From Candidatus Bathyarchaeota archaeon (GTDB taxonomy: Archaea; Thermoproteota; Bathyarchaeia; Bathyarchaeales; Bathycorpusculaceae), in NCBI GenBank assembly GCA_963717465.1, contig OY970340.1, positions 1,376,001-1,440,000 of the forward strand: a stretch of 64,000 nucleotides of DNA. Direction: 5' to 3'. This document shows positions 1-64,000 of the stretch, piece after piece (positions within the stretch are counted from its first letter, which is position 1; the number at the start of each line of letters is the position of its first letter). The notes below the pieces were generated by a model. It made no database searches, was not told where the DNA came from, and worked only from the letters and a program-made list of their open reading frames with translations. The translations under genes were made by a program, and so were the position numbers.

Positions 1-315
1 CCGGAAATATCGATAACGTAACAGCACTAGTAATTGCCGACGTTAAAACTATACTAGATGGTCCTAATGAAGCGATCAGTGAAATGTGGAAGCGACAACG
101 AAAGATATTTCGCGGCATATCCAACACAGGGATACAGAACTCGACACTCGCTAGGCTTTCGATCCTACTACTCCACTACAAAACATGGAGTATACAGCCA
201 AAGCATACCTTGAAACATTCAAACTTCCATTTGAAGCTTAAACCTACCTTTCTTTTTTCTTTTTTCGGTACCTGTCTTTTCAAAGGTTTTTTAAGAACTT
301 ATTTTTTAGTGAAAG

Positions 316-909
316 TCATATTATCTTTGGGATTAATCGTTTCGTTCGTTTCATGTACTGTGCATAGCTGTTGCCTAATTCTTTGACAAGGACTTTTTCT
401 TCCACGTGTATCCTGTAACCATAGACTAATCCGAAAATTGCTATATCAATAAATAATGCTGCCCAAGACTGTACTGCCAATCCCATGCCAACGAAGAAAA
501 CTAGAACTCCAGTGTACGAGGGATGTCTTACCAGACGGTAAGGCCCAGTTTCCACAATTTTATGTTCTTCCTGAACGCCTAGGATTTGAGAGAAATAGCG
601 GCCAAGTACAGCAATAGCATATTGTCTAATCATAATTCCAACAAGCATAACTGCAATGCCTATGTAATACGACCAGTCAGGCAACAAGCCAAAACCAGCC
701 TTAGCAAAGCCTACTGTAAAGGCTATGACGGCAACCCAAGAAATAATCACCATCGTGTTTGAGCCCACATTTCTCCGTTTCACTCTTGCGCCACCCCGCC
801 TTAATGCTGGAATAATTACACCCCCAATTTGTTCACAAACAAAGAAAGCAACAATTACGATTATGAAACCGACGGCTGCAGAGTTCGAAGTCAAAACTGT
901 TGAAACCAT
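316..909 (-). CDS. Isoprenylcysteine carboxyl methyltransferase (ICMT/Ste14) family membrane protein
   Basis: TM helices plus HKIVETGPYRLVRHPSYTG and RIHVEEKVL...Y..Y...TKRLIP motifs. Confidence 0.9.
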   Translation of the reverse strand: MVSTVLTSNSAAVGFIIVIVAFFVCEQIGGVIIPALRRGGARVKRRNVGSNTMVIISWVAVIAFTVGFAKAGFGLLPDWSYYIGIAVMLVGIMIRQYAIAVLGRYFSQILGVQEEHKIVETGPYRLVRHPSYTGVLVFFVGMGLAVQSWAALFIDIAIFGLVYGYRIHVEEKVLVKELGNSYAQYMKRTKRLIPKII

Positions 910-1091
910 GCTTATCGAACGCGTATTAATTATAGGTATAACTTATGTGTATCTGAAAATTCATAATACTTAGTTACATGACACGTCAAACCAAGCTAAA
1001 TGCTTCCCAAAACTTTTTTTTGGCAATTTCAATCGCTATCTTGACCGCAAGTCTTAAAAGATTTATTAAATAATTCCATTAATTGATTATC

Positions 1092-1424
1092 ATGGTTTAT
1101 TGCAGTAAATGCGGTACTCAAAATCCTGATGGTGCAAAAGTTTGCTCTAATTGCGGTGCACCCCTCTATGAAGTAGGTGCACAGTATCCTGGTAGCGAAA
1201 GGGAACATTACAAGCGAATGGAACATGAGTGTTTTGGCATACCTAATGGCGGAATGATAGTGGGCTTAATTGTAGGCTTAATAATCATAGTTGCTGGTAT
1301 AGGTATATTTTTCGGCGTTAACTTTTGGACCTATTTATGGCCGTTAATTATAATAATTTTCGGCATACTTATCATTCTGGCTGCGATTTTTGGACGACGA
1401 AGATACGGGCATCACCATTACTGA
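1092..1424 (+). CDS. Zinc-ribbon membrane protein
   Basis: MVYCSKCG...CSNCGAPL N-terminus followed by two TM helices. Confidence 0.8.
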   Translation: MVYCSKCGTQNPDGAKVCSNCGAPLYEVGAQYPGSEREHYKRMEHECFGIPNGGMIVGLIVGLIIIVAGIGIFFGVNFWTYLWPLIIIIFGILIILAAIFGRRRYGHHHY

Positions 1425-2113
1425 AAGCACGATTGACACTTGTAGCAAATTCTTCTATTATTCCATTCAGATAACGAAATCCTAAACCACAGGAGAAATA
1501 AGATTAGTCCAAATACGTAAAGGTCTAAAAGTAAACTTTTCACTATCGAATCTACCTCAACCAAGGTTACCAATGAACCAATAACAAAAACAGCGTTGAG
1601 AATTGCTTTGGCGAATCCCGAGAATTTTGTTTGAGTTAGCCCTGCAAGCATTAAGATTTCACCCATTGCAACTATCCAAATGCTCCCCCCAGTTAAACTT
1701 AGATTGCCGGAAAAGTAGAGAATGGTTCCTACTAACGCAATGATGGCTCCGACTAGCAAGCCGCTGCATGCCGCACAAAAAGTTTGCTCTCCAACTTTGA
1801 TACGATTACTTGAGAAGTTCTGGCAATCCGGATGATGACCTTTAATCTTCAAAGGTTTAGGAACCGTGTTTATTTTAGCTGGGATGTTTTGAGCATGCTG
1901 AAATGCGCCTCGACATTTTGTTGGGAAAAATACAGCTGCAATTCCTAGCAGGCAAAGAGCGCAGAACAAAACTCCAATCAGGCTGCGTTCCACCAGTGGC
2001 TGAGGATTCTCTAAATTCGGTTGCGAAACAATGGCAAAAATAAGGGCAAGTCCAATGATTGATATTAACAATGAGAATAGAATAGGAAAAATTGAAGCTT
2101 GCTGTCTATTCAT
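1418..2113 (-). CDS. Hypothetical multi-pass membrane protein with Cys/His motifs
   Basis: About 6 TM segments; GHHPDC, FCAAC and CYKC motifs; directly downstream of the radical SAM gene. Confidence 0.65.
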   Translation of the reverse strand: MNRQQASIFPILFSLLISIIGLALIFAIVSQPNLENPQPLVERSLIGVLFCALCLLGIAAVFFPTKCRGAFQHAQNIPAKINTVPKPLKIKGHHPDCQNFSSNRIKVGEQTFCAACSGLLVGAIIALVGTILYFSGNLSLTGGSIWIVAMGEILMLAGLTQTKFSGFAKAILNAVFVIGSLVTLVEVDSIVKSLLLDLYVFGLILFLLWFRISLSEWNNRRICYKCQSCFQ

Positions 2114-2121
2114 TATCTCGC

Positions 2122-3561
2122 CTAGAACATTGACTTAAATCTTCCCATTACTCCACTTTGAGCCATGTGCCAAAAAACCTCTCTTTTCAACCTGTTTTCT
2201 GAGAATAGTCCGCCAAGCCTTCGATTCCACTGTCCATAAAAGCTGCGGTAGCAGCCGTACAGTTCTTCTTGCACCTGTTGAACCGAAAGTTCTTCAGTCG
2301 GCATTATCGCGTGGATCATGTCGTAGTGTGACCAGTTTTTATCTTTAATCCAGCCGTTGCGTTTTGCTTCGTTGTAGATTTCTGTTCCTGGGAAAGGCGT
2401 GAGGGTTCCGAACATTACAAGGTCTGGGTCTAACTCGTTAGTGAATTTTTTAAGTTGGGTTATGGTTTGTTTTGTGTCTTTGCGATTGCCAATTATGATC
2501 ATGGCGTGTGCGAAAATTCCGTTTTGTTTCAGCAGGTGTACTGCTTCTTTTGCGTCCATTGGTGTTATACCTTTTTTGAAACTTTCTAATGTTTGCTGGC
2601 TCGAGTTTTCTACGCCGAGAAGTACCCAAATTAATCCTGACTTGCGCAGGCGGGGCAGTGCTTCTTTGTTGCGTATAATATCGTCGCATCGAGCTTGAAC
2701 AAACCATGTTACATCTTCGGGAAGCTTTCGCTCAATTATTTCTTCGGCTATTTCTATTGGTCGTTGTCCTGATCCGAAGTTGTCGTCAGTTAGCCAAATG
2801 AATTTGCTTCCAAATTCGCGGTTGCAGAAAGCCATTTCATCGGCTATCCGTTTTGCTGACTTGACGCGCCAGCATGCTTGCCAGTGTCGCCATTGAGTGC
2901 AAAAAGTGCATTGGTGATTGCATCCGCGGGAGCCTTCGATTAGTGCGTAGGGGTTGTTTTTTCCTCCCATGATTCTGAAGTGGTATTTTTTCAGGTTCTC
3001 TTTAACGAGGTGATATCCTGGAAAAGGTAAGTCCTCAATGTTTTCCATTAAGGGTCTGATGGAATTATGAGTGATTGCCTTGTTGTTTGTGTACGAAATG
3101 CCCTGGATATTGCTAAAGCTGGTTTTGGATTGGTGTGCTCTGATGAGTTCGGTGAATGCTTGTTCGCCTTCTCCTCGCACGATCACGTCGATTTCAGGGA
3201 ATTGCTGTAGGCTTTCTTGGGCAGTAGCGGTGAAATGTTGACCGCCTGTTACGGTTAGAACATTTGGAATAACACGTTTGGCAGTTTCAAGTGTTTTAGC
3301 TACAGCGTAAGTATTGCAGGTGGCCAATGAAGCGCAAGCTACCACGTCAGGCTTTGATGCAGCTATGCGTTGCTCCATGTTTTTCCAGTCCACTTTTTCA
3401 GCGTTGCAATCAAGCACCTCCACTCGTACATCATTCAGATGCTTTTCCAGGTACGCGCCAAGCTGAATGATGCCGTACGGCGGGGGAAGATATTCGCCCA
3501 TTACAAAGAATATGTCTTTAGGTGGCTCAATAAACAGGATTTTCAACTGTCTTTTCCTCAA
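2122..3561 (-). CDS. B12-binding domain radical SAM protein
   Basis: PPYG...GGQHFT...GEGE cobalamin-binding domain; SRGCNHQCTFC (CX3CX2C). Confidence 0.92.
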   Translation of the reverse strand: MRKRQLKILFIEPPKDIFFVMGEYLPPPYGIIQLGAYLEKHLNDVRVEVLDCNAEKVDWKNMEQRIAASKPDVVACASLATCNTYAVAKTLETAKRVIPNVLTVTGGQHFTATAQESLQQFPEIDVIVRGEGEQAFTELIRAHQSKTSFSNIQGISYTNNKAITHNSIRPLMENIEDLPFPGYHLVKENLKKYHFRIMGGKNNPYALIEGSRGCNHQCTFCTQWRHWQACWRVKSAKRIADEMAFCNREFGSKFIWLTDDNFGSGQRPIEIAEEIIERKLPEDVTWFVQARCDDIIRNKEALPRLRKSGLIWVLLGVENSSQQTLESFKKGITPMDAKEAVHLLKQNGIFAHAMIIIGNRKDTKQTITQLKKFTNELDPDLVMFGTLTPFPGTEIYNEAKRNGWIKDKNWSHYDMIHAIMPTEELSVQQVQEELYGCYRSFYGQWNRRLGGLFSENRLKREVFWHMAQSGVMGRFKSMF

Positions 3562-4030
3562 ACGTTAATGCTTTTTATAGTGAATGTTAGACTTAAAATT
3601 GCTCCTATTGTCGATTTAAAATCCAACGATAAGTATTAGACAGAACTGATGGCAAAAAGTAGAAAAACAAAAGAATTGAACATGACAGGCTTAGGCTAGT
3701 GCTCCAAAAATTTATTTGCCAAACAGGCTGTTTTCAGATAGCGTTATAGTTTAGATTTTTAATAAATTCCTCTCTTGCGCCCGGGTTTCTTGTTTGCTGC
3801 TCATTTGCACTTTTAGCTGCCATCTAGCCCTGTGGGCAGGTTCTCGACAGTCGTCAGCCGTGTGACACGCAGGGTTTACGCCAAAGAACTGAGGATGAGA
3901 ATTGAACCCTTTACCCCCAACTCAGAAGGGAAGGTGCTGGTTCACTCGCATAAGCGTTTGCTATGTCATCGGTGAAGGTGACAAAAACTATATGTTTAGC
4001 TTAACAAAATGCTTTTTTGTAGGGAAGAAT

Positions 4031-4522
4031 TTGTTGGCGATAAGACCTGCAACATTGGCTGATTTAAGTGCGATCACCGAGATTTATAACGATGCTATAC
4101 TTCACACTACTGCCACTTTTGACACTCAGCCTAAGACTTTGGAGGAACAGAACGTTTGGTTTGCAAATCACGGCTCCAAGTATCCAGTGTTGGTTGCTGA
4201 GGATGAGGGTAAAGTTCTTAGTTGGGCGTCTCTAAGTAAATGGTCTAATCGGTGTGCATACTCTGACACGGCTGAGGTCTCACTTTATGTCAGAAAAGAG
4301 TACCGCAGACAAGGAATTGGAAGACAGCTTCTTAAAGCGCTCATCTTGGAAGGCGAAAAAGTACATTTGCACACGTTGCTTGCTCTAATAACTGAGGGCA
4401 ACGAGCCAAGCATAAACCTCTTCAAATCGGAACAATTCCAAACTATTGGCGTCATGAGAGAGGTCGGCCGAAAGTTTAGCAGTCTTCTCGATGTCCACAT
4501 ACTGCAAAAAATCTATAAATAG
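4031..4522 (+). CDS. GNAT N-acetyltransferase (YncA/phosphinothricin acetyltransferase-like)
   Basis: IRPAT.ADL.AITEIYN.AI..TTATFD, RRQGIG and VGRKF motifs; start estimated at TTG 4031. Confidence 0.88.
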   Translation: MLAIRPATLADLSAITEIYNDAILHTTATFDTQPKTLEEQNVWFANHGSKYPVLVAEDEGKVLSWASLSKWSNRCAYSDTAEVSLYVRKEYRRQGIGRQLLKALILEGEKVHLHTLLALITEGNEPSINLFKSEQFQTIGVMREVGRKFSSLLDVHILQKIYK

Positions 4523-4734
4523 AATTCAATAACGGGCAGGGATTTGACCCTCAGCCTTGTGGATTCAGATAGGATTATTTTTTAACTTGTTACATAGCGA
4601 TCAAGCATTCTGCCGTATCGTGAGCTTGTCATTCTGCTCGGAAAGTAAATGAATGCTCAGAAAAGCAAAACTTTACTTGGGGCATACTAGAGTTTTTAGG
4701 GAAAAAGAGGGAGCAATCACTGAAGCAGAGAATA

Positions 4735-5515
4735 ATGGCTACAGAAAGTAGTGAAGACTTAAAACAGGAAATTGCTGATTACTGGAATAAGGGGCTTCAA
4801 ATTTGGATAAAAAATAATGTTTTGGATGAAGAGACCAAGCATAGCGAAGCTTACCAAAAAGAGTTTAGAGCTTTAGTTGGAAATGAGCAATTAAAATCTC
4901 TGGATGTAGGGACTGGGTTTGGTTTTATCGCAACAGTTTTCGCGAAAGTTGGGGCATGATGTCACTGGAATAGATATCAGTAAAGACATGTTAGTTGCTG
5001 CAGAAAAATATACTAACGAACAAAAGGTTAAGGTGCAACTCTATGAGGCATGGGCATCTGAGACTCCTTTTGGAGATAATGAATTTGATGTTGTTGTAAA
5101 CCGAGTGGTTTTCTGGACCCTCCCAGACCCCTCGAAAGCTATCAAGGAGTGGATAAGAGTGGCAAAATCAGGCGGCAGAATAATTATAATAGAGTGGGAG
5201 GGCATTGGAGGAGTTAGGAAACTTTTTCTCCAAATAATACAAGCTATGAGAGCTGTGCGAAGAGGAGAAAAAATAATAGAAAGTCAGCATAGCTATTCAA
5301 AGAGCACATGGGAAAAGCTTCCTTTCGGCCCAATGAACAAACGTTTAAGAGTTGAACAATGGCCCCAATACTTATCCTGCTTTCAAGTAGAGCAAATAAA
5401 AGTTAAAGATATCTCTTATGTCGACCAAGCGGAAAACAAAGCTTTCAGTGTTGAGTGGCTTATCAAGTATTTCCTTCCTCGTAGACTGATGATAACTTGT
5501 AAGGTAAAAAAATGA
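4735..5515 (+). pseudogene. Class I SAM-dependent methyltransferase, frameshifted near 4945
   Basis: LDVGTGFG in ORF 4735-4959 continues as KLGHDVTGIDIS...PFGDNEFD in ORF 4919-5515. Confidence 0.85.
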
Positions 5516-5638
5516 AAAGCAATGTTACATCAAAATAAAAACATGCTAAAAATTTTCTTCAGTCTGATCCTTTTTCTGTTTGGACTTTATAATGAGGAGG
5601 TTGTTAATTAGCAAAGTAAACATTTATTGATTTGAAAC

Positions 5639-6427
5639 TCAAAGTGCTGAGCTTTTTTTGATTAATGGCACGGCGATTTTTCGGGAAATTTCGCCCCCTA
5701 AATAAATAATTTTAATGTCGACGCCGTAAGTCTCTTTTAGATTGTTTTCAGTCATTACCTCGTCGACATTGCCAATCGCTATGAAAGTCTTATTTTTCAT
5801 CAAAGCGACTTTGTCTGATATATAAAAAGCATGGTCTGGAAAATGTGAGGTCATTACGATACACAATTTCTCTTTAGCAAGTTTTCTTATTAGCTCAATT
5901 GTGCGAACCTGATTAGCAATGTCCAGATGAGAAGTAGGTTCATCTAGCAACAAGATTTCTGGTGCTTGAGCCAAGACTCTTGCAAACAGTACTAGTTGCA
6001 TTTCGCCGCCGCTTAACTTTGTATAAGGCTTATCTCGTAAATGATCAATCTCTAATGTGTGAATCGCTTTTTCAGCAAGTGCGTAATCTTTCTGGGAGGG
6101 TGTCGCTAACAAATTTAAATGTGGGGTCCTACCCATAAGAACTACATCTAATACTTTATAGGGAAATGTCGGCGTATGGGTTTGTGCAATAAAACCGATT
6201 TTCTTAGCTAGGTTGGCTGGAGAAAATAGAGCAATGTCTTTGCCGCCAACTAAAACCTTACCTTTACACATTTTGTACAATCCGCCGACGCATCTTAGCA
6301 AGGTTGATTTTCCAGTTCCGTTTGGACCTAAAATGCAAAAAATTTCTCCTGAGTTTACGGAGAAAGATAAATCTTCAAAAATATTCTTGTTCGGGGTATA
6401 TGCGAACGTGACTTTGTCAGCTTCCAA
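5639..6427 (-). CDS. Iron-siderophore/cobalamin ABC transporter ATPase (FepC-like)
   Basis: GPNGTGKS, LSGGE, LLLDEPTSHLD. Confidence 0.93.
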   Translation of the reverse strand: MEADKVTFAYTPNKNIFEDLSFSVNSGEIFCILGPNGTGKSTLLRCVGGLYKMCKGKVLVGGKDIALFSPANLAKKIGFIAQTHTPTFPYKVLDVVLMGRTPHLNLLATPSQKDYALAEKAIHTLEIDHLRDKPYTKLSGGEMQLVLFARVLAQAPEILLLDEPTSHLDIANQVRTIELIRKLAKEKLCIVMTSHFPDHAFYISDKVALMKNKTFIAIGNVDEVMTENNLKETYGVDIKIIYLGGEISRKIAVPLIKKSSAL

Positions 6428-6439
6428 TTTTGCTGGCAG

Positions 6440-7471
6440 CTAAGGCCAAGCCTCCGAATTCTTCTTTAGGATGTACAAGAAAACCGGCGCGCCAACAATT
6501 GAAGTAACGATGCTGATCGGAATTTCATATGATACTAGACTTCTACAAAGAGTATCAACTATCAGAAGGAAAGAGGCGCCGAGAAGCATTGATGAGGGAA
6601 TTAAAATTTTATTGTCTGGTCCCCCTAACATGCGAGAGATTTGGGGAATCACCAAGCCAATCCAGCCGATTGTTCCACAAATGCTAATTGACGCTGCCGT
6701 GATTAAAGTAACACATACAATAAAAATTGCTTTTAGAGTGGTTGTGTTAACTCCAAGTGCCCTAGCCTCTTCATCACCCATGGATAAAGCATTGAGGCGC
6801 CATCGTAGTAAGAATAAAATTATCATGCATGTAATCAAAATAGGCGCAAGTTCATAGACGCTTGTCCAGTCAGCTGCAGCAAATGAACCAAGTAGCCAGA
6901 ACAGAATGTTGGGGAGTTTGCTTACGACGGATGAAGCGGGATTTGCATAAAGATATTCCATAAGTGATAGCATTGCTGTAAAAAGGCTTCCAATTATTAT
7001 GCCAGCCAAAACGAGCACAAGAGTTTGATTACCGCCCCAGAAGCGGCTAATCAAATAGGTTAATCCAACTGCAAGTAAACCGAATGCAAAAGCAAAAATT
7101 TGTAAGGTGTAGAAATTCTGATTTGTTATGATGGCGATGGTGGCCCCTACACTGGCCCCTGCCTGAACGCCCAGTATTGATTCGGATACTAGTGGGTTAC
7201 GGAACATCCCTTGAAAAGTGGCTCCTGAAACAGCTAGCCCTGCGCCTACAAGAATCACCGTTAACGCTCTTGGAAACCTAATGCTCCAGACAATTAAGGA
7301 GTCAACTAGCGTCCAAGATGGCTGAATATAAAAAAACTTTGACGCCAACATAAGAAGGATGGTGTAAGGGCTGATGAAGTAGCGGCCAATAAACAGCGTA
7401 ACAAAGAAAGTAGCTCCAAGTAAAATCAGAAGAGTTACTATAATTGATGGCTGACTAAGTTTCATGCCCAA
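6440..7471 (-). CDS. FecCD family ABC transporter permease
   Basis: RFPR...FRNPL, MGDEEARALGV and GWIGLVIP motifs. Confidence 0.93.
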   Translation of the reverse strand: MGMKLSQPSIIVTLLILLGATFFVTLFIGRYFISPYTILLMLASKFFYIQPSWTLVDSLIVWSIRFPRALTVILVGAGLAVSGATFQGMFRNPLVSESILGVQAGASVGATIAIITNQNFYTLQIFAFAFGLLAVGLTYLISRFWGGNQTLVLVLAGIIIGSLFTAMLSLMEYLYANPASSVVSKLPNILFWLLGSFAAADWTSVYELAPILITCMIILFLLRWRLNALSMGDEEARALGVNTTTLKAIFIVCVTLITAASISICGTIGWIGLVIPQISRMLGGPDNKILIPSSMLLGASFLLIVDTLCRSLVSYEIPISIVTSIVGAPVFLYILKKNSEAWP

Positions 7472-7664
7472 CCGCCTTATATTCTGTATTGTTTTCGATA
7501 ATTAGACTGGTCTTCTTTACGCTTGTTCTTTTGGACAGCTGGCTTTTATGATCCCACAATTTATTCAGCAAGTAGGGTTTTTTACAAAAAAAGATAGAGG
7601 GAAGGTCAGGTTTCAATTTTGTTTCCGTCTTCTTACCTCGACACTTGTTGTGGCTAATTTAGGT

Positions 7665-8762
7665 TTATGGTGCTGTCAGTATAGAGTTTGCTTGAGATCC
7701 GGACATTGTGTAGTTTAAGAACTCAGAGTAGAAGGACTGCATTGTAGTCGTCATGTTCACGTTTGCAAATATTGTTGGGTAAAGCTCTTTAGCGAGCCAT
7801 TGGTATTCTAAGGCGCTTTCAGGAGATAGACCATCCCAGTTGTATATGCCTTCAGGATTAACTATCACGTCTTTATTTTGTACAGCAGTTAAGCCTTGCC
7901 AGTTACTGTCAGCATAAATTGCGGTAGAATCGCCTGTTGTAGAATCAACTAGGACAATTTGTGGGGTATACTGTAATATAGTCTCCATATCTACGGTTTC
8001 GTACCCGTTGTTTCCGTTAGTAACGTTGCCAACGACGTTAACGCCTCCAGCTACTTGGATATAGCTATCCTCAAAAGTGTTGGCTCCTGCAATCTCTGCG
8101 CCTCCGTTAGTGATGCTTTCAGCGAATAGTATTGTTGGTCTTGAATTGATTGGGACGCCTGCGAGGGCCAATGTGATATTTGCGATTTCAGTATTGACGT
8201 ATGATGTGTATGCGTTGGCTTGGCTAATTGCATTGCCGCCGAAGAAGTTGCCTAGAAAATTTATTAGTTGTAAGTCTGTTTGGGTTGATGAGGGATTTTT
8301 TATTATAACTACTGGGATCCCCGTGCTTTCGACTTGGCTAAGTCTTGAATCAGTGGAATACATGAAGACAACTTGTGGCTTTGCTGCTAATAGTGATTCA
8401 GTGTTGACGGTTGATCCTGAGTACGGGTAGTTTGTTAGATTTAATAGTTCTGGATAAAGTTGTTTGAAGATGCTTGAGAAGCTTGTATTGACTGCAAGAT
8501 TAGGCGCAACCTCATATTTAGCAACGCCAAGCATGATAAAGTCAACGTCTACTGCTGGGTAGGGGACTGAAACTCTGGTTATGTTATAGGGGACCGTTAC
8601 GTTATTTCCTGCCATGTCAACAATAGATTTAGTGGCTGGAGTGGTTGAAGTCGTTGAAGTTGATGAGGTCTTATTGTTTAATGCATTGTAAGCAAACAGT
8701 GAACCTGCTGCCGCGATAATTAAAATCACAACAAGTATTGTTACAATTAATTTACGTTCCAT
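7665..8762 (-). CDS. Fe/B12-type ABC transporter substrate-binding protein
   Basis: N-terminal TM anchor, S/T linker, VDMAGNNVTVP, ESLLAAKP, W..LTAVQN. Confidence 0.88.
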   Translation of the reverse strand: MERKLIVTILVVILIIAAAGSLFAYNALNNKTSSTSTTSTTPATKSIVDMAGNNVTVPYNITRVSVPYPAVDVDFIMLGVAKYEVAPNLAVNTSFSSIFKQLYPELLNLTNYPYSGSTVNTESLLAAKPQVVFMYSTDSRLSQVESTGIPVVIIKNPSSTQTDLQLINFLGNFFGGNAISQANAYTSYVNTEIANITLALAGVPINSRPTILFAESITNGGAEIAGANTFEDSYIQVAGGVNVVGNVTNGNNGYETVDMETILQYTPQIVLVDSTTGDSTAIYADSNWQGLTAVQNKDVIVNPEGIYNWDGLSPESALEYQWLAKELYPTIFANVNMTTTMQSFYSEFLNYTMSGSQANSILTAP

Positions 8763-9031
8763 CTTTTTCCTCTCGCTGATTAGGCGTTTACCGACATGAA
8801 TATTTAAACATAACGCAATTTAATGTAGCTTAAAATGGGCACTTGAGGTCTTAACATTAAACGAGACACCGCATCATCAGCACTAAAAAATAACCAACAT
8901 TATTTATAGCATGAAGGAAGTCAAATTTTGAACAGACGCTCAACAAAACTTTTAAAAAATGAGATGTTTTAGCTGGCCTGCTGTCAGTTTCGCTTGCAAG
9001 ATACGTAGCGTATGCTTTGGTGGACTGCTTT

Positions 9032-9487
9032 TTATCTTATGCTGCTGAAACTTTTGTGGCCTGATTCTTCTCCGTCTAGAGAGGCGCTGTGGTCTATAAA
9101 TCCTGTTTGAAGTATTGCTCTAAGTTCGCTTCGCAAACGTGATATGTTTTTTGAATAGTTTTTAAGCATTAAGAGTATTTTGCTAAGATTCATTTGCATG
9201 GCAAACATCAAGAGCATCATAAGGCTAACTGAAAGCATTAAGCTGGTTATGGGGTTGATTAAGGCAGTTAGCAAGCCTACAATCGCCACTGCGGAAATAT
9301 AAATTATGCTTTTAACTTTTCGCATACATATCACCAATATTTGGAAGGATAAAGCTTGCTTAAATATTTTATGAAATTGGAAGTATTTAACTAAGCGCCC
9401 AATAGTCGCATGCAATGCTATTTTGAAAGGGTCTGTAATTATTCTTTCGAAAGATGCAATTGCATAACTGGCAACTTCTAAAAGCAC
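9032..9487 (-). CDS. Hypothetical small membrane protein (start uncertain)
   Basis: ORF with two hydrophobic segments in its C-terminal half; no recognisable motif. Confidence 0.4.
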   Translation of the reverse strand: MLLEVASYAIASFERIITDPFKIALHATIGRLVKYFQFHKIFKQALSFQILVICMRKVKSIIYISAVAIVGLLTALINPITSLMLSVSLMMLLMFAMQMNLSKILLMLKNYSKNISRLRSELRAILQTGFIDHSASLDGEESGHKSFSSIR

Positions 9488-10073
9488 TTAGCAATCTGGC
9501 ATTAGTACCCGGCTTTCCCCTAACGTAGCAAGTGCTGAAGCATGGATAGACGAGAAATAGCAAATTAACCCCTCTTTTTTTATTGCACCATTAGTTTCTG
9601 AGCTGTTAAGGCAAGGCAGCTTTTTGAGATGGTAAAAGCGTCGTACCCGTAAAAGCGTGTGTTTGGAAAGTGTAATGCCTGACTTAGTCCTTCAACGAAT
9701 AGATTGTTAGGTAACCATTTTCTTGCTTTAGTGTTAATTTATCCCTTGCAAGAATGGGGTCGAGCACTTTTTTTAGTTGCTCATTTAGATTTGGTTTCAA
9801 TTTTTAGGGAAAAATCGCCTGTTTTGTCTTGGTTTAACGAGATTGAGTTAACATTCAACTGTTTTGAAAGTTCCAAAATCTCGCGTAGTAAAGCTACAGC
9901 TTTTTTCCTATCCAAGTGAGCGTTCTCCTGCTTACTGACATGAAACGAACCTGTTAAAAACCTTTCATAAAAGGGTCTTTTCCTCGCAATTGTTCAACAT
10001 AAATATCCTTGAAGCACTAATCATGATTATAAGTAAACAATGAATAATTAGCCCTTCAAATTTTAAACAAGTT

Positions 10074-10313
10074 ATGGATCGGAACCGGGCAATAGCCGTG
10101 ATTGAGCAGATTTTAGGTAGCTGTGGCTTTTGCAAATCAATAGTACTCCTATTAGATCCAACCGATTGTTCAAAAATCGAGTGTAAGATAAAGATTGATG
10201 CAGATAGCAGCCAAAGGTCTGATATGTTCCAAGCGTGCGTGGAAAAAATCGTTAGAGAAAACGGTTTAGCTATTAGAAAAACAGACGCTTCGTTGATTAT
10301 TTACAAACCCTGA
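10074..10313 (+). CDS. Hypothetical protein
   Basis: 79-aa ORF with ATG start after an AT-rich promoter-like region. Confidence 0.55.
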   Translation: MDRNRAIAVIEQILGSCGFCKSIVLLLDPTDCSKIECKIKIDADSSQRSDMFQACVEKIVRENGLAIRKTDASLIIYKP

Positions 10314-10477
10314 AAGAGAGGAATAACACTAATTTTCAAAGCTCATTAGCGACAGCCTATATTTCCGTTTGGCAAACAAACGCTAAACAACCTTTTACCT
10401 AAATTGGATACTGCCAAGAGATAGACTGCGCGTAACGCAAGTATTATGCCAAGCTCAAAAAGCCAGAGTTTATCCCG

Positions 10478-10503
10478 TGGCGGGCGGGGAGGGATTCGAA
10501 CCC
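10478..10503 (-). repeat. att site: copy of the 3' end of tRNA-Arg(CCT)
   Basis: TGGCGGGCGGGGAGGGATTCGAACCC is identical to 24464-24489 (26 bp direct repeat). Confidence 0.93.
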
Positions 10504-10813
10504 CGGCTTTGCTCGTGATTTCACTCGTAAAACTCCCTTTTTTGTGCGCAGTTGGCGAACATCAGCGGAGGCTAAAACATTTAAACATAGAATTATCAAT
10601 TGCCCACATTGCGGCAAGATCATCCCAGAGTACGTTCTCAAGGGAGAATCAAGAAAGAAATTCAGTGACCTGCCCCGAGTGCGGCAGCCAGAGGAACTGT
10701 GCGCGCTATAATGCAATTAAGCGGAGAACTGCGTCAGAGGTTTAGAATAGCTGACAGCATTGTTTCATGGATAACTTCAGGGCATCCTTGAGAGTCAAGA
10801 AGGCGATTGTAAG

Positions 10814-11566
10814 TTAAACAGTAATTTTTTCCCAATTATTCTTTGAATTTTCAAACAGTCCTTTATAATTCCCATTATGGTATTGTCCAACTATTTTTTG
10901 TCCTGACTTGCTTAGCGGTCCAGTTATTTCTTGGATGCAATAGATAGTCCTATCACCTTTGCTTTTTCCAGACCAACAGCCTATTTCATTAAAATAACTG
11001 AAATCTTCCTTTGCAAAGATATAGTAATCTGCCAATCGGACATCCTTCTGACCAACAATAACTAAAACGATATAGTCAACAGAGCTAAAGGCGCTCTTTC
11101 TTATTGTCGGCGAACTGAAACATTCAACATTCTTGACTATCTCATATCCATGCGGAAATTGAGTTTTAACTTGAATCTTTTTCCCATTCACGACTATATC
11201 AGCCTTAGGGGTTGTGCCACCTAAATAAAGAATGACAGATCGCTTCAGGTGTCTTTGGCAATTGAGCTGCTTCATAGTTAGGCACTCCCCAATTGTGCCT
11301 TTCAAGAAGACTGGAATTTGCATTCTATTTTTGCAGTATAGCTCTTGAAGATCCAAAAGTTTAGAAATTATCTCATCATAGGTTTCATCTCTCCGCGTCT
11401 CTTCAAATAATCGGGTGATACTTTTCTCAGTGACCCTTATGGTATGTCCTCTATTTTTTAGGTCTAATTTCCCTCTGGAGATCAGTGACCGAACTATTCC
11501 TGTGTCACTGAGTTTGAGATTTAGTCGTTGAGCAGTTTCGTTGATTGTGTATACTCTTTCCTGCAT
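10814..11566 (-). CDS. HTH/antitoxin-like N-terminus fused to a PD-(D/E)xK-like nuclease
   Basis: YTINETAQRL (excisionase-like HTH), ETYDEIISKLLD, then GTIGE...PKADIVVNGKKIQVKT (D...QxK). Confidence 0.6.
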   Translation of the reverse strand: MQERVYTINETAQRLNLKLSDTGIVRSLISRGKLDLKNRGHTIRVTEKSITRLFEETRRDETYDEIISKLLDLQELYCKNRMQIPVFLKGTIGECLTMKQLNCQRHLKRSVILYLGGTTPKADIVVNGKKIQVKTQFPHGYEIVKNVECFSSPTIRKSAFSSVDYIVLVIVGQKDVRLADYYIFAKEDFSYFNEIGCWSGKSKGDRTIYCIQEITGPLSKSGQKIVGQYHNGNYKGLFENSKNNWEKITV

Positions 11567-11675
11567 ACCGGTAATTCTCTTGTAGGTTGGATATCTAGTT
11601 TAGCCCTGTCCAACCTTAAGACAGCATAATTCTTTTAAGTGGTTCCTTATCACTTGGTTGTAGAGGAAGCGAGCG

Positions 11676-12353
11676 ATGCTTAAGTATAGCCAACTAGTTC
11701 TTGGTTCCAAAGCTTTTGTTGAGAATGAAAAACGCGATGCCATGTATAGAGTTTCGACCTATCTTATCAACGAATTCTGGGGAAAGCCGGAAGACATCGC
11801 TGATGCTTTAGGAGTCTTGCTTTTAACCTGGAACCAAGCGTTTTATAGATATGGTGGCTTTGACTCTGATGATTTAGAGAGTTGCCTCAAAAAGAATTCA
11901 GCGCTCATTCAGCAATACAGAAATCGAGATATTTTCACTTATGCTCCAAACGATGATAGCCCAATTAGCAAGCTTTTTAATGAAATGCTGATCGCCCTAA
12001 AGACTGATAGGGGAAAAAGTCCTGTGGCAGTCGCAAAAGCACTGCATCTTTTGGCTCCAAATTTCTTTCCCCTATGGGATGCTAAGATTGCAGAAAATGG
12101 ATACGATTGTTATTGGGGCGCTGGCTCTTCGGCGGCAGCACAGAAATATTTGTGCTTAATGAAGAAGACCCAGGTACAAGTAGAAGATATAGTCAAAAGT
12201 TATAGTGAGTTTGGTGTATTGCCTTTGGATGAAAAGCGAGCTACCTTAGTAGATATATGCAAAAGCTGTTCAAACAACCTACCCTTTCAAAAGTCCATCC
12301 TTAAAATAATTGATGAGCATAACTACGCTAAATACACTAAAGGGTGGATTTAA
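11676..12353 (+). CDS. Hypothetical protein with a helix-hairpin-helix glycosylase-like motif
   Basis: SPVAVAKALHLLAPNFFPLWD resembles the HhH/K..H...P..FP.WD signature. Confidence 0.55.
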   Translation: MLKYSQLVLGSKAFVENEKRDAMYRVSTYLINEFWGKPEDIADALGVLLLTWNQAFYRYGGFDSDDLESCLKKNSALIQQYRNRDIFTYAPNDDSPISKLFNEMLIALKTDRGKSPVAVAKALHLLAPNFFPLWDAKIAENGYDCYWGAGSSAAAQKYLCLMKKTQVQVEDIVKSYSEFGVLPLDEKRATLVDICKSCSNNLPFQKSILKIIDEHNYAKYTKGWI

Positions 12354-12497
12354 TCAATAGCGATCGTGGAACATGCTCGATACATTAAAGTCGAAAAATT
12401 TAAGTTCTTGAAAAAAAAACAAATTAGGTATTACACCAAGAACCAGTTGAATAAGAATAAGGCTTGGGATTCGGTTCTAAATAAACATCGGTTAATA

Positions 12498-12695
12498 TCA
12501 AAGCGAACAAAGTTTTCTTTCCGCCTGCATACTCATCGATAAGTCGTTAGCCTGTTGCGATTCGGCTTTCTTGGTTTTGGTGTTTCCGAGCGCTATTGTG
12601 CCTCTGAAGTTCGTAGTTGTTCGTCTAATTTCCCAGGTCTTTTTTCCTTCCAATATTAGCCTAATCCACTTATCGTCGATCTTTAAGCACTTCAA
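12498..12695 (-). pseudogene. Truncated ASCH-domain protein
   Basis: CLKID.KW..LILEGKKTWEIR...TNFRG ASCH N-terminal motif; homology ends after ~40 aa. Confidence 0.75.
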
Positions 12696-13033
12696 GGTAT
12701 CTCGCCCTTGCTTGCGGTGATCTCGATTTCAAGCTTTATGGGCGTCTTGTCGAACCTTCCTTGAAGGGTCACATTGAACTCCTGTGCAAGTAGAGATGTC
12801 ACCCGCAATTCCCCTTTTTTGTCAAGATACTCATCGGAGCAACTTCTCAATGGTTCCTTCCTGAAGAGTGCAACCTGATAAAATCAAGATGTGCCCATTC
12901 TGGTGCGCAGAGAGAGCGTATTTATGGATTATATCGATCAATATCTGCCACTGGGTGCGCGGAAGATCGAATGGGTTTTTAGATCAGTTAAAGCTTTTAA
13001 ATTTATCAAAGCAATTCTATTGTGTGGTATAGA

Positions 13034-14449
13034 ATGTACATTCGAAACTTGGAACTCAGGAACATAATGTGTTTTGAAGAGGCAGGGTTGAGTTTCACAA
13101 ACCAAAATGGCGAAATAATAAAATGGACCGTAATTCTTGGAGAAAACGGATTTGGAAAGAGCACAATTCTGAAAAATATTGCTCTGTTGCTTGCAGGACA
13201 AGATGCAGCAAGGGAATTACAGCATGAACCCCGCCGTATGGTTAGATTCGGCTGCAAAGAGGCAATTGCTGAAGCAGAAATTGACATGGGAAAAGCCTGT
13301 CCTCAACCAAGAAAAAGATTGAGGTTATCTCTTAATTACGTCGATAAACCCTACGCTGAAGGTTGGGGTGATACTCTCGCAAAGGTGGATCCTAGCAGAG
13401 CGAATTTTGAAGGTTGCCTCAAAGAATGCAGGCGAAGTTTTTTTGTTTGCGGTTATGGAGCAACACGCGTAGTACCACATGAAAAAGATACCAAACGAAT
13501 TCATGCCCTGGAACGCAGAAGCCCTTTTTTTGAAAGGCTTGAGACTCTTTTCATTGATGATTCTCCATTAATGCCTGTTGATGATTGGCTAAGAACGCTC
13601 GAATATAACACGTTAAGAACCAATAAGGCAAGTTCTGCGAAAAACCGGTTTAAAAGTGCAACAGATCTGTTATCCAAGCTTCTCCCTTCTGTGCAGTTTA
13701 AGGAAATTAACGATAACGGCGAAGCTATTTTCAATACGCCTTATGGCGAAGTTTCACTGTCCGAGCTTTCAAGAGGATATCAAGACGTGTTGTCTTGGGT
13801 GTCCGATCTTGCAAGACGTTTGATAGATGCTTTTCCTGATAGCTCTCAACCTCTTGCAGAAGAAGGAATTGTGCTTATCGAAGAAATTTCTCTGCATCTT
13901 CATCCTATTTGGCAAAGAAAAGTAATCGGCTTTTTGCGTAGTCATTTCCCAAATATTCAGTTTATTGCAACAACGCATTCTCCTCTTGTTGCTCAAGCAC
14001 TCCAACGCAACGAATTTGTTGTGTTACAATGTGGACGAAGAAACCGAAGTCATCAAGATACAATTAGAATAACAAGATTAGATCTGGAGCCGAGAGGGTT
14101 GAGTGCGGATCAAATCCTCACGAGTCCGCTCTTTGGTCTTTCATCTTCAAGGTCTGTCGGAAACGAAAGAATAGAGAGCGAGCTTTTCTCACTGAAAAAA
14201 CTTATCAGTAGCGGCGAATCGTCCGAAGACCAGAAGAAACGATATACAGAACTCCTAACGCTTTATGAGAAACAACCAGAAGCACCTGGGACGTCTTATG
14301 ATCAGTATAGACTCTTTCTTAAGCTAAACAAGACTCTTGAGTCATTGGGCAGGACAGATCTGCTTGATTTGCCTCCGTTGAAGTCTCTTGAAGAAAAAAC
14401 CAAAAAGGAAGAAGCCAAAGAAAAGGCAGAGGAAAAGAGCAAGAATTGA
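13034..14449 (+). CDS. Septu PtuA-like ABC/AAA ATPase
   Basis: GENGFGKS Walker A, YGATR, LSRGYQ signature, GIVLIEEISLHLHP.WQR, QFIATTHSP, QILTSPLFGL. Confidence 0.85.
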   Translation: MYIRNLELRNIMCFEEAGLSFTNQNGEIIKWTVILGENGFGKSTILKNIALLLAGQDAARELQHEPRRMVRFGCKEAIAEAEIDMGKACPQPRKRLRLSLNYVDKPYAEGWGDTLAKVDPSRANFEGCLKECRRSFFVCGYGATRVVPHEKDTKRIHALERRSPFFERLETLFIDDSPLMPVDDWLRTLEYNTLRTNKASSAKNRFKSATDLLSKLLPSVQFKEINDNGEAIFNTPYGEVSLSELSRGYQDVLSWVSDLARRLIDAFPDSSQPLAEEGIVLIEEISLHLHPIWQRKVIGFLRSHFPNIQFIATTHSPLVAQALQRNEFVVLQCGRRNRSHQDTIRITRLDLEPRGLSADQILTSPLFGLSSSRSVGNERIESELFSLKKLISSGESSEDQKKRYTELLTLYEKQPEAPGTSYDQYRLFLKLNKTLESLGRTDLLDLPPLKSLEEKTKKEEAKEKAEEKSKN

Positions 14450-15189
14450 TCCGTTATAACCGAAATGGGAATGGAGCAACCCCTCCTGCCCATCTTGTTA
14501 ACTCAAAAAGGATGAGGCAAAACACTGCAAAATTGGAGAAAGAATACACTCTAGCCATAGCCGAAAGCAGGAATATGAAATTTGAGAAAGGAGTTTATGG
14601 AAGTTCTTCTGTCAAAGCTCAACTTATAATTATTAGCTATGGCAAATGTTCATATTGTGATAGTCATGTCGTAGGCGTCGCGTATGGCGATGTCGAGCAC
14701 TTTAGGCCTAAAGCTCATTATTGGTGGCTTGCATACACATGGGAAAACCTCTTGTTCTCATGCCAAATATGCAATCAAGAATATAAGAGAACGAATTTCC
14801 CAGTTGTAGGGAGTAGAGCGAACAAACCGACGGCAGATTTGACTTTGGAACAGCACTTATTGATTAATCCATTGGACGAGGATCCAGAACAACTTATTGC
14901 TTATGATTTTAAGGGAGATGAAGCAAAGATTATAGAGCAAAATTTGCAAGTGAAAGATCGGGTCGATGCATGCAAGAAGTATTTAGGACTAAATCGTGAG
15001 GATTTGCTTCATAGAAGGCGCGGAGTTCTTAGAATTTTAAAAGTATGGTATGCATTTTACCAAGATCCAAGAACCACAACCGGTATAAAGGATGAAATTC
15101 TTTCGGAGATGATTGCAATGGCAAACAATGATTCACAATACGCTGGCATGGTACGCTATTATTTAAGACATTGGGGCTTAATACCTTAG
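14446..15189 (+). CDS. Septu PtuB-like HNH endonuclease
   Basis: GKCSYCD...DVEHFRPK...LAYTWENLLFSCQICN..YK; LLINP; LNREDL; 4-bp overlap with the ATPase. Confidence 0.88.
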   Translation: MIRYNRNGNGATPPAHLVNSKRMRQNTAKLEKEYTLAIAESRNMKFEKGVYGSSSVKAQLIIISYGKCSYCDSHVVGVAYGDVEHFRPKAHYWWLAYTWENLLFSCQICNQEYKRTNFPVVGSRANKPTADLTLEQHLLINPLDEDPEQLIAYDFKGDEAKIIEQNLQVKDRVDACKKYLGLNREDLLHRRRGVLRILKVWYAFYQDPRTTTGIKDEILSEMIAMANNDSQYAGMVRYYLRHWGLIP

Positions 15190-15491
15190 CGACGAGGAGC
15201 GTGCTCTAATCGCACCTTCCATATCGAAATAACGTGCGCGTTAAATTGGTCTAAAATGGTTAAAAGTCTCATTTTGCAAAGCTAATCCAAAAATGAAGTG
15301 CGTTAATTGTGGATGTCTGCATAGATAATGGTTGGTTTTTTTGAATTCCTAGGACTATTGCCTACGTTAGGCGTTCCATTTGCAAAGGAAACTGATAAGC
15401 TGAAAATACTGAATAAAAAGCTAAAAAAGTGCAATTTAACCTCTGAATGTAAAAAAAGGAATAAAAACCATTTTTAAACATTTTAGGAACA

Positions 15492-15622
15492 GAGACTGTT
15501 TGAAAAGTCAAAAACATTTCTGAAAATTGCGTCTTTCATGTTTAAAAATACCCAGCTAACACTTAATTTTTCAGACAAACAGTGCAACTTTTCAAAGCAA
15601 AAAATATTTTTCACACAGTCTC
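15492..15622. mobile_element. MITE, 131 bp, with IS1182-like ends
   Basis: TIRs GAGACTGTTTGAAAA / GAGACTGTGTGAAAA (14/15 match); AACA 4-bp target duplication on both sides. Confidence 0.85.
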
Positions 15623-15831
15623 AACAGCCATGCGCGCTAGTTTCAAGTTTGCCTAGTTAATTAAAAGCAAAACTCAAACTAATAGAAGTAGCTTTCTTTC
15701 TAATGATTTTAATATGAAGTGCTTCGAATAATGAAAAGCGTTTAATAGTTAATCGGTGGATATGGACACAATCGATAGATGAGGGACCAAAAATAATAAA
15801 CATTAATTCAGTTCTTTCACGCTATTCGAGA

Positions 15832-17478
15832 GTGGAACAAAGAGAATACCAAAAAGCTTGTATCAAAGATATAGTGAATGCATTGAATGATAGTTCTGAT
15901 GCGTTAATTGCCCTTCCAACAGGCACAGGAAAGACCGTTGTTTTCAGTCCTGTAGTTGCAGAAAGCAGAGAAAACAATTCAAGGACGCTAGTTCTTGGTG
16001 CCACAAAACAAGCGCAAAGCCGAATTGAGCGTGAAATAAAGCGCTTCCTGTCTTCAGGAGATACGAAACTTGTTTTTGGTGTCGAAGAATACGATTGCCC
16101 TTTGTTAAAAAGCAAGGCTGAAAGTTGGTATTGTAGGGAAAATAAGGTTGAATGCAAAAAATTGAATATATCCTGCGCGGTCATTCAATCTGAAAAAGAT
16201 TATCATGATAAACCACTTGTGATCACTAATTTCTCCAAGTTTCTTTTAGCTCAAGGAGGTGGTAGTTATGATTTTATTGTGCTGGACGATTCACATAGCT
16301 TTGAGAATGCAAAGGAACAAGCCTACCAGCTGACTATTCAGGCTGCCGATGGCAATAGCCTATACGAAAAGGGAATAAGCAACGATAAGATCAAGGCATT
16401 TGTTGAAGATTTTTTAAATATTTTCGCACAGGCATTTGAGCGTTGCTTAAATCCGAGCGACAAGGATGGAGTTGGAGTCGTCAGTCCTGATTATATTGCA
16501 CATTTCGCATCGCTCTCAACCAAGCATGATTCAGAAAAACTAAAAAAAGAAATCGGAGGGATGCTTGCAGGCAAAGATCGCAAGGTTTGCTTGAATATGT
16601 ACTATTTCGTTATGCATTGCACTAAAGCAAGCAGATACGAGTTTTTTGTAAGAAGCGACTTCTATAATCGCGAGTGGATAGATAGCGAGCTAATTTCTAG
16701 GCAAGTCGAAGTGGATTATCTTATAAAAAGTAAGTTTGGAAATAGCGCGATCATATATGCAACTGCAACTCCAGGTGACGCATTCAAACACGCGAATTCT
16801 TGCTCGTTACGTAATTATGATGATTCAAATTTGAAAATAACACCGATAGAGAAATTCGAGCAGGTTGAGAACTGGTTTAAAAATCTAAATATCTTGGTTG
16901 TGACGGATATCGGTGATACAAGAGAAACTGGTCCGTTTGATTCAGCACTTAATCTCACGACTGAAATACTCACAAAGAGAAATGAACGCTCATTAATTTT
17001 ATTTAAAAACTATAGGGATCAAAGGAAAGCTAACGAACGCTTGAAGGGTCTTTTTTCTCCTAATCGACTATTCTTCTTAGATTCAACAATAGATAATAGC
17101 GATTTCGTTGAAAATCTAGCTAGCAAAAGTCAAATATCTCTTGCTTCAGCTTCATCCACGTTATGGGAGGGAATAAACATTCAAAGTCTAAGAATTGCTA
17201 TCATAACTACAGCACCTTTTATTCGACCTATCGCGGGCAAAAAAATGAATTATCCTGATCTTGAGCGCAGAATGCTTATACGACTACAGCAAGGTATTGG
17301 TAGAATAATAAGAAGCGAATCTGATTTTGGTGTATCGATTTTAATGGATAGTCGGTTTCAAGGGTACGTCAAGAAAAAATACTTTGACAAACGTCTTCTC
17401 AATAGGACCAAGTTTGTTACAGCTGATCAAGTTATGCCAATAATCACCGAAGTACTTGAAAAAGGAGCTAAAGAATAA
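15832..17478 (+). CDS. DinG/XPD-like SF2 helicase with a putative Fe-S cluster
   Basis: Q motif REYQ, PTGTGKT, four Cys (CPLL..WYC..VEC..ISC), LDDSH, ATAT, LWEGINI, QQGIGRIIRSESDFG...DSRF. Confidence 0.85.
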   Translation: MEQREYQKACIKDIVNALNDSSDALIALPTGTGKTVVFSPVVAESRENNSRTLVLGATKQAQSRIEREIKRFLSSGDTKLVFGVEEYDCPLLKSKAESWYCRENKVECKKLNISCAVIQSEKDYHDKPLVITNFSKFLLAQGGGSYDFIVLDDSHSFENAKEQAYQLTIQAADGNSLYEKGISNDKIKAFVEDFLNIFAQAFERCLNPSDKDGVGVVSPDYIAHFASLSTKHDSEKLKKEIGGMLAGKDRKVCLNMYYFVMHCTKASRYEFFVRSDFYNREWIDSELISRQVEVDYLIKSKFGNSAIIYATATPGDAFKHANSCSLRNYDDSNLKITPIEKFEQVENWFKNLNILVVTDIGDTRETGPFDSALNLTTEILTKRNERSLILFKNYRDQRKANERLKGLFSPNRLFFLDSTIDNSDFVENLASKSQISLASASSTLWEGINIQSLRIAIITTAPFIRPIAGKKMNYPDLERRMLIRLQQGIGRIIRSESDFGVSILMDSRFQGYVKKKYFDKRLLNRTKFVTADQVMPIITEVLEKGAKE

Positions 17479-19757
17479 TGTATCACGCAAATGCTTTTCC
17501 CCTTCTTAAAAGTGACGGATTGCCAGTTTTTGTTTATGCAACTGCTATAGAGCCCAAACCAGTCAACAATCCACAATACTATCAAATCTTAGGAGTTATT
17601 GCAAAAAAAATTATGTTTGAACAATGTATCCCCGTAGTCTCAATCGATGGTTATATTCAAAGCCTCCCCGATCGAATAAGCAGTTCTTTAGTTTATGACG
17701 TTGATATTCCAAATATTGGGAAGTTTAAAGTTAAGTTGGCTGAGATGAGCAAATCAATTGTCGGCATTGACGATTTCGAAAACTATTCTCATCTTGTATG
17801 CCGCTTAGCTGACATAGCACTAACCGTTTATTCAGATCAATATTACAAGTTTCACCCTAAAGCGCCATTTATTATAAGAGATGAACCTTATTTTGACTTA
17901 GATCTAATAGGCAAGACGGGGATAATCGACTCCAAGAGTTACTATAGAGGTTTATTTCAAATAAGCAATAAGCCAGTTTTTGTTTTGAACAGAGAAACTC
18001 AACTTAGATCAAACAAGAACTTGCTTGTTGAAATGAAAAGTCTGGCTAAATCTTTTGAGGAGAAAAATCAAGGGAAGAACATTGACTTTTATGATCCCCC
18101 TTCAGAGTTCATGGGCTACGTTAATAATTTGATTCGAGAAAAGGCGGCTGACATAGCAAGGTCAAGTTATCCAGGTCCGAAAGTGGAAAAAATTGAAGCG
18201 GTCACTTGGAAATTTAGGGCAGGTGAAAAAACACCAGGAGCAGAAGGAACGCCAATTGATTACTTGCACAATACATATGGAATCAATGGTTTAGACCCTC
18301 GACAACCGCTTGTTGTTTACACTGTGCAAGGAAGAACACAGTATCATATTCCTGAAGTTCTCTCTTTAGGGCACACGTTTGAGGATTTAGCAAAAAGAAT
18401 TCCAGAGTGGCAAAGAAGCCAGGTCTGGGGAGATATTCATCCGGATTGCAAAAATCAACTGCACAAAATCTATGAGGTTCTTTTAGAAATCGATTCGACG
18501 CTGCGGAAGTGCCTGCCTGAAGTTTATCCCAAGTTTGTTGAAATATCAAGGGACCCATTAGACATCTCTAACGATGTCTCCGAACCTAATGAAATAGGTA
18601 TTCAGTTCGCGGATAAGGCAATAAAAATAAAGCCACCATACGATCTCAGTTTTTATCGAAACTATTCTGGAAAGAAGAATTTGTTTGCAAGAGTAATCCC
18701 TAACTCCAAGATATTGGTTTGTTCCGACAGGGTTAATTCTAAGATTAAGAAGTTCTTGGCCAAGTTAGCAGCTGAGTATAAAATAAGAAACGGTTCTGAC
18801 ATTACTTACGATTTCGGACCGCTTGATCCACTTAAGAATAAATTTGCAAATTATCAAATAGTTTTAACCATTAGTACCGAGTCGCAAGACGATGAGAAAT
18901 TATATACTTGGTATAAGAAAACCTTACAAAATGAAATGGGCATACCTCATCAGCATATTACTGTAGAAAATGCCGATGATAATTCTGTTATGCAAATAGT
19001 CATGCAAATATGTCTGAAGTTGGGTGGCGATCCTTGGCTACTGCCTGAGATGTTAAATATTGATTGCGTTTTTGGAATTAATAGTTATTTGAACCCTCAG
19101 ACAGCAAGAGCAGAGATTTCAATGCTCTTAACTGATGCCGCGGGAAAACTAATAACTCAATTAGACCCTATCGATTGTTCAAACGCAGATAGAATCATTG
19201 AAACTATTAAAGAATTGGCTGGCAAATATCGAAGAGTTCTTTTTCTAACAACGTTTGATAGGTCAGGTTTAATTGATAAGATAAAAACATCGTTAGATAT
19301 TTTGGCAAGCGAGTATTGTATTGTCACAGTTATTGATAACAACTATTTTCGATTTTTCGAAACATATTCCCCTCGACATGCGCCGAGATTTGGCAAGACA
19401 GTTTTGGAAGTAGCTAAATGCTCTATCGAAGCTATTGAAAATGCACCTCAAGGTCACATCTTTAAGTGCCAACCAGACATCTACTACTTGCTTACCGGAA
19501 AGACAATTGAAAAAGGTCTGTCTAAACGAGGGTGCCCTTTACCGATAAAAATCGAAATAAAATGTGTAAAAGGACAAAATTGGGACAAAATGGAACTTGC
19601 CAAATATATTATGGCGTTGTGCATGATGGGAAGAGCAAGTGGCCATATGACAAGGTTTCCGATGCCCCTCTATTATCTTCAGCTTAGCGAATACTACTAC
19701 AACAGGTTCGGAGTCCCTAAGGATGCAAAACTCAAGAAATCAATTTTCTACATCTAG
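17478..19757 (+). CDS. ago: Long Argonaute/PIWI protein (N-L1-PAZ-L2-MID-PIWI), probably slicer-inactive
   Basis: PAZ DYLHNTYG...DPRQPLV...HIPEVL; MID LYTWYKK...GIPHQ...QICLKLGGDPW; PIWI FGINS, NAPQG, RGCPLP, TRFPMPLYY; C-terminal SIFYI. Confidence 0.9.
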   Translation: MYHANAFPLLKSDGLPVFVYATAIEPKPVNNPQYYQILGVIAKKIMFEQCIPVVSIDGYIQSLPDRISSSLVYDVDIPNIGKFKVKLAEMSKSIVGIDDFENYSHLVCRLADIALTVYSDQYYKFHPKAPFIIRDEPYFDLDLIGKTGIIDSKSYYRGLFQISNKPVFVLNRETQLRSNKNLLVEMKSLAKSFEEKNQGKNIDFYDPPSEFMGYVNNLIREKAADIARSSYPGPKVEKIEAVTWKFRAGEKTPGAEGTPIDYLHNTYGINGLDPRQPLVVYTVQGRTQYHIPEVLSLGHTFEDLAKRIPEWQRSQVWGDIHPDCKNQLHKIYEVLLEIDSTLRKCLPEVYPKFVEISRDPLDISNDVSEPNEIGIQFADKAIKIKPPYDLSFYRNYSGKKNLFARVIPNSKILVCSDRVNSKIKKFLAKLAAEYKIRNGSDITYDFGPLDPLKNKFANYQIVLTISTESQDDEKLYTWYKKTLQNEMGIPHQHITVENADDNSVMQIVMQICLKLGGDPWLLPEMLNIDCVFGINSYLNPQTARAEISMLLTDAAGKLITQLDPIDCSNADRIIETIKELAGKYRRVLFLTTFDRSGLIDKIKTSLDILASEYCIVTVIDNNYFRFFETYSPRHAPRFGKTVLEVAKCSIEAIENAPQGHIFKCQPDIYYLLTGKTIEKGLSKRGCPLPIKIEIKCVKGQNWDKMELAKYIMALCMMGRASGHMTRFPMPLYYLQLSEYYYNRFGVPKDAKLKKSIFYI

Positions 19758-21096
19758 TATTTCTAATTTTAAACAATGGTTAACGGAATTAGAGCGGTGT
19801 TCCAAGAAGTACCAAAAATATGGGTCCTTAAAACCGACACAAGTACAACTACTTGAGCAGGTATTCACGAATATAATTTCAAATAAGTACAAGGTTGTTA
19901 GCTATACCGCTCCTCCTTCATCAGGAAAGACCCATGTTATAGCTCTTTGTTCCTCTTACTTGTGTAAAAATGGGTTTGATACATGCATAGTTACGCCAAA
20001 CGGCGAATTAAAGTCCGATTTCGCCAAAGAAATGCTGGAAGTAGATGTAGGAATTAAACTTTCAATTCCAATCGAATCCATAAGCAGTTACCGCAAGAAA
20101 AAAGAGAATTTTGACTACGTATTTGTTGATGAAGCTCACAATCTTCGTTCATCGATAGAAATAGACGAATCTATAGTTAAAACCTTCCATTTTGAAGAAG
20201 GCGAAGAGCTTTTTGATTTCGTGACTTCAGGAGTTGACCAGAAGAATTATGTTGTTAGGGAGTTAGGGATAGAAAGCTCTTCAGAAATATTACATAAAAT
20301 GTTAGAGATCGAACCTTTTAAAAAAGACGCAAGAAATCTCCTTAGGAAGCTCACTCAATGGAGGGCTTTCTACATTGGATATCAAAAATCTTGCAGTCTA
20401 AGGTTCCTTTTAGTCGATCCTCAAAAAAGGAGCATATTACCAAAAGGCAGATTGTTCTTGTTTTCAGCAACACGATTGGAAGAGAGAGAACTTACATTTT
20501 ATTGTAATATTCCTCCTGATTGTCTCATAACAATCGGAGAAAAAAAGACCCGCTTTGTTCCAAAAGAGAATATTCATTACAGCTTCTTGCATCTAGAAAA
20601 TAATGATGCGAAGATTGCAGCTTCTTTCGCATTATTAAATATGGCTAGAGTGCGAACACTAATTTTGCTTAATAACAATTGCAATTGTTTATTATGGAAA
20701 AATGCGCTTAATAAGAAATTTGCCGATAGACTGACAGTTGTGCAGTCAGGTTTAACATATTTAGAAAGAATGAAGGCTTTTAAAACGTTTGATGAAGGTG
20801 ACGCAAAAATACTCGTAACCTCTTCAAATGTTTACTGGGAAGGCATAACGATAAAGAATTTGAAATTACTTATTATTCCATATAATCCATTTCCCCAACC
20901 GTCAATTATTGAACTATCCGAGCGAAAAAACCCTGATTACCAAAAAATAGCAAACAGGCGTTTGGTCCAAGGCATAGGTCGCATTGGCAGGAAACCTGAA
21001 GAAACAGGTCTATGCGTTTTGCTTTTCCGTCCATCGAAAATGTTTCGATACGTTAAAGAAAGCACTTTAATAGAGCTTCTAAAGTTGTATTTGTGA
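19723..21096 (+). CDS. Second DinG-like SF2 helicase (compact, no obvious Fe-S Cys cluster)
   Basis: LKPTQ, APPSSGKT, VDEAHNL, FSAT, YWEGITI, PFP, VQGIGRIGR. Confidence 0.85.
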   Translation: MQNSRNQFSTSSISNFKQWLTELERCSKKYQKYGSLKPTQVQLLEQVFTNIISNKYKVVSYTAPPSSGKTHVIALCSSYLCKNGFDTCIVTPNGELKSDFAKEMLEVDVGIKLSIPIESISSYRKKKENFDYVFVDEAHNLRSSIEIDESIVKTFHFEEGEELFDFVTSGVDQKNYVVRELGIESSSEILHKMLEIEPFKKDARNLLRKLTQWRAFYIGYQKSCSLRFLLVDPQKRSILPKGRLFLFSATRLEERELTFYCNIPPDCLITIGEKKTRFVPKENIHYSFLHLENNDAKIAASFALLNMARVRTLILLNNNCNCLLWKNALNKKFADRLTVVQSGLTYLERMKAFKTFDEGDAKILVTSSNVYWEGITIKNLKLLIIPYNPFPQPSIIELSERKNPDYQKIANRRLVQGIGRIGRKPEETGLCVLLFRPSKMFRYVKESTLIELLKLYL

Positions 21097-21313
21097 CTTT
21101 TCAAGCATTTAGCGAATAACAGCGCTCTACTATATGCTTGAAAGGTGTATTACCAATTTCTGTTTGAAGAAACGATTAATAGAACAAACATGAACACAGC
21201 GACTGCCAATGTTTCCCATTTTATTGAGACATTTTCAAGCCACAGAATTCCAGTTAAAAGCATGAATATTACGCAAAGAATTGCAAAAAGCGTATTTAAA
21301 TTGTTTCTTCTCA

Positions 21314-22387
21314 TCATTTTAATAGCTTCCGTTTCTCAAAATCCTTGGTTCCTTCGTAGCATGCTTTTCTCTTTATATAGTGGTCTACTGAACAGTTGGA
21401 ATAACTGACACAAGCGTCAATATTTTCCATTAGTGGTGTTATCTTTAAAATCTTATTTTTAATATAGTTGTTAAGATCAGTCTTGCTAGCATTGGGCAAA
21501 TAATTGATGAAATCGCGGAAAGCCCAATAATAACGTATAAAATTTATTTCATCCAATGCGAGGTTTTCTATATCGCGTTCATGCCATTTGAGGATGTGTG
21601 GCTCAATTGTTTTGTTTTTTACTTCCTTCTTGACTGCCCTGATAAGTTCGCGAACGTGTCTTTGCAGTGTGCTCATGTGCATGACTTTGACTCCCGTGAA
21701 AAGGCTGATATTCTTCTTTATTTTTTTCTTGAATTCTGGGACAAGTAGGATTAACTGATCTTGTAGGAAATATGAAAGCAGAGGTAAGAATACATTATCC
21801 CTTGTCTCTCCGAATAGATTAGATTGGGCATTATAATATCCCGCCTTATCATGCAAGGTTACACTACTATCCTGAACCATCGAAAGTGGATGAACAACGG
21901 TGTCTGAATTCAATTTGACTATAGTTGGGAAATCATCGTAATAATTTCCGCTTAATAAAATGGGACAGTTCTCTTTGTAGTGCCCGAGCAGTAAAACGCC
22001 AAGTTTATTGTTTTTTTGCACTTGTTCATACAAACCTGCAAGAAAATACGTATTGAGCTTCTCAAAAGGATAATCAAATCCACCTTTGAATGACAAAACG
22101 AGTGAGCACTCCGAGTTTTTTTTCTCGTGCTCGATTTTTGCTTTAAACATGTCGACATAGTCTTCGCCAGCTTCACTTAAAATTTTAACAATATCGAGTC
22201 CATTGAGTTCTTGAGGCAAGTGAATTACGGTCTCTACTAAAGAAGATGTATCCTCTTTAAAACTGGTTCTAACAGTGAAAGCTTTCTCAACCTCTAGAAT
22301 GTATTCGTCATCAGTGATTTTTTTCCATCCAAATCTATCCGTAAACTCACGGATCATTTTGTCCAAATTATTAATCATATTAATCAC
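21314..22387 (-). CDS. Hypothetical protein (357 aa)
   Basis: Long intact ORF; no motif recognised. Confidence 0.7.
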   Translation of the reverse strand: MINMINNLDKMIREFTDRFGWKKITDDEYILEVEKAFTVRTSFKEDTSSLVETVIHLPQELNGLDIVKILSEAGEDYVDMFKAKIEHEKKNSECSLVLSFKGGFDYPFEKLNTYFLAGLYEQVQKNNKLGVLLLGHYKENCPILLSGNYYDDFPTIVKLNSDTVVHPLSMVQDSSVTLHDKAGYYNAQSNLFGETRDNVFLPLLSYFLQDQLILLVPEFKKKIKKNISLFTGVKVMHMSTLQRHVRELIRAVKKEVKNKTIEPHILKWHERDIENLALDEINFIRYYWAFRDFINYLPNASKTDLNNYIKNKILKITPLMENIDACVSYSNCSVDHYIKRKACYEGTKDFEKRKLLK

Positions 22388-22809
22388 AAATTAAACATAA
22401 TTTGCGCTCCAATATTTAATAATTTCGTAAGGCAATAATCAAATTGAATGCTAGACAATACGTATGAAAAATGGCTTAAAAGAGTATCGCGTCAGCCCAT
22501 GCGCGATGCAACTGGCGCAGCACCTACTGAAAGCCAATTCACCGGGATTTCTCCGATTTTCGCCACGTTCGTCCTGCTGGGATGCTCACCAGCGATACGA
22601 TCGTCCGTGCCGAAATCCGTTCGGCATATCCATTTTTTCTTTCGCCTGTAGGACTTGCAGGACAAGGTTTTGGTTAATGTTTTCCTTCCGACCCTTTCTG
22701 AAACAAAGGTCAAAAAGTGTGCCTCGCAGGTCTCACAAATGAACGACTTTTGCAGCCGTGTTGGCCTCGGCTACGTAAGTTGTCAGCTGGTACCGCTTGG
22801 TCAATTGCT

Positions 22810-23123
22810 AGGGGCTTTGTGCAGGAGAGGCTTTCGCTACCGGATCCATTATGACGGAGACAGGACTGACATAGCCTTCCCAAGCAAAAAGGTGGCAGTA
22901 TTCATAGATGGCTGCTTTTGGCATGAGTGCCCCATTCACTCCCATCAACCAAAGTCAAACCGAGCTTATTGGCTGCCAAAATTGAAAAAGAATATTCAAG
23001 AGACACTCCAACAAATGAGCGATTAAACGCTGAAGGGAGAGTAGTTTGCGATTTTGGGAGCATGAGATAGATGATATAGATTGCATTGTTAACAGAATTG
23101 CGGCTGCACTAAATTCAAATTGA
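22810..23123 (+). pseudogene. vsr: Vsr very-short-patch repair endonuclease, truncated and frameshifted
   Basis: GFRYR...DIAFPSKKVAVFIDGCFWH.CP.H...PKSNRAYWLPKLKKN, then LRFWEHE in another frame. Confidence 0.85.
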
Positions 23124-23124
23124 A

Positions 23125-23316
23125 TTATTGCTCTGCGCTTTCTATTAGGAGACGCTTGTTTTCTACATCGATTTTGACTTTGACTTTCTGGTTTGGCTTG
23201 AAGGGGAAGGCCGAATCGTTTGACACCTGCCTCGGAATGTAAACATAAAACTTGTCGTACATCTTCCTGCCCGTCTGCGTGGGTCTGTTTACCAGCTTTG
23301 ATTCTGATTCCAACAT
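23125..23316 (-). CDS. Small AbrB/SpoVT-like DNA-binding protein
   Basis: FYVYIPRQV...FPFKPNQKVKVKID...LLIE pattern. Confidence 0.6.
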   Translation of the reverse strand: MLESESKLVNRPTQTGRKMYDKFYVYIPRQVSNDSAFPFKPNQKVKVKIDVENKRLLIESAEQ

Positions 23317-23439
23317 CGTGAATCCTAAATTGGTGTAGCGGCTTGTTCCCCATAAGTGGCTTTTAAGATACCAAAATAGGAAACAATTTGATATACCAAA
23401 ATGGTAGATTTTATTAAGCGAGGTAGCGATTAAAAAAGC

Positions 23440-23625
23440 GTGAAAGGGGGAGGTAGAATGGATCTAAAAACAGAAAGCGGCAAAACCACGCGTAAGGGTA
23501 TGGCGCTGATTTCCCGAATCATTTTTATGCTTTTGGGCATTGGCACCATTGCAGCTCTTGTCTCAACTGTCACGCTTAATTTGTTAAACCCAAATTACTT
23601 ACATTTCACTAACGGCGCCACCTAG
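23440..23625 (+). CDS. Small membrane protein
   Basis: Single TM; GGAGGT SD before ATG 23458. Confidence 0.45.
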   Translation: MKGGGRMDLKTESGKTTRKGMALISRIIFMLLGIGTIAALVSTVTLNLLNPNYLHFTNGAT

Positions 23626-23631
23626 GCTCAA

Positions 23632-23910
23632 TTGGCAGCTCGCAGCTTTTCCTTTTCCGCATTTCTGGCATTTCTTGCAGTAGATGATATTGCGATGCTT
23701 TCGTGGTCAATAAGGCAGGTTCTATTGCGTCGGGGACCGATTTCACGGCCTATTTTTGCGGCTTTAATAATATTTGCATCCATCTTTTTTGTTCTTGCTC
23801 AGATTGAAACCACTGTTTTAGTCGCGGTCAGTTCCATTATTCTTTTGGCGCTTGACGTGATAGCGGTGCTCCTTTGGGCGCTCCTCTGGTTCGTGCGCAA
23901 ATACGCCTGA
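23632..23910 (+). CDS. Small 3-TM membrane protein
   Basis: Hydrophobic 92-aa ORF directly after the previous ORF. Confidence 0.45.
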   Translation: MAARSFSFSAFLAFLAVDDIAMLSWSIRQVLLRRGPISRPIFAALIIFASIFFVLAQIETTVLVAVSSIILLALDVIAVLLWALLWFVRKYA

Positions 23911-24087
23911 TGCCCCCGCAATGTACGCTGTATTTGGGCATGAAGGCCTTCAATTTTCTGGGGGGTATAAAGGGAAAGGCCTTCACGATTTTAACTAATC
24001 ATTAGAACATATAAAATACAATAAATAAACTGCAAGTTGACTTATTCTACAGCATCCAACCGGCGACAGGCCTTTGCCCTATAACTT

Positions 24088-24351
24088 TCAATGTCTATAG
24101 TGTTTGTAGGCAAAGTCGCGGCATGCGGCATTGCCCGGATCGACATGCTTGATTTTCTTTTTGCAGTAATTCCTGCGGGAGGCAACCAACAGCTTCTTCA
24201 TCGGCGACCCACGTGCTGGAGGTTCATGCGCCTTGTTTTCAGCGACAAAATGCTTGCAGTCTCCGCACGCGTTATCTTGCCACCTTGGCCCAAGAGCGTG
24301 GTCTCTTTCTCGTGCTTTATCTCTAAGTGTATCCCGACTCAAGACGAACAT
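24088..24351 (-). CDS. Small Cys-rich (zinc-binding?) protein
   Basis: CGDCKHF...NYC...AACRDF. Confidence 0.5.
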   Translation of the reverse strand: MFVLSRDTLRDKARERDHALGPRWQDNACGDCKHFVAENKAHEPPARGSPMKKLLVASRRNYCKKKIKHVDPGNAACRDFAYKHYRH

Positions 24352-24463
24352 ACCTCTGAACTATGGGACCGAAAGTTAGCGCGGCGCGCCTTTCCATTAG
24401 AATTTGGGAAAATAATGGATTCATGTCTATGTATACACTGCGTACACAAACAGTTATGTTTTT

Positions 24464-24608
24464 TGGCGGGCGGGGAGGGATTCGAACCCTCGACCCCCAA
24501 CTTAGGAGGCTGGTGCTCTGTCCGTAAATCCTACAAAACAAACCTCGACCACCACAAATCTGGAAGAGGAGGCAAAGGAGGATTTAATCCGTGCTGAGCT
24601 ACTCGCCC
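24464..24608 (-). tRNA. tRNA-Arg(CCT) with a ~67-nt D-loop intron
   Basis: GGGCGAG TA GCTC..GAGC, anticodon arm CCAGC-CTCCTAA-GTTGG, T arm GAGGG-TTCGAAT-CCCTC, encoded CCA; intron closed by a TAAATCCT/AGGATTTA helix. Confidence 0.92.
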
Positions 24609-24780
24609 ATGAGCCACAATCAACAAAGCAACTATCTATAGAAACCTTACTGAAAATAAAAAAAGTTTTAAACTATTTAGAAGCCAAAGGCAGAAGTGAA
24701 AACACACGAAACGGCGTAGAAAACACATCAAACAATAGCGCAAAGAGCAAACTTGCAACCCTGCAGAAGTAGAATTAGTA
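24608..24780 (+). pseudogene. Possible N-terminal remnant of a tyrosine integrase
   Basis: KIKKVLNYLEAKGRSENTRNGVE... then shifted ...NPAEVELV; resembles a core-binding domain start next to a tRNA. Confidence 0.45.
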
Positions 24781-24797
24781 GGTTTAATTTTGTTTGT

Positions 24798-25988
24798 TTA
24801 TTTAGAAACTGTAGGTGGAGGAGGCGGGGGAGTGGCACCACTTGGTTTTCTGAATTTTAAGAAGTATACTCCGATAAGAAGGACCACGATTACAACAACT
24901 ACTATCACTGCTACAATGATACCCGTCGAGCTGGAACTGTTCGCATTGGGAGATGTGTTTGAACTGGAAGAGGATGAACCGCTAGGATTAGATGAGCCTG
25001 TTTTAAAAGATGAATCAGACAGTACAACCACTTGGTTAGCAGAAGTAGTTACAAAGATTTCGTTTCTGGTTTTGTCGTAGGCTAACTCCTGAGGCGTATT
25101 AGTCAAGCTAACGATTGAAGAAACAGTGGTAGCTGTGTCTGGAAGTATTGAAATTGTTGTGCCGTTCGCGATGATTATATCTCCTTTGGCATAATCGTAA
25201 GTTAAGGCACCCGGAGTTGCCTGAAAGTCGCCTGGTCCCACATTGATTTGTTCAACGGTTGAATTAGAGGCGTCACTTATGACATTAACTCTGCCGACTC
25301 CTCCAGCAGCACTTTCATAGATGTAGCCTTTACCTGAATCGTAAGCTAAATTAAAACTGACATATTGGAGCATTGTAATGTTTTCTACAACTGAATTACT
25401 AGCATCAGATATAATGGACACATCAAACGAATAAGCCTCGGAGACAAAGATCTCACCCTTACCAGAATCATAAACCAAGCCTCCAGCATCTGTAAACGGT
25501 ATTTGAGTAATAACCGAGTTGGTTGTATCATTGATAACGTTAACCCCGTCACTTAAACCGGTGAATATTTCGCCTTTGGCTGAATCATAAGCCATTCCAC
25601 AGCCCACATAATCAATGGATCCGACAACTCCTGGTATAGTTGCGACAACTTCGTTAGTGGTGTCATTTATAACTGATAATGCACCGGAGTATAAACCTGA
25701 CACAAATACCTCGCCTTTACCTGAATCATAGACTATGTTTGCAGGATAGGATACAGTTATGTTTGCAACTATAGTGTTATTGGTGTCTGAAATAACTTGA
25801 ACCATGTTGGCATCTGTTTCGACAACGAATACTTCCCCTTTGCCAGAATCATAAGCTATTGCGCCTGGTGAACTTCCAACTGCTATCGTAGTGGTTGAAG
25901 TAGAATCAGCATGAACCCAACCAACCATCGGCATGGCAAAAACCATAGTAAACATTAACCCTAAAATTACACAAGCTTTAACTCTCAT
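24798..25988 (-). CDS. YncE/YVTN beta-propeller surface protein
   Basis: Signal peptide, about 7 repeats of AYDSGKGE(V/I)FV...V.VISD..N.VV, Ser linker, C-terminal TM and poly-Pro tail. Confidence 0.9.
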   Translation of the reverse strand: MRVKACVILGLMFTMVFAMPMVGWVHADSTSTTTIAVGSSPGAIAYDSGKGEVFVVETDANMVQVISDTNNTIVANITVSYPANIVYDSGKGEVFVSGLYSGALSVINDTTNEVVATIPGVVGSIDYVGCGMAYDSAKGEIFTGLSDGVNVINDTTNSVITQIPFTDAGGLVYDSGKGEIFVSEAYSFDVSIISDASNSVVENITMLQYVSFNLAYDSGKGYIYESAAGGVGRVNVISDASNSTVEQINVGPGDFQATPGALTYDYAKGDIIIANGTTISILPDTATTVSSIVSLTNTPQELAYDKTRNEIFVTTSANQVVVLSDSSFKTGSSNPSGSSSSSSNTSPNANSSSSTGIIVAVIVVVVIVVLLIGVYFLKFRKPSGATPPPPPPTVSK

Positions 25989-26459
25989 AACCTTGACCTA
26001 CCCCTTTCGTAAAGGAGCGATAACCCGAAATTAAATTTAAAGTTATCGCTAAAACACATACTTTCCATTACATTAAAGTAAATGCAAATTAAACTTTAGT
26101 GCACTATTTGATTTCTTCTTTGCAATTACTCGCACACGACATTTCGTAGCATTCAAACGAGCGATAGCACATTTATTGACCACTCATTCTTCACAAGGTT
26201 CTAAGAATAATTGACTGCTTGTTTGTAGCAACAACATTAAATATGTGAATTAATTTCTAGCTTAATGGAAGCTACTGCTTGATAGTTGTTTTATAGATAG
26301 CTTTTTGGTTGTGTATTTTTTGCTTGAAGTTTTTAAGATTCAAAGAAGTAAAACACAGTTTCTATCTTTCCCGAGAGTTACAAAAGCTGGTTTAGTTAAT
26401 TTTAGAGACGCGAATAAAATGCAGTGTACATGTTGCTTGATTAAGGGGGGACTTCAAAT

Positions 26460-26693
26460 TTGACGACTGAAACTCTTCTGCCTGAATCTTTACCTAAAGA
26501 AATTAGACTTTCTTTTCTTGAGGAACGCAAACGAATTTGGATGGAAATCATTGAAATGTCACAAAACGCTTCAAAAAACGAGAATTCCCCAGAAGGCTTA
26601 GAACATTGGGAAAAAATAAACATTGATGCCAACGAAAGAATAAAAAAAATCAACCAAGAAATAATACTGCTGAGAAGCAATAAATCCTTTTGA
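26460..26693 (+). CDS. Small coiled-coil hypothetical protein
   Basis: 77-aa helical ORF with a G-rich SD-like sequence upstream. Confidence 0.45.
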   Translation: MTTETLLPESLPKEIRLSFLEERKRIWMEIIEMSQNASKNENSPEGLEHWEKINIDANERIKKINQEIILLRSNKSF

Positions 26694-26978
26694 AGCTTTC
26701 AAATTTTAATTGGGGTAGGGTGAGGGATAACCCCTCGCCATAAAGAAGCCTTCTCCCTTTCTCCTTAAAAATATACTATTGCTTTAAGCTTTAAAAGGGA
26801 TATTTCAATAATCGGCATATATCCAATTCTATTTTGCTTGATTCATCCTGCTTTATTCTTGCTTTCTTAAACCATGATCAAAAGGCTGCTAAAACGCCAG
26901 CTAACAAGAACGGCGTACGCATATATGAAAATCTTAAAGCACTCCAAAAACCAACATGTCGACTGTTTCAGCGATCCC

Positions 26979-27368
26979 TTAGACTTCTGGTTTTGGTTTA
27001 CTAGTCTCCAAGCTGATTCTTTCTGCATCCTTTATAAGCCTTAACAGCTCTGGCTTTAAAACTTCAAAATTTCTCACTTTTACATGGCGCACGTTTCCTC
27101 GTTTTTCCCTGATTTCGCCCGTCTTCAGCAGGTCTGAGTCAAGGCTTCCACCCATAAAAAACTCCAAGTCAACATGGTCCTTAGCCTGTGTTAACCAAAC
27201 GAAATCTTTGCTATCCAGTGTAAAAGTAATTTTTCCCTGCCGAACAATCTCCCCAGCCTCAGGAACAGCACTCTTAATCAATGCCCGAAGCTTCTGTGTA
27301 ATCTCCTTCTGTTTCAATTCAAGGCTGTCAAGAACTTCTTCAACAGTCCTTTTCACTTTTTTAACCAT
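26979..27368 (-). CDS. DUF1801 (YdhG-like) protein
   Basis: KLRALIKSAVPEA.E...HVDLEF..G..L...RHVK pattern. Confidence 0.75.
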   Translation of the reverse strand: MVKKVKRTVEEVLDSLELKQKEITQKLRALIKSAVPEAGEIVRQGKITFTLDSKDFVWLTQAKDHVDLEFFMGGSLDSDLLKTGEIREKRGNVRHVKVRNFEVLKPELLRLIKDAERISLETSKPKPEV

Positions 27369-27517
27369 ACAAAATAAACTTTGTTTCACACGTTATTATT
27401 GCTTCCTTTTTGCATTCTGCAACTGAAGACACTCGCCAAACTCCACTTGGTCAATACGGAAATTTTGAGAGAATGCAAAAAACTTAAACAATACCCTGCT
27501 GTCAAATAGGTGCTGGT

Positions 27518-27637
27518 GCGAGGGTATCCGAGCCAGGTCTAAATAGGCGGCCAGATCATGAAAGCCTAAGATATGGAGGAGGACTTAAGATCCTCTGGCG
27601 TTGGCCTTCGTGGGTTCAAGTCCCACCCCTCGCACCA
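27518..27637 (+). tRNA. tRNA-Leu(TAA) with a 32-nt D-loop intron (27543-27574)
   Basis: GCGAGGG/CCCTCGC acceptor stem, GAGGA-CTTAAGA-TCCTC anticodon arm, long variable arm, CCA; bulge-helix-bulge GTCT-AAA-TAGGC...GCCTA-AGAT-ATG. Confidence 0.93.
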
Positions 27638-27884
27638 CCATAGAAAAAAACGCGTGGGTTTATTATAGCGATGTTTCCCGCTTTCAAAATATAATCAAAG
27701 CTTTTTTCCTGGACAATTTGTGCATCCCAAAATCGAACACAGATTCGAAGACTGATTCAATCAGTAGATTTGCTAGCTCCTGTTTTTGTAACTTTAGAAA
27801 CAAAGTTATTTTCATGCTTGAACGGCGCTTCTTTCAGCCGAATATGAATTAACTGTTTTTTGAGGGAATAAATGTTTATAAGTA

Positions 27885-27899
27885 TGGTATGGCATACCA
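27885..27899. promoter_or_regulatory. Palindromic operator just downstream of a TATA box
   Basis: TGGTATG-G-CATACCA perfect inverted repeat following TTTATAAG. Confidence 0.55.
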
Positions 27900-27930
27900 C
27901 ATTATAGTTTGCCACAGCGGAAGGTTAGCA

Positions 27931-28549
27931 ATGATGATTAAAGCAAGAAACACGCCTCCAACAATGGGTGAAATTCAATTTAAAGTTCTTGAATATTTAG
28001 GTGAAAACCCTAATTCTTTAATTCTGCCAATTAGTGAAAAAATTGGGTCCGATCGGAAAAACACTTTTGACGCTTTGAAAACTCTTGCAGGGGAAAAAAA
28101 GGGAAAAAAGAGACCGAATAATTTACGTTATAAAAGGAGACATTGTCAAAAATGAGAAAGGAGTACAACTTCAAAGCTGGAAATTGTCTTCTTACGGTGT
28201 TGCTTGTGTTTTCGCTTACTCACAAAAAGAGACTGTAGTTAAAAGAACAGCCCAAAACTATGAGAGTTTTATAGCTCCAGATTATAAAGGCTTATTCTCT
28301 TCGATGGAAAAGGAACTAAATAATTGGTCTCTAATGCAGAAATTATTAAACTTGCTTGGACACACATACCTTTTGTATGGCTCAACAAGTTTAGATAACG
28401 CCACTAGGACTGGATTATTGTCAAAGAATTTTTTTACTCCCCACGAAGTAATAGAACTCAGTCGTATCGTTCCCAAGTTTCAACCATTAAAAGATGAATT
28501 TCAAACAGCAAGGGATCAGCTGGACGCAATTTTGAAAGGTGAAGAATAA
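27931..28549 (+). pseudogene. Winged-HTH protein, frameshifted in an A/G homopolymer tract
   Basis: QFKVLEYL.ENPN....ISEKIG.DRKN.FDALKTL (HTH) continues in the second ORF after GGGAAAAAAAGGGAAAAAAG. Confidence 0.55.
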
Positions 28550-28693
28550 GTTTAAACAACAAATTATTCCTTAAATATTTTTTATTAAGAAGAGGCGAGC
28601 ACTCGAAGGGGATATCTTAGTTCTTATATCTCTTTTTAGCTCTACTCTCAGCGTATTTTGGTGAAGAAGCCTGTGCGAGAATATCCCAAGTTT

Positions 28694-30016
28694 TTAGCTA
28701 GAATTTACAGTTAAAGCTTTTCTACTGTTCCAGGCTGCAATTAAACAAGCTGATGCACTAGGATCTAAAGAAGTGGATAAGTAGTACTTGACCGTTTTTT
28801 CGTCAAACTTGTGGCCTTCAAAAGTTTGGTTCTTGCTGTTCCAAATTATCGTCCCTTCTTCATTCCTCTCCTTAAAAGTTCCAATACTTTCATGAAAAGC
28901 TCGATGAGAAAAGACGATAGCTGTAAGTATTTCAGGTTTTAAGCTAAGGGGGTCAATTATAAATCCCAAAAAGAAAAGTTTGATCTTACCCTCTTTCCTT
29001 AACTGATTAAACTCCTTAAAAGGTGAATCGTTATCCCAATCAATTTCGTATCTTATCTTTTCACTTGAAATGCTTGGGTTAATTAATTCCTCGTAATATT
29101 CCCGCATAATAGTTTTCCAAATATCAAAATCCTTCTCAATCATCACATCCGAATCTGATGAAGGCTGAAATTCACCCGCAGGAACAATATGCATTAACCC
29201 TTCCCCAATCGCTACATCTCTCGAACTTCGTTGATGCAAAATGAAACGGTAATCACCATCCTGCTGAAAAAGTGTGATTGCTTCAACACCCAAACCCGAA
29301 CAACGAGCACCTAGCTCAACAGGGTTACCAAATGCTTTTCTAGCTTTAAGAGTGTCCCACTTCATTTTTTTCCCAGATTTTCGAGTTTGAATCTCTTTTC
29401 TGGCGCTCTCATAAGCGAGGGCTTCTAAAGTGCTAAACGAGTCAAAATATTTCCCAAGTCGAAATATCAACTCGTAATCTTTTCCAATTTCTATGTCCGT
29501 TATTCTATAATGTGGCATATCCCACCAAAGTCTAGGCTTGTCAAGTTTGCCTACCATATCACTGTATCTCGTCAACTTGGACTCACTGTAGTTTTTCGGC
29601 CACAAATATTCAAAAGCTTTCTCTGCGCCCTTTAATCCGCATTCTTCGAAGCATTCGGTTCTGTTCTCCACAATTTTTTTATCAGAATTCCAATTTTGAT
29701 CCTTCAAAACTTCAACTCTGTCCAGAGTGATCGCAGGATTCGGAACCCATCCAGCCTTCGTCAAAACAAAAGCATTAAACATTTTGCCTTCCAACTTGCA
29801 TTCTAACCTTGTATAGCCAACAGAATTCTTCACGTAAAAATCAAAAGCTTCCTTTGTCAATTTAAGACGATTTTGTTTTAAATAACGTCTAGCCTGCAAA
29901 AATGCTTCTTTTTCTCTTTGCATTCGCGTTCTCTTTATGTTCGGATAACCAAAGTAGATAGCGACAACAAGACTAATAATAGCAAGAACAATTGGAAATG
30001 CACTTAACCAATCCAC
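28694..30016 (-). CDS. Membrane-anchored protein with a divergent Nudix-like domain
   Basis: N-terminal TM; LHQRSS.DVA...HIVPAGEFQPS...DFDIWKTIMREYYEEL. Confidence 0.65.
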   Translation of the reverse strand: MDWLSAFPIVLAIISLVVAIYFGYPNIKRTRMQREKEAFLQARRYLKQNRLKLTKEAFDFYVKNSVGYTRLECKLEGKMFNAFVLTKAGWVPNPAITLDRVEVLKDQNWNSDKKIVENRTECFEECGLKGAEKAFEYLWPKNYSESKLTRYSDMVGKLDKPRLWWDMPHYRITDIEIGKDYELIFRLGKYFDSFSTLEALAYESARKEIQTRKSGKKMKWDTLKARKAFGNPVELGARCSGLGVEAITLFQQDGDYRFILHQRSSRDVAIGEGLMHIVPAGEFQPSSDSDVMIEKDFDIWKTIMREYYEELINPSISSEKIRYEIDWDNDSPFKEFNQLRKEGKIKLFFLGFIIDPLSLKPEILTAIVFSHRAFHESIGTFKERNEEGTIIWNSKNQTFEGHKFDEKTVKYYLSTSLDPSASACLIAAWNSRKALTVNSS

Positions 30017-30357
30017 GTTAAAGTCAAAATAAACTTCTTTTTACCCTACTTAATCTTTTGTTGTAACAATTAAGTACCAATAATGCCTCACAGGTACCTT
30101 GTTCCCCTTGACTGCAGTTCATTTAGAAAAGGCTTTGACCTTGACCCTCGCCTTTATTTGCAGTCGCAATGGCAGCAAAACTCCCCTTTAATAAATCGGA
30201 ATCCTGAAGTAGCTTCAAAAATCATTTAAGCTAAAACGGTAATTGCCAAACCGATTTCACTATTGCCTATTGCTTGTTAATGAACCTCACGCGAGTCCCG
30301 TATATATGGGTTTTACATTTTGCATTAGGACGATTTTTTGCGCATAAACTTTAGATA

Positions 30358-31869
30358 CTATTTTTCTTTATTCACTATATTGCTGTAGGTTTCAGCACTT
30401 GCTCTTCTTCTACGCAATTTAGTCTGCAGATCAATCGTGCACAATCCAAACTTCTTGCCGAAGCCTTGCGCCCATTCATAATTGTCTGTTAGAGCCCAAT
30501 GGAAATATCCGCGGACATCAATTTTTTCTTCGCTAACTGCTTTTTCTAAAACTTTCAAATGTTCAGTTATGAATCTGGATCTAAGCGCATCTCTTTCATC
30601 TGCAAGACCATTTTCCGTAACGTAAAGTGGCTTTCCATACTTTTTCATCGCATTCAATGCCTCAAGCAACCCCTCTGGATACACTTCCCACCCTGAATCA
30701 GTAGTTGGCAAACCCTCAGCTGATTTGGCGGCAGGTTTACAACCAAAACCGTAATTCTCAACTATCTGTGGAATTACTGGAATTCCAACAAAAATCTTTG
30801 CTAACAAAAACTTTCTTCCCTTCACAACAAACCTAGTATAATAATTCACGCCTATCCAGTCAAGGCGTTGTCCAAGATAATTTTTAATTTCTTTTTCTTG
30901 CTTTATTCCGCTGAGGTTCTCATTCAACCAGCCATCACAAAGCGACTGTATAAAGAAGTGATTATGCATGTTATCCATAAACTTCGCAGCGTCAGCATCA
31001 GGCTTCCTACTAGGCGAAAATGGTCTTGCTGGAATCACATTATGTATTAATCCAACATTTGCAGGACTGCCACTTTCCTTATCAGCTTTTATCGTGTCAA
31101 ACTTCTTTATTGCATCATAGGCACGGGCATGAGCAATGACAAGATGCCGAGCGGCTTTCCTTGAAGCCCTAAAATTGTTCACGCCAGGAGGAAATCCTGA
31201 TTGAGCTATGATATAGCCAGTTTCAGGTATTACTCCAGGCTCATTAAAAGTTGCCCAGTTATCAACTATGTCCCCTAACTTCCAAGCCATGAACGCAGCA
31301 TATTTAGTGAATTCTACAATTGTATTTTCATCAATCCAACCTTTAGGGCCTCTAAGCAAGCGTGTTTTACGCACGATGATAGGATCATGAATCCATAAAG
31401 GCAGAGTAAAATGGTTCAAACACACAAACACTTGAAAATCGTTACTGCGTAAATCCTCAATGACTTGTCGATAGTGGCTAACCGCCTCAATGTTAGCGAT
31501 TTTCTCTAAAGCTTTGAGGACAGACTCATCAACTTCAATTCTTGCTATATTTCCATCAGAAGCCCTCTCAATTTCGACTTTGACGCTGGACGTGTTTTTA
31601 GGAAAAATTCTACTCCATTCAATCCCTATTCGATAAGCGTTTAAACCAAGTTCTTTGGCAATTGCATGATCTTGCTTGTAGAGATTCCAGTTGTTTATGC
31701 CTTTTTCAGGTAGGTTTCCGCTGACGATTCCTTTCTTAATGTTAAATGCATCGTGAACCCAAACATACCAATCCGTGTTGGGATCGATACTTTTTCCTTC
31801 AGGGTCACCCATCTCAAATTGAAATCCGCTTTCAGATACACCCCATAAAAAATCCTTTGAAAAAGTCAT
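30358..31869 (-). CDS. Glycoside hydrolase family 1 beta-glycosidase (archaeal LacS/BgaS type)
   Basis: FLWGVSESGFQFEMG, TFNEP (acid/base), YVTENG (nucleophile), DNYEWAQG. Confidence 0.95.
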   Translation of the reverse strand: MTFSKDFLWGVSESGFQFEMGDPEGKSIDPNTDWYVWVHDAFNIKKGIVSGNLPEKGINNWNLYKQDHAIAKELGLNAYRIGIEWSRIFPKNTSSVKVEIERASDGNIARIEVDESVLKALEKIANIEAVSHYRQVIEDLRSNDFQVFVCLNHFTLPLWIHDPIIVRKTRLLRGPKGWIDENTIVEFTKYAAFMAWKLGDIVDNWATFNEPGVIPETGYIIAQSGFPPGVNNFRASRKAARHLVIAHARAYDAIKKFDTIKADKESGSPANVGLIHNVIPARPFSPSRKPDADAAKFMDNMHNHFFIQSLCDGWLNENLSGIKQEKEIKNYLGQRLDWIGVNYYTRFVVKGRKFLLAKIFVGIPVIPQIVENYGFGCKPAAKSAEGLPTTDSGWEVYPEGLLEALNAMKKYGKPLYVTENGLADERDALRSRFITEHLKVLEKAVSEEKIDVRGYFHWALTDNYEWAQGFGKKFGLCTIDLQTKLRRRRASAETYSNIVNKEK

Positions 31870-32351
31870 AACCTCACCAATACTCGCTAGGCATTATGTG
31901 CTATTAAATTTATTCGTTAATCAAGGTAGAAACATCAAAAATTGTAAACGGTGAAATTATAGGCCATTATCTTGGCAATCTTGAATCAGTCGCCCACGAA
32001 AAATGAGAACATCAGCTGAACCGCTAACTGTGAAAGGCTTTTCGCATGGTTCTGCGCTCATTTACGCTGTCAATTTTGGAGCATTCAGGTTAGAATTTTT
32101 GCAACAATGAGGCTAAAAGGGAGCAAATTCTGTACGTTGAAATGAAATTTTAAACATTATTTTGGATAAGTAAATTTGCCGTTTTTTTGCATTTTTCACC
32201 TTGAAAAAAGCAGGAATAATTTAAAAATAAATGAAAATATGTATATAAATTCAAAATTGCTAATTTTAATATAAAAATGTAATAAAAACTATGTTAAAAT
32301 ATTAACATAAAATGTGATAACCCTTATGAACTTCGAAAGCAATCCTATGGT

Positions 32352-33311
32352 ATGACACTGGGAAGTATACCCAAAACTGAAACCAGCACTGTAGCCCTGA
32401 CCCAAACTCAAATCATCAAGGGTTATGCGCAGTTCATTTCAGCAGAACGTGGATTAATGCTTTTCATGTTAGTTGTAGGTTCAACTTTCATAACAGGTAA
32501 TGCATTAAGTCTGGGCAATGCAGCAAGTTTGTGGCCAGCAGCAATCTATCTCGGATTAATCACTTTTTGCATATGGAGTGCAGCTGATGCAATGAACAAT
32601 ATCTGCGATATGAACCTGGACGTTTATTCTGACCCTTTCAGAGCACAATTTACGAAAAGAATAGGCAAAACTGGATTGTATATCGCCATCGCGTTTACAG
32701 TTTTAGCTCTGGTCTTAGGGGCAATTGCACTGAATCCCTACGTTTTCCTATTCACCGCAATCGGTCTTGGCATAGGTGCATTATATTCGGTTCCTCCGAT
32801 AAGGCTAAGAAAAACACCTTTCAAAGCAATGGTTAACTTTTCTGTAGGCGGCGTGCCAATCGCGATCGTGGCAGCATACTTTGGTCTTTCATCAATAAAC
32901 ATGATAACCTTGATTTTGCTCATGGGCATAACGATATCAGTATACAGTCTATGGGAAGACTTAGCGGATTTCGCATCAGACCTTGGCGGTGGCTCTCGCA
33001 CGGTTCCGATAATAATGGGCTTTAAGCGTGGCCTGGTTCTGACAGTAATACTGGGTTACGTAATAATGGGGTTGATGGCGCTCGTCGGAGTCATGTTTGG
33101 TCTTCAATGGTACTACTTCGGCGTTATCTTGTTTGTCGCGGTTTTCATTTCAGCTAGGCTTGTCCAAAAAAGAGATTTGTTAGTTAAAAAAGTAAAAGAA
33201 GATGCGACTCTTTACAAGCTAGGAGAGACTTTAGCCAGAGACTTTCTACTAGTAGCAGTAATTTTTACGATCACTCTAATGGTAAGTGGCTTATTGTTGA
33301 AAGTTAGCTAA
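32352..33311 (+). CDS. UbiA family prenyltransferase
   Basis: NNICDMNLD and EDLADFASD Asp-rich motifs; YSVPPIRLRK. Confidence 0.9.
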   Translation: MTLGSIPKTETSTVALTQTQIIKGYAQFISAERGLMLFMLVVGSTFITGNALSLGNAASLWPAAIYLGLITFCIWSAADAMNNICDMNLDVYSDPFRAQFTKRIGKTGLYIAIAFTVLALVLGAIALNPYVFLFTAIGLGIGALYSVPPIRLRKTPFKAMVNFSVGGVPIAIVAAYFGLSSINMITLILLMGITISVYSLWEDLADFASDLGGGSRTVPIIMGFKRGLVLTVILGYVIMGLMALVGVMFGLQWYYFGVILFVAVFISARLVQKRDLLVKKVKEDATLYKLGETLARDFLLVAVIFTITLMVSGLLLKVS

Positions 33312-33470
33312 CGACGCTATTCCTTTCGCCAACTTCTTTGTAGCACTTCTTTAGCTTTGCTTCTGCTGAAATTTCAGGTAAATTCTGTTCGATATTTCTC
33401 ACATATATACCTGCATGTTAGCAACTATTAATTACTACATTTGCTGTAAACACAGTTCAGTGATGTTAAC

Positions 33471-34112
33471 ATGTCTGAAAATTTCGCTAAAAAATGGGGA
33501 CAAAAAGAAAACAATAATGACTCGCTATCTCAAATGATTAGAGGCTCGCCTCCGCTGAAACCACGCTTAGACGTAGCGACAAGAAGACTCGACCTGCAAA
33601 TAAGCAAGCTTGATCAAGCTAACGAACGCTTCACTCAAAAAGACAGAGCATTGTTCACCAAGCTGGTTGATGCTTACCAGAAACACGATATGTCGCATGC
33701 CAACATGTATGCCACAGAATTAGCTGAAGTCCGCAAAATGTCCAAGTTAACAATGAACGCTAGACTTGCCTTAGATCAAGTGTCGTTTAGAATAAGAACT
33801 GTAACGGAGCTAGGAGACGTCGTTTCCACACTAGGACCTTGCGTGGGCGTGCTTAGAAATGTCAGCTCCAGCATGGGCGGTATACTGCCTGAAGCTGAAA
33901 ATGAACTAGGCGATATCGGTAACATGCTCAGTGGCTTAATGTTTGATGCCGGAGCAAGCAGCAGTGGAATGTCATTAAATTTCAACTCAGTAAATGAGGA
34001 CGCATCAAAAATCCTCGCAGAAGCAGCAGTAGTCGCAGAGCAGAAAGTCAACGCAAACTTCCCTGATATGCCACCAGGAATGCCAACTTCAACCAACAAG
34101 TCACACGTTTAA
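33471..34112 (+). CDS. Snf7/ESCRT-III (CdvB-like) protein
   Basis: A.MYATELAEVRKM...ARLALDQV..RIRT..ELGDVV..L.P; EDASKIL.EA; C-terminal FPDMP. Confidence 0.88.
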   Translation: MSENFAKKWGQKENNNDSLSQMIRGSPPLKPRLDVATRRLDLQISKLDQANERFTQKDRALFTKLVDAYQKHDMSHANMYATELAEVRKMSKLTMNARLALDQVSFRIRTVTELGDVVSTLGPCVGVLRNVSSSMGGILPEAENELGDIGNMLSGLMFDAGASSSGMSLNFNSVNEDASKILAEAAVVAEQKVNANFPDMPPGMPTSTNKSHV

Positions 34113-34203
34113 AGAATCCCCTCAGCCTTTCTTTTTTTTATTGCTCTTCTAATCACGTTGTTAATCCAAATGCGCTAAAATCTAAGCAAATGAAAAACCA
34201 CTA

Positions 34204-34578
34204 TTATTCGATATTCTTTTGTTTAAGCTTCGTATTTATAACACTTAGCAATTTTTCAGGATTGATCGGCTTGCTCAGAAAAGCATCTGCGCCCTTGGCC
34301 TGATTTTTCAGTTGGATTTTACCCGTAAGCATAATTTTTACTGCTTTTGGTGATGATTTTTCAATTAATGGAATAAGTTCAATGCCTTCCATATCTGGAA
34401 GACAAAAATCAACAAGTGCAACATCAAAACGATTAGTGTGTAACTTTTCAATTGCTTCCTTGCCGTTTTTGGCAACAGTTACTGAAAAACCTTTATTCTG
34501 AAATATTTTATAAAAAACCCTTAATATTGAGGCGTCATCATCAACAATAAGCATAATCGGTTTGTATTTCATTAACAA
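34204..34578 (-). CDS. Single-domain response regulator receiver
   Basis: LIVDDD, D..LPDMEG, MLTG, KP. Confidence 0.92.
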   Translation of the reverse strand: MLMKYKPIMLIVDDDASILRVFYKIFQNKGFSVTVAKNGKEAIEKLHTNRFDVALVDFCLPDMEGIELIPLIEKSSPKAVKIMLTGKIQLKNQAKGADAFLSKPINPEKLLSVINTKLKQKNIE

Positions 34579-34830
34579 AGCAGAAAACGCCTATATTTTA
34601 TGAAGCAAGCCTTAACTAATAAATATTATGCTGGCTGCGAATTGCTGAAATGGCGCTGGGAGTTGGATTTGAAAGTTTGAGTTTGTGATGCTGAAGTGGG
34701 CGTGTTTGGCTCGTGGTTTCTGGTTTTAGGGGCAGGAGGAAAGGGCTTGGGAAATTTTGTGGTTCAATTGCTTTTGAACTGTTGCTTACTTTAGATTGAA
34801 TGTTGTTAGTTTTTCGGCGGTATTGTTTGG

Positions 34831-35315
34831 GTGGTTGTTCATGTGTGGGTGTGGAAATTTGATGGCCTGCCGTTGAGGGCAGTTTTCTCGCCCGGCAACA
34901 AGTTTGACGGACCGTTTCTTCCAAGGCTTATTGAAGATTTAGAGGCAGACTACATTTTAGCAGATGAAGCTTATTGCTCAAAGCGCAATTTTAAAGCCCG
35001 TCAGAGACATGGGAGCTGTGCCAGTCATCGCTAATAATCCCCGCAAGAAAGGGAAAAGTCATAAAATTGAGTCAGATGCACTCTTGAAGACTAAGCGTTA
35101 TGTGATTGAGCAGTTCAATGGACATATAAAGGACAATGTTTTGGGTGAATGCTGGCTTTGGCCAAGAGGCCTAGTGAAGAAGGCATCGATGGTTATGGCT
35201 GGTTTGATTTGTTACGATGTTGAGGCAGTGCGATCGCTTGTTGCTCGTGATGAAAGTCTAAAAAGCATAAGCAAGTACTGGGCTTGACCCAATAACAAAA
35301 GGTTATGGAGCCCTC
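34831..35315 (+). mobile_element. Truncated, frameshifted IS4/IS5-type DDE transposase remnant
   Basis: GLPL....SPGN..D...ILADEAY, then R.VIEQFNG; putative terminal ...TTATGGAGCCCTC; left end not found. Confidence 0.75.
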
Positions 35316-35945
35316 AACGACACCAAACCAATGGTTTACGCGAGTACCAGCCCAGACCTGCTTAAAGATAACTTAACAGCAAACAGAATAAAAAACTAAT
35401 TGTGCACAGTTCTAAATGATAGAAAAACCCTTGAATTTTCAAAGGCTCTTGTCCCGATCCAACTAATATGCATAGTAACTGATTGCCTAAACCTAAAGGA
35501 AAAGCTCTTCTGGTGCAGCTTCGTGAGTTCAAATCCCCATTCTGCTCTATCATGGTAAAACATATAGCGAGCAATCCATAATCTCTAAAATTTATTGCAG
35601 ATAATTTAAAGTTGAATTAAGAAGAAAAAATAGTGCTTTTCTTTCTTGCGTTGGTGGGCCGCTGGGATTCAACGCACAATCGGTTAAGGGAATTAAAACC
35701 TAAGAAAAAAGAAGGAAAAAACGTGCAAACGGCGCACGCTCATGGTCGGTTCCCATCAAACCAACCAACGGCGCCTTGAAGAGTTTTTTCGAAAAAAGGA
35801 TTTTGCGAGAACATCCATTGCATGTGAGGTTTAAATCCTCACCCTTCTAGGGAAGACATCACGACCGCGGCTTTTCCACATACGATGTTTAACTTTTAAG
35901 TAGGCTTTAGTAATAGTTTATCTTTAACGATTAGTCGGTGACAAA

Positions 35946-36152
35946 ATGAAATTCGGTGTTGTAGTTGAAAAAGATGAAGATGGCTACTTCATTGCTTCGG
36001 TTCCGGAGTTGCCTAGTTGCCATTCTCAAGCCAAAACTCTTGATCAAGTAATGAAAAGGGTCAAGGAAGCCATTCAGGCTTATTTGGAAGCCAAAGGAGC
36101 TAAGAGCCACGTGCACACCGAACTCGTTGGGGTTCAGTTCGTAGAGGTTTAA
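35946..36152 (+). CDS. hicB: HicB family antitoxin (short)
   Basis: EKDEDGYFIASVPELPSCHSQAKTLD...VKEAI. Confidence 0.9.
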   Translation: MKFGVVVEKDEDGYFIASVPELPSCHSQAKTLDQVMKRVKEAIQAYLEAKGAKSHVHTELVGVQFVEV

Positions 36153-36340
36153 GCTGAATGAGCTTGAAACCACAATCGGCAAAAAAGATAATCAAGACCT
36201 GTTAAAAATACTTCGGCAAATCAAGATTCAGTTCTGAAAAGCCTATTGTTGTTATTAAGGAATTGGTTGGCCTCACTATTTGTCTCTAAATTCATTGTGA
36301 GATAGGTTCTTATGATTGCTACTTCATCTTACTTTCTGGT

Positions 36341-36589
36341 ATGTTCATGGTAACTCGTAAATATGCTTTTTTGCTTGAGGCTGCTGAGGAAGGAGGCTTT
36401 GTAGTTAAATCTATTGAGCTCCCAGTTGCATCTCAAGGCGAAACTAGAGAAGAAGCCTTAAAGAACATTAAAGAAGCAATAGAAGGTTACTTGGAAGTCA
36501 AAGCCCAAATTCTCAAACGCAAAGTCAAGGTCGAAAAGGCTGAAGTAATTGTCGAAGCTCCCTCTTCTCTCTTGGCAGAAAATTGTTAA
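36341..36589 (+). CDS. hicB: HicB family antitoxin
   Basis: EEGGFVV...LPVASQGETREEALKNIKEAIEGYL. Confidence 0.9.
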   Translation: MFMVTRKYAFLLEAAEEGGFVVKSIELPVASQGETREEALKNIKEAIEGYLEVKAQILKRKVKVEKAEVIVEAPSSLLAENC

Positions 36590-36774
36590 GGCTCTTACTA
36601 AAGCCGGCTTTCAGGTTGTTTTGGCAAAAGGGAAGCCACTTGATTCTGGCTAAAGACGAAGTCATAGTTCCAGTTCCCAAGCATGACGAAATTAAACGCG
36701 GGCTGTTAATGGAAATCATTGCTGAAGCTGGTTTAACAAAAGAAGAATTCATTAAAATTTTAGAAACCGTGTAA
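36549..36774 (+). pseudogene. hicA: HicA toxin, frameshifted
   Basis: TTG-SKLPLLSWQKIVKALTKAGF shifts to QKGSHLIL...VPVPKHDEIKRGLL..II.EAGL. Confidence 0.8.
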
Positions 36775-36832
36775 CCCTCTGGCCTTCGAAGGACAATACC
36801 GTGTGCCCTTGATAAGAATCAATTATCTAATG

Positions 36833-37192
36833 TTATTCGAGCAGCAGTTTTTTCTGTTGGCTTTTTGTTCCTTTTATCAATTGCCCCTTTTTGATTATAT
36901 TATCTTTAAGTGTTGAAGGGACCTGCCTTATTTCCAACAAATCAACCGGCATTCTTAGCTCTCCTTCAATCTCTGAGTTCAAACGCAAAAAATCGTCAAA
37001 ACCAACCTGAGGATCAGTATAAACCGCAACATCAACGTCTCGAACAACCGCTCGTCTCGTTATGCTGCCAAAAAGCCAAGCAAGTTTGACGACTTTTTTT
37101 TCATCGAGAAAAAACTTCAATCTACTGACTAAACGAGCTTTCTGTTCTACACTTAAATTGTAATAATAAACTCGGTCATAAACCATTTCCAT
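36833..37192 (-). CDS. Minimal nucleotidyltransferase (MNT) antitoxin
   Basis: AWLFGS...RDVDVAV...VDL; start taken at MEMVYD. Confidence 0.85.
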   Translation of the reverse strand: MEMVYDRVYYYNLSVEQKARLVSRLKFFLDEKKVVKLAWLFGSITRRAVVRDVDVAVYTDPQVGFDDFLRLNSEIEGELRMPVDLLEIRQVPSTLKDNIIKKGQLIKGTKSQQKKLLLE

Positions 37193-37604
37193 ACTTATCC
37201 CCAACAATCTCCAAGAATTTATCAACGCCCCTAAAATCATTCTTAATGGAATTGTAAACACGCTCATCATCAATAACCCAATAATGATGAGCCAGCAAAT
37301 TCCTAAGCCGAACGAGCGGACGAAGATCCTTTGCACAGTCGCTACAAACGCCTTGCTCATCAAGGAACGTGAAGCATTCAGAGTATGAAAAAGGGGTCTG
37401 GCTAAATTCTTCAGTGGCTATATGCAGGCAAATCGAGCCCAACGCCTCAGCTAGAACTATTACATGATATCTGATAGCGTATTTCGTTTCCAAGTTCAGC
37501 TCTACGAAAGGCTTTGAAGTTAGCCTCTTTAGCTCTGCTTTCGCGCCTAAAACCTCAGCAATCCGCTGTTTAAGCTGGTTAACGTCAACGGGCATTTTTA
37601 CCAA
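37176..37604 (-). CDS. HEPN (DUF86) toxin
   Basis: RLRNLLAHHYWVIDD (RX4H motif); overlaps the MNT gene. Confidence 0.88.
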   Translation of the reverse strand: MVKMPVDVNQLKQRIAEVLGAKAELKRLTSKPFVELNLETKYAIRYHVIVLAEALGSICLHIATEEFSQTPFSYSECFTFLDEQGVCSDCAKDLRPLVRLRNLLAHHYWVIDDERVYNSIKNDFRGVDKFLEIVGDKYGNGL

Positions 37605-37687
37605 AATACACTATCTTAAGTTGAGCATATTACTGTTACTCTAACTTCAATTCAGCGCAATGATGCTATTTTCAAGATCTTAAAACG

Positions 37688-37870
37688 TTGGCTGAGGAGC
37701 TCCCAAAACTACGCCTTGCTGTTGAAGAGTTAGCTGAAACTCTGGAAGTTCTAAGCGATAAAAAACTGATTAAAAGCATTGACGCCAGCTCTAAAGACAT
37801 CAAGGAGGGCAGAGTATTCAGCTACAAGGAACTCCTCGCAGAGCTGAAAATTAATGAAAAAGAAATGTGA
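37688..37870 (+). CDS. Antitoxin-like protein (YefM/RelB C-terminal type), followed by a RelE-like stub
   Basis: EELAETLEVLSD..LI.SI..S..DIKEGRV; overlapping MKKKCEIQFTREFLKQ* fragment. Confidence 0.6.
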   Translation: MAEELPKLRLAVEELAETLEVLSDKKLIKSIDASSKDIKEGRVFSYKELLAELKINEKEM

Positions 37871-38159
37871 AATCCAGTTCACCAGAGAATTCCTTAAGCA
37901 ATCGTAATAAACCCTTTCACTCGTTTTTCTGGTTTTGATCAAGAGCCCAAGGTGATACGCTCGCAGAAGTCATGGACAACGTGAAAGAAGCCATAAGCCT
38001 CTACATAGAAACGCTTACAAAAAAAGAAAAGAAAGAAAGTTGAAGAAGCAATAGAGAAACCCCCCTAAATTTCTACCATAGTTGGAGGTTCAAATCCCTC
38101 CTCGCCCGCTACTAATATCCCCAACCCATTTTTTGGCTTACTACCTACACCAATGCTTT

Positions 38160-38615
38160 TTAGAGCCTCATTTTCTTAGCCACTTCTTTAGGTATCGGAT
38201 TCTCGATGATTAGACCCCTCTCATTACATACTCTTGCTATGTGTTTGTCGTTGCTCACAATTACGGATATTTCATTTGTTTCCGCAATCGCGATTAAGGC
38301 CGCGTCAAAGGACCTGGCATTGTGAAGTTTGGCTATCTCTAAGGCTTTTCGGGTTGCATCGGCAGAAAGAGTTAGAAATCGTATTCTTGTGCTTCTAGTC
38401 AAGCCATCAAGCTTGTAGAATGCTTCTTGTCTTTCCACGCCATAACCCTCGACTAATGCATGATATGCTTCTAGCAAATTCGCTGTGGCGATCGCTGCAC
38501 TTACCTTGCCATGAACTGCATTCTGCAATAGTGGCCAACAGTATGGGTGTGCATCATGTTTCTGGAAAAGAGCATAAGAAAGGATGTCTGCGTCGATTAT
38601 TCTCATCGTATCCAA
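38160..38615 (-). CDS. vapC: PIN-domain (VapC) toxin
   Basis: IIDADIL...LLEAY...SFDAALIA.A...IVSND. Confidence 0.88.
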   Translation of the reverse strand: MDTMRIIDADILSYALFQKHDAHPYCWPLLQNAVHGKVSAAIATANLLEAYHALVEGYGVERQEAFYKLDGLTRSTRIRFLTLSADATRKALEIAKLHNARSFDAALIAIAETNEISVIVSNDKHIARVCNERGLIIENPIPKEVAKKMRL

Positions 38616-38851
38616 GCCTTTTCACGTGAGAACGCCTTATCACGTGCTTCTGGACTACCACTTTTACAGGGTTCTCTTAGGGAACGAATTGCTAAATCGT
38701 CTTCTTCAACTAGCGGAATTAGCTCGATAGCGTCTTCCCTGGCGATTAATTCTAATTTACCATCCTCTAAAAGACCATATTTCTCCCTGATTTCTTTTGG
38801 TATGACTATACGTCCTTGCTTGTCAATTGCCACTTTCAATGGAATCACCAT
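38603..38851 (-). CDS. vapB: AbrB/MazE-type (VapB) antitoxin
   Basis: IDKQGRIVIPKEIREKYGL; overlaps the PIN gene. Confidence 0.88.
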   Translation of the reverse strand: MVIPLKVAIDKQGRIVIPKEIREKYGLLEDGKLELIAREDAIELIPLVEEDDLAIRSLREPCKSGSPEARDKAFSREKAWIR

Positions 38852-38869
38852 ATACCATCACCACTTAAT

Positions 38870-39035
38870 TTACATATAATCCTTGCCTTTGACAGTTTTT
38901 GGAACTCGCATTCCAGCAATATCTTTCCATTTAATCTGAGAATTTTCTTCTTTTACTTCTGCAGGTATACGTTTTGCCGCTTCCCCAATAATCTCAAAAT
39001 TCCTTACCACTGCGTCTACAACAAGAGTATCCTTT
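38870..39035 (-). pseudogene. Internal fragment of a DUF86/HEPN gene
   Basis: DAVVRNFEIIGEAAKRIP.E......KWKDIAGMR, truncated before the catalytic His. Confidence 0.8.
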
Positions 39036-39124
39036 ACAAACTTTAGGATCAAATTTCTAATTTTAGAGGAAAACAAAAAAGAGCAGGAAGCTTTTTAATT
39101 AACAAAAAGTGCGGGCGTAGAATA

Positions 39125-39898
39125 ATGAAAATTCTGGTTTGCGGAAAAGGAGGAAGCGGAAAAAGCACAATTGCAGCTTTACTCGCAAAAAACTTGCTGC
39201 TCAAAGGTTACCGGGTTTTGGTTGTGGACGCTGATGAATCAAATTATGGCTTAAGCATTCAACTTGGACTCAATGATCCACAAGAACTTGTTGATTTTGT
39301 CGGCGGAAAAAAGACTGTTCAAGCAAAGATGACGCCTGGCCGCTCTCAGGATCAAAAGCCACCGGTGTTCACTGACCAGTGGAGCATCGAACAGATACCT
39401 TCGGATTGCATTTCAAAAGAAGGCAACCTCTACTTTTTGCAGGTAGGAAAAGTGAAACATTTTCAAGAAGGATGCGCATGCCCTATCGGCGTGCTATGTA
39501 AAGACTTCTTAACTCGCCTTAAATTGACATCAAAAGATTTTGTCATAGTTGACGCTGAAGCAGGCGTAGAACATTTAAGCCGAGGCATAGCAAGCAGCAT
39601 AGACATGATCTTAGCTATCTTGGACCCATCGTATGAGTCAATCAGATTGTCAGAAAAAATTTCAGACATGGCAAAAGAAGCCCACAAGTCAATTTACTTT
39701 ATCTTAAACAAGACAGATAATGAAAGCAAGAACAAAATGATTTCCCAATTGGGCAATAGCCGAATCATCGGCACTATCACATTTAGCAAAGCCATTCAGG
39801 ACGCTGGTTTAAGCGGCAAAGCACTAGATACGACTATTGTTGATCTTAGAGAAGTAACAGAATTTATCGTTAGCCTGCAACAAAATGCTAAAGCGTAA
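39125..39898 (+). CDS. cooC: CooC-type nickel-insertion ATPase
   Basis: GKGGSGKST, VDADESN, GCACP, DAEAGVEHLSRG. Confidence 0.9.
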   Translation: MKILVCGKGGSGKSTIAALLAKNLLLKGYRVLVVDADESNYGLSIQLGLNDPQELVDFVGGKKTVQAKMTPGRSQDQKPPVFTDQWSIEQIPSDCISKEGNLYFLQVGKVKHFQEGCACPIGVLCKDFLTRLKLTSKDFVIVDAEAGVEHLSRGIASSIDMILAILDPSYESIRLSEKISDMAKEAHKSIYFILNKTDNESKNKMISQLGNSRIIGTITFSKAIQDAGLSGKALDTTIVDLREVTEFIVSLQQNAKA

Positions 39899-40026
39899 AG
39901 AACCTTTTAACTGCTCTATCATAACAATCATGCTTGTTAATTGGAAAAGATTATGTTATATTAAAGACAATGTTTTGCTTAGAAAAATATTAAATAATGT
40001 CCAAGTAAAAAAAAAAATAAGTTTTT

Positions 40027-40914
40027 ATGGGGACTATCATGAGTGAGACAATTGATAAACTTACCAAAGTTAAGCTGAACAATCTTAACAAAATCCTATA
40101 CCCAAAAGGCAATGTTACAAAAGCACAGGTGATTGAGCATTACATTCGTTCAGCTCCAAAAATACTGGGTATAATTTCTGATCGACCCTTAGTTTTAACA
40201 AGATACCCCGATGGGGTTGGCAAGGATAAGGTGAATTTTTATGAAAAAAACGCGCCAGAGGGCAAGCCATCATGGGTGAAAACAGCGAGAATCTATTCGG
40301 AGACAGCTAAACGTGAGGTAGATTACATTTTGTGTAATGATCTTGATACGCTTATTTGGTTGGCAAACCTTGCAGCGTTAGAAATTCATATGCCCTTTTC
40401 CAGGTTTAGGTCGCGTGAGTTTCCCGATTTCCTATTTTTCGATGTAGATCCTGAACCGCCGGCTTCTATGGATGAGGCGGTTATAGTTTCGCTTGCTCTA
40501 AAGGATAAACTTTTAGCCAAAGGGCTTAAACCTTACATTAAAACTTCAGGTAAAAAAGGCCTTCACGTGGTTGTTCCGATATTTCCTAAGCTTTCTTTTG
40601 AGCAGACCCGCATGTTTGTGCATGAGATTGGAATTGAGTTGGCTAAAGAAAGTCAGATAGTTGTTTCAGAGTTTAAGGATACTAAAAAACCGGGTAAGGT
40701 CTTTGTGGATTACTTGCAGAATTCTCTTGGGCGTACGATGGTTGTTCCTTATAGTTTAAGGGCTACGCCTGAAGCTTCGGTTTCGGCGCCTTTGGAGTGG
40801 AGTGAAGTCAGGAAAGGATTAAACCCTTCGGAATTCAATATTTTTAGTGTGGTTAAGCGTAAGCGTGACCCGTGGAATGGAATTTTAGATGAAAGATGTA
40901 AACTTGAGGTGTGA
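40027..40914 (+). CDS. LigD polymerase/primase domain (stand-alone)
   Basis: RYPDG, FYEKN, LANLAALEIH, FDVDP, KTSGKKGLH, VFVDYLQN, PYSLRA. Confidence 0.93.
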   Translation: MGTIMSETIDKLTKVKLNNLNKILYPKGNVTKAQVIEHYIRSAPKILGIISDRPLVLTRYPDGVGKDKVNFYEKNAPEGKPSWVKTARIYSETAKREVDYILCNDLDTLIWLANLAALEIHMPFSRFRSREFPDFLFFDVDPEPPASMDEAVIVSLALKDKLLAKGLKPYIKTSGKKGLHVVVPIFPKLSFEQTRMFVHEIGIELAKESQIVVSEFKDTKKPGKVFVDYLQNSLGRTMVVPYSLRATPEASVSAPLEWSEVRKGLNPSEFNIFSVVKRKRDPWNGILDERCKLEV

Positions 40915-40929
40915 ACCAATTTGGAGCAG

Positions 40930-41730
40930 ATGAATGAAAGTGGAAGCGCAACTATTCCCAGAAGAGCCATTTGGTCAGGAAGCGTAACTATCGGCTTAGT
41001 TAATCTTCCAATTAAATTGTACCCAATGATTTACGATAAAGGGATATCGTTTCGGTTTTTGCATAAAGTCGACGGTCAGCCGCTAAAGTATGTTAAAATG
41101 TGCACTAAAGATGAAAAGATAGTGCCTTGGAACGAGGTTACCCGAGGCTACGAAGTGGCAAAAAACGAGTACGTAACGTTTGACAATAAAGAACTTGATG
41201 CCGTTAAACCCGAGTCTGACCGAAAAATTCGGATCAGCAAGTTCGTCGATTTTTTTTCAGTTGACCCGATTTACTTCGATCGCTCCTACATTTTAATGCC
41301 CGACAAAAGCTCAGACGCCTACAGTCTGCTGTTAACAGCACTTAAGAAAAAGGGTAAAGCAGGTGCAGGCCGAATAACCTTGCGTACAAAAGAGTACCCA
41401 GCGCTTCTGCATACTTACAAGGATTCTTTAATCTTAACAACGTTGCGATATGCAAATGAAGTTGTAGACCCGCAAGGATTTGAAGACTTAAAAAAATTGA
41501 AGTCGCCAGAAAAAACCGAGTTAGATTTAGCCGTAAAAATCGTTACAGATCTATCTGGAGAATTTGACATCACCGAATTTGAAGACAACTATAAACGAAA
41601 AATTGAGGAACTAATAGAAAAGAAGCTTAAAGGCGAAAAAATTAAGGTTGAAAAACCAGTTACTGAAGAAGCTAAGGGTCTTATGGTTGCTCTTCGAGAA
41701 ACCCTTAAACAGTTGGAAAAGCAGAAATGA
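40930..41730 (+). CDS. ku: Ku protein (NHEJ)
   Basis: RAIWSGSVTIGLVNLPIKLY, RGYE, VDPIYFDRSY, FEDNY, LMVALRETL. Confidence 0.95.
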   Translation: MNESGSATIPRRAIWSGSVTIGLVNLPIKLYPMIYDKGISFRFLHKVDGQPLKYVKMCTKDEKIVPWNEVTRGYEVAKNEYVTFDNKELDAVKPESDRKIRISKFVDFFSVDPIYFDRSYILMPDKSSDAYSLLLTALKKKGKAGAGRITLRTKEYPALLHTYKDSLILTTLRYANEVVDPQGFEDLKKLKSPEKTELDLAVKIVTDLSGEFDITEFEDNYKRKIEELIEKKLKGEKIKVEKPVTEEAKGLMVALRETLKQLEKQK

Positions 41731-43125
41731 ACCAGCGCATCTACAAGCCTATGCTTAGCAAAAGTTACCCCTGAACCCTTTTCAGATGCAGACTGGTTTT
41801 TCGAGGTGAAATGGGACGGATTCAGAGCAATAGCCTATATAAACGGTCAACTCAGTGTAAAAAGCCGAAACCAGAAAGAATTATTGCAGAATTTTCCAGA
41901 ATTAACCGAGCTAAAACGCTTATGCAGCAACGTGGTTCTTGACGGAGAAATCATCGTTATGCAAAAAGGAAAGCCTGACTTTCAAGCTTTACTTGAGCGT
42001 GGACAAGCCGCTTCTCCGCTTGAAATTCAACGACAAACTAAACGAGCATCAGCGACATACATCGTTTTTGACATTTTGGAGAAAGATGCACGGTCGCTTG
42101 TTGATTTGCCGTTGGTTGAACGGAAAAAAATTTTGCAGAATTCTCTTCGGGAAGGTGCAAATGTTCTAGTCTCCGATTTCATAGAAGAAAAAGGTGAAGC
42201 GTACTACCAGTCAGTAATCGATAAAGGATTAGAAGGCTTGATTGCTAAAAGAAAAGATAGTTCATATGAAGAGGGTCGCAGGAGTGGAAATTGGTTGAAG
42301 ATTAAAAGGCTCAAAAGTTGTGATTGCATAATCTTCGGTTACACAAAAGGTTCCAAGAATAGGGCATCAACTTTTGGAGCATTACTACTTGGATTACTCG
42401 ATAAAGAAGGCAAGCCAGTTTACGTTGGTAAAGTCGGGACAGGATTCACTCAAAAGACGCTTCAAAATTTATCCAGTAAATTTGAAGTTTTAGCGACTGA
42501 TGCTGCCCCTTTTACTCCTGAAGCAAGTGACGAAGTTGTCTGGTTAAAACCAGAGTTGGTTTGTGAAGTAATATACCAATCATTAACGCGGGATACTAGG
42601 CTTCGGATGGCGCGTTTTCAACGTTTAAGAACTGATAAAACACCGCAAGAATGCACCATTGACCAGATTGCTGAAGAAAAGCTTTCAGAATACAGTGCGA
42701 AACGCGATTTTAAAGCAACTCCCGAACCCACAGGAAGCGAAAAGAAAAGCAAAGGACTGATTTTTGTTGTTCAAGAGCACAATGCTCGAAGACTTCATTT
42801 TGACTTCAGATTAGAAAACAGTGGAGTTTTAAAAAGCTGGGCAGTTCCAAAAGGAATTCCAGAAAATTCTGGGGAAAAACGGCTCGCAGTGGAAACTGAG
42901 GATCATCCGCTTGATTATGCTAATTTTGAAGGCTCAATTCCTGAGGGTCATTATGGAGCGGGCACTGTAAAGATTTGGGACAAGGGTGAATACGAGCCTA
43001 AATTTTGGAGCGACCAAAAAATAGAATTTACACTTAAAGGCGAACGGTTGAGAGGGTCTTTTGCTTTAGTTAGGCTAAAGAAGGCTGGAGAGAAAAGCTG
43101 GCTTCTGCTTAAGGGACGCGACTAA
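41727..43125 (+). CDS. ligD: LigD ATP-dependent ligase fused to a C-terminal phosphoesterase domain; apparent +1 frameshift near 41755
   Basis: MNQRIYKPML (ATGA overlap with ku) shifts to AKVTPEPF...FEVKWDG; LDGE, FDIL, EGLIAK, WLKIK; PE domain FVVQEHNARRLHFDFRLE...SWAVPKG. Confidence 0.9.
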
Positions 43126-43911
43126 ATGCGAGAGTTTCATTTTGGAACTTTAGGTTGGAGCTACAATTTCTGGAAAGGCAACTTTTATCCGAAAAAACTT
43201 TCTTCAAGAATGTTTCTGTCATACTACTCTAAAATTTTCAATTCAGTAGAAATCGAAGGCACCTTCTATCGCATCCCACGAGAGGAAAGCGTGTTAAGCT
43301 GGAAAGAGCAAACGCCTGAGGATTTCGTTTTCTCAATAAAGTTTCCGCAAATAATAACTCACATAAAAATGTTCAAAGATTGCGAGGAAGAAACAAGCGT
43401 TTTTCTTGAGAGAGTTAAGCTTTTAGGTAGAAAGCTATGTTGTCTGCTGATCCAACTGCCGCCTACCTTCAAAAAAGAACACTTCAATTTTTTACATGGT
43501 TTTCTGAAAAGCCTTCCCAGAGAAATTCGCTATGTAGTCGAAGTCAGAAATAAAAACTTGCTAAATAATGACTTGTACTCTTTGCTTAAACGCTATAACG
43601 TAGTTTTGGCTTGGGTGGATAATCCCATGGTATCCACAATTAGTGAAGTTACTTCTGATTTTATCTATGTGCGTTGGGAGGGAGACCGAAAAAAGGTTAA
43701 CGGCATGTTGGGCACAGTGGAAGTTAACCGGGAGAATGACATAAAGTTGTGGGCTGATAAAATTAAGCTGTTGTTGGAGACTCATGTGGTTTTCGGTTAC
43801 TTTTCAAAGTATTATTCCGGCTATCCCGTAGCGGATGTCCATTGCCTGTTGAATTTTTTGGGAATAAAAAATGTTGCCAATAGCAATTTGTTTAGTCAAA
43901 CTCAATTTTAA
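43126..43911 (+). CDS. DUF72 (YecE family) protein
   Basis: GTLGWSY..WKG.FYP, FNSVEIEGTFY, QLPP, YVR. Confidence 0.9.
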   Translation: MREFHFGTLGWSYNFWKGNFYPKKLSSRMFLSYYSKIFNSVEIEGTFYRIPREESVLSWKEQTPEDFVFSIKFPQIITHIKMFKDCEEETSVFLERVKLLGRKLCCLLIQLPPTFKKEHFNFLHGFLKSLPREIRYVVEVRNKNLLNNDLYSLLKRYNVVLAWVDNPMVSTISEVTSDFIYVRWEGDRKKVNGMLGTVEVNRENDIKLWADKIKLLLETHVVFGYFSKYYSGYPVADVHCLLNFLGIKNVANSNLFSQTQF

Positions 43912-44244
43912 ATTCTGGTTTGTTCCTTTTGGATAATGTGATGCTGAGTGTTGAAGTGTTTTCTGAAATTAGGCTATTTGTATGCCCTTCTTATCAATAT
44001 CATCCCAGAATAACATGCCCATAGTTATTTGCGGCCTTTTACGATTGTTTGATTTTGCCTCCTATTTATAAATTTTTCATCATGGGTAAACATATTTTTT
44101 AATGAAAAAAGTTTAATTACCTTGAAAAAAGAATATAATGAATATATCCGGAGTGTATTTGGCATAAAGCTTTTTAATCATACATGGCGTAATATTGGTT
44201 TCATAAAAATATGGATTAACAATTCAGAGGTTTAATAAACAGCA

Positions 44245-44625
44245 ATGACGAATTCATATCAAGAAGATACCTCCAGTTCCCTGGAGAGAGATAATTTGAT
44301 AAAGTTACGGCTGAGGGCAATGCGCGCCGGCGTCTGGTTTAGACGCCTGTCGAGAATAGATCGCGCTCTAGTAGATTTGACGATAAGGGTTGCAAAGGAT
44401 AGAATTTATGGCGTTTCATTGGTTCATCGCCTTTTAACTGTTGCATCCAAGCTTGAGGGTCTTTTTGAAAGCAAACTTTCCGTTATGGCAAGGCAAGTGG
44501 GTATGCCACTGGCAAGCAAACTCAGTTGTTTGGCAATGAAATGGGGTAATGTTGCGGCAAAGTTTTGGATTGACAATTCCAAGTTTGCCCGATATCTAGC
44601 GGTCGTGGAGTTGAATGCTTATTAG
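44245..44625 (+). CDS. Conserved archaeal basic hypothetical protein (copy 1)
   Basis: LRLRAMRAGVWFRRLSRIDR...KWGN..A..W; paralog at 62883. Confidence 0.8.
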   Translation: MTNSYQEDTSSSLERDNLIKLRLRAMRAGVWFRRLSRIDRALVDLTIRVAKDRIYGVSLVHRLLTVASKLEGLFESKLSVMARQVGMPLASKLSCLAMKWGNVAAKFWIDNSKFARYLAVVELNAY

Positions 44626-44706
44626 CCAAATCTTTGTATCGAGTTTTATTCAACTTGTTAGTTTTCTAAATTGCCCAATTAAAAATGACCATGAGGCGGC
44701 TTTTTA

Positions 44707-45417
44707 ATGGGTCAAGTTGCTTTATCCTTTGTCATTCCAGCTTACAATGAAGAAGATTTCATTGAAGATTCACTGGGCGAATTAGATTCGATTATTAAGA
44801 GTGAGAATTTACCGTATGAGATAGTTGTAGTTAACGATGGCAGTCATGATAAAACCCTATTAAACGCTCTCAGTTATGCAAAGAGAAATGAACATGTCAA
44901 AGTCGTAACGTATTCAGAAAATATGGGCAAAGGATATGCTGTTAAAACTGGCTTTAAGCAGGCCAGTGGTGATGTTGTAATCTTCGTTGATAGTGATATG
45001 GAGGTCGATTTAAAAAACATTTCAACATACATTGACGCTTTGAAATATGGTGATATTGCTATCGCTTCTAAAACTCATCCTGATTCTCAAGTAGATGTTC
45101 CTTTCTCTCGCAAGATTCTGAGTTTTTGTTTTAATACTTTGGTTCGCTTCCTAACCGGAGTGCCTCTTAAAGACACCCAATCTGGACTCAAAGCAATGAA
45201 GAAAAGCGCGTTTGAAGACATTTTTCCCAAATTGATTGTAAAGCGATATGCTTTCGACGTGGAATTGTTGGCAGTGGCAAATCTCTACAAATTACAAATT
45301 GTTGAAATGCCTGTAAAGATTAAGCTCGATTCATCCTTCAAGATGAATCAAATACGTTTAATGCTTATAGACTTGTTCAAGATAGCCTATAGGCTTAGAG
45401 TTACCCACGCTTATTAA
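44707..45417 (+). CDS. GT2 glycosyltransferase (dolichyl-phosphate hexosyltransferase-like)
   Basis: VIPAYNEE, VNDGSHD, NMGKG, DSD, DTQSGLK, FDVE. Confidence 0.9.
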   Translation: MGQVALSFVIPAYNEEDFIEDSLGELDSIIKSENLPYEIVVVNDGSHDKTLLNALSYAKRNEHVKVVTYSENMGKGYAVKTGFKQASGDVVIFVDSDMEVDLKNISTYIDALKYGDIAIASKTHPDSQVDVPFSRKILSFCFNTLVRFLTGVPLKDTQSGLKAMKKSAFEDIFPKLIVKRYAFDVELLAVANLYKLQIVEMPVKIKLDSSFKMNQIRLMLIDLFKIAYRLRVTHAY

Positions 45418-45472
45418 CGCCAGAATTCAAATAAAGACAGATTCGAAAAAGCGCTCTCGTCTGTTATATCGT

Positions 45473-46441
45473 ATGGATGGTTTAATGTCATCGAAACCCT
45501 CTGTTTCTATAGTAATTCCCTGCAAAAATATTGATGCCTACACCAAAGAATGTATTGACCAGTGCAAACGCCTAAATTATTCAAACTTTGAAATTATACT
45601 GCTCCCTGATATTGAAAATGAAAAAATTGACGACATTAAGACTATCGTTACTGGTTCAGTTTCTCCAGGAGCCAAAAGAAATATAGGCGTCAAGAATTCA
45701 ACGGCTGAATTCTGTGCATTCATAGACAATGACGCTTATCCTCGAAGCGACTGGTTGACTAATGCTTTAAAGTATTTCAAGGACCCACTTATTGGCGCTG
45801 TTGGTGGTCCGGGGTTAACGCCTGAAAGTGATGATTTCATGCAAAAAGCAGGAGGGTACGTTTTATCGTCTTTCATGGTTGGTAGCCTATCAAATAGGTA
45901 CAAAACTGAAAACTGTTATGAGTCAGATGATGTACATTCATGCAACTTTATAGCTAGAAAAAATGTAATTGAAGAAGCTGGCGGCTGGAGTGAAAAATAC
46001 TGGCCTGGCGAAGACACCTTAATGTGTCTGGCAATCAAAAAATCAGGTAAAAAGCTCCTAGACGCTTCTGACGTCATAGTGTTTCACCATCGTCGTACTC
46101 TTTTTAGTCAACATTCAAAGCAAGTTTCACGGTTTGGAGAACATAGAGGTTTTTTCGTCAAAAAATTTCCTGAAAATTCATTTAAGCTAACTTATTTTTT
46201 TCCATCTATACTACTTATTGCACTTGCTGTTGGAATAGTCCTTTCGTTGATTGTTCCCTTTTTTATTTATGTTTTCTTAATCGGTCTATCGATTTATCTT
46301 ATCTCGAGTTTAGTTGCTGCGGGTTTGCAGACAAAAAACATTAAGTTATTGTTTACAGTTTGGTCTGGTATCATTGTAACCCATTTAGTTTATGGATTTT
46401 ATTTTCTATCTGGTTTGGCGAAGGGTAATTTAAAAAGATGA
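45473..46441 (+). CDS. GT2 glycosyltransferase with C-terminal TM helices
   Basis: VSIVIP, AKRNIG, FIDNDA, GEDT, HHRR. Confidence 0.9.
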   Translation: MDGLMSSKPSVSIVIPCKNIDAYTKECIDQCKRLNYSNFEIILLPDIENEKIDDIKTIVTGSVSPGAKRNIGVKNSTAEFCAFIDNDAYPRSDWLTNALKYFKDPLIGAVGGPGLTPESDDFMQKAGGYVLSSFMVGSLSNRYKTENCYESDDVHSCNFIARKNVIEEAGGWSEKYWPGEDTLMCLAIKKSGKKLLDASDVIVFHHRRTLFSQHSKQVSRFGEHRGFFVKKFPENSFKLTYFFPSILLIALAVGIVLSLIVPFFIYVFLIGLSIYLISSLVAAGLQTKNIKLLFTVWSGIIVTHLVYGFYFLSGLAKGNLKR

Positions 46442-47910
46442 AGATCAACATATCTTATCCTCCTATTCATTCGGGAAAAGGTGTGCCTTTACTTAGCCAG
46501 AATAGACAGTTCCAGTATTTTCAATCACCCACATACATTTATCCTGTCGTTCCCGCATATGCAGCGACTTTGCTACATAACGCAGGTTTTGAAGTGCTCT
46601 GGGACGATGGCATAGCAGAAGAAAAGACCCTCAATCGCTGGTTAAGTGACCTTGAACGAGCTAATCCAGATGTAATCATGATTGAAACGAAGACACCCGT
46701 TGTGAAAAAACACTGGTCTATAATTAATGATGTAAAGAAAATTCTGCCTTCTTCAAAAGTGGTTCTTGTGGGAGATCACGTTACTGCGTTGCCTCAGGAA
46801 TCAATGGAGCAAAGTAATGTTGATTTTATCCTCACAGGCGGTGACTATGACTTTCTAATGCTAAACTTAGTTAACTACCTGAGCGACAAGGTCAAACAGC
46901 TTGAATCAGGCGTTTGGTTCAGGGAAGATGAAACCGTAAAGAACACTGGTCCTTTCCGGTTAAATCATAGTCTAGATGATTTACCACCTATTAACCGTGA
47001 CTTAACAAGATGGGACCTTTATAATGAAAAAAACGGTAACTTCAAAGCTATTCCAGGCGCCTACACGATGGCAGGTCGGGATTGTTGGTGGCGAAAAGAC
47101 GGCGGCTGCACTTTTTGCTCATGGCCAACTTTATATCCGACCTTCAGAGCGATGAAACCTGAGAAATTGGCAGACGAAATTGGATTATTAATTGACAATT
47201 ATAAAGTTAAAACAGTTTTTGATGACACTGGATGTTTTCCAGCTGGAGAATGGCTGAGGAAATTTTCGAATTTGATGATCGAACGCGGATATAATAAGCG
47301 CGTAGAATTTAGCTGCAACATGCGCTTCGGAGCGTTAAAACAAGAAGATTATCACCTGATGAGGAAAGCCGGTTTTAAGATGCTTCTTTTCGGCATAGAA
47401 TCTGGCAGTCAGGTCACACTTGATCGGCTAAATAAAGGAACAAACATAAATTCAATCATAAACGAGTGCAAATTACCCGCAACGGAAGGATTAGAGCCAC
47501 ACATAACGATTATGGTGGGTTACCCTTGGGAAACGCGTCAAGAAGCTCTAAGTACTGTAAATGTGGCTAAAACCCTGATGCAGAAAGGCTGGGCCATCAC
47601 ACTTCAATCCACTGTTGTTATTCCTTATCCAGGAAGTAAATTGTACGCTGAAGCCCTAAGGAACGGCTGGTTCCGAGTTGATCCGAAGGATTATGAACGT
47701 TTTGATATGAAAGAACCTGTCATGACTGCTCCTGATATGACTCCTGAGGAAGTAATGAAAATTTGCGATGAAATATACAAGGTATTCCTAACACCACGCT
47801 ATATGTTTAAGCAGCTACTTCGAATACGCTCTCTAAGAGACCTAAAATATTCTTTAAAAGGCGCTAGCAAAGTTTTGGGGCACCTAAAAGACTTTGACAA
47901 AAAGGAGTAA
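46438..47910 (+). CDS. B12-binding radical SAM protein
   Basis: GRDCWWRKDGGCTFC, FDDTG, FGIESG, MVGYPWE, PYPGS. Confidence 0.9.
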   Translation: MKINISYPPIHSGKGVPLLSQNRQFQYFQSPTYIYPVVPAYAATLLHNAGFEVLWDDGIAEEKTLNRWLSDLERANPDVIMIETKTPVVKKHWSIINDVKKILPSSKVVLVGDHVTALPQESMEQSNVDFILTGGDYDFLMLNLVNYLSDKVKQLESGVWFREDETVKNTGPFRLNHSLDDLPPINRDLTRWDLYNEKNGNFKAIPGAYTMAGRDCWWRKDGGCTFCSWPTLYPTFRAMKPEKLADEIGLLIDNYKVKTVFDDTGCFPAGEWLRKFSNLMIERGYNKRVEFSCNMRFGALKQEDYHLMRKAGFKMLLFGIESGSQVTLDRLNKGTNINSIINECKLPATEGLEPHITIMVGYPWETRQEALSTVNVAKTLMQKGWAITLQSTVVIPYPGSKLYAEALRNGWFRVDPKDYERFDMKEPVMTAPDMTPEEVMKICDEIYKVFLTPRYMFKQLLRIRSLRDLKYSLKGASKVLGHLKDFDKKE

Positions 47911-48748
47911 CCTGGCATCCAATATTCTTTCTGTCGAAGCAACAAAGCCACTCGTTTCTGTTGTCGTCACAACTAAGAATGAAGCAGAAAACATTGGAAA
48001 CTGTCTGCGATCAATAAAAAGTCAAACTTTTAAAAATATTGAACTAATTGTCATTGACAATTTCTCAGAGGATAAAACAGTTGAAATTGCAAAGGATTAT
48101 GGCGCAAACGTTTATTCCAAAGGAAATGAGCGTTCTGTCCAAAGAAACTATGGAGCTAATGTTGCTCATGGCAAATACTTGATTTATCTTGATGCAGATA
48201 TGATTTTAAGTCCAACTGTAATAGAGGAATGTGTAAAAACTTGTGAGGGCGACAATTATGTTGCTTTGCATATTCCTGAACGCATAGTTGGCAGTGGCTT
48301 CTGGATTAGAGTTCGAGATTTTGAACGAAGCTTTTACAACGGAACTGTAATAGACGCAGTGAGGTTCATTCGAAGAGACTTGTTCCTTCAAATAGAAGGG
48401 TTTGATGAAGATCTTATTGGTCCTGAAGATTGGGATCTTGACCGCAAGATAAGAAACATCGGTCGGACTGGAATTATTAGTGCTTGCCTTTTTCATAATG
48501 AGAGAAAATTTGATACCCAGAATTATCTAAGAAAAAAAATCTACTATACGGCCAGCATGAAAAAATACATTGCAAAATGGGGTCATAATGATGAAGAAAT
48601 AAAAAAACAGTTAGGCCTCTCGTACCGGCTTTTTGGAGTTTTCATTGAACAAAACAAATGGAAAAAATTAACAAGAAATCTTCCTTATGCTCTTGCAATG
48701 TACTGGTTAAGGTTTAGAGTCGCGCTTTCTTACTATAAAAATAAGTAA
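47894..48748 (+). CDS. GT2 glycosyltransferase
   Basis: VSVVVTTKNE, IDNFSED, YLDADM, GFDE...PEDWD. Confidence 0.9.
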   Translation: MTKRSNLASNILSVEATKPLVSVVVTTKNEAENIGNCLRSIKSQTFKNIELIVIDNFSEDKTVEIAKDYGANVYSKGNERSVQRNYGANVAHGKYLIYLDADMILSPTVIEECVKTCEGDNYVALHIPERIVGSGFWIRVRDFERSFYNGTVIDAVRFIRRDLFLQIEGFDEDLIGPEDWDLDRKIRNIGRTGIISACLFHNERKFDTQNYLRKKIYYTASMKKYIAKWGHNDEEIKKQLGLSYRLFGVFIEQNKWKKLTRNLPYALAMYWLRFRVALSYYKNK

Positions 48749-48827
48749 TAATAGATAAATAAAAATTTGAAATATTTGCTTAGTTCAAAGGATGCACTGA
48801 ATAAAGACGCTTAGTCTTGGTACTAAA

Positions 48828-49967
48828 ATGAAAATTATTGCATTTTTAAATTCTTATACTGAGGGGCTAAGCGGAGGAGACCTGCGATTTATCGAGATTA
48901 TGAAAAGGTTGACGCAGAACGAAGATGTAAAATTAACAATAGTAACGTCAAAACTGGGAAAAAGTCTTTGTAAACTCAGAGGGTTAAATCAATCTTTCGT
49001 GGAAACAACTCAAGAGAATACAACTGGAAATATCTTATCACTTTATGCCAGACGAATTTTCTCTAGCTTATCTATTAAATTAGATTTTTACGGGAGTGTT
49101 TTTTATTCCACATCTGATTTTCTTCCAGATGTATTGCCTGCTTACAGAGCAAAATCTGGAAGTGACATCAAATGGGTTCAGGTAATTCATCATCTGTATG
49201 ATAAACCTTTTTCGAGATTAGGCGAGAACTTTTTTATAAATTTTTTAGGCTTTTTTTCTCAACGATTCAGTTTAATTCTAATTAAAAGAAGAGCAGATTT
49301 AGTTATTGTCGTTAATCCTATCACAAAATTGCAATTGATGAGAATAGGATTTCGCGAAAATAAGATTTCCGTAAATTATAATGGTGTTGATGCTAAAAAG
49401 TTTCATTGCTTTGAAACTTCAATAAAAAAGTATGCAGCTGTTTTTCTTGGAAGACTAAGCGTTTCTAAAGGAATTTTCGATTTAATAGACGTTTGGAAAA
49501 GGGTTACTAAGGAAAAACCTGGTGAAGTTCTTGCAATAATTGGCCGTGGCAATGACCATGTTGAAAAAAGATTAAGAGACTTAATAAAAAATAATAACTT
49601 AGAAAATAACATCAATATTCTTGGCCCCCTGCAGGATCCAGATACAATTTCAATAATGAATAGCAGCAAACTTTTCCTCTTTCCAAGCCACGAGGAAGGT
49701 TTCGGTATTGCAGTTTTGGAAGCAATGGCATGTGGTTTGCCCGTAGTGGCTTGGAATTTATCTGTCTACAAAAACGTATTTTGTCAAGGCATGATTACTA
49801 TTCCAGTGGGAGACTTTGAACGGATGGCAAATGCAGTTTTAGAATTATTGAATAATCCTGAACTAAGAAGCAATATTAGTAAATACTCTCAAATTCTTGC
49901 TTCAAAATATGATTGGAATGATATTGCAAGAAAAGAAAAGTTACTAATAGAAGTTCTTCAAAAATAA
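48828..49967 (+). CDS. GT4 glycosyltransferase
   Basis: NGVD, GRL...KG, PSHEEGFGIAVLEAMACGLPVV. Confidence 0.93.
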   Translation: MKIIAFLNSYTEGLSGGDLRFIEIMKRLTQNEDVKLTIVTSKLGKSLCKLRGLNQSFVETTQENTTGNILSLYARRIFSSLSIKLDFYGSVFYSTSDFLPDVLPAYRAKSGSDIKWVQVIHHLYDKPFSRLGENFFINFLGFFSQRFSLILIKRRADLVIVVNPITKLQLMRIGFRENKISVNYNGVDAKKFHCFETSIKKYAAVFLGRLSVSKGIFDLIDVWKRVTKEKPGEVLAIIGRGNDHVEKRLRDLIKNNNLENNINILGPLQDPDTISIMNSSKLFLFPSHEEGFGIAVLEAMACGLPVVAWNLSVYKNVFCQGMITIPVGDFERMANAVLELLNNPELRSNISKYSQILASKYDWNDIARKEKLLIEVLQK

Positions 49968-50030
49968 AACATCCGTTATAAGCGTTCACCTTAAGAGCAA
50001 AACTATTACTGAGAAAACTGGGTTAGAAAA

Positions 50031-50583
50031 ATGGTAAGTTTGGAACAAATAATTGATTTTCCGATTTCACTACCTTTTCGACTAAAATGTAAGAAAATTG
50101 GAAAATCATTTTTGATTGGTCCAAATTATTCCTTTATAGGGTGTGACCTTTCAAGCGTGTCTATAGATGACAATGTTAAAATAGGCTTGAGGGCATGGAG
50201 ACAAACTGTTGCTTTACTGGAACGTTCAAAGCCTGTCATTAAAATTGGCGATAACACGTATATTGGAAGAAATGTGGTTATTTAGGCAGCCGAAAAGATT
50301 TCGATAGGTAAGAACTGTTTAATCCTACAACGTTTCTGTTTTAGATCACAACCATGCTTTCGAAAATATAAATTTACCGCCTCTTTTACAAGGGATTGAT
50401 AAACCAGAAGCGATTGAAATAGGTGAAGATTGTTTTTTGGGTGCTCATAGTTTTATCCTTAAGGGTGTTGTGCTGGGTAAGCATTGTATAGTAGACGCCA
50501 ATAGCGTTGTTACTTCTTCTTTTGAGCCCTTTTCTGTTCTTGCGGGTGCGCCTGCAAGAAAAGTTCGAAATCTAAAAGACTAA
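50031..50583 (+). pseudogene. Hexapeptide-repeat acyltransferase, interrupted
   Basis: IKIGDNTYIGRNV, in-frame stop, then DHNH...IEIGEDCFLG...GVVLGKH...AGAPAR. Confidence 0.8.
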
Positions 50584-50692
50584 ATCTTCACAAATCAAAT
50601 TTTCCTCATAAATATCCAATTTCAAGCTCAACTTTTTTAGATAGTTTGAAATAAAAAAGGACATAATAGTATATGGTTTCTGTGTCTTAGAC

Positions 50693-51286
50693 ATGAGCAA
50701 TCCTTTGGTTTCGATAATAGTTTTAAACTTTAACGGGAAAGAGCATCTAAAGAATTGCTTTGAAGCACTTCAAAGGCAAACATAGAAATTTTGAGTGCAT
50801 AATGGTGGATAATTCTTCCACGGATGGATCAATTGAGTGTGTCAAAAATAATTTCTTGTGGGTTAGATTAATCCAAAGTAATAAAAATTTAGGCTATGCT
50901 GGAGGGAACAATATTGGTGCAGAAGTTGCTAATGGAGATTATATTGTTATCCTGAATAACGATACGGAAGTTGATGGTCGCTGGCTTAACGAACTATTGA
51001 GTATTGTAAAATCTGATCTTCGATAGGAATTTGCGGATGCAAAATGATGGAATCAGGACGAAGAAGCATCATAAGCAGTTTTGGGTCATCTTGCGATATT
51101 TACGGTTTTCCATATCCCATAGGTGCCAGTGAGTTAAAGCGCAATCAATTTAATTCGGTTAGGGAAGTTTTTCTTATTGCTGGTGCAAGCTTCATTATAA
51201 AAAGTGATTTTTGGGCAGCACCGGGTGGTTTTGATTCTGAATATTTCGTACACATGGAAGAATTAGATTTATGCTGGCGCGCTTGA
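50693..51286 (+). pseudogene. GT2 glycosyltransferase, fragmented
   Basis: MSNPLVSIIVLNFNG, VDNSSTDGS, NLGYAGGNN, LNNDT and EELDLCWR in several frames; truncated. Confidence 0.8.
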
Positions 51287-51350
51287 TTAATATTTATATG
51301 AGAACTACACTTTAATATTTTTTAAAAGGAAGAATTGGTAGGTCAGAAAA

Positions 51351-52796
51351 ATGAGCGTTGTATTACTGTATCCTCCTCATTATTTTAGATCTAATAGTTC
51401 ATCAAAGGAGCCCTATGGTGGTATTGATGCGCATTGGGGACAAGCACCTCCTCTGGGTTTGCTTTACCTAGCTTCCTCACTGTTATCTAATGGCGTTAAA
51501 GTTCACGTGGTTGATTTAAACGAGCATAGACTTGGGCTCAAAGAAAGCGTGGACTTAATTGAACAAAGTACACCGCGTGTTGTTGGAATATCAGCTACAT
51601 CATTCCAATTACGAGGAGCAGTTCAGCTTGCTGAAGCGTTACGAGAAAGATTTGGAGATAAAGTTATTATCGGGTTAGGCGGCGTTCATGTAAGTGTAGA
51701 TCCCGATTTTATAAATCGTTTTCCTATATTTGATTTTGAAGTAATTGGCGAAGGAGAAATTACTTTTTCTTCGCTTGTGACCAAGATTCTAAACGGTGAA
51801 AATGTTCATGGAGTTTTTCGTGGAGAAGTCCCACTTAATCTTGATAATCTGCCTTTTCCAGCTCGTCATCTTATTGACACAAAGATGTATTTTTCTGGAG
51901 ATAGATGCGCCACAATACTTGCTACGCGAGGTTGCCCTTTTGACTGCGTTTTTTGCTCAATTAAGACTTTAAGAGGTCAACGGGTTAGATATAGATCGCC
52001 AAAAAATGTTGCCGATGAAATGGATGCTATCGTAAAGACTGGGACTAAGCGCTTCTGGTTTGTAGACGATACCTTTACAGTAAACAAGGATTATGCTATT
52101 GCGCTCTGCGAGGAGATTATACATCGTAAGCTTGATGTTGAGTGGTGCTGTGAAACAAGAATTGCTTGTGTTGATGAAAATATCTTAAAAGTAATGCGCT
52201 CAGCGGGGTGCATAAAAATTTCTTTTGGTATAGAATCTGGAAGCGCGCGGATAAGAACTGATATTATCCACAAGGGTTTCACCAACGAGCAAGCCATTCG
52301 TGTATTTAATCTTTGTAAGAAGTATGGCATCTCACCTGAGGCTTATCTTATGGTTGGCTTTCCAACAGAAAGTGCCGAGGACCTTCGTTCCACCAAAAGT
52401 TTTTCTAGCAAACTAAATGCTGATACCATAGGCGTTCATATTGCTCAAATATTGCCTGGTTCTGACCTTTTTACGATTGCACTTAAAGAAGGTAAAATCA
52501 AAGCAGATGTGTATGATCAATACGCGAAAGGTGAACTCAGTGGTTCTTTACCAGTATACGTCCCTGAAGGTTTATCTCTGATAGATTTGCAGAAGACACG
52601 AGAGCAAGCTTACCGACAGTTTTATTTCAAACCAAAGTTTTTATTAAAGCGTTTAGGAAAAGATCTGCGTTCTTTCAGCAATCTAAAGAATGATCTTAGT
52701 GTAGCTAAGAAGCTATTCTTTGAAGGCAAAACAGTAGGAACCGGAATAGCTATGAATAGATTACTAAACAAAATTGGGCGCACGGCACGCGCTTAA
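51351..52796 (+). CDS. B12-binding radical SAM protein
   Basis: PPLGLLYLAS, GGVH, GEGE, TRGCPFDCVFC, FGIESG. Confidence 0.92.
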   Translation: MSVVLLYPPHYFRSNSSSKEPYGGIDAHWGQAPPLGLLYLASSLLSNGVKVHVVDLNEHRLGLKESVDLIEQSTPRVVGISATSFQLRGAVQLAEALRERFGDKVIIGLGGVHVSVDPDFINRFPIFDFEVIGEGEITFSSLVTKILNGENVHGVFRGEVPLNLDNLPFPARHLIDTKMYFSGDRCATILATRGCPFDCVFCSIKTLRGQRVRYRSPKNVADEMDAIVKTGTKRFWFVDDTFTVNKDYAIALCEEIIHRKLDVEWCCETRIACVDENILKVMRSAGCIKISFGIESGSARIRTDIIHKGFTNEQAIRVFNLCKKYGISPEAYLMVGFPTESAEDLRSTKSFSSKLNADTIGVHIAQILPGSDLFTIALKEGKIKADVYDQYAKGELSGSLPVYVPEGLSLIDLQKTREQAYRQFYFKPKFLLKRLGKDLRSFSNLKNDLSVAKKLFFEGKTVGTGIAMNRLLNKIGRTARA

Positions 52797-53151
52797 CACG
52801 AAACGGAATAGATACGGGAAAATCCACTATTTGTTCAAGCAACGCTATCATCTTTCTATCTCACCTTTAAGTTGCCTCACTTCAAAGGATACTTTAGGGA
52901 AATAATAGTTTACTATTTGAATCAATTCAGAGACTACTAACCAAAATGATTTTGGACGGAATTTTATTGTTGATAGGATCTGAAATCAGCCTCTTCCTGA
53001 GGCTCACTTCTTTTTCGTAAAGATTCATTCCAGCCATTACGGCTTTATAGCCTTTTCTCGTCACTTTTTCTGCAATTCGCTAACAAATGTGATAACACTC
53101 ACTAATAATCCTAACAAAATTCTAAATTCATAAGTCCGAATGGAATACTTT

Positions 53152-53879
53152 TTAACCATACCCGTATCCAAATTTATTATCAATTTCATGATGATCTTTA
53201 AGGAGTTTGCTGAAGTCCATCCATGCGTCATTCAAATTTATATCATCGCTGCAGATTAGTCCTCCCTCTTTTATGTATGCTGATGCTGTTTTGAATTCGA
53301 ACATCATATGTTCATAACTGTGGTTGCTGTCATGATAAAACATATCTATGGATCCTAGTTTCAGAGAATTCTTGGGAGAAGTTTTGTGGCATCTCCGATT
53401 TCCAATGTCCAATATTTGCGCAAGTTTTCAGGAACGAAACCACCTATCTGACTGGTAGGTAATTTTGAACCATTACCTTCCTTAACACCCAAATCTATTG
53501 ACGTCAAATGACCTCTGCCATTGTCAGCCAAGCCTTGGAGTATAGCCCAACTAGTTTTTCCCGACCATACTCCTGTTTCAACAATTTCGTGCGGTTTTGA
53601 AGCGCGCACAAGATAGTAGAGCATTACAATATACGAAAATTCAGCACTTCTGTATATGAGAGCATCTTTAGGCAACTGAAAAGAAGGCGTAGATCTCTTC
53701 AAAAGCTTTTCAATTGTAGAGTCATCACATTTTGATAGGTTATTAAGTAGCCCCTTGAGAATAGCACGATATGCTTCTGTCTTTCCCCCCAGAATAAAAG
53801 AGACCGCAATTGATGGATGCTGCAAGACTAATTTAATATTTGAGAACGTAAAAGTTTTGTTTGTATCCAAATTGATCAA
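53152..53879 (-). pseudogene. Class I SAM methyltransferase (Methyltransf_24-like), frameshifted
   Basis: IVETGVWSG...LTSIDL in one frame; IDMFYHDSNHSYEH...GGLICSDD in the next. Confidence 0.82.
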
Positions 53880-54209
53880 CCTTCATTTTTCAACAAAATA
53901 TTATTCGCTCTTTATAAAGCATCTTTTCAATAGGCTAGATTTCAAATAAAACGCCTTAATGTTTGAGAGAGGATTTCTTTTAAATGCATCAACTAAATCC
54001 TTAGTATTTTGCTTGGTACCAATATTGTTACTAAAAAACCGATTTACTTCCCTGAAGCCATTAAATGGCCAAACAAACAGAGTGGAGTGAAAATCGTTCA
54101 TCGCTGCAGCGCGTGCCATAGGCTAATTAATAAGCTGGAAAAAGATATCAAGGAAAAGCTTTACATCGCACTGTGACCACGTTAAGGCGTAAAAGCTAAA
54201 TCACTAAGA

Positions 54210-55232
54210 TTGGAGAATAATGTGAGTCCTATCCCAAAAGATCTTGATTTCACGATTTGCATACCCACATATAATGGGTCCACTCTTATCGGAGAAACTT
54301 TAAAGAGTATTTTGGCACAAGATTTTAAAAATTATAAAATTCTTGTTTCAGATGATAATTCAACTGATGATACTGTAAATGTCGTAAAGAGTTTTAATGA
54401 CTCAAGAATCGAAGTTTACAAGAATCAATTAAATTTGGGTTATGGAAAAAATCTTGAAGTTTTAAGAAATTTAGCAAAGGGAGATATTCTGTTTCTAATG
54501 GGACAGGATGATGTTCTCTGTAAAGGTGCTCTTCGAAAAACTAATAATGCTTTTTTATTAAGCGAAGACATAGGTGCAGTAACTCGACCTTATTTTTGGT
54601 TTGACGGAGATATCAAAACTCCTGTGAGAGCAGTGAGGCCTTATGATAGAAACAAGGATTCAATAATATCGATTTTTGATGGTAAGAAGGAAATAGAAAA
54701 AATTTTCGAGTCTGTTGGTCAGCTTTCAGGATTGGCTTATAGAAGGAAATTTCTGGATATGCCCTTTCACATAGATATCTTTCCAGCTCATATCTATCCT
54801 TTTGCTCATATTTTGAGGAAGCACAAAGTAGTTTTCTTGAAAGATTATACAGTAGCAGTTCGGATAGAAAGCAGCATGACTAGGCATAATTCCCATATCT
54901 ATGATACATCTCCAACTGAGAGCTGGATAAAAATGTTTGAAACTGTTTATGCTGACGAGGATTTTGCGAATGTACGAAAGGACTGTATAGATTTCATGAG
55001 CCGTCATTACGAGGGTCTTATTCAACTAAAAACTGCTGGTTCTATGAAAAATTTGGCAAGAGAAATAGTTCTCCTAATTAAATATAGACGCAATAACATT
55101 TTTAACGTAAAGTTTTGGATGTTTGCTTTAGGAACCATACTGATGCCTAAAAAAATTTTAAGATCCTTCGTCGATAGCTTTAAAAGAAATGTTCTATCAA
55201 AAACTTTAAAGGACATTTCATTTGAAATCTAA
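54210..55232 (+). CDS. GT2 glycosyltransferase
   Basis: ICIPTYNG, SDDNSTD, NLGYGKN, MGQDD. Confidence 0.9.
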   Translation: MENNVSPIPKDLDFTICIPTYNGSTLIGETLKSILAQDFKNYKILVSDDNSTDDTVNVVKSFNDSRIEVYKNQLNLGYGKNLEVLRNLAKGDILFLMGQDDVLCKGALRKTNNAFLLSEDIGAVTRPYFWFDGDIKTPVRAVRPYDRNKDSIISIFDGKKEIEKIFESVGQLSGLAYRRKFLDMPFHIDIFPAHIYPFAHILRKHKVVFLKDYTVAVRIESSMTRHNSHIYDTSPTESWIKMFETVYADEDFANVRKDCIDFMSRHYEGLIQLKTAGSMKNLAREIVLLIKYRRNNIFNVKFWMFALGTILMPKKILRSFVDSFKRNVLSKTLKDISFEI

Positions 55233-55528
55233 AATAAAATTCCAAATGCTATTTTAGCTCCTTTGTTAGAGGCGCAGAGATAAAGTTGTTATCCATTTGC
55301 CTTGTTTCTTCAGGCGAAATTTTCGCCTTATTTTCTTGCCAGGTCTTTTAATCTGATAGTCTTTCCTCATTTTTATCCGGATTATTTTTTATGTCAACTG
55401 CAGTTGCACTTAATCGGCTTATGTTTGGTTATATCTTATTTAATCGGTTACGATTTTCTCAAGGAATTTGACAAAATGTTTAAACCATATTCTTTATAAA
55501 TTTGGTTTCAACCTCTAAGTGACTACTA

Positions 55529-57580
55529 ATGAAAAGTATTAAACTGCTAATCAGCAGCAAGTTACGTGATTTCTTATTGGCTTCATGTACCTACATAACT
55601 ATCTCCATTTTCTTTCTCTTCGGGGTGATAATTAGTCAAGGTGACGTAGCCCAACAAGATTGGAGTATACCTGTAACAGCAAGCGGTACATTAGCCGTTT
55701 TCAGCTCCACCCTGTTTTCTTGGTCTTATAACGGCTTTGGAAGTGCGAATAAAGTGTGGGGTTTTCCTTTTTTCGAAATTATAAACGCTGCGTTAGGTCA
55801 AATAGGCTTTTTTGGTGGGGCAGAGATTAAGCTGTTAGCGGTTTTCCTCGTCGCTTTAGGCGGGATAACTGCATATGCCCTAGCCAAGTCTTTGGGTCTA
55901 AGACGCTGTTCCTCGTTTTTGGTAGGTCTCTTTTTCATGACCACGCCGATAGTATTCAATTGGCTTATGTTTGGTTGGATATTCTATCTGATTGCTTATG
56001 ATCTTCTACCACTTTTTTTGATAGCCGCGAAGAAATTTTTAGAAACAAGTGATTTACGTTACGCCCTGGTCAGCGGCATTATACTCTCAATTGCCACAAC
56101 ACAAGTTTCCTTTATTCTCATTTACCCTGTGCTGGGATTTCTATTAGCTTTGTTTGAGTCTAAAGGTAATGTCAAAATTTTTGTCAGAGGCATTGTTGTC
56201 ACAATAGTGTCTATATTAATATGGTTTTTAACATATCTGAATTTTATGGTATCGCTTAATAGCTCGAACCTTTTGTCATTCTATCAAGGTTCATTTCTTG
56301 CCGCAACTATTGCCCAATTCAGTCACTTATCAAATATATTAAATCCGATTAGGTTATGGGGAAGCACATTTAACTATCAATTTGAAACCTATTTTGCGAA
56401 AGAACTAACTATACTGTCATTTGTTCCTCTTATCATAGCTGTGATGGCCATAGCAATAAGACCGCGCGACAGGCATGTTCTTTTCGCTGCTTTTGCTTAT
56501 CTCTTCGTTTTTGCAGCCTATTTTTCGTATGAAAATATGTCTTACATCGCGTTGCATTTGCCTTATGGTTCAATATTCGAGGCGCCGAGTGTCTTTCTGG
56601 TTCCTGCTAGTCTAGGTTTAGCATTACTGATAGGTTATGCGAATGAAACCATTCCGAATGTGTTTACAAAGTTTAAGGGCATTAAAAGTAGAAACATACG
56701 CATTATTTGCTTTGTTATGATTTTGGCACTGATTATCTTAGCTGCCAATCCTTGGTATACAGGACAGACTTCAGGTAACACTTTATCTGGGCCTCCTACC
56801 AAATTAAACTTGTATCAAACACCTTCTGGGTATAGTGAATGGAGCAAAACGATTTTGGGCAGTAGTGAGTACTTTGTGCTTTATCTGCCTTGTCCAGATG
56901 GCCAAGTAATTGACAGTACCTATTTTTCGCTACCTTACGAAGGCGTCAATGGAGTAATATATGGTGGATTCAACGGCATGCCCTGCATTTCAGCTTCAAA
57001 TAGTTCATTATTTCTTAGTGAGCTACTTAACGGAAACTACTCCATTGCAGAAACATGGGGATCATATAGCATAAAATACATTGTTGTTTATACCAATATT
57101 CAAAGTGGATACAATACGACTGACCTGTTGGGCTGTCTTTCAGCACAGGGTGGCATAGAAAAAATTGAAACCCTTCCAGATGTTGTTGTATATCAGAATG
57201 AATATGCCGTTCCGGTTGTTCATACAAATAGTTCGGAGGCGAAACTGCAAATCACATATCAAAATCCGACTTCATATCAAGTCATTGTATATTCAAATTC
57301 ATCGTTTCTTCTAACGCTTAATCAGGTTTATTCAAGCGGTTGGACGGCGACCCTCAATGGCACCGCTTTACCGGCTATTGATCACATTCAAGAAAATGAT
57401 AGTTTCAATGGCTGGCTCATTAACTCCACTGGAACATTGATAATCAGCCTAACTTATTCACCCCAAACAACTTATTTCTTGGGTCTACTCATTTCATCGT
57501 TAATAGTAACTGCAATTCTGGTTTATCTTGCTTTTTCAACAGTAAGAATGTTAAAAAGAAGGTCGCCAGTTGGTAGCTAA
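55529..57580 (+). CDS. Multi-pass membrane protein, GT-C/YfhO-like
   Basis: More than 10 TMs, extracellular domain, L.LNQ.YS.GW.A...NGW C-terminal motif. Confidence 0.65.
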   Translation: MKSIKLLISSKLRDFLLASCTYITISIFFLFGVIISQGDVAQQDWSIPVTASGTLAVFSSTLFSWSYNGFGSANKVWGFPFFEIINAALGQIGFFGGAEIKLLAVFLVALGGITAYALAKSLGLRRCSSFLVGLFFMTTPIVFNWLMFGWIFYLIAYDLLPLFLIAAKKFLETSDLRYALVSGIILSIATTQVSFILIYPVLGFLLALFESKGNVKIFVRGIVVTIVSILIWFLTYLNFMVSLNSSNLLSFYQGSFLAATIAQFSHLSNILNPIRLWGSTFNYQFETYFAKELTILSFVPLIIAVMAIAIRPRDRHVLFAAFAYLFVFAAYFSYENMSYIALHLPYGSIFEAPSVFLVPASLGLALLIGYANETIPNVFTKFKGIKSRNIRIICFVMILALIILAANPWYTGQTSGNTLSGPPTKLNLYQTPSGYSEWSKTILGSSEYFVLYLPCPDGQVIDSTYFSLPYEGVNGVIYGGFNGMPCISASNSSLFLSELLNGNYSIAETWGSYSIKYIVVYTNIQSGYNTTDLLGCLSAQGGIEKIETLPDVVVYQNEYAVPVVHTNSSEAKLQITYQNPTSYQVIVYSNSSFLLTLNQVYSSGWTATLNGTALPAIDHIQENDSFNGWLINSTGTLIISLTYSPQTTYFLGLLISSLIVTAILVYLAFSTVRMLKRRSPVGS

Positions 57581-57791
57581 ACTTGGTAATTTTCTCTTAA
57601 AAATCACCCTGATGGTCTAACATTTTTGTTCATTACTGTTAAATTTCACCCAGCATACTAAGACCTTCCAAATGATAATTTCGGGAAAGATAGCGTACAG
57701 CCAAGCGTTTCTCACCAATTGAATTAGCCTAACAAATAAGATTTAAATCTGATAATGTCTTCAACTATGGGTCAAAAAACTGGTAGTTTAG

Positions 57792-58826
57792 ATGGCTGAT
57801 TCGTTTGTTAAGAAAGTAAGTATAATCATATTGAATTATAATGGCAAGCGACTTTTAGAGCATTTTTTATGGTCAGTAAAGAAACTAAATTATCCTAATT
57901 TCGAAGTCGTTATTTTGGACAATGGTTCTACAGATGATAGTGTTGAGTTCTTAACCAAGTATTTTCCTGAGTTTATAGTGTTTAAAAGTCAAAAGAATCT
58001 TGGGTTTTCCGAAGGATGCAATGTTGCAGTACAACATGCATCTGGAGACTATCTTCTCTTTGTAGCTAATGACATGGAGCTTGATTCCAACTTCATCAAT
58101 GAGTTGATCGAAGTAATGGAATCTGACCCTACTATCGGAGTATGTACTGGCAAAACTCTAAAAATCGATAGTGCTAACAAAAGAACTAATTTGATCGATA
58201 ACCTTGGCGGAGATGTAGATGTATTGGGCTTTGCTTCGCCGAGAGCCAAAAATAAAGTTAATGAAACCCAAAAAGATCTAAAATCCCCCGTTTTTTTTGC
58301 CTATGGTTGCCCCTCTATGATAAAGCGCCAAGTTTTTATTAAGGTGGGTGGATTTGATTCTGATTACTTTGCACTTTATGAGGATTTGGATATTTGCTGG
58401 CGGATCAGGCTGGCAGGCTATAAAGTATGTGTTAATCCATTAGCTGTCAGTTATCATAAAGTCTCAGTAACTGTCAACTCTATTTTCAAGCCAAGTAAAG
58501 TAAGATTCTTGGCAGAGAAGAATATTCTAAGAACCCTCACGAAGAATTACTCAATTTCGACTCTTGTAAGAATATTGCCGCAATATTTCGCGATATTATC
58601 AAGCGAAACGATGTTTTACTTACTTATAAAAAGAGTTGATATGGCTTCAGCAACGGTAAAATCGATTATTTGGAATATCAGACATCTTAGGAGTTGTCTT
58701 TTACTTCGCGCCAAAGCTCAAGAAATTAGAGTGATAAATGATAAAACCATTCAAAAAGGGATGATAAAAAAAAGTATTAAGGTAAGTATTCTTAAGCAAT
58801 GGCTTTTAGGCATGTTTCCTATATGA
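57792..58826 (+). CDS. GT2 glycosyltransferase (rhamnosyltransferase-like)
   Basis: IILNYNG, DNGSTD, NLGFSEGCN, GGFD...YEDLDICWR. Confidence 0.92.
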   Translation: MADSFVKKVSIIILNYNGKRLLEHFLWSVKKLNYPNFEVVILDNGSTDDSVEFLTKYFPEFIVFKSQKNLGFSEGCNVAVQHASGDYLLFVANDMELDSNFINELIEVMESDPTIGVCTGKTLKIDSANKRTNLIDNLGGDVDVLGFASPRAKNKVNETQKDLKSPVFFAYGCPSMIKRQVFIKVGGFDSDYFALYEDLDICWRIRLAGYKVCVNPLAVSYHKVSVTVNSIFKPSKVRFLAEKNILRTLTKNYSISTLVRILPQYFAILSSETMFYLLIKRVDMASATVKSIIWNIRHLRSCLLLRAKAQEIRVINDKTIQKGMIKKSIKVSILKQWLLGMFPI

Positions 58827-58939
58827 TATTACGATGCCCGAATTGAGCAAAAGCCTGAGTCTCAAAAGAGGTCGCGTAATTTTTTATCAGGTAAAGCGTG
58901 CACCTTGTGAAGTTCCTATTCAATCACTTTCCTTTCTAG

Positions 58940-59935
58940 TGCTGTGTCGAATGACTGAGAGTGCCTTTCAGGTGGTTACTCTGTTGTTTTTGGGTTTGAA
59001 GTTCAGTTTAGGTTTATTTTCATAAACAAGTTGTAAATTGAAGCTTTCAGCAACAACTCTTTGACTATGTTTGGCCACTTCACTTCACAGATGTACTCGC
59101 CGAACACACGTTTTATGCTTGAGAACGCCGACTCAACCATCCACCGATAACCATAACCCTGATTTTTTCTCCAATTGGGATTGCCAAGCTGCTCAATCAC
59201 AACGAATTTACGAGGCATACAGCCGTCCCCTTTAACCGATGCATTTTTGCGCACCCAAAATCAACGGATCAATAACCCTATCAGCAAGCATCCTAAAATT
59301 GCTCTGAGAATCATACGCGCCATCAGCGATAATACGCTTCAAAGCTACCCTATTTTGCGAACTATCTACCAGCCGCCTAAGCATGCGTCCATCTCCAACA
59401 TCCTCTTTGGTTACTTCAATGGCGAGGATCTGCTTTGTTTTGATGTCAACCGCTATATGCACCTTGATAAAGCCGCGTTGAACTCTCCATTTCTTATGCA
59501 TCCACTCGCCACGATTAGAGACCTTTATGCCGCTTGAATCAACAGCAATAGTAACATCCTTGTCCAAGTCGACGCAAGATTCTAAATCCACTTTCATCTT
59601 TGCAATTCTCCACCAGATAGTAGTGTAATCTGGAGCTTTGAGATCATCGACGTACTGGCTTAAGCCGCGCGTGAAGCCTTCCAGCTGCCGATATGGCAAA
59701 ACATAAGCGTGCACCACAGCTAGCAGTTTGATGAATGATTCTGGGTAACGGTATCTGCCTCCTTCTTTGCCATCGTTCATGGCTTCAAGTTCTCTAGACC
59801 AGCCTGCAACAAAGTCTAAATCCAGCAGAATCAAGCCTCTTTTCACTAATGCTTCATTGTAGCCTTTCCAATCTCTCAAATAATCCATAACAAGCGTTCT
59901 GCACACAAGAAGTATTTAAGTTATTCAACACAGCA
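58940..59935 (-). mobile_element. IS5-family (IS903-like) insertion sequence with a frameshifted transposase
   Basis: TIRs TGCTGTGTCGAATGAC / TGCTGTGTTGAATAAC; 8-bp TSD CTTTCTAG; transposase W..YNEALVKRG, AVDSSG, ADGAYD, R..VESAFS split over 59232-59906 and 59003-59254. Confidence 0.92.
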
Positions 59936-60199
59936 CTTTCTAGCACTTCCATCCGTTTCTCCTCCTAGTCAAATCAAGGCACGCGCCTATTCGACCACAC
60001 CAAAGGGTCAATATGACGTCGCATCCAGGCTCCATCAATCATGGTGACTCCCACTTAGCACAATCGACATTTACTATAAACCTCAAACACTTTATTTAGG
60101 AAGACATAATCTCTGCGGTTGCGTTATCTGCTTTTTGTGTTTGTCTAATTGTTGCTACAGTATGGAAGTGGCGGAAAATAGATAACACTTCAAAAAGTT

Positions 60200-62368
60200 T
60201 TAAGGATACCCAATGTTTCCTGAAATCGTGCAGTTTGACCCGAAGTTGCCCCATACTGCTCCAAACTCATTTGATACTAAAACATTTCCTTCGACAAGAC
60301 AGAAATCTTCTGAGCCTCCATTGGCTGTGACGTATATCCCATATCCTTGAGTTTTAGCCGTCTGATCGTCAAAAATAATATTTTGGGATATTATACTATT
60401 TACGACATGGTTAAGATTAATTCCATTGAAATATGTGCTGTCGCCAGCTTGACCAAAATCTGAAATAACGTTGCTTGTAATGGCCACATTTGAAATAGGC
60501 GTTGAATCTCCTTGCAAATTGATACCTGAGTAACCGCCACCTTGAATTTTGTTATTGGCAATGATACTTCCGCTTGGATAAATACTAAAACCATCTCCTC
60601 CACTTACTCCAAAATACGATGAATCTGTAATCGTGTTACCAATTACTGTCTCCTGTATCCCCGCCATCATGATTCCATTAGCACAATCAGTAATTGTGTT
60701 ACCGATAATGGTTGTAGCGTTACCTCCAAATACTCCTGCTCCATTTTGAACGTGAGAGATTACGTTTCCTGTTACAATTATGCTGGTGCCTCCACATGCG
60801 TCAATGCCATTGCGGTATGAATCAGCAATTATGTTTCCGGAAATGGTAACGTTGGATGGATAATACAATAAGCTACCATCTGATTCAACAATTATTCCAT
60901 CATATTCACCAACTCCACCGTAAACAACGTTTCCAGTAACTGTCCCCTGTTCTATATTTCCAAAAATGTCTATTCCAAATCCCACGCCGGGCTGGGATTG
61001 ATTAATAATATTATCATTGATAACGAAATCATAATTCCGATTCGACCCAGCTGTCCCGATGCTTATCCCTGAATCATACGTTTGTTCTACGGTGTTACCT
61101 GTAAAGACATGTTCATTGCCGTCGCACATGTTGATGATCCAAATATTTTTTACAAAATTATTTTCAAAATATAAGTAGCTTCCATGTAAATCTATGGCGC
61201 CTTTCATAGCCGTCACTGGATTGGAAAATTCACAGTTTTGAATCGTCATATAAGTCGTGAAAGGATAAACAAACTCTGACCACCCATCAATTATCCTTTC
61301 AGCTAAATTATTTGAATCAAAACTGACATCTCGAATTGTTATGTTTGTATATCCAGTTACGGGAATAGTGGCAAACATAGTCATGTTATTCGTCATGGCA
61401 CGAAAAACTACCCCTTGATCTCCATCGATCACCAAGTTGTTACTAAATGGCACATCCATATATAACGGATAAATACCGCTTCTAAAGTAAACTTCGCCAC
61501 CATAAAAGAAAGCTTGAGTAATTACCGAACTTGCATCAGTTGAAGCGAAGTAAACAGAGCCATCGGCTTTAAAAGCAAGAAACCAAGTCGTCGATGTTGC
61601 TAAAGAAGTTTCGTTAGTCGCTATTGTATAACTACTAGAAACGTATCCTCCAAAAGCATTGTTAAAATCAGGCTCATCGATTTTAGCTCCATCAGCTATT
61701 GAGGCATATTTTATCCCAATGGTTTCAAGTTCAGCAACAATTGTAGCATTTCCAGGAACATTCAATTCTGCTCCAGTATAATTACCTGCCCGAATAGTTA
61801 TTGTTCCTCCTTGAGCAATTGCGTCGTTAAGAGTGACGTTGGCGGATGTTGAAGCAAAGGCTGGAATTATGTTGCCGTTCGTACCATTAATCACTTGATA
61901 ATTACTATTATCATCGCAAGAAACGATATAGCTTGCAGTTGAAGCTAAATTATTGTAAGTATCTATAAACAAAACTGCAGCCGCTGCATTAGCAGATTGA
62001 GCTGTAGAGTTCACGGTTACAGTTATCCAACAAAAATCCAGATTTCCCGTTAAAAACCTAAAAACCGCTTGGTTACCATCAGTCAACAAAAGAATCTCGG
62101 AACCATTGACTGCTAAATCGCCTAAGGAAGAGCTTTTAATTGACCAGACATAATTCAAAGATGTAGCAGTGGTACTTACGTCAGCAATAAAAACCTTAGT
62201 TTGATTCAAACCTAACGCAACAGGTCCAGAAGGCAGGATCGAAACCGAAAAAGTAGAATTTTCAGATAAACTGTTTTGCAAAACGGCATAACCAACAAAT
62301 GAACTGCTTACTAGTATAGCTAGAAAGAGAAAAATGAACGGTTTCGAATAAAAAAACCTTGCGCCCAT
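60200..62368 (-). CDS. Secreted right-handed parallel beta-helix (NosD/pectin lyase-like) protein
   Basis: N-terminal TM/signal; many I.GN.I...GI repeats. Confidence 0.82.
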   Translation of the reverse strand: MGARFFYSKPFIFLFLAILVSSSFVGYAVLQNSLSENSTFSVSILPSGPVALGLNQTKVFIADVSTTATSLNYVWSIKSSSLGDLAVNGSEILLLTDGNQAVFRFLTGNLDFCWITVTVNSTAQSANAAAAVLFIDTYNNLASTASYIVSCDDNSNYQVINGTNGNIIPAFASTSANVTLNDAIAQGGTITIRAGNYTGAELNVPGNATIVAELETIGIKYASIADGAKIDEPDFNNAFGGYVSSSYTIATNETSLATSTTWFLAFKADGSVYFASTDASSVITQAFFYGGEVYFRSGIYPLYMDVPFSNNLVIDGDQGVVFRAMTNNMTMFATIPVTGYTNITIRDVSFDSNNLAERIIDGWSEFVYPFTTYMTIQNCEFSNPVTAMKGAIDLHGSYLYFENNFVKNIWIINMCDGNEHVFTGNTVEQTYDSGISIGTAGSNRNYDFVINDNIINQSQPGVGFGIDIFGNIEQGTVTGNVVYGGVGEYDGIIVESDGSLLYYPSNVTISGNIIADSYRNGIDACGGTSIIVTGNVISHVQNGAGVFGGNATTIIGNTITDCANGIMMAGIQETVIGNTITDSSYFGVSGGDGFSIYPSGSIIANNKIQGGGYSGINLQGDSTPISNVAITSNVISDFGQAGDSTYFNGINLNHVVNSIISQNIIFDDQTAKTQGYGIYVTANGGSEDFCLVEGNVLVSNEFGAVWGNFGSNCTISGNIGYP

Positions 62369-62882
62369 AAAAAATCTCCAAAAAAACAGGAAAAGGCTTG
62401 CTGCCTTGTCAACTGGTTACTATTTAATGGAGTAAACACAACGGCTCTAAATAGATATGTGACTGCAATACGTGACAACGAACGACGAAAACGTGACAAC
62501 AAACGATGAAAAGCAATAAACAACTAAATGCTTATTTTATCTCAATTCTATTTTTTAAAGAAATAACTCAAAAACTACTCCTTAATAAAAGTTGGAAAAC
62601 AAAAACAAGCTTTCTGAAATTTCCAATCCTAGTTCTGAACATGAAGCTTTGAATAGGTGTTTGTAGTTTAAGGGTTTTGCTATTAAGGCTGCAAGTGTGC
62701 AGATGGCGTAAAATTGAGTAAATATGTAAAAATCTTAGAGGTCTTTCCAGTAAAGAGCGAGCAATTCGCTTTTTTGTTGATGCTGTCATTTTCTGGGATA
62801 AAGTTTTTTGATAATTCATGATGTAATATTGATTTCGTTAAAAATATGATTCAATAGCTTAGAGGTTTAATAAACGGTAGTT

Positions 62883-63260
62883 ATGTATTCGTTCAATGGA
62901 GACCCTTTCAGTTTTATGGATAGAGCAAGTTTGATAAGGTTACGCCTGAGCGCAATGCGCGCCGGCGTCTGGTTTAGACGCTTGCCACGAATAGACCGTG
63001 TACTCGTTGAATTAACTATAAGAGTTGCAAGAGCCAAAATTCTTGGCGCTTCGCTGATTCATCGGCTTTTTGCTGTTGTATCCAAGCTAAAGGGTCTTCT
63101 TGAAAACAAGCTTTCCCTTATGATAAAACAGTATGGTGTGCCGCTAGCAAACAAGATATGTTGTTTGGCGCAGAAATGGGGCAACGTTACGGCAAAGGCA
63201 TGGGTTGACGATTTAGAGTTTGCCCGATACCTAGCTGCTTTGAAGCTTAATTCTAATTAG
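62883..63260 (+). CDS. Conserved archaeal basic hypothetical protein (copy 2)
   Basis: Paralog of 44245-44625 (AMRAGVWFRRL.RIDR, KWGN). Confidence 0.8.
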   Translation: MYSFNGDPFSFMDRASLIRLRLSAMRAGVWFRRLPRIDRVLVELTIRVARAKILGASLIHRLFAVVSKLKGLLENKLSLMIKQYGVPLANKICCLAQKWGNVTAKAWVDDLEFARYLAALKLNSN

Positions 63261-63510
63261 CTAAATCATGAATATTAGCGAAGCCAAAAATGTGAAACGT
63301 CTTTGGAAAACCATATTTAGTGCAGTTTTGATGGCTATTTTTATGGTTGTTTACGCTTGGATTTTGAATAACAGAATTGAAATATTAAGTAATTACTATT
63401 TGTGTTCTTATTTTTTCGATTTCGCAGGCTATTTATTATCGGCGGTAGCATCCATTTGCTGAGTGACTTGAGCAAGTGCTCCATTCTGATTATACATCGG
63501 TGCTTGACTA

Positions 63511-63600
63511 ATGTCTAAACGATTTGTTTCTCTTATAATTCATTGCAAGAATACCAATGTTTATACCAGAGAATGTGTTAAACAGTGCGAACAGCTAGCT
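63511..63600 (+). pseudogene. N-terminal stub of a GT2 gene, paralogous to 45473
   Basis: FVSLIIHCKNTNVYTRECVKQC versus SVSIVIPCKNIDAYTKECIDQC. Confidence 0.65.
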
Positions 63601-63708
63601 AAAAATGCAATCGTTGATAGTGAAAGGATGATGAGTGCACTTCCTATCCTTAACAAACTCAAAATTGGATGTCATAGAACAAACTTGCCATCTTAAAGAG
63701 GTTTTAAA

Positions 63709-64000
63709 GTGAAGATACTTGTAACTGGCGGCGCTGGAATGCTGGGAAGTTCTTTATGCCCTACGCTCTCGAAAAGGCAACACGAAATTTTTATTACCGA
63801 TTTAGCCCCACCTAATACACAAATTGAGCACTTGGATGTTAGAAACTTAAAGCAAATAGAAGAAATGGTGACAAAAGTAAAACCTGACGTAATAATGCAT
63901 TTAGCCGCTGAAACTGATGTTGATAAGTGCGAACTTGAGCCGGATACTGCATTTCTCACAAATACTATAGGGACTAAAAATGTTGCTTTAGTGTGCCAAA
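63709..64000 (+). CDS. rmlD: dTDP-4-dehydrorhamnose reductase-like SDR (partial, runs off the window)
   Basis: GTG-KILVTGGAGMLG...KPDVIMHLAAETDVDKCE..P..A...N..GTKN. Confidence 0.85.
   Translation, partial: MKILVTGGAGMLGSSLCPTLSKRQHEIFITDLAPPNTQIEHLDVRNLKQIEEMVTKVKPDVIMHLAAETDVDKCELEPDTAFLTNTIGTKNVALVCQ

Follow-up and report, generated by a model that had tools for sequence, protein, structure and literature searches.

A locus of a Candidatus Bathyarchaeota archaeon encodes a long Argonaute with a PAZ domain, predicted to be catalytically inactive, between two XPD/DinG-like helicases (Hel1 and Hel2), a triad with the look of a guided immune system of a kind not yet described. With modest confidence, it is read here as a self-contained, horizontally moving, guide-directed module of interference, i.e., of defence, that has no nuclease. 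No published description of a Hel1-Ago-Hel2 triad was found in the literature. The window mentioned below is the whole stretch of DNA that was analysed (64,000 nucleotides), and all the positions refer to it.

Organization of the locus

The initial annotation described three co-oriented, overlapping ORFs, and both overlaps can be read directly in the sequence (Table 1). The Hel1/Ago junction reads GAATAATGTAT, with one base common to TAA and ATG at 17478, and the ATG of Hel2 at 19723 lies 35 nucleotides within the Argonaute gene. The homology-based start of Hel1 is placed 13 codons 5' of the listed GTG; at this position the window has ATA where the homologues have ATG, and in a genome search the Hel1 profile aligned from 15796. 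The motif AAAAGnnTTTAATA was aligned in six of the twelve upstream regions (the window, L001, L004, L007, L008, and L010), and the TTTAATA element upstream of Hel1 might represent its promoter.

Table 1. Features of the triad and of its surroundings; triad ORFs as in the ORF list.
Feature	Position	Strand	Remarks
Listed Hel1 ORF	15832-17478	+	548 aa, GTG start
Hel1, XPD/DinG-family SF2 helicase	15793-17478	+	homology-based start, ATA at 15793
Long Argonaute (N-L1-PAZ-L2-MID-PIWI), predicted inactive	17478-19757	+	759 aa
Hel2, compact XPD/DinG-like helicase	19723-21096	+	457 aa
Septu, neighbour outside the triad: PtuA 13022-14449, PtuB 14446-15189	13022-15189	+	PADLOC
BRE/TATA-like archaeal motif, TTTAATA after AAAAG, upstream of Hel1	15741-15747	+	alignment

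The Argonaute

The middle protein, first annotated as a long Argonaute with PAZ, does model as such over all of its 759 residues. Its AlphaFold2 model (pLDDT 88.3, pTM 0.85) was aligned by Foldseek with PIWI, AGO, and HrAgo1 structures along residues 1-759 (E about 1e-34, TM about 0.7), and VIA aligned about 650-680 residues with Z of 24-26 and rmsd of 4-8 Å; the full-length matches obtained with the two programs include Hili, Mili, hAgo, and HrAgo1. The N-L1-PAZ-L2-MID-PIWI fold, that is, the architecture of long Argonautes, is therefore present at full length. At the sequence level, Pfam gives Piwi with E 1.3e-5 and PAZ with E 0.019, neither of which reaches the Pfam cut-off, and PAZ is detected by Pfam in 14 of the 30 family members; the family profile also matches the PAZ domains of PIWI proteins. 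In PADLOC, the protein matches pAgo (E 1.7e-25), and the model PprPIWI is aligned to residues 76-535 (E 4.6e-22).

The DEDX catalytic tetrad of slicer-active (long-A type) Argonautes is not preserved. The column of the first catalytic Asp is occupied by N, H, or Y in all 30 aligned family members, while the Asp of the third position is mostly retained and the fourth is occupied by Q, R, K, or H. Judging from these residues, the protein is most probably a catalytically inactive long Argonaute, which agrees with the initial annotation. The MID domain has kept the pocket for the 5' phosphate of a guide: Y476-x3-K480-x11-Q492...K514 aligns with the Y-K-Q-K of 45 other Argonautes, with K480 and Q492 found in 30/30 members, Y476 in 26/30, and K514 in 28/30.

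The analysis of a phylogenetic tree constructed on 56 MID-PIWI rows revealed that the Argonaute family is monophyletic (SH-aLRT 100) with a stem of 1.82. The tree does not resolve how it joins the other groups, and its reference set includes no named member of the long-B pAgo clade (reportedly described by Ryazansky et al. in 2018). The top PDB sequence matches of the family profile are all PIWI-clade proteins, eukaryotic PIWI proteins give the best sequence matches beyond the family, and most of the distant matches in a library of 1.84 billion proteins are of the eukaryote type. A specific sister relationship to eukaryotic PIWI is not claimed, given that lack of resolution. The family is small, with 24 representatives at E<=1e-30 in the same library, and its sequences stand isolated.

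The two helicases

Both flanking proteins had been annotated as DinG/XPD-like helicases, an assignment that is borne out for Hel1 and made likely for Hel2 by Helicase_C_2 (the XPD/DinG C-terminal domain), which exceeds the Pfam cut-off of 25.3 bits in Hel1 (59.3 bits, E 6.3e-16) as well as in Hel2 (30.9 bits). Pfam also detects ResIII in Hel1 (E 2.2e-12), and PADLOC matches typeIV_DinG to both (E 6.2e-28 for Hel1, 2e-12 for Hel2).

The top PDB match of the Hel1 profile is an archaeal XPD (E 4e-19). The features of the XPD/DinG family, namely the SF2 motifs, a Cys-rich insert, an arch-like insert, and Helicase_C_2, are all found in this protein. In 21 Hel1 orthologues GTGKT, C89/C101/C108/C115, DDSH, and QQGIGRxxR are invariant, and the four Cys are located between motif Ia and motif II, at the position of the XPD iron-sulfur cluster. 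Hel1 can be described on this basis as an XPD/DinG helicase with a four-Cys, iron-sulfur-type insert that would hold a putative cluster. XPD-type iron-sulfur helicases move 5'->3'. Motif II of Hel1 reads DDSH, and not DEAH, in 21/21 orthologues, which may mean a weak or specialised ATPase.

The model of Hel2 (pLDDT 86.3) retrieves only helicases with Foldseek, the best being XPD, CasDinG, and DinG (E 2e-16 to 1e-14), and the motifs GKTH, DEAH, FSAT, WEG, and QGxGRxGR do not vary among 18 orthologues. When the two profiles are compared with hhalign (probability 99.8%, E 3.5e-28), the DDSH of Hel1 faces the DEAH of Hel2 and a gap lies opposite the Hel1 Cys insert; Hel2 is thus a paralogue of Hel1 with a canonical DEAH box and without the Cys-rich insert. 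Both helicases look functional, Walker A and motifs III, V, and VI being conserved without exception in each. No nuclease family was matched in either of them in Pfam, PADLOC, or NCBIfam, in accordance with the initial annotation, and their lengths (548 and 457 aa) are wholly occupied by the helicase core and its inserts.

Linkage, distribution, and genomic context

Hel1 is located immediately upstream of the Argonaute gene in 32/32 places with upstream DNA, and Hel2 immediately downstream in 28/33; these counts include near-duplicate loci (L001/L005/L006, L002/L010, and L015/L016). The triad is a conserved unit in related archaea, and the Argonaute homologues co-occur with the helicases. Of the helicase pair that had been annotated around the Argonaute, the upstream member is constant, whereas the downstream one is missing at five of the 33 places, belonging to one subclade with Hel1-Ago only. 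Hel2 being dispensable there, the conserved core is Hel1-Ago rather than the helicase pair. No third conserved neighbour family, REase included, was found among 36 places, and no gene recurs in the place of Hel2 across the five Hel2-less loci. In one of these five (L022), a gene with a PD-(D/E)xK domain lies 350 nt downstream.

The triad shows a patchy distribution and a cassette-like transfer. Among 401 sampled genomes of the phylum, Argonaute and Hel2 occur in the same two, and Hel1 in these two plus one weak partial match; within the genus, the Argonaute is present in one of ten sampled mates. One genus mate has in common with the window only positions 15783-21084, the flanks being unrelated. 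So far the Argonaute family is limited to Bathyarchaeia and Thaumarchaeota, and no relative was found in viral contigs. No sequencing run, whether of RNA or of DNA, is listed for the locus.

The triad often adjoins defence genes. In the window, the neighbouring system had been annotated as Septu, and PtuA (E 1.8e-88) and PtuB (E 2.1e-53) are indeed identified by PADLOC; this adjacency is not conserved at other loci. Of the 126 flanking ORFs in 21 related loci, 16 match PADLOC defence models at E<=1e-10 (a raw count without a background rate), and these 16 fall in nine loci, the other 12 having no PADLOC defence neighbour. In the Hel2-less subclade, the Hel1-Ago pair is embedded in ordinary metabolic (housekeeping) genes.

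These last surroundings might suggest that the triad serves genome maintenance or regulation, by resolving R-loops or replication-transcription conflicts or by silencing host genes at Argonaute-marked sites, and XPD/DinG helicases are classically enzymes of repair and of R-loops (PMC3702460). Such a role is nevertheless considered quite improbable: the patchiness, the cassette-like transfer with unrelated flanks, and the frequency of defence genes as neighbours fit accessory defence genes and not housekeeping ones.

The proposal that the triad belongs to a tRNA-integrated island was rejected, since the 64 kb window contains no tRNA gene (ARAGORN) and no Rfam family, and no notable direct repeat flanking the triad was found. 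A synteny search for the borders of an island, in which genus mates were compared with two flanking proteins, brought up nothing closer than paralogues of <=50% identity.

Predicted Ago-Hel1 complex

The complex of Hel1 with the Argonaute trimmed to residues 310-759 was predicted with a median score of 0.57 (best of three controls 0.00); the runs agree in at least 83% of contacts, with a partner pLDDT of at least 82. In the calibration of the tool, 116 of 157 solved complexes attained the mark, as did two of 215 mismatched pairs, and scores <=0.60 comprise only 18 of the passing solved complexes and both passing mismatches. The prediction lends weak support to a physical contact of the C-terminal part of the Argonaute with Hel1. 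That the Argonaute might find a target and then load a helicase, as had been proposed, finds its sole physical hint in this weak in silico pass.

Comparison with known systems

As anticipated in the initial annotation, the triad matches none of the catalogued systems compared, i.e., pPIWI-RE, DdmDE/ApsAB, and type IV-A CRISPR-Cas. The closest likeness is offered by the anti-plasmid systems DdmDE of Vibrio cholerae and ApsAB of E. coli ST38, which, like the triad, combine an inactive Argonaute or Argonaute-like protein with a DinG/XPD-type SF2 helicase; DdmD is a DinG/XPD-like helicase recruited to the target by the guide-loaded inactive pAgo DdmE (10.1101/2024.05.10.593530; PMC11096173). The PD-(D/E)xK nuclease at the C-terminus of DdmD and ApsA has no counterpart in Hel1 or Hel2; DdmE has no canonical PAZ and ApsB no recognisable PIWI or PAZ, whereas the triad Argonaute has both. 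Moreover, the triad has two helicases, one of them with a four-Cys cluster motif, while the insert of DdmD is described without such Cys, and both systems are bacterial, the triad being archaeal. No PADLOC model named Ddm is found among the triad matches.

pPIWI-RE is also a three-gene operon with a PIWI-superfamily protein and a DinG-type, Cys-rich helicase, and has been described as bacterial (Burroughs et al. 2013, PMC3702460). Its order is REase - DinG helicase - pPIWI-RE, in contrast to helicase-Ago-helicase here; the triad has PAZ and no REase gene, and Pfam DUF3893/DUF3962 were found in 0/30 Argonaute family members at E<=0.1. Membership in pPIWI-RE was rejected on account of the absent domains, the gene order, and the missing REase.

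Type IV-A CRISPR-Cas is a guide-directed complex that works with a DinG-family helicase instead of a nuclease (10.1101/2023.06.23.546257). typeIV_DinG is the best PADLOC match of both Hel1 and Hel2, and the Hel2 fold resembles CasDinG structures. CasDinG is not known to have an iron-sulfur cluster. The type IV-A system targets through a Cas/crRNA complex, whereas the triad would do so through an Argonaute. Neither Csf/Cas genes nor a CRISPR array accompany the triad: apart from the typeIV_DinG match, no cas protein was found by PADLOC among the three triad proteins and 19 neighbouring ORFs, and a search of 8-32 kb of the window gave neither tandem nor spaced repeats.

BPAN and related long-B pAgo systems rely on an inactive long pAgo that, on sensing its target, recruits a separate effector at its MID/PIWI face (PMC13535254). 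They share with the triad an inactive long pAgo and a separately encoded partner; their effector is a nuclease, while the triad partners are helicases. Sir2 and membrane proteins are further long-B effectors. The triad Argonaute family forms a separate, long-stemmed clade, in a tree without a long-B reference.

From this likeness it could be supposed that the triad acts by abortive infection, with target recognition freeing an uncontrolled helicase/ATPase activity that harms the host and not the invader. No sequence feature points to toxicity, helicases are not known as toxic effectors, and such an action seems very improbable. The supposition draws on inactive long-B and short pAgo systems, whose effectors are activated on target binding and which have been described as abortive infection (PMC13535254, PMC11096173).

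The Argonaute HrAgo1 of an Asgard archaeon is presented as an RNA-guided active slicer encoded in a locus rnc - hrAgo1 - helicase (PMC11217426). On that account it resembles the triad Argonaute in being archaeal, in its eukaryote-like sequence features, and in the adjoining helicase gene, and differs from it in being active and next to RNase III, the triad Argonaute being predicted inactive and having no RNase III neighbour. The triad helicases are of the XPD/DinG type.

The RNase III and helicase neighbours of HrAgo1 have been proposed by its authors for guide generation (PMC11217426). By analogy, the triad helicases could act upstream of the Argonaute, unwinding or processing duplexes to make and load guides or removing the passenger strand, with the Argonaute silencing by mere binding. 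The absence of a nuclease effector makes binding-only silencing conceivable, and the best PDB sequence matches of the Hel2 profile are DEAD-box RNA helicases (E 1.5e-9). We regard this arrangement as unlikely, since no linked nuclease could cut the guides, both helicases are nearest to XPD/DinG DNA helicases by fold and profile, and the effector in DdmDE, which is the nearest system described, is the DinG-like helicase.

Proposed mechanism and significance

If the triad is a defence module, the Argonaute would bind a small 5'-phosphorylated guide, its 5' end in the MID pocket and its 3' end in PAZ, and the loaded protein would locate complementary nucleic acid of an invader without cutting it. 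It would serve as the targeting subunit for Hel1, probably in a complex with it; Hel1 might then unwind or strip invader DNA or R-loops at the target, blocking replication or transcription or, alternatively, exposing the invader to host nucleases. Hel2, where present, would act like Hel1. Our inference extends to the loading of guides, the kind of target, the recruitment of the helicases, and the outcome for defence. The scheme would parallel the recruitment of DdmD by DdmE and the type IV-A CRISPR complex. A point against this reading is that no component of the triad has a recognisable nuclease with which an invader could be destroyed. Counted against the defence module are also the DDSH of Hel1, the weak pass of the predicted complex, the metabolic surroundings of the Hel2-less pair, the 12/21 loci without a defence neighbour, and the eventuality that the helicases serve guide production rather than an effector role.

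A more tentative proposal, which we hold to be doubtful, is that the triad corresponds, among Argonaute systems, to type IV-A CRISPR, i.e., that it interferes without any nuclease and that a guide-loaded dead Argonaute from an unnamed deep clade of long Argonautes aims XPD-type motors at invading DNA. If this is true, a PIWI-like protein working with dedicated helicases already exists in TACK archaea. To our knowledge, all the characterised inactive Argonaute systems pass the target to a destructive effector, be it a nuclease, an NADase, or a membrane protein. Should the helicases be the only partners, unwinding or displacement could be enough for Argonaute-guided immunity, or else a further host factor would take part. 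DdmDE, ApsAB, and pPIWI-RE, recently recognised as a group in which Argonaute-like proteins are coupled to DinG-like helicases, would gain with the triad a branch that is archaeal and has PAZ. The Argonaute family of the triad would represent a binder that is compact, programmable, coupled to a helicase, and open to direct testing.

Organization of the Hel1, Argonaute and Hel2 genes

The window, which is part of a single 3.05 Mb contig whose relatives are Bathyarchaeia, harbors three co-oriented and overlapping ORFs encoding an Argonaute and two flanking XPD/DinG-like helicases, referred to as Hel1 and Hel2. The stop codon of the first gene and the start codon of the second have one base in common (TAATG), and the ATG of Hel2 is located inside the Argonaute gene, with an overlap of 35 nt; coordinates and junctions are those proposed in the initial annotation. 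Each of the two internal starts (Argonaute and Hel2) is preceded by a GGAG-like sequence.

Coordinates of the three genes and of the Hel1 motif II in the window
Feature	Position (nt)	Strand	Description
Hel1	15832-17478	+	ORF, 548 aa, GTG start
Argonaute	17478-19757	+	ORF, 759 aa
Hel2	19723-21096	+	ORF, 457 aa
Hel1 motif II (DDSH)	16285-16296		Residues 152-155, from the orthologue alignment

The start position of the Hel1 homologues is an ATG in two related loci (L007 and L008) and in G318, a genome of the same genus, and a GTG in L004; at the same position, an ATA (15793) is found in the window and an ACG in L001 (about 6300-6350). A GAGG precedes this ATA by 8 nt, and the 13 codons before the listed GTG (15793-15834) still encode the conserved peptide IINSVLSRYSR. 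In the window, either a near-cognate start would be used or initiation would have shifted to the GTG at 15832.

The G+C content is 0.36-0.38 over 14-22 kb, versus about 0.40-0.43 on both sides. A Septu system is located directly upstream of the triad (PtuA, E = 1.8e-88; PtuB, E = 2.1e-53), as had been noted. The idea that these genes belong to a tRNA-integrated island is unsupported, since neither tRNA genes (ARAGORN) nor Rfam families were detected in the 64 kb. No match in Pfam, PADLOC or NCBIfam was obtained for several ORFs of 150-440 aa surrounding Septu and the triad (9032-12353, 21314-22387 and 28694-30016), which may represent additional accessory genes of this G+C-poor region. A 123-aa ORF at 22655-23026 covers only part of the Vsr very-short-patch endonuclease profile (positions 30-69 of 74) and has no visible methyltransferase neighbour; it may thus be what is left of a restriction-modification module. 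Upstream of the triad in the related locus L003, a complete Vsr is found along with a type II methyltransferase.

Conservation and mobility of the triad

The search of the Argonaute profile against 1.84 billion representatives retrieved 122 matches at E ≤ 1e-3, of which 24 reach E ≤ 1e-30; many of the matches are fragmentary. The family comprises 44 clusters at 90% identity, including that of the window, and the names given are only those of Bathyarchaeota/Bathyarchaeia and Thaumarchaeota. The analysis of 36 neighbourhoods (3 genome loci, 32 metagenome loci and the window) revealed that Hel1 is directly upstream of the Argonaute gene in 32/32 places holding upstream DNA (the other four end at a contig edge) and that Hel2 immediately follows the Argonaute gene in 28/33 of those with downstream DNA, the number of independent loci being lower because several are near-duplicates (L001/L005/L006, L002/L010 and L015/L016). 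The neighbourhood search suggested in the initial annotation hence finds the gene order retained in related archaea. The five loci devoid of Hel2 (L020 and L022-L025) form a subclade, whose Argonaute is 37-40% identical to that of the window, and no replacement gene recurs among them. In one of the five (L022), a gene with a NucS_C/PD-(D/E)xK domain lies 350 nt downstream, and the Hel1-Argonaute pairs of this subclade are embedded amid ordinary genes (threonine-dehydratase-like, DsrE, peptidase M54 and beta-CASP). In a metagenome contig (L029, 813-2494), Hel1 is broken into two overlapping frames of 372 and 220 aa, as the result of a frameshift in this copy or of an error in sequencing. Clustering of all the flanking ORFs disclosed no other neighbour conserved in more than six loci, the recurring families besides the triad being short overlapping frames.

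Among 401 evenly sampled genomes of the phylum, the Argonaute and Hel2 profiles match the same two genomes, one of which is that of the window, and the Hel1 profile matches these two plus one weak C-terminal hit; since the helicase profiles find the Argonaute carriers, the helicases are dedicated to this Argonaute within this sample. The triad is present in one of ten sampled genus mates (G318), which has in common with the window only the stretch 15783-21084, with unrelated flanks; the triad thus moves as a cassette. No relatives were found on viral contigs. At a threshold of E ≤ 1e-10, 16 of 126 flanking ORFs, distributed in 9 of 21 non-duplicate related loci, match PADLOC defence models (including type I, II and IIG restriction-modification, DrmD, TmtA, LmuB, GajB-like and PDC-S70), which is only suggestive of a defence context.

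The Argonaute protein

Single-sequence Pfam matches to Piwi (E = 1.3e-5) and PAZ (E = 0.019) are both below cut-off, and the PADLOC pAgo models match the protein with E = 1.7e-25. The AlphaFold2 model, constructed on an alignment of 30 family members (pLDDT 88.3, pTM 0.85), can be superposed along its entire length (residues 1-759) on structures of PIWI, AGO and HrAgo1 (Foldseek E about 1e-34, TM about 0.7; VIA Z 24-26 over about 650-680 residues, all rows tied). On this basis, the protein is a full N-L1-PAZ-L2-MID-PIWI Argonaute, in keeping with the domains first recognized in it. Across the 30 members, Pfam detects Piwi in 30, PAZ in 14 and ArgoN in 2.

None of the 30 members has the first catalytic Asp, which in active Argonautes lies in GxDV; N, H or Y stands in its place. 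At the fourth tetrad position, where active Argonautes carry H or D, the family shows Q, R, K or H, and the third catalytic Asp is kept in most members. The catalytic site is thus degenerate, as expected for the inactive long Argonaute originally proposed. The residues Y476-x3-K480-x11-Q492 and K514 align with the Y-K-Q-K of the other Argonautes in the set; the 5'-phosphate pocket is kept.

The two helicases and their possible role

Hel1 matches Helicase_C_2 (E = 6.3e-16) and ResIII in Pfam and typeIV_DinG in PADLOC (E = 6.2e-28), and its profile finds archaeal XPD as the nearest PDB sequence (E = 4e-19). Walker A (GTGKT) and motifs Ia, III (TATPG), V and VI (QQGIGRxxR) are invariant in 21 orthologues, as are C89, C101, C108 and C115, located between motifs Ia and II, where the iron-sulfur domain of XPD/DinG proteins is found. 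All 21 orthologues, including those of the Hel2-less subclade, carry DDSH as motif II, where XPD/DinG helicases typically have DEAH. In Hel2, the invariant motifs are GKTH, DEAH, FSAT, WEG and QGxGRxGR, and the four-Cys set is absent from the orthologue alignment. The profile-profile comparison of the two proteins (99.8%, E = 3.5e-28) extends along the whole core, with a gap in Hel2 opposite the Cys insert of Hel1, and shows the two to be paralogues. The best Foldseek matches of the Hel2 model (pLDDT 86.3) are XPD, CasDinG and DinG (E 2e-16 to 1e-14), and its sequence profile finds DEAD-box helicases best in the PDB (E = 1.5e-9). No nuclease domain was matched in either helicase by Pfam, PADLOC or NCBIfam, nor is there space for one, so the initial description of both as nuclease-free DinG-type proteins holds.

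A complex between Argonaute residues 310-759 and full-length Hel1 was predicted with scores of 0.53, 0.57 and 0.59 (median 0.57, 'weak support'), the best of three controls reaching 0.00, with a contact agreement of at least 83% and a partner pLDDT of at least 82. In the calibration of the tool, the mark was reached by 116/157 solved complexes and 2/215 mismatched pairs, scores ≤ 0.60 comprising only 18 of the passing solved complexes and both passing mismatches. Because of the strict linkage and the one-base overlap, the prediction is taken to make binding of Hel1 by the Argonaute modestly more likely.

No recognisable nuclease belongs to the module, which is real, conserved and mobile. Guide-directed interference with the XPD-type helicases as effectors is its most likely role, at slightly better than even chance; the main rival reading, according to which the helicases would serve guide biogenesis, is considered unlikely. 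Concerning the initial annotation as a whole, the triad, the Argonaute, the helicases and Septu stand and the tRNA claim does not; its interpretation is retained in part.

Comparison with known systems

Type IV-A CRISPR, whose complex has a DinG helicase but no nuclease, acts by transcriptional repression. In DdmDE, a cluster-less DinG/XPD-like helicase fused to a PD-(D/E)xK nuclease is recruited by DdmE, an inactive 'long-C' pAgo without canonical PAZ (10.1101/2024.05.10.593530). ApsAB is outlined as a helicase-nuclease plus an Argonaute-like protein with no recognisable PIWI or PAZ (PMC11096173), and pPIWI-RE as a bacterial REase-DinG-PIWI operon, whose family overlaps Pfam DUF3893 and DUF3962 (PMC3702460), matched by 0/30 members of the present family. 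In the account of long-B BPAN, the MID/PIWI face recruits a nuclease once the target is bound (PMC13535254), and RNase III and a helicase are reported as neighbours of HrAgo1 (PMC11217426). The theme is common to these systems and the triad, which fails to show a defining feature of each. Helicases of UvrD- and DEAD-type orthogroups are noted among pAgo operons in general by Ryazansky et al. 2018 (PMC6299218), whose main text mentions neither DinG nor PIWI-RE. An archaeal defence survey reports Padloc-predicted Argonautes left unclassified by DefenseFinder, and its relevant part describes no helicase partners (PMC12988326). No publication on this triad was found in full-text searches of openly accessible papers.

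Phylogenetic placement of the Argonaute family

All the PDB sequences matched by the Argonaute profile at E ≤ 0.01 are PIWI-clade, with Hili as the best (6e-11), followed by Mili, sponge Piwi, Siwi, Miwi and fly Piwi, and these matches cover both the PAZ and PIWI regions. The library matches beyond the family are P0069, P0076 and P0079, and then mostly proteins of eukaryote type, in which Pfam strongly matches Piwi, PAZ and Piwi_N. For the MID-PIWI region, a maximum-likelihood tree was constructed on 56 sequences, namely 24 of eukaryote type, 11 of the family, 10 Thermoproteota pAgos, 9 weak matches and 2 intermediates, P0076 being omitted because it is truncated. The members of the family form a single clade (SH-aLRT 100) on a long stem (1.82) and join the other groups through a branch of 0.062 with open forks; as this join is ill-supported, the family is regarded as a distinct clade within this tree, which had no named long-A, long-B or long-C references, and no PIWI kinship is claimed.

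Beyond the family, the three closest relatives (E 1e-29 to 1e-13) are likewise long Argonautes, P0069 and P0079 being about 775-785 aa and P0076 587 aa, and their catalytic residues are partly altered (GLDVYH/FRHG/YAD, GLEIYH/IREG/HAH and GIDVFH). In the tree, which lacks P0076, these nearest outgroup proteins cluster together (SH-aLRT 99), apart from all the other groups.
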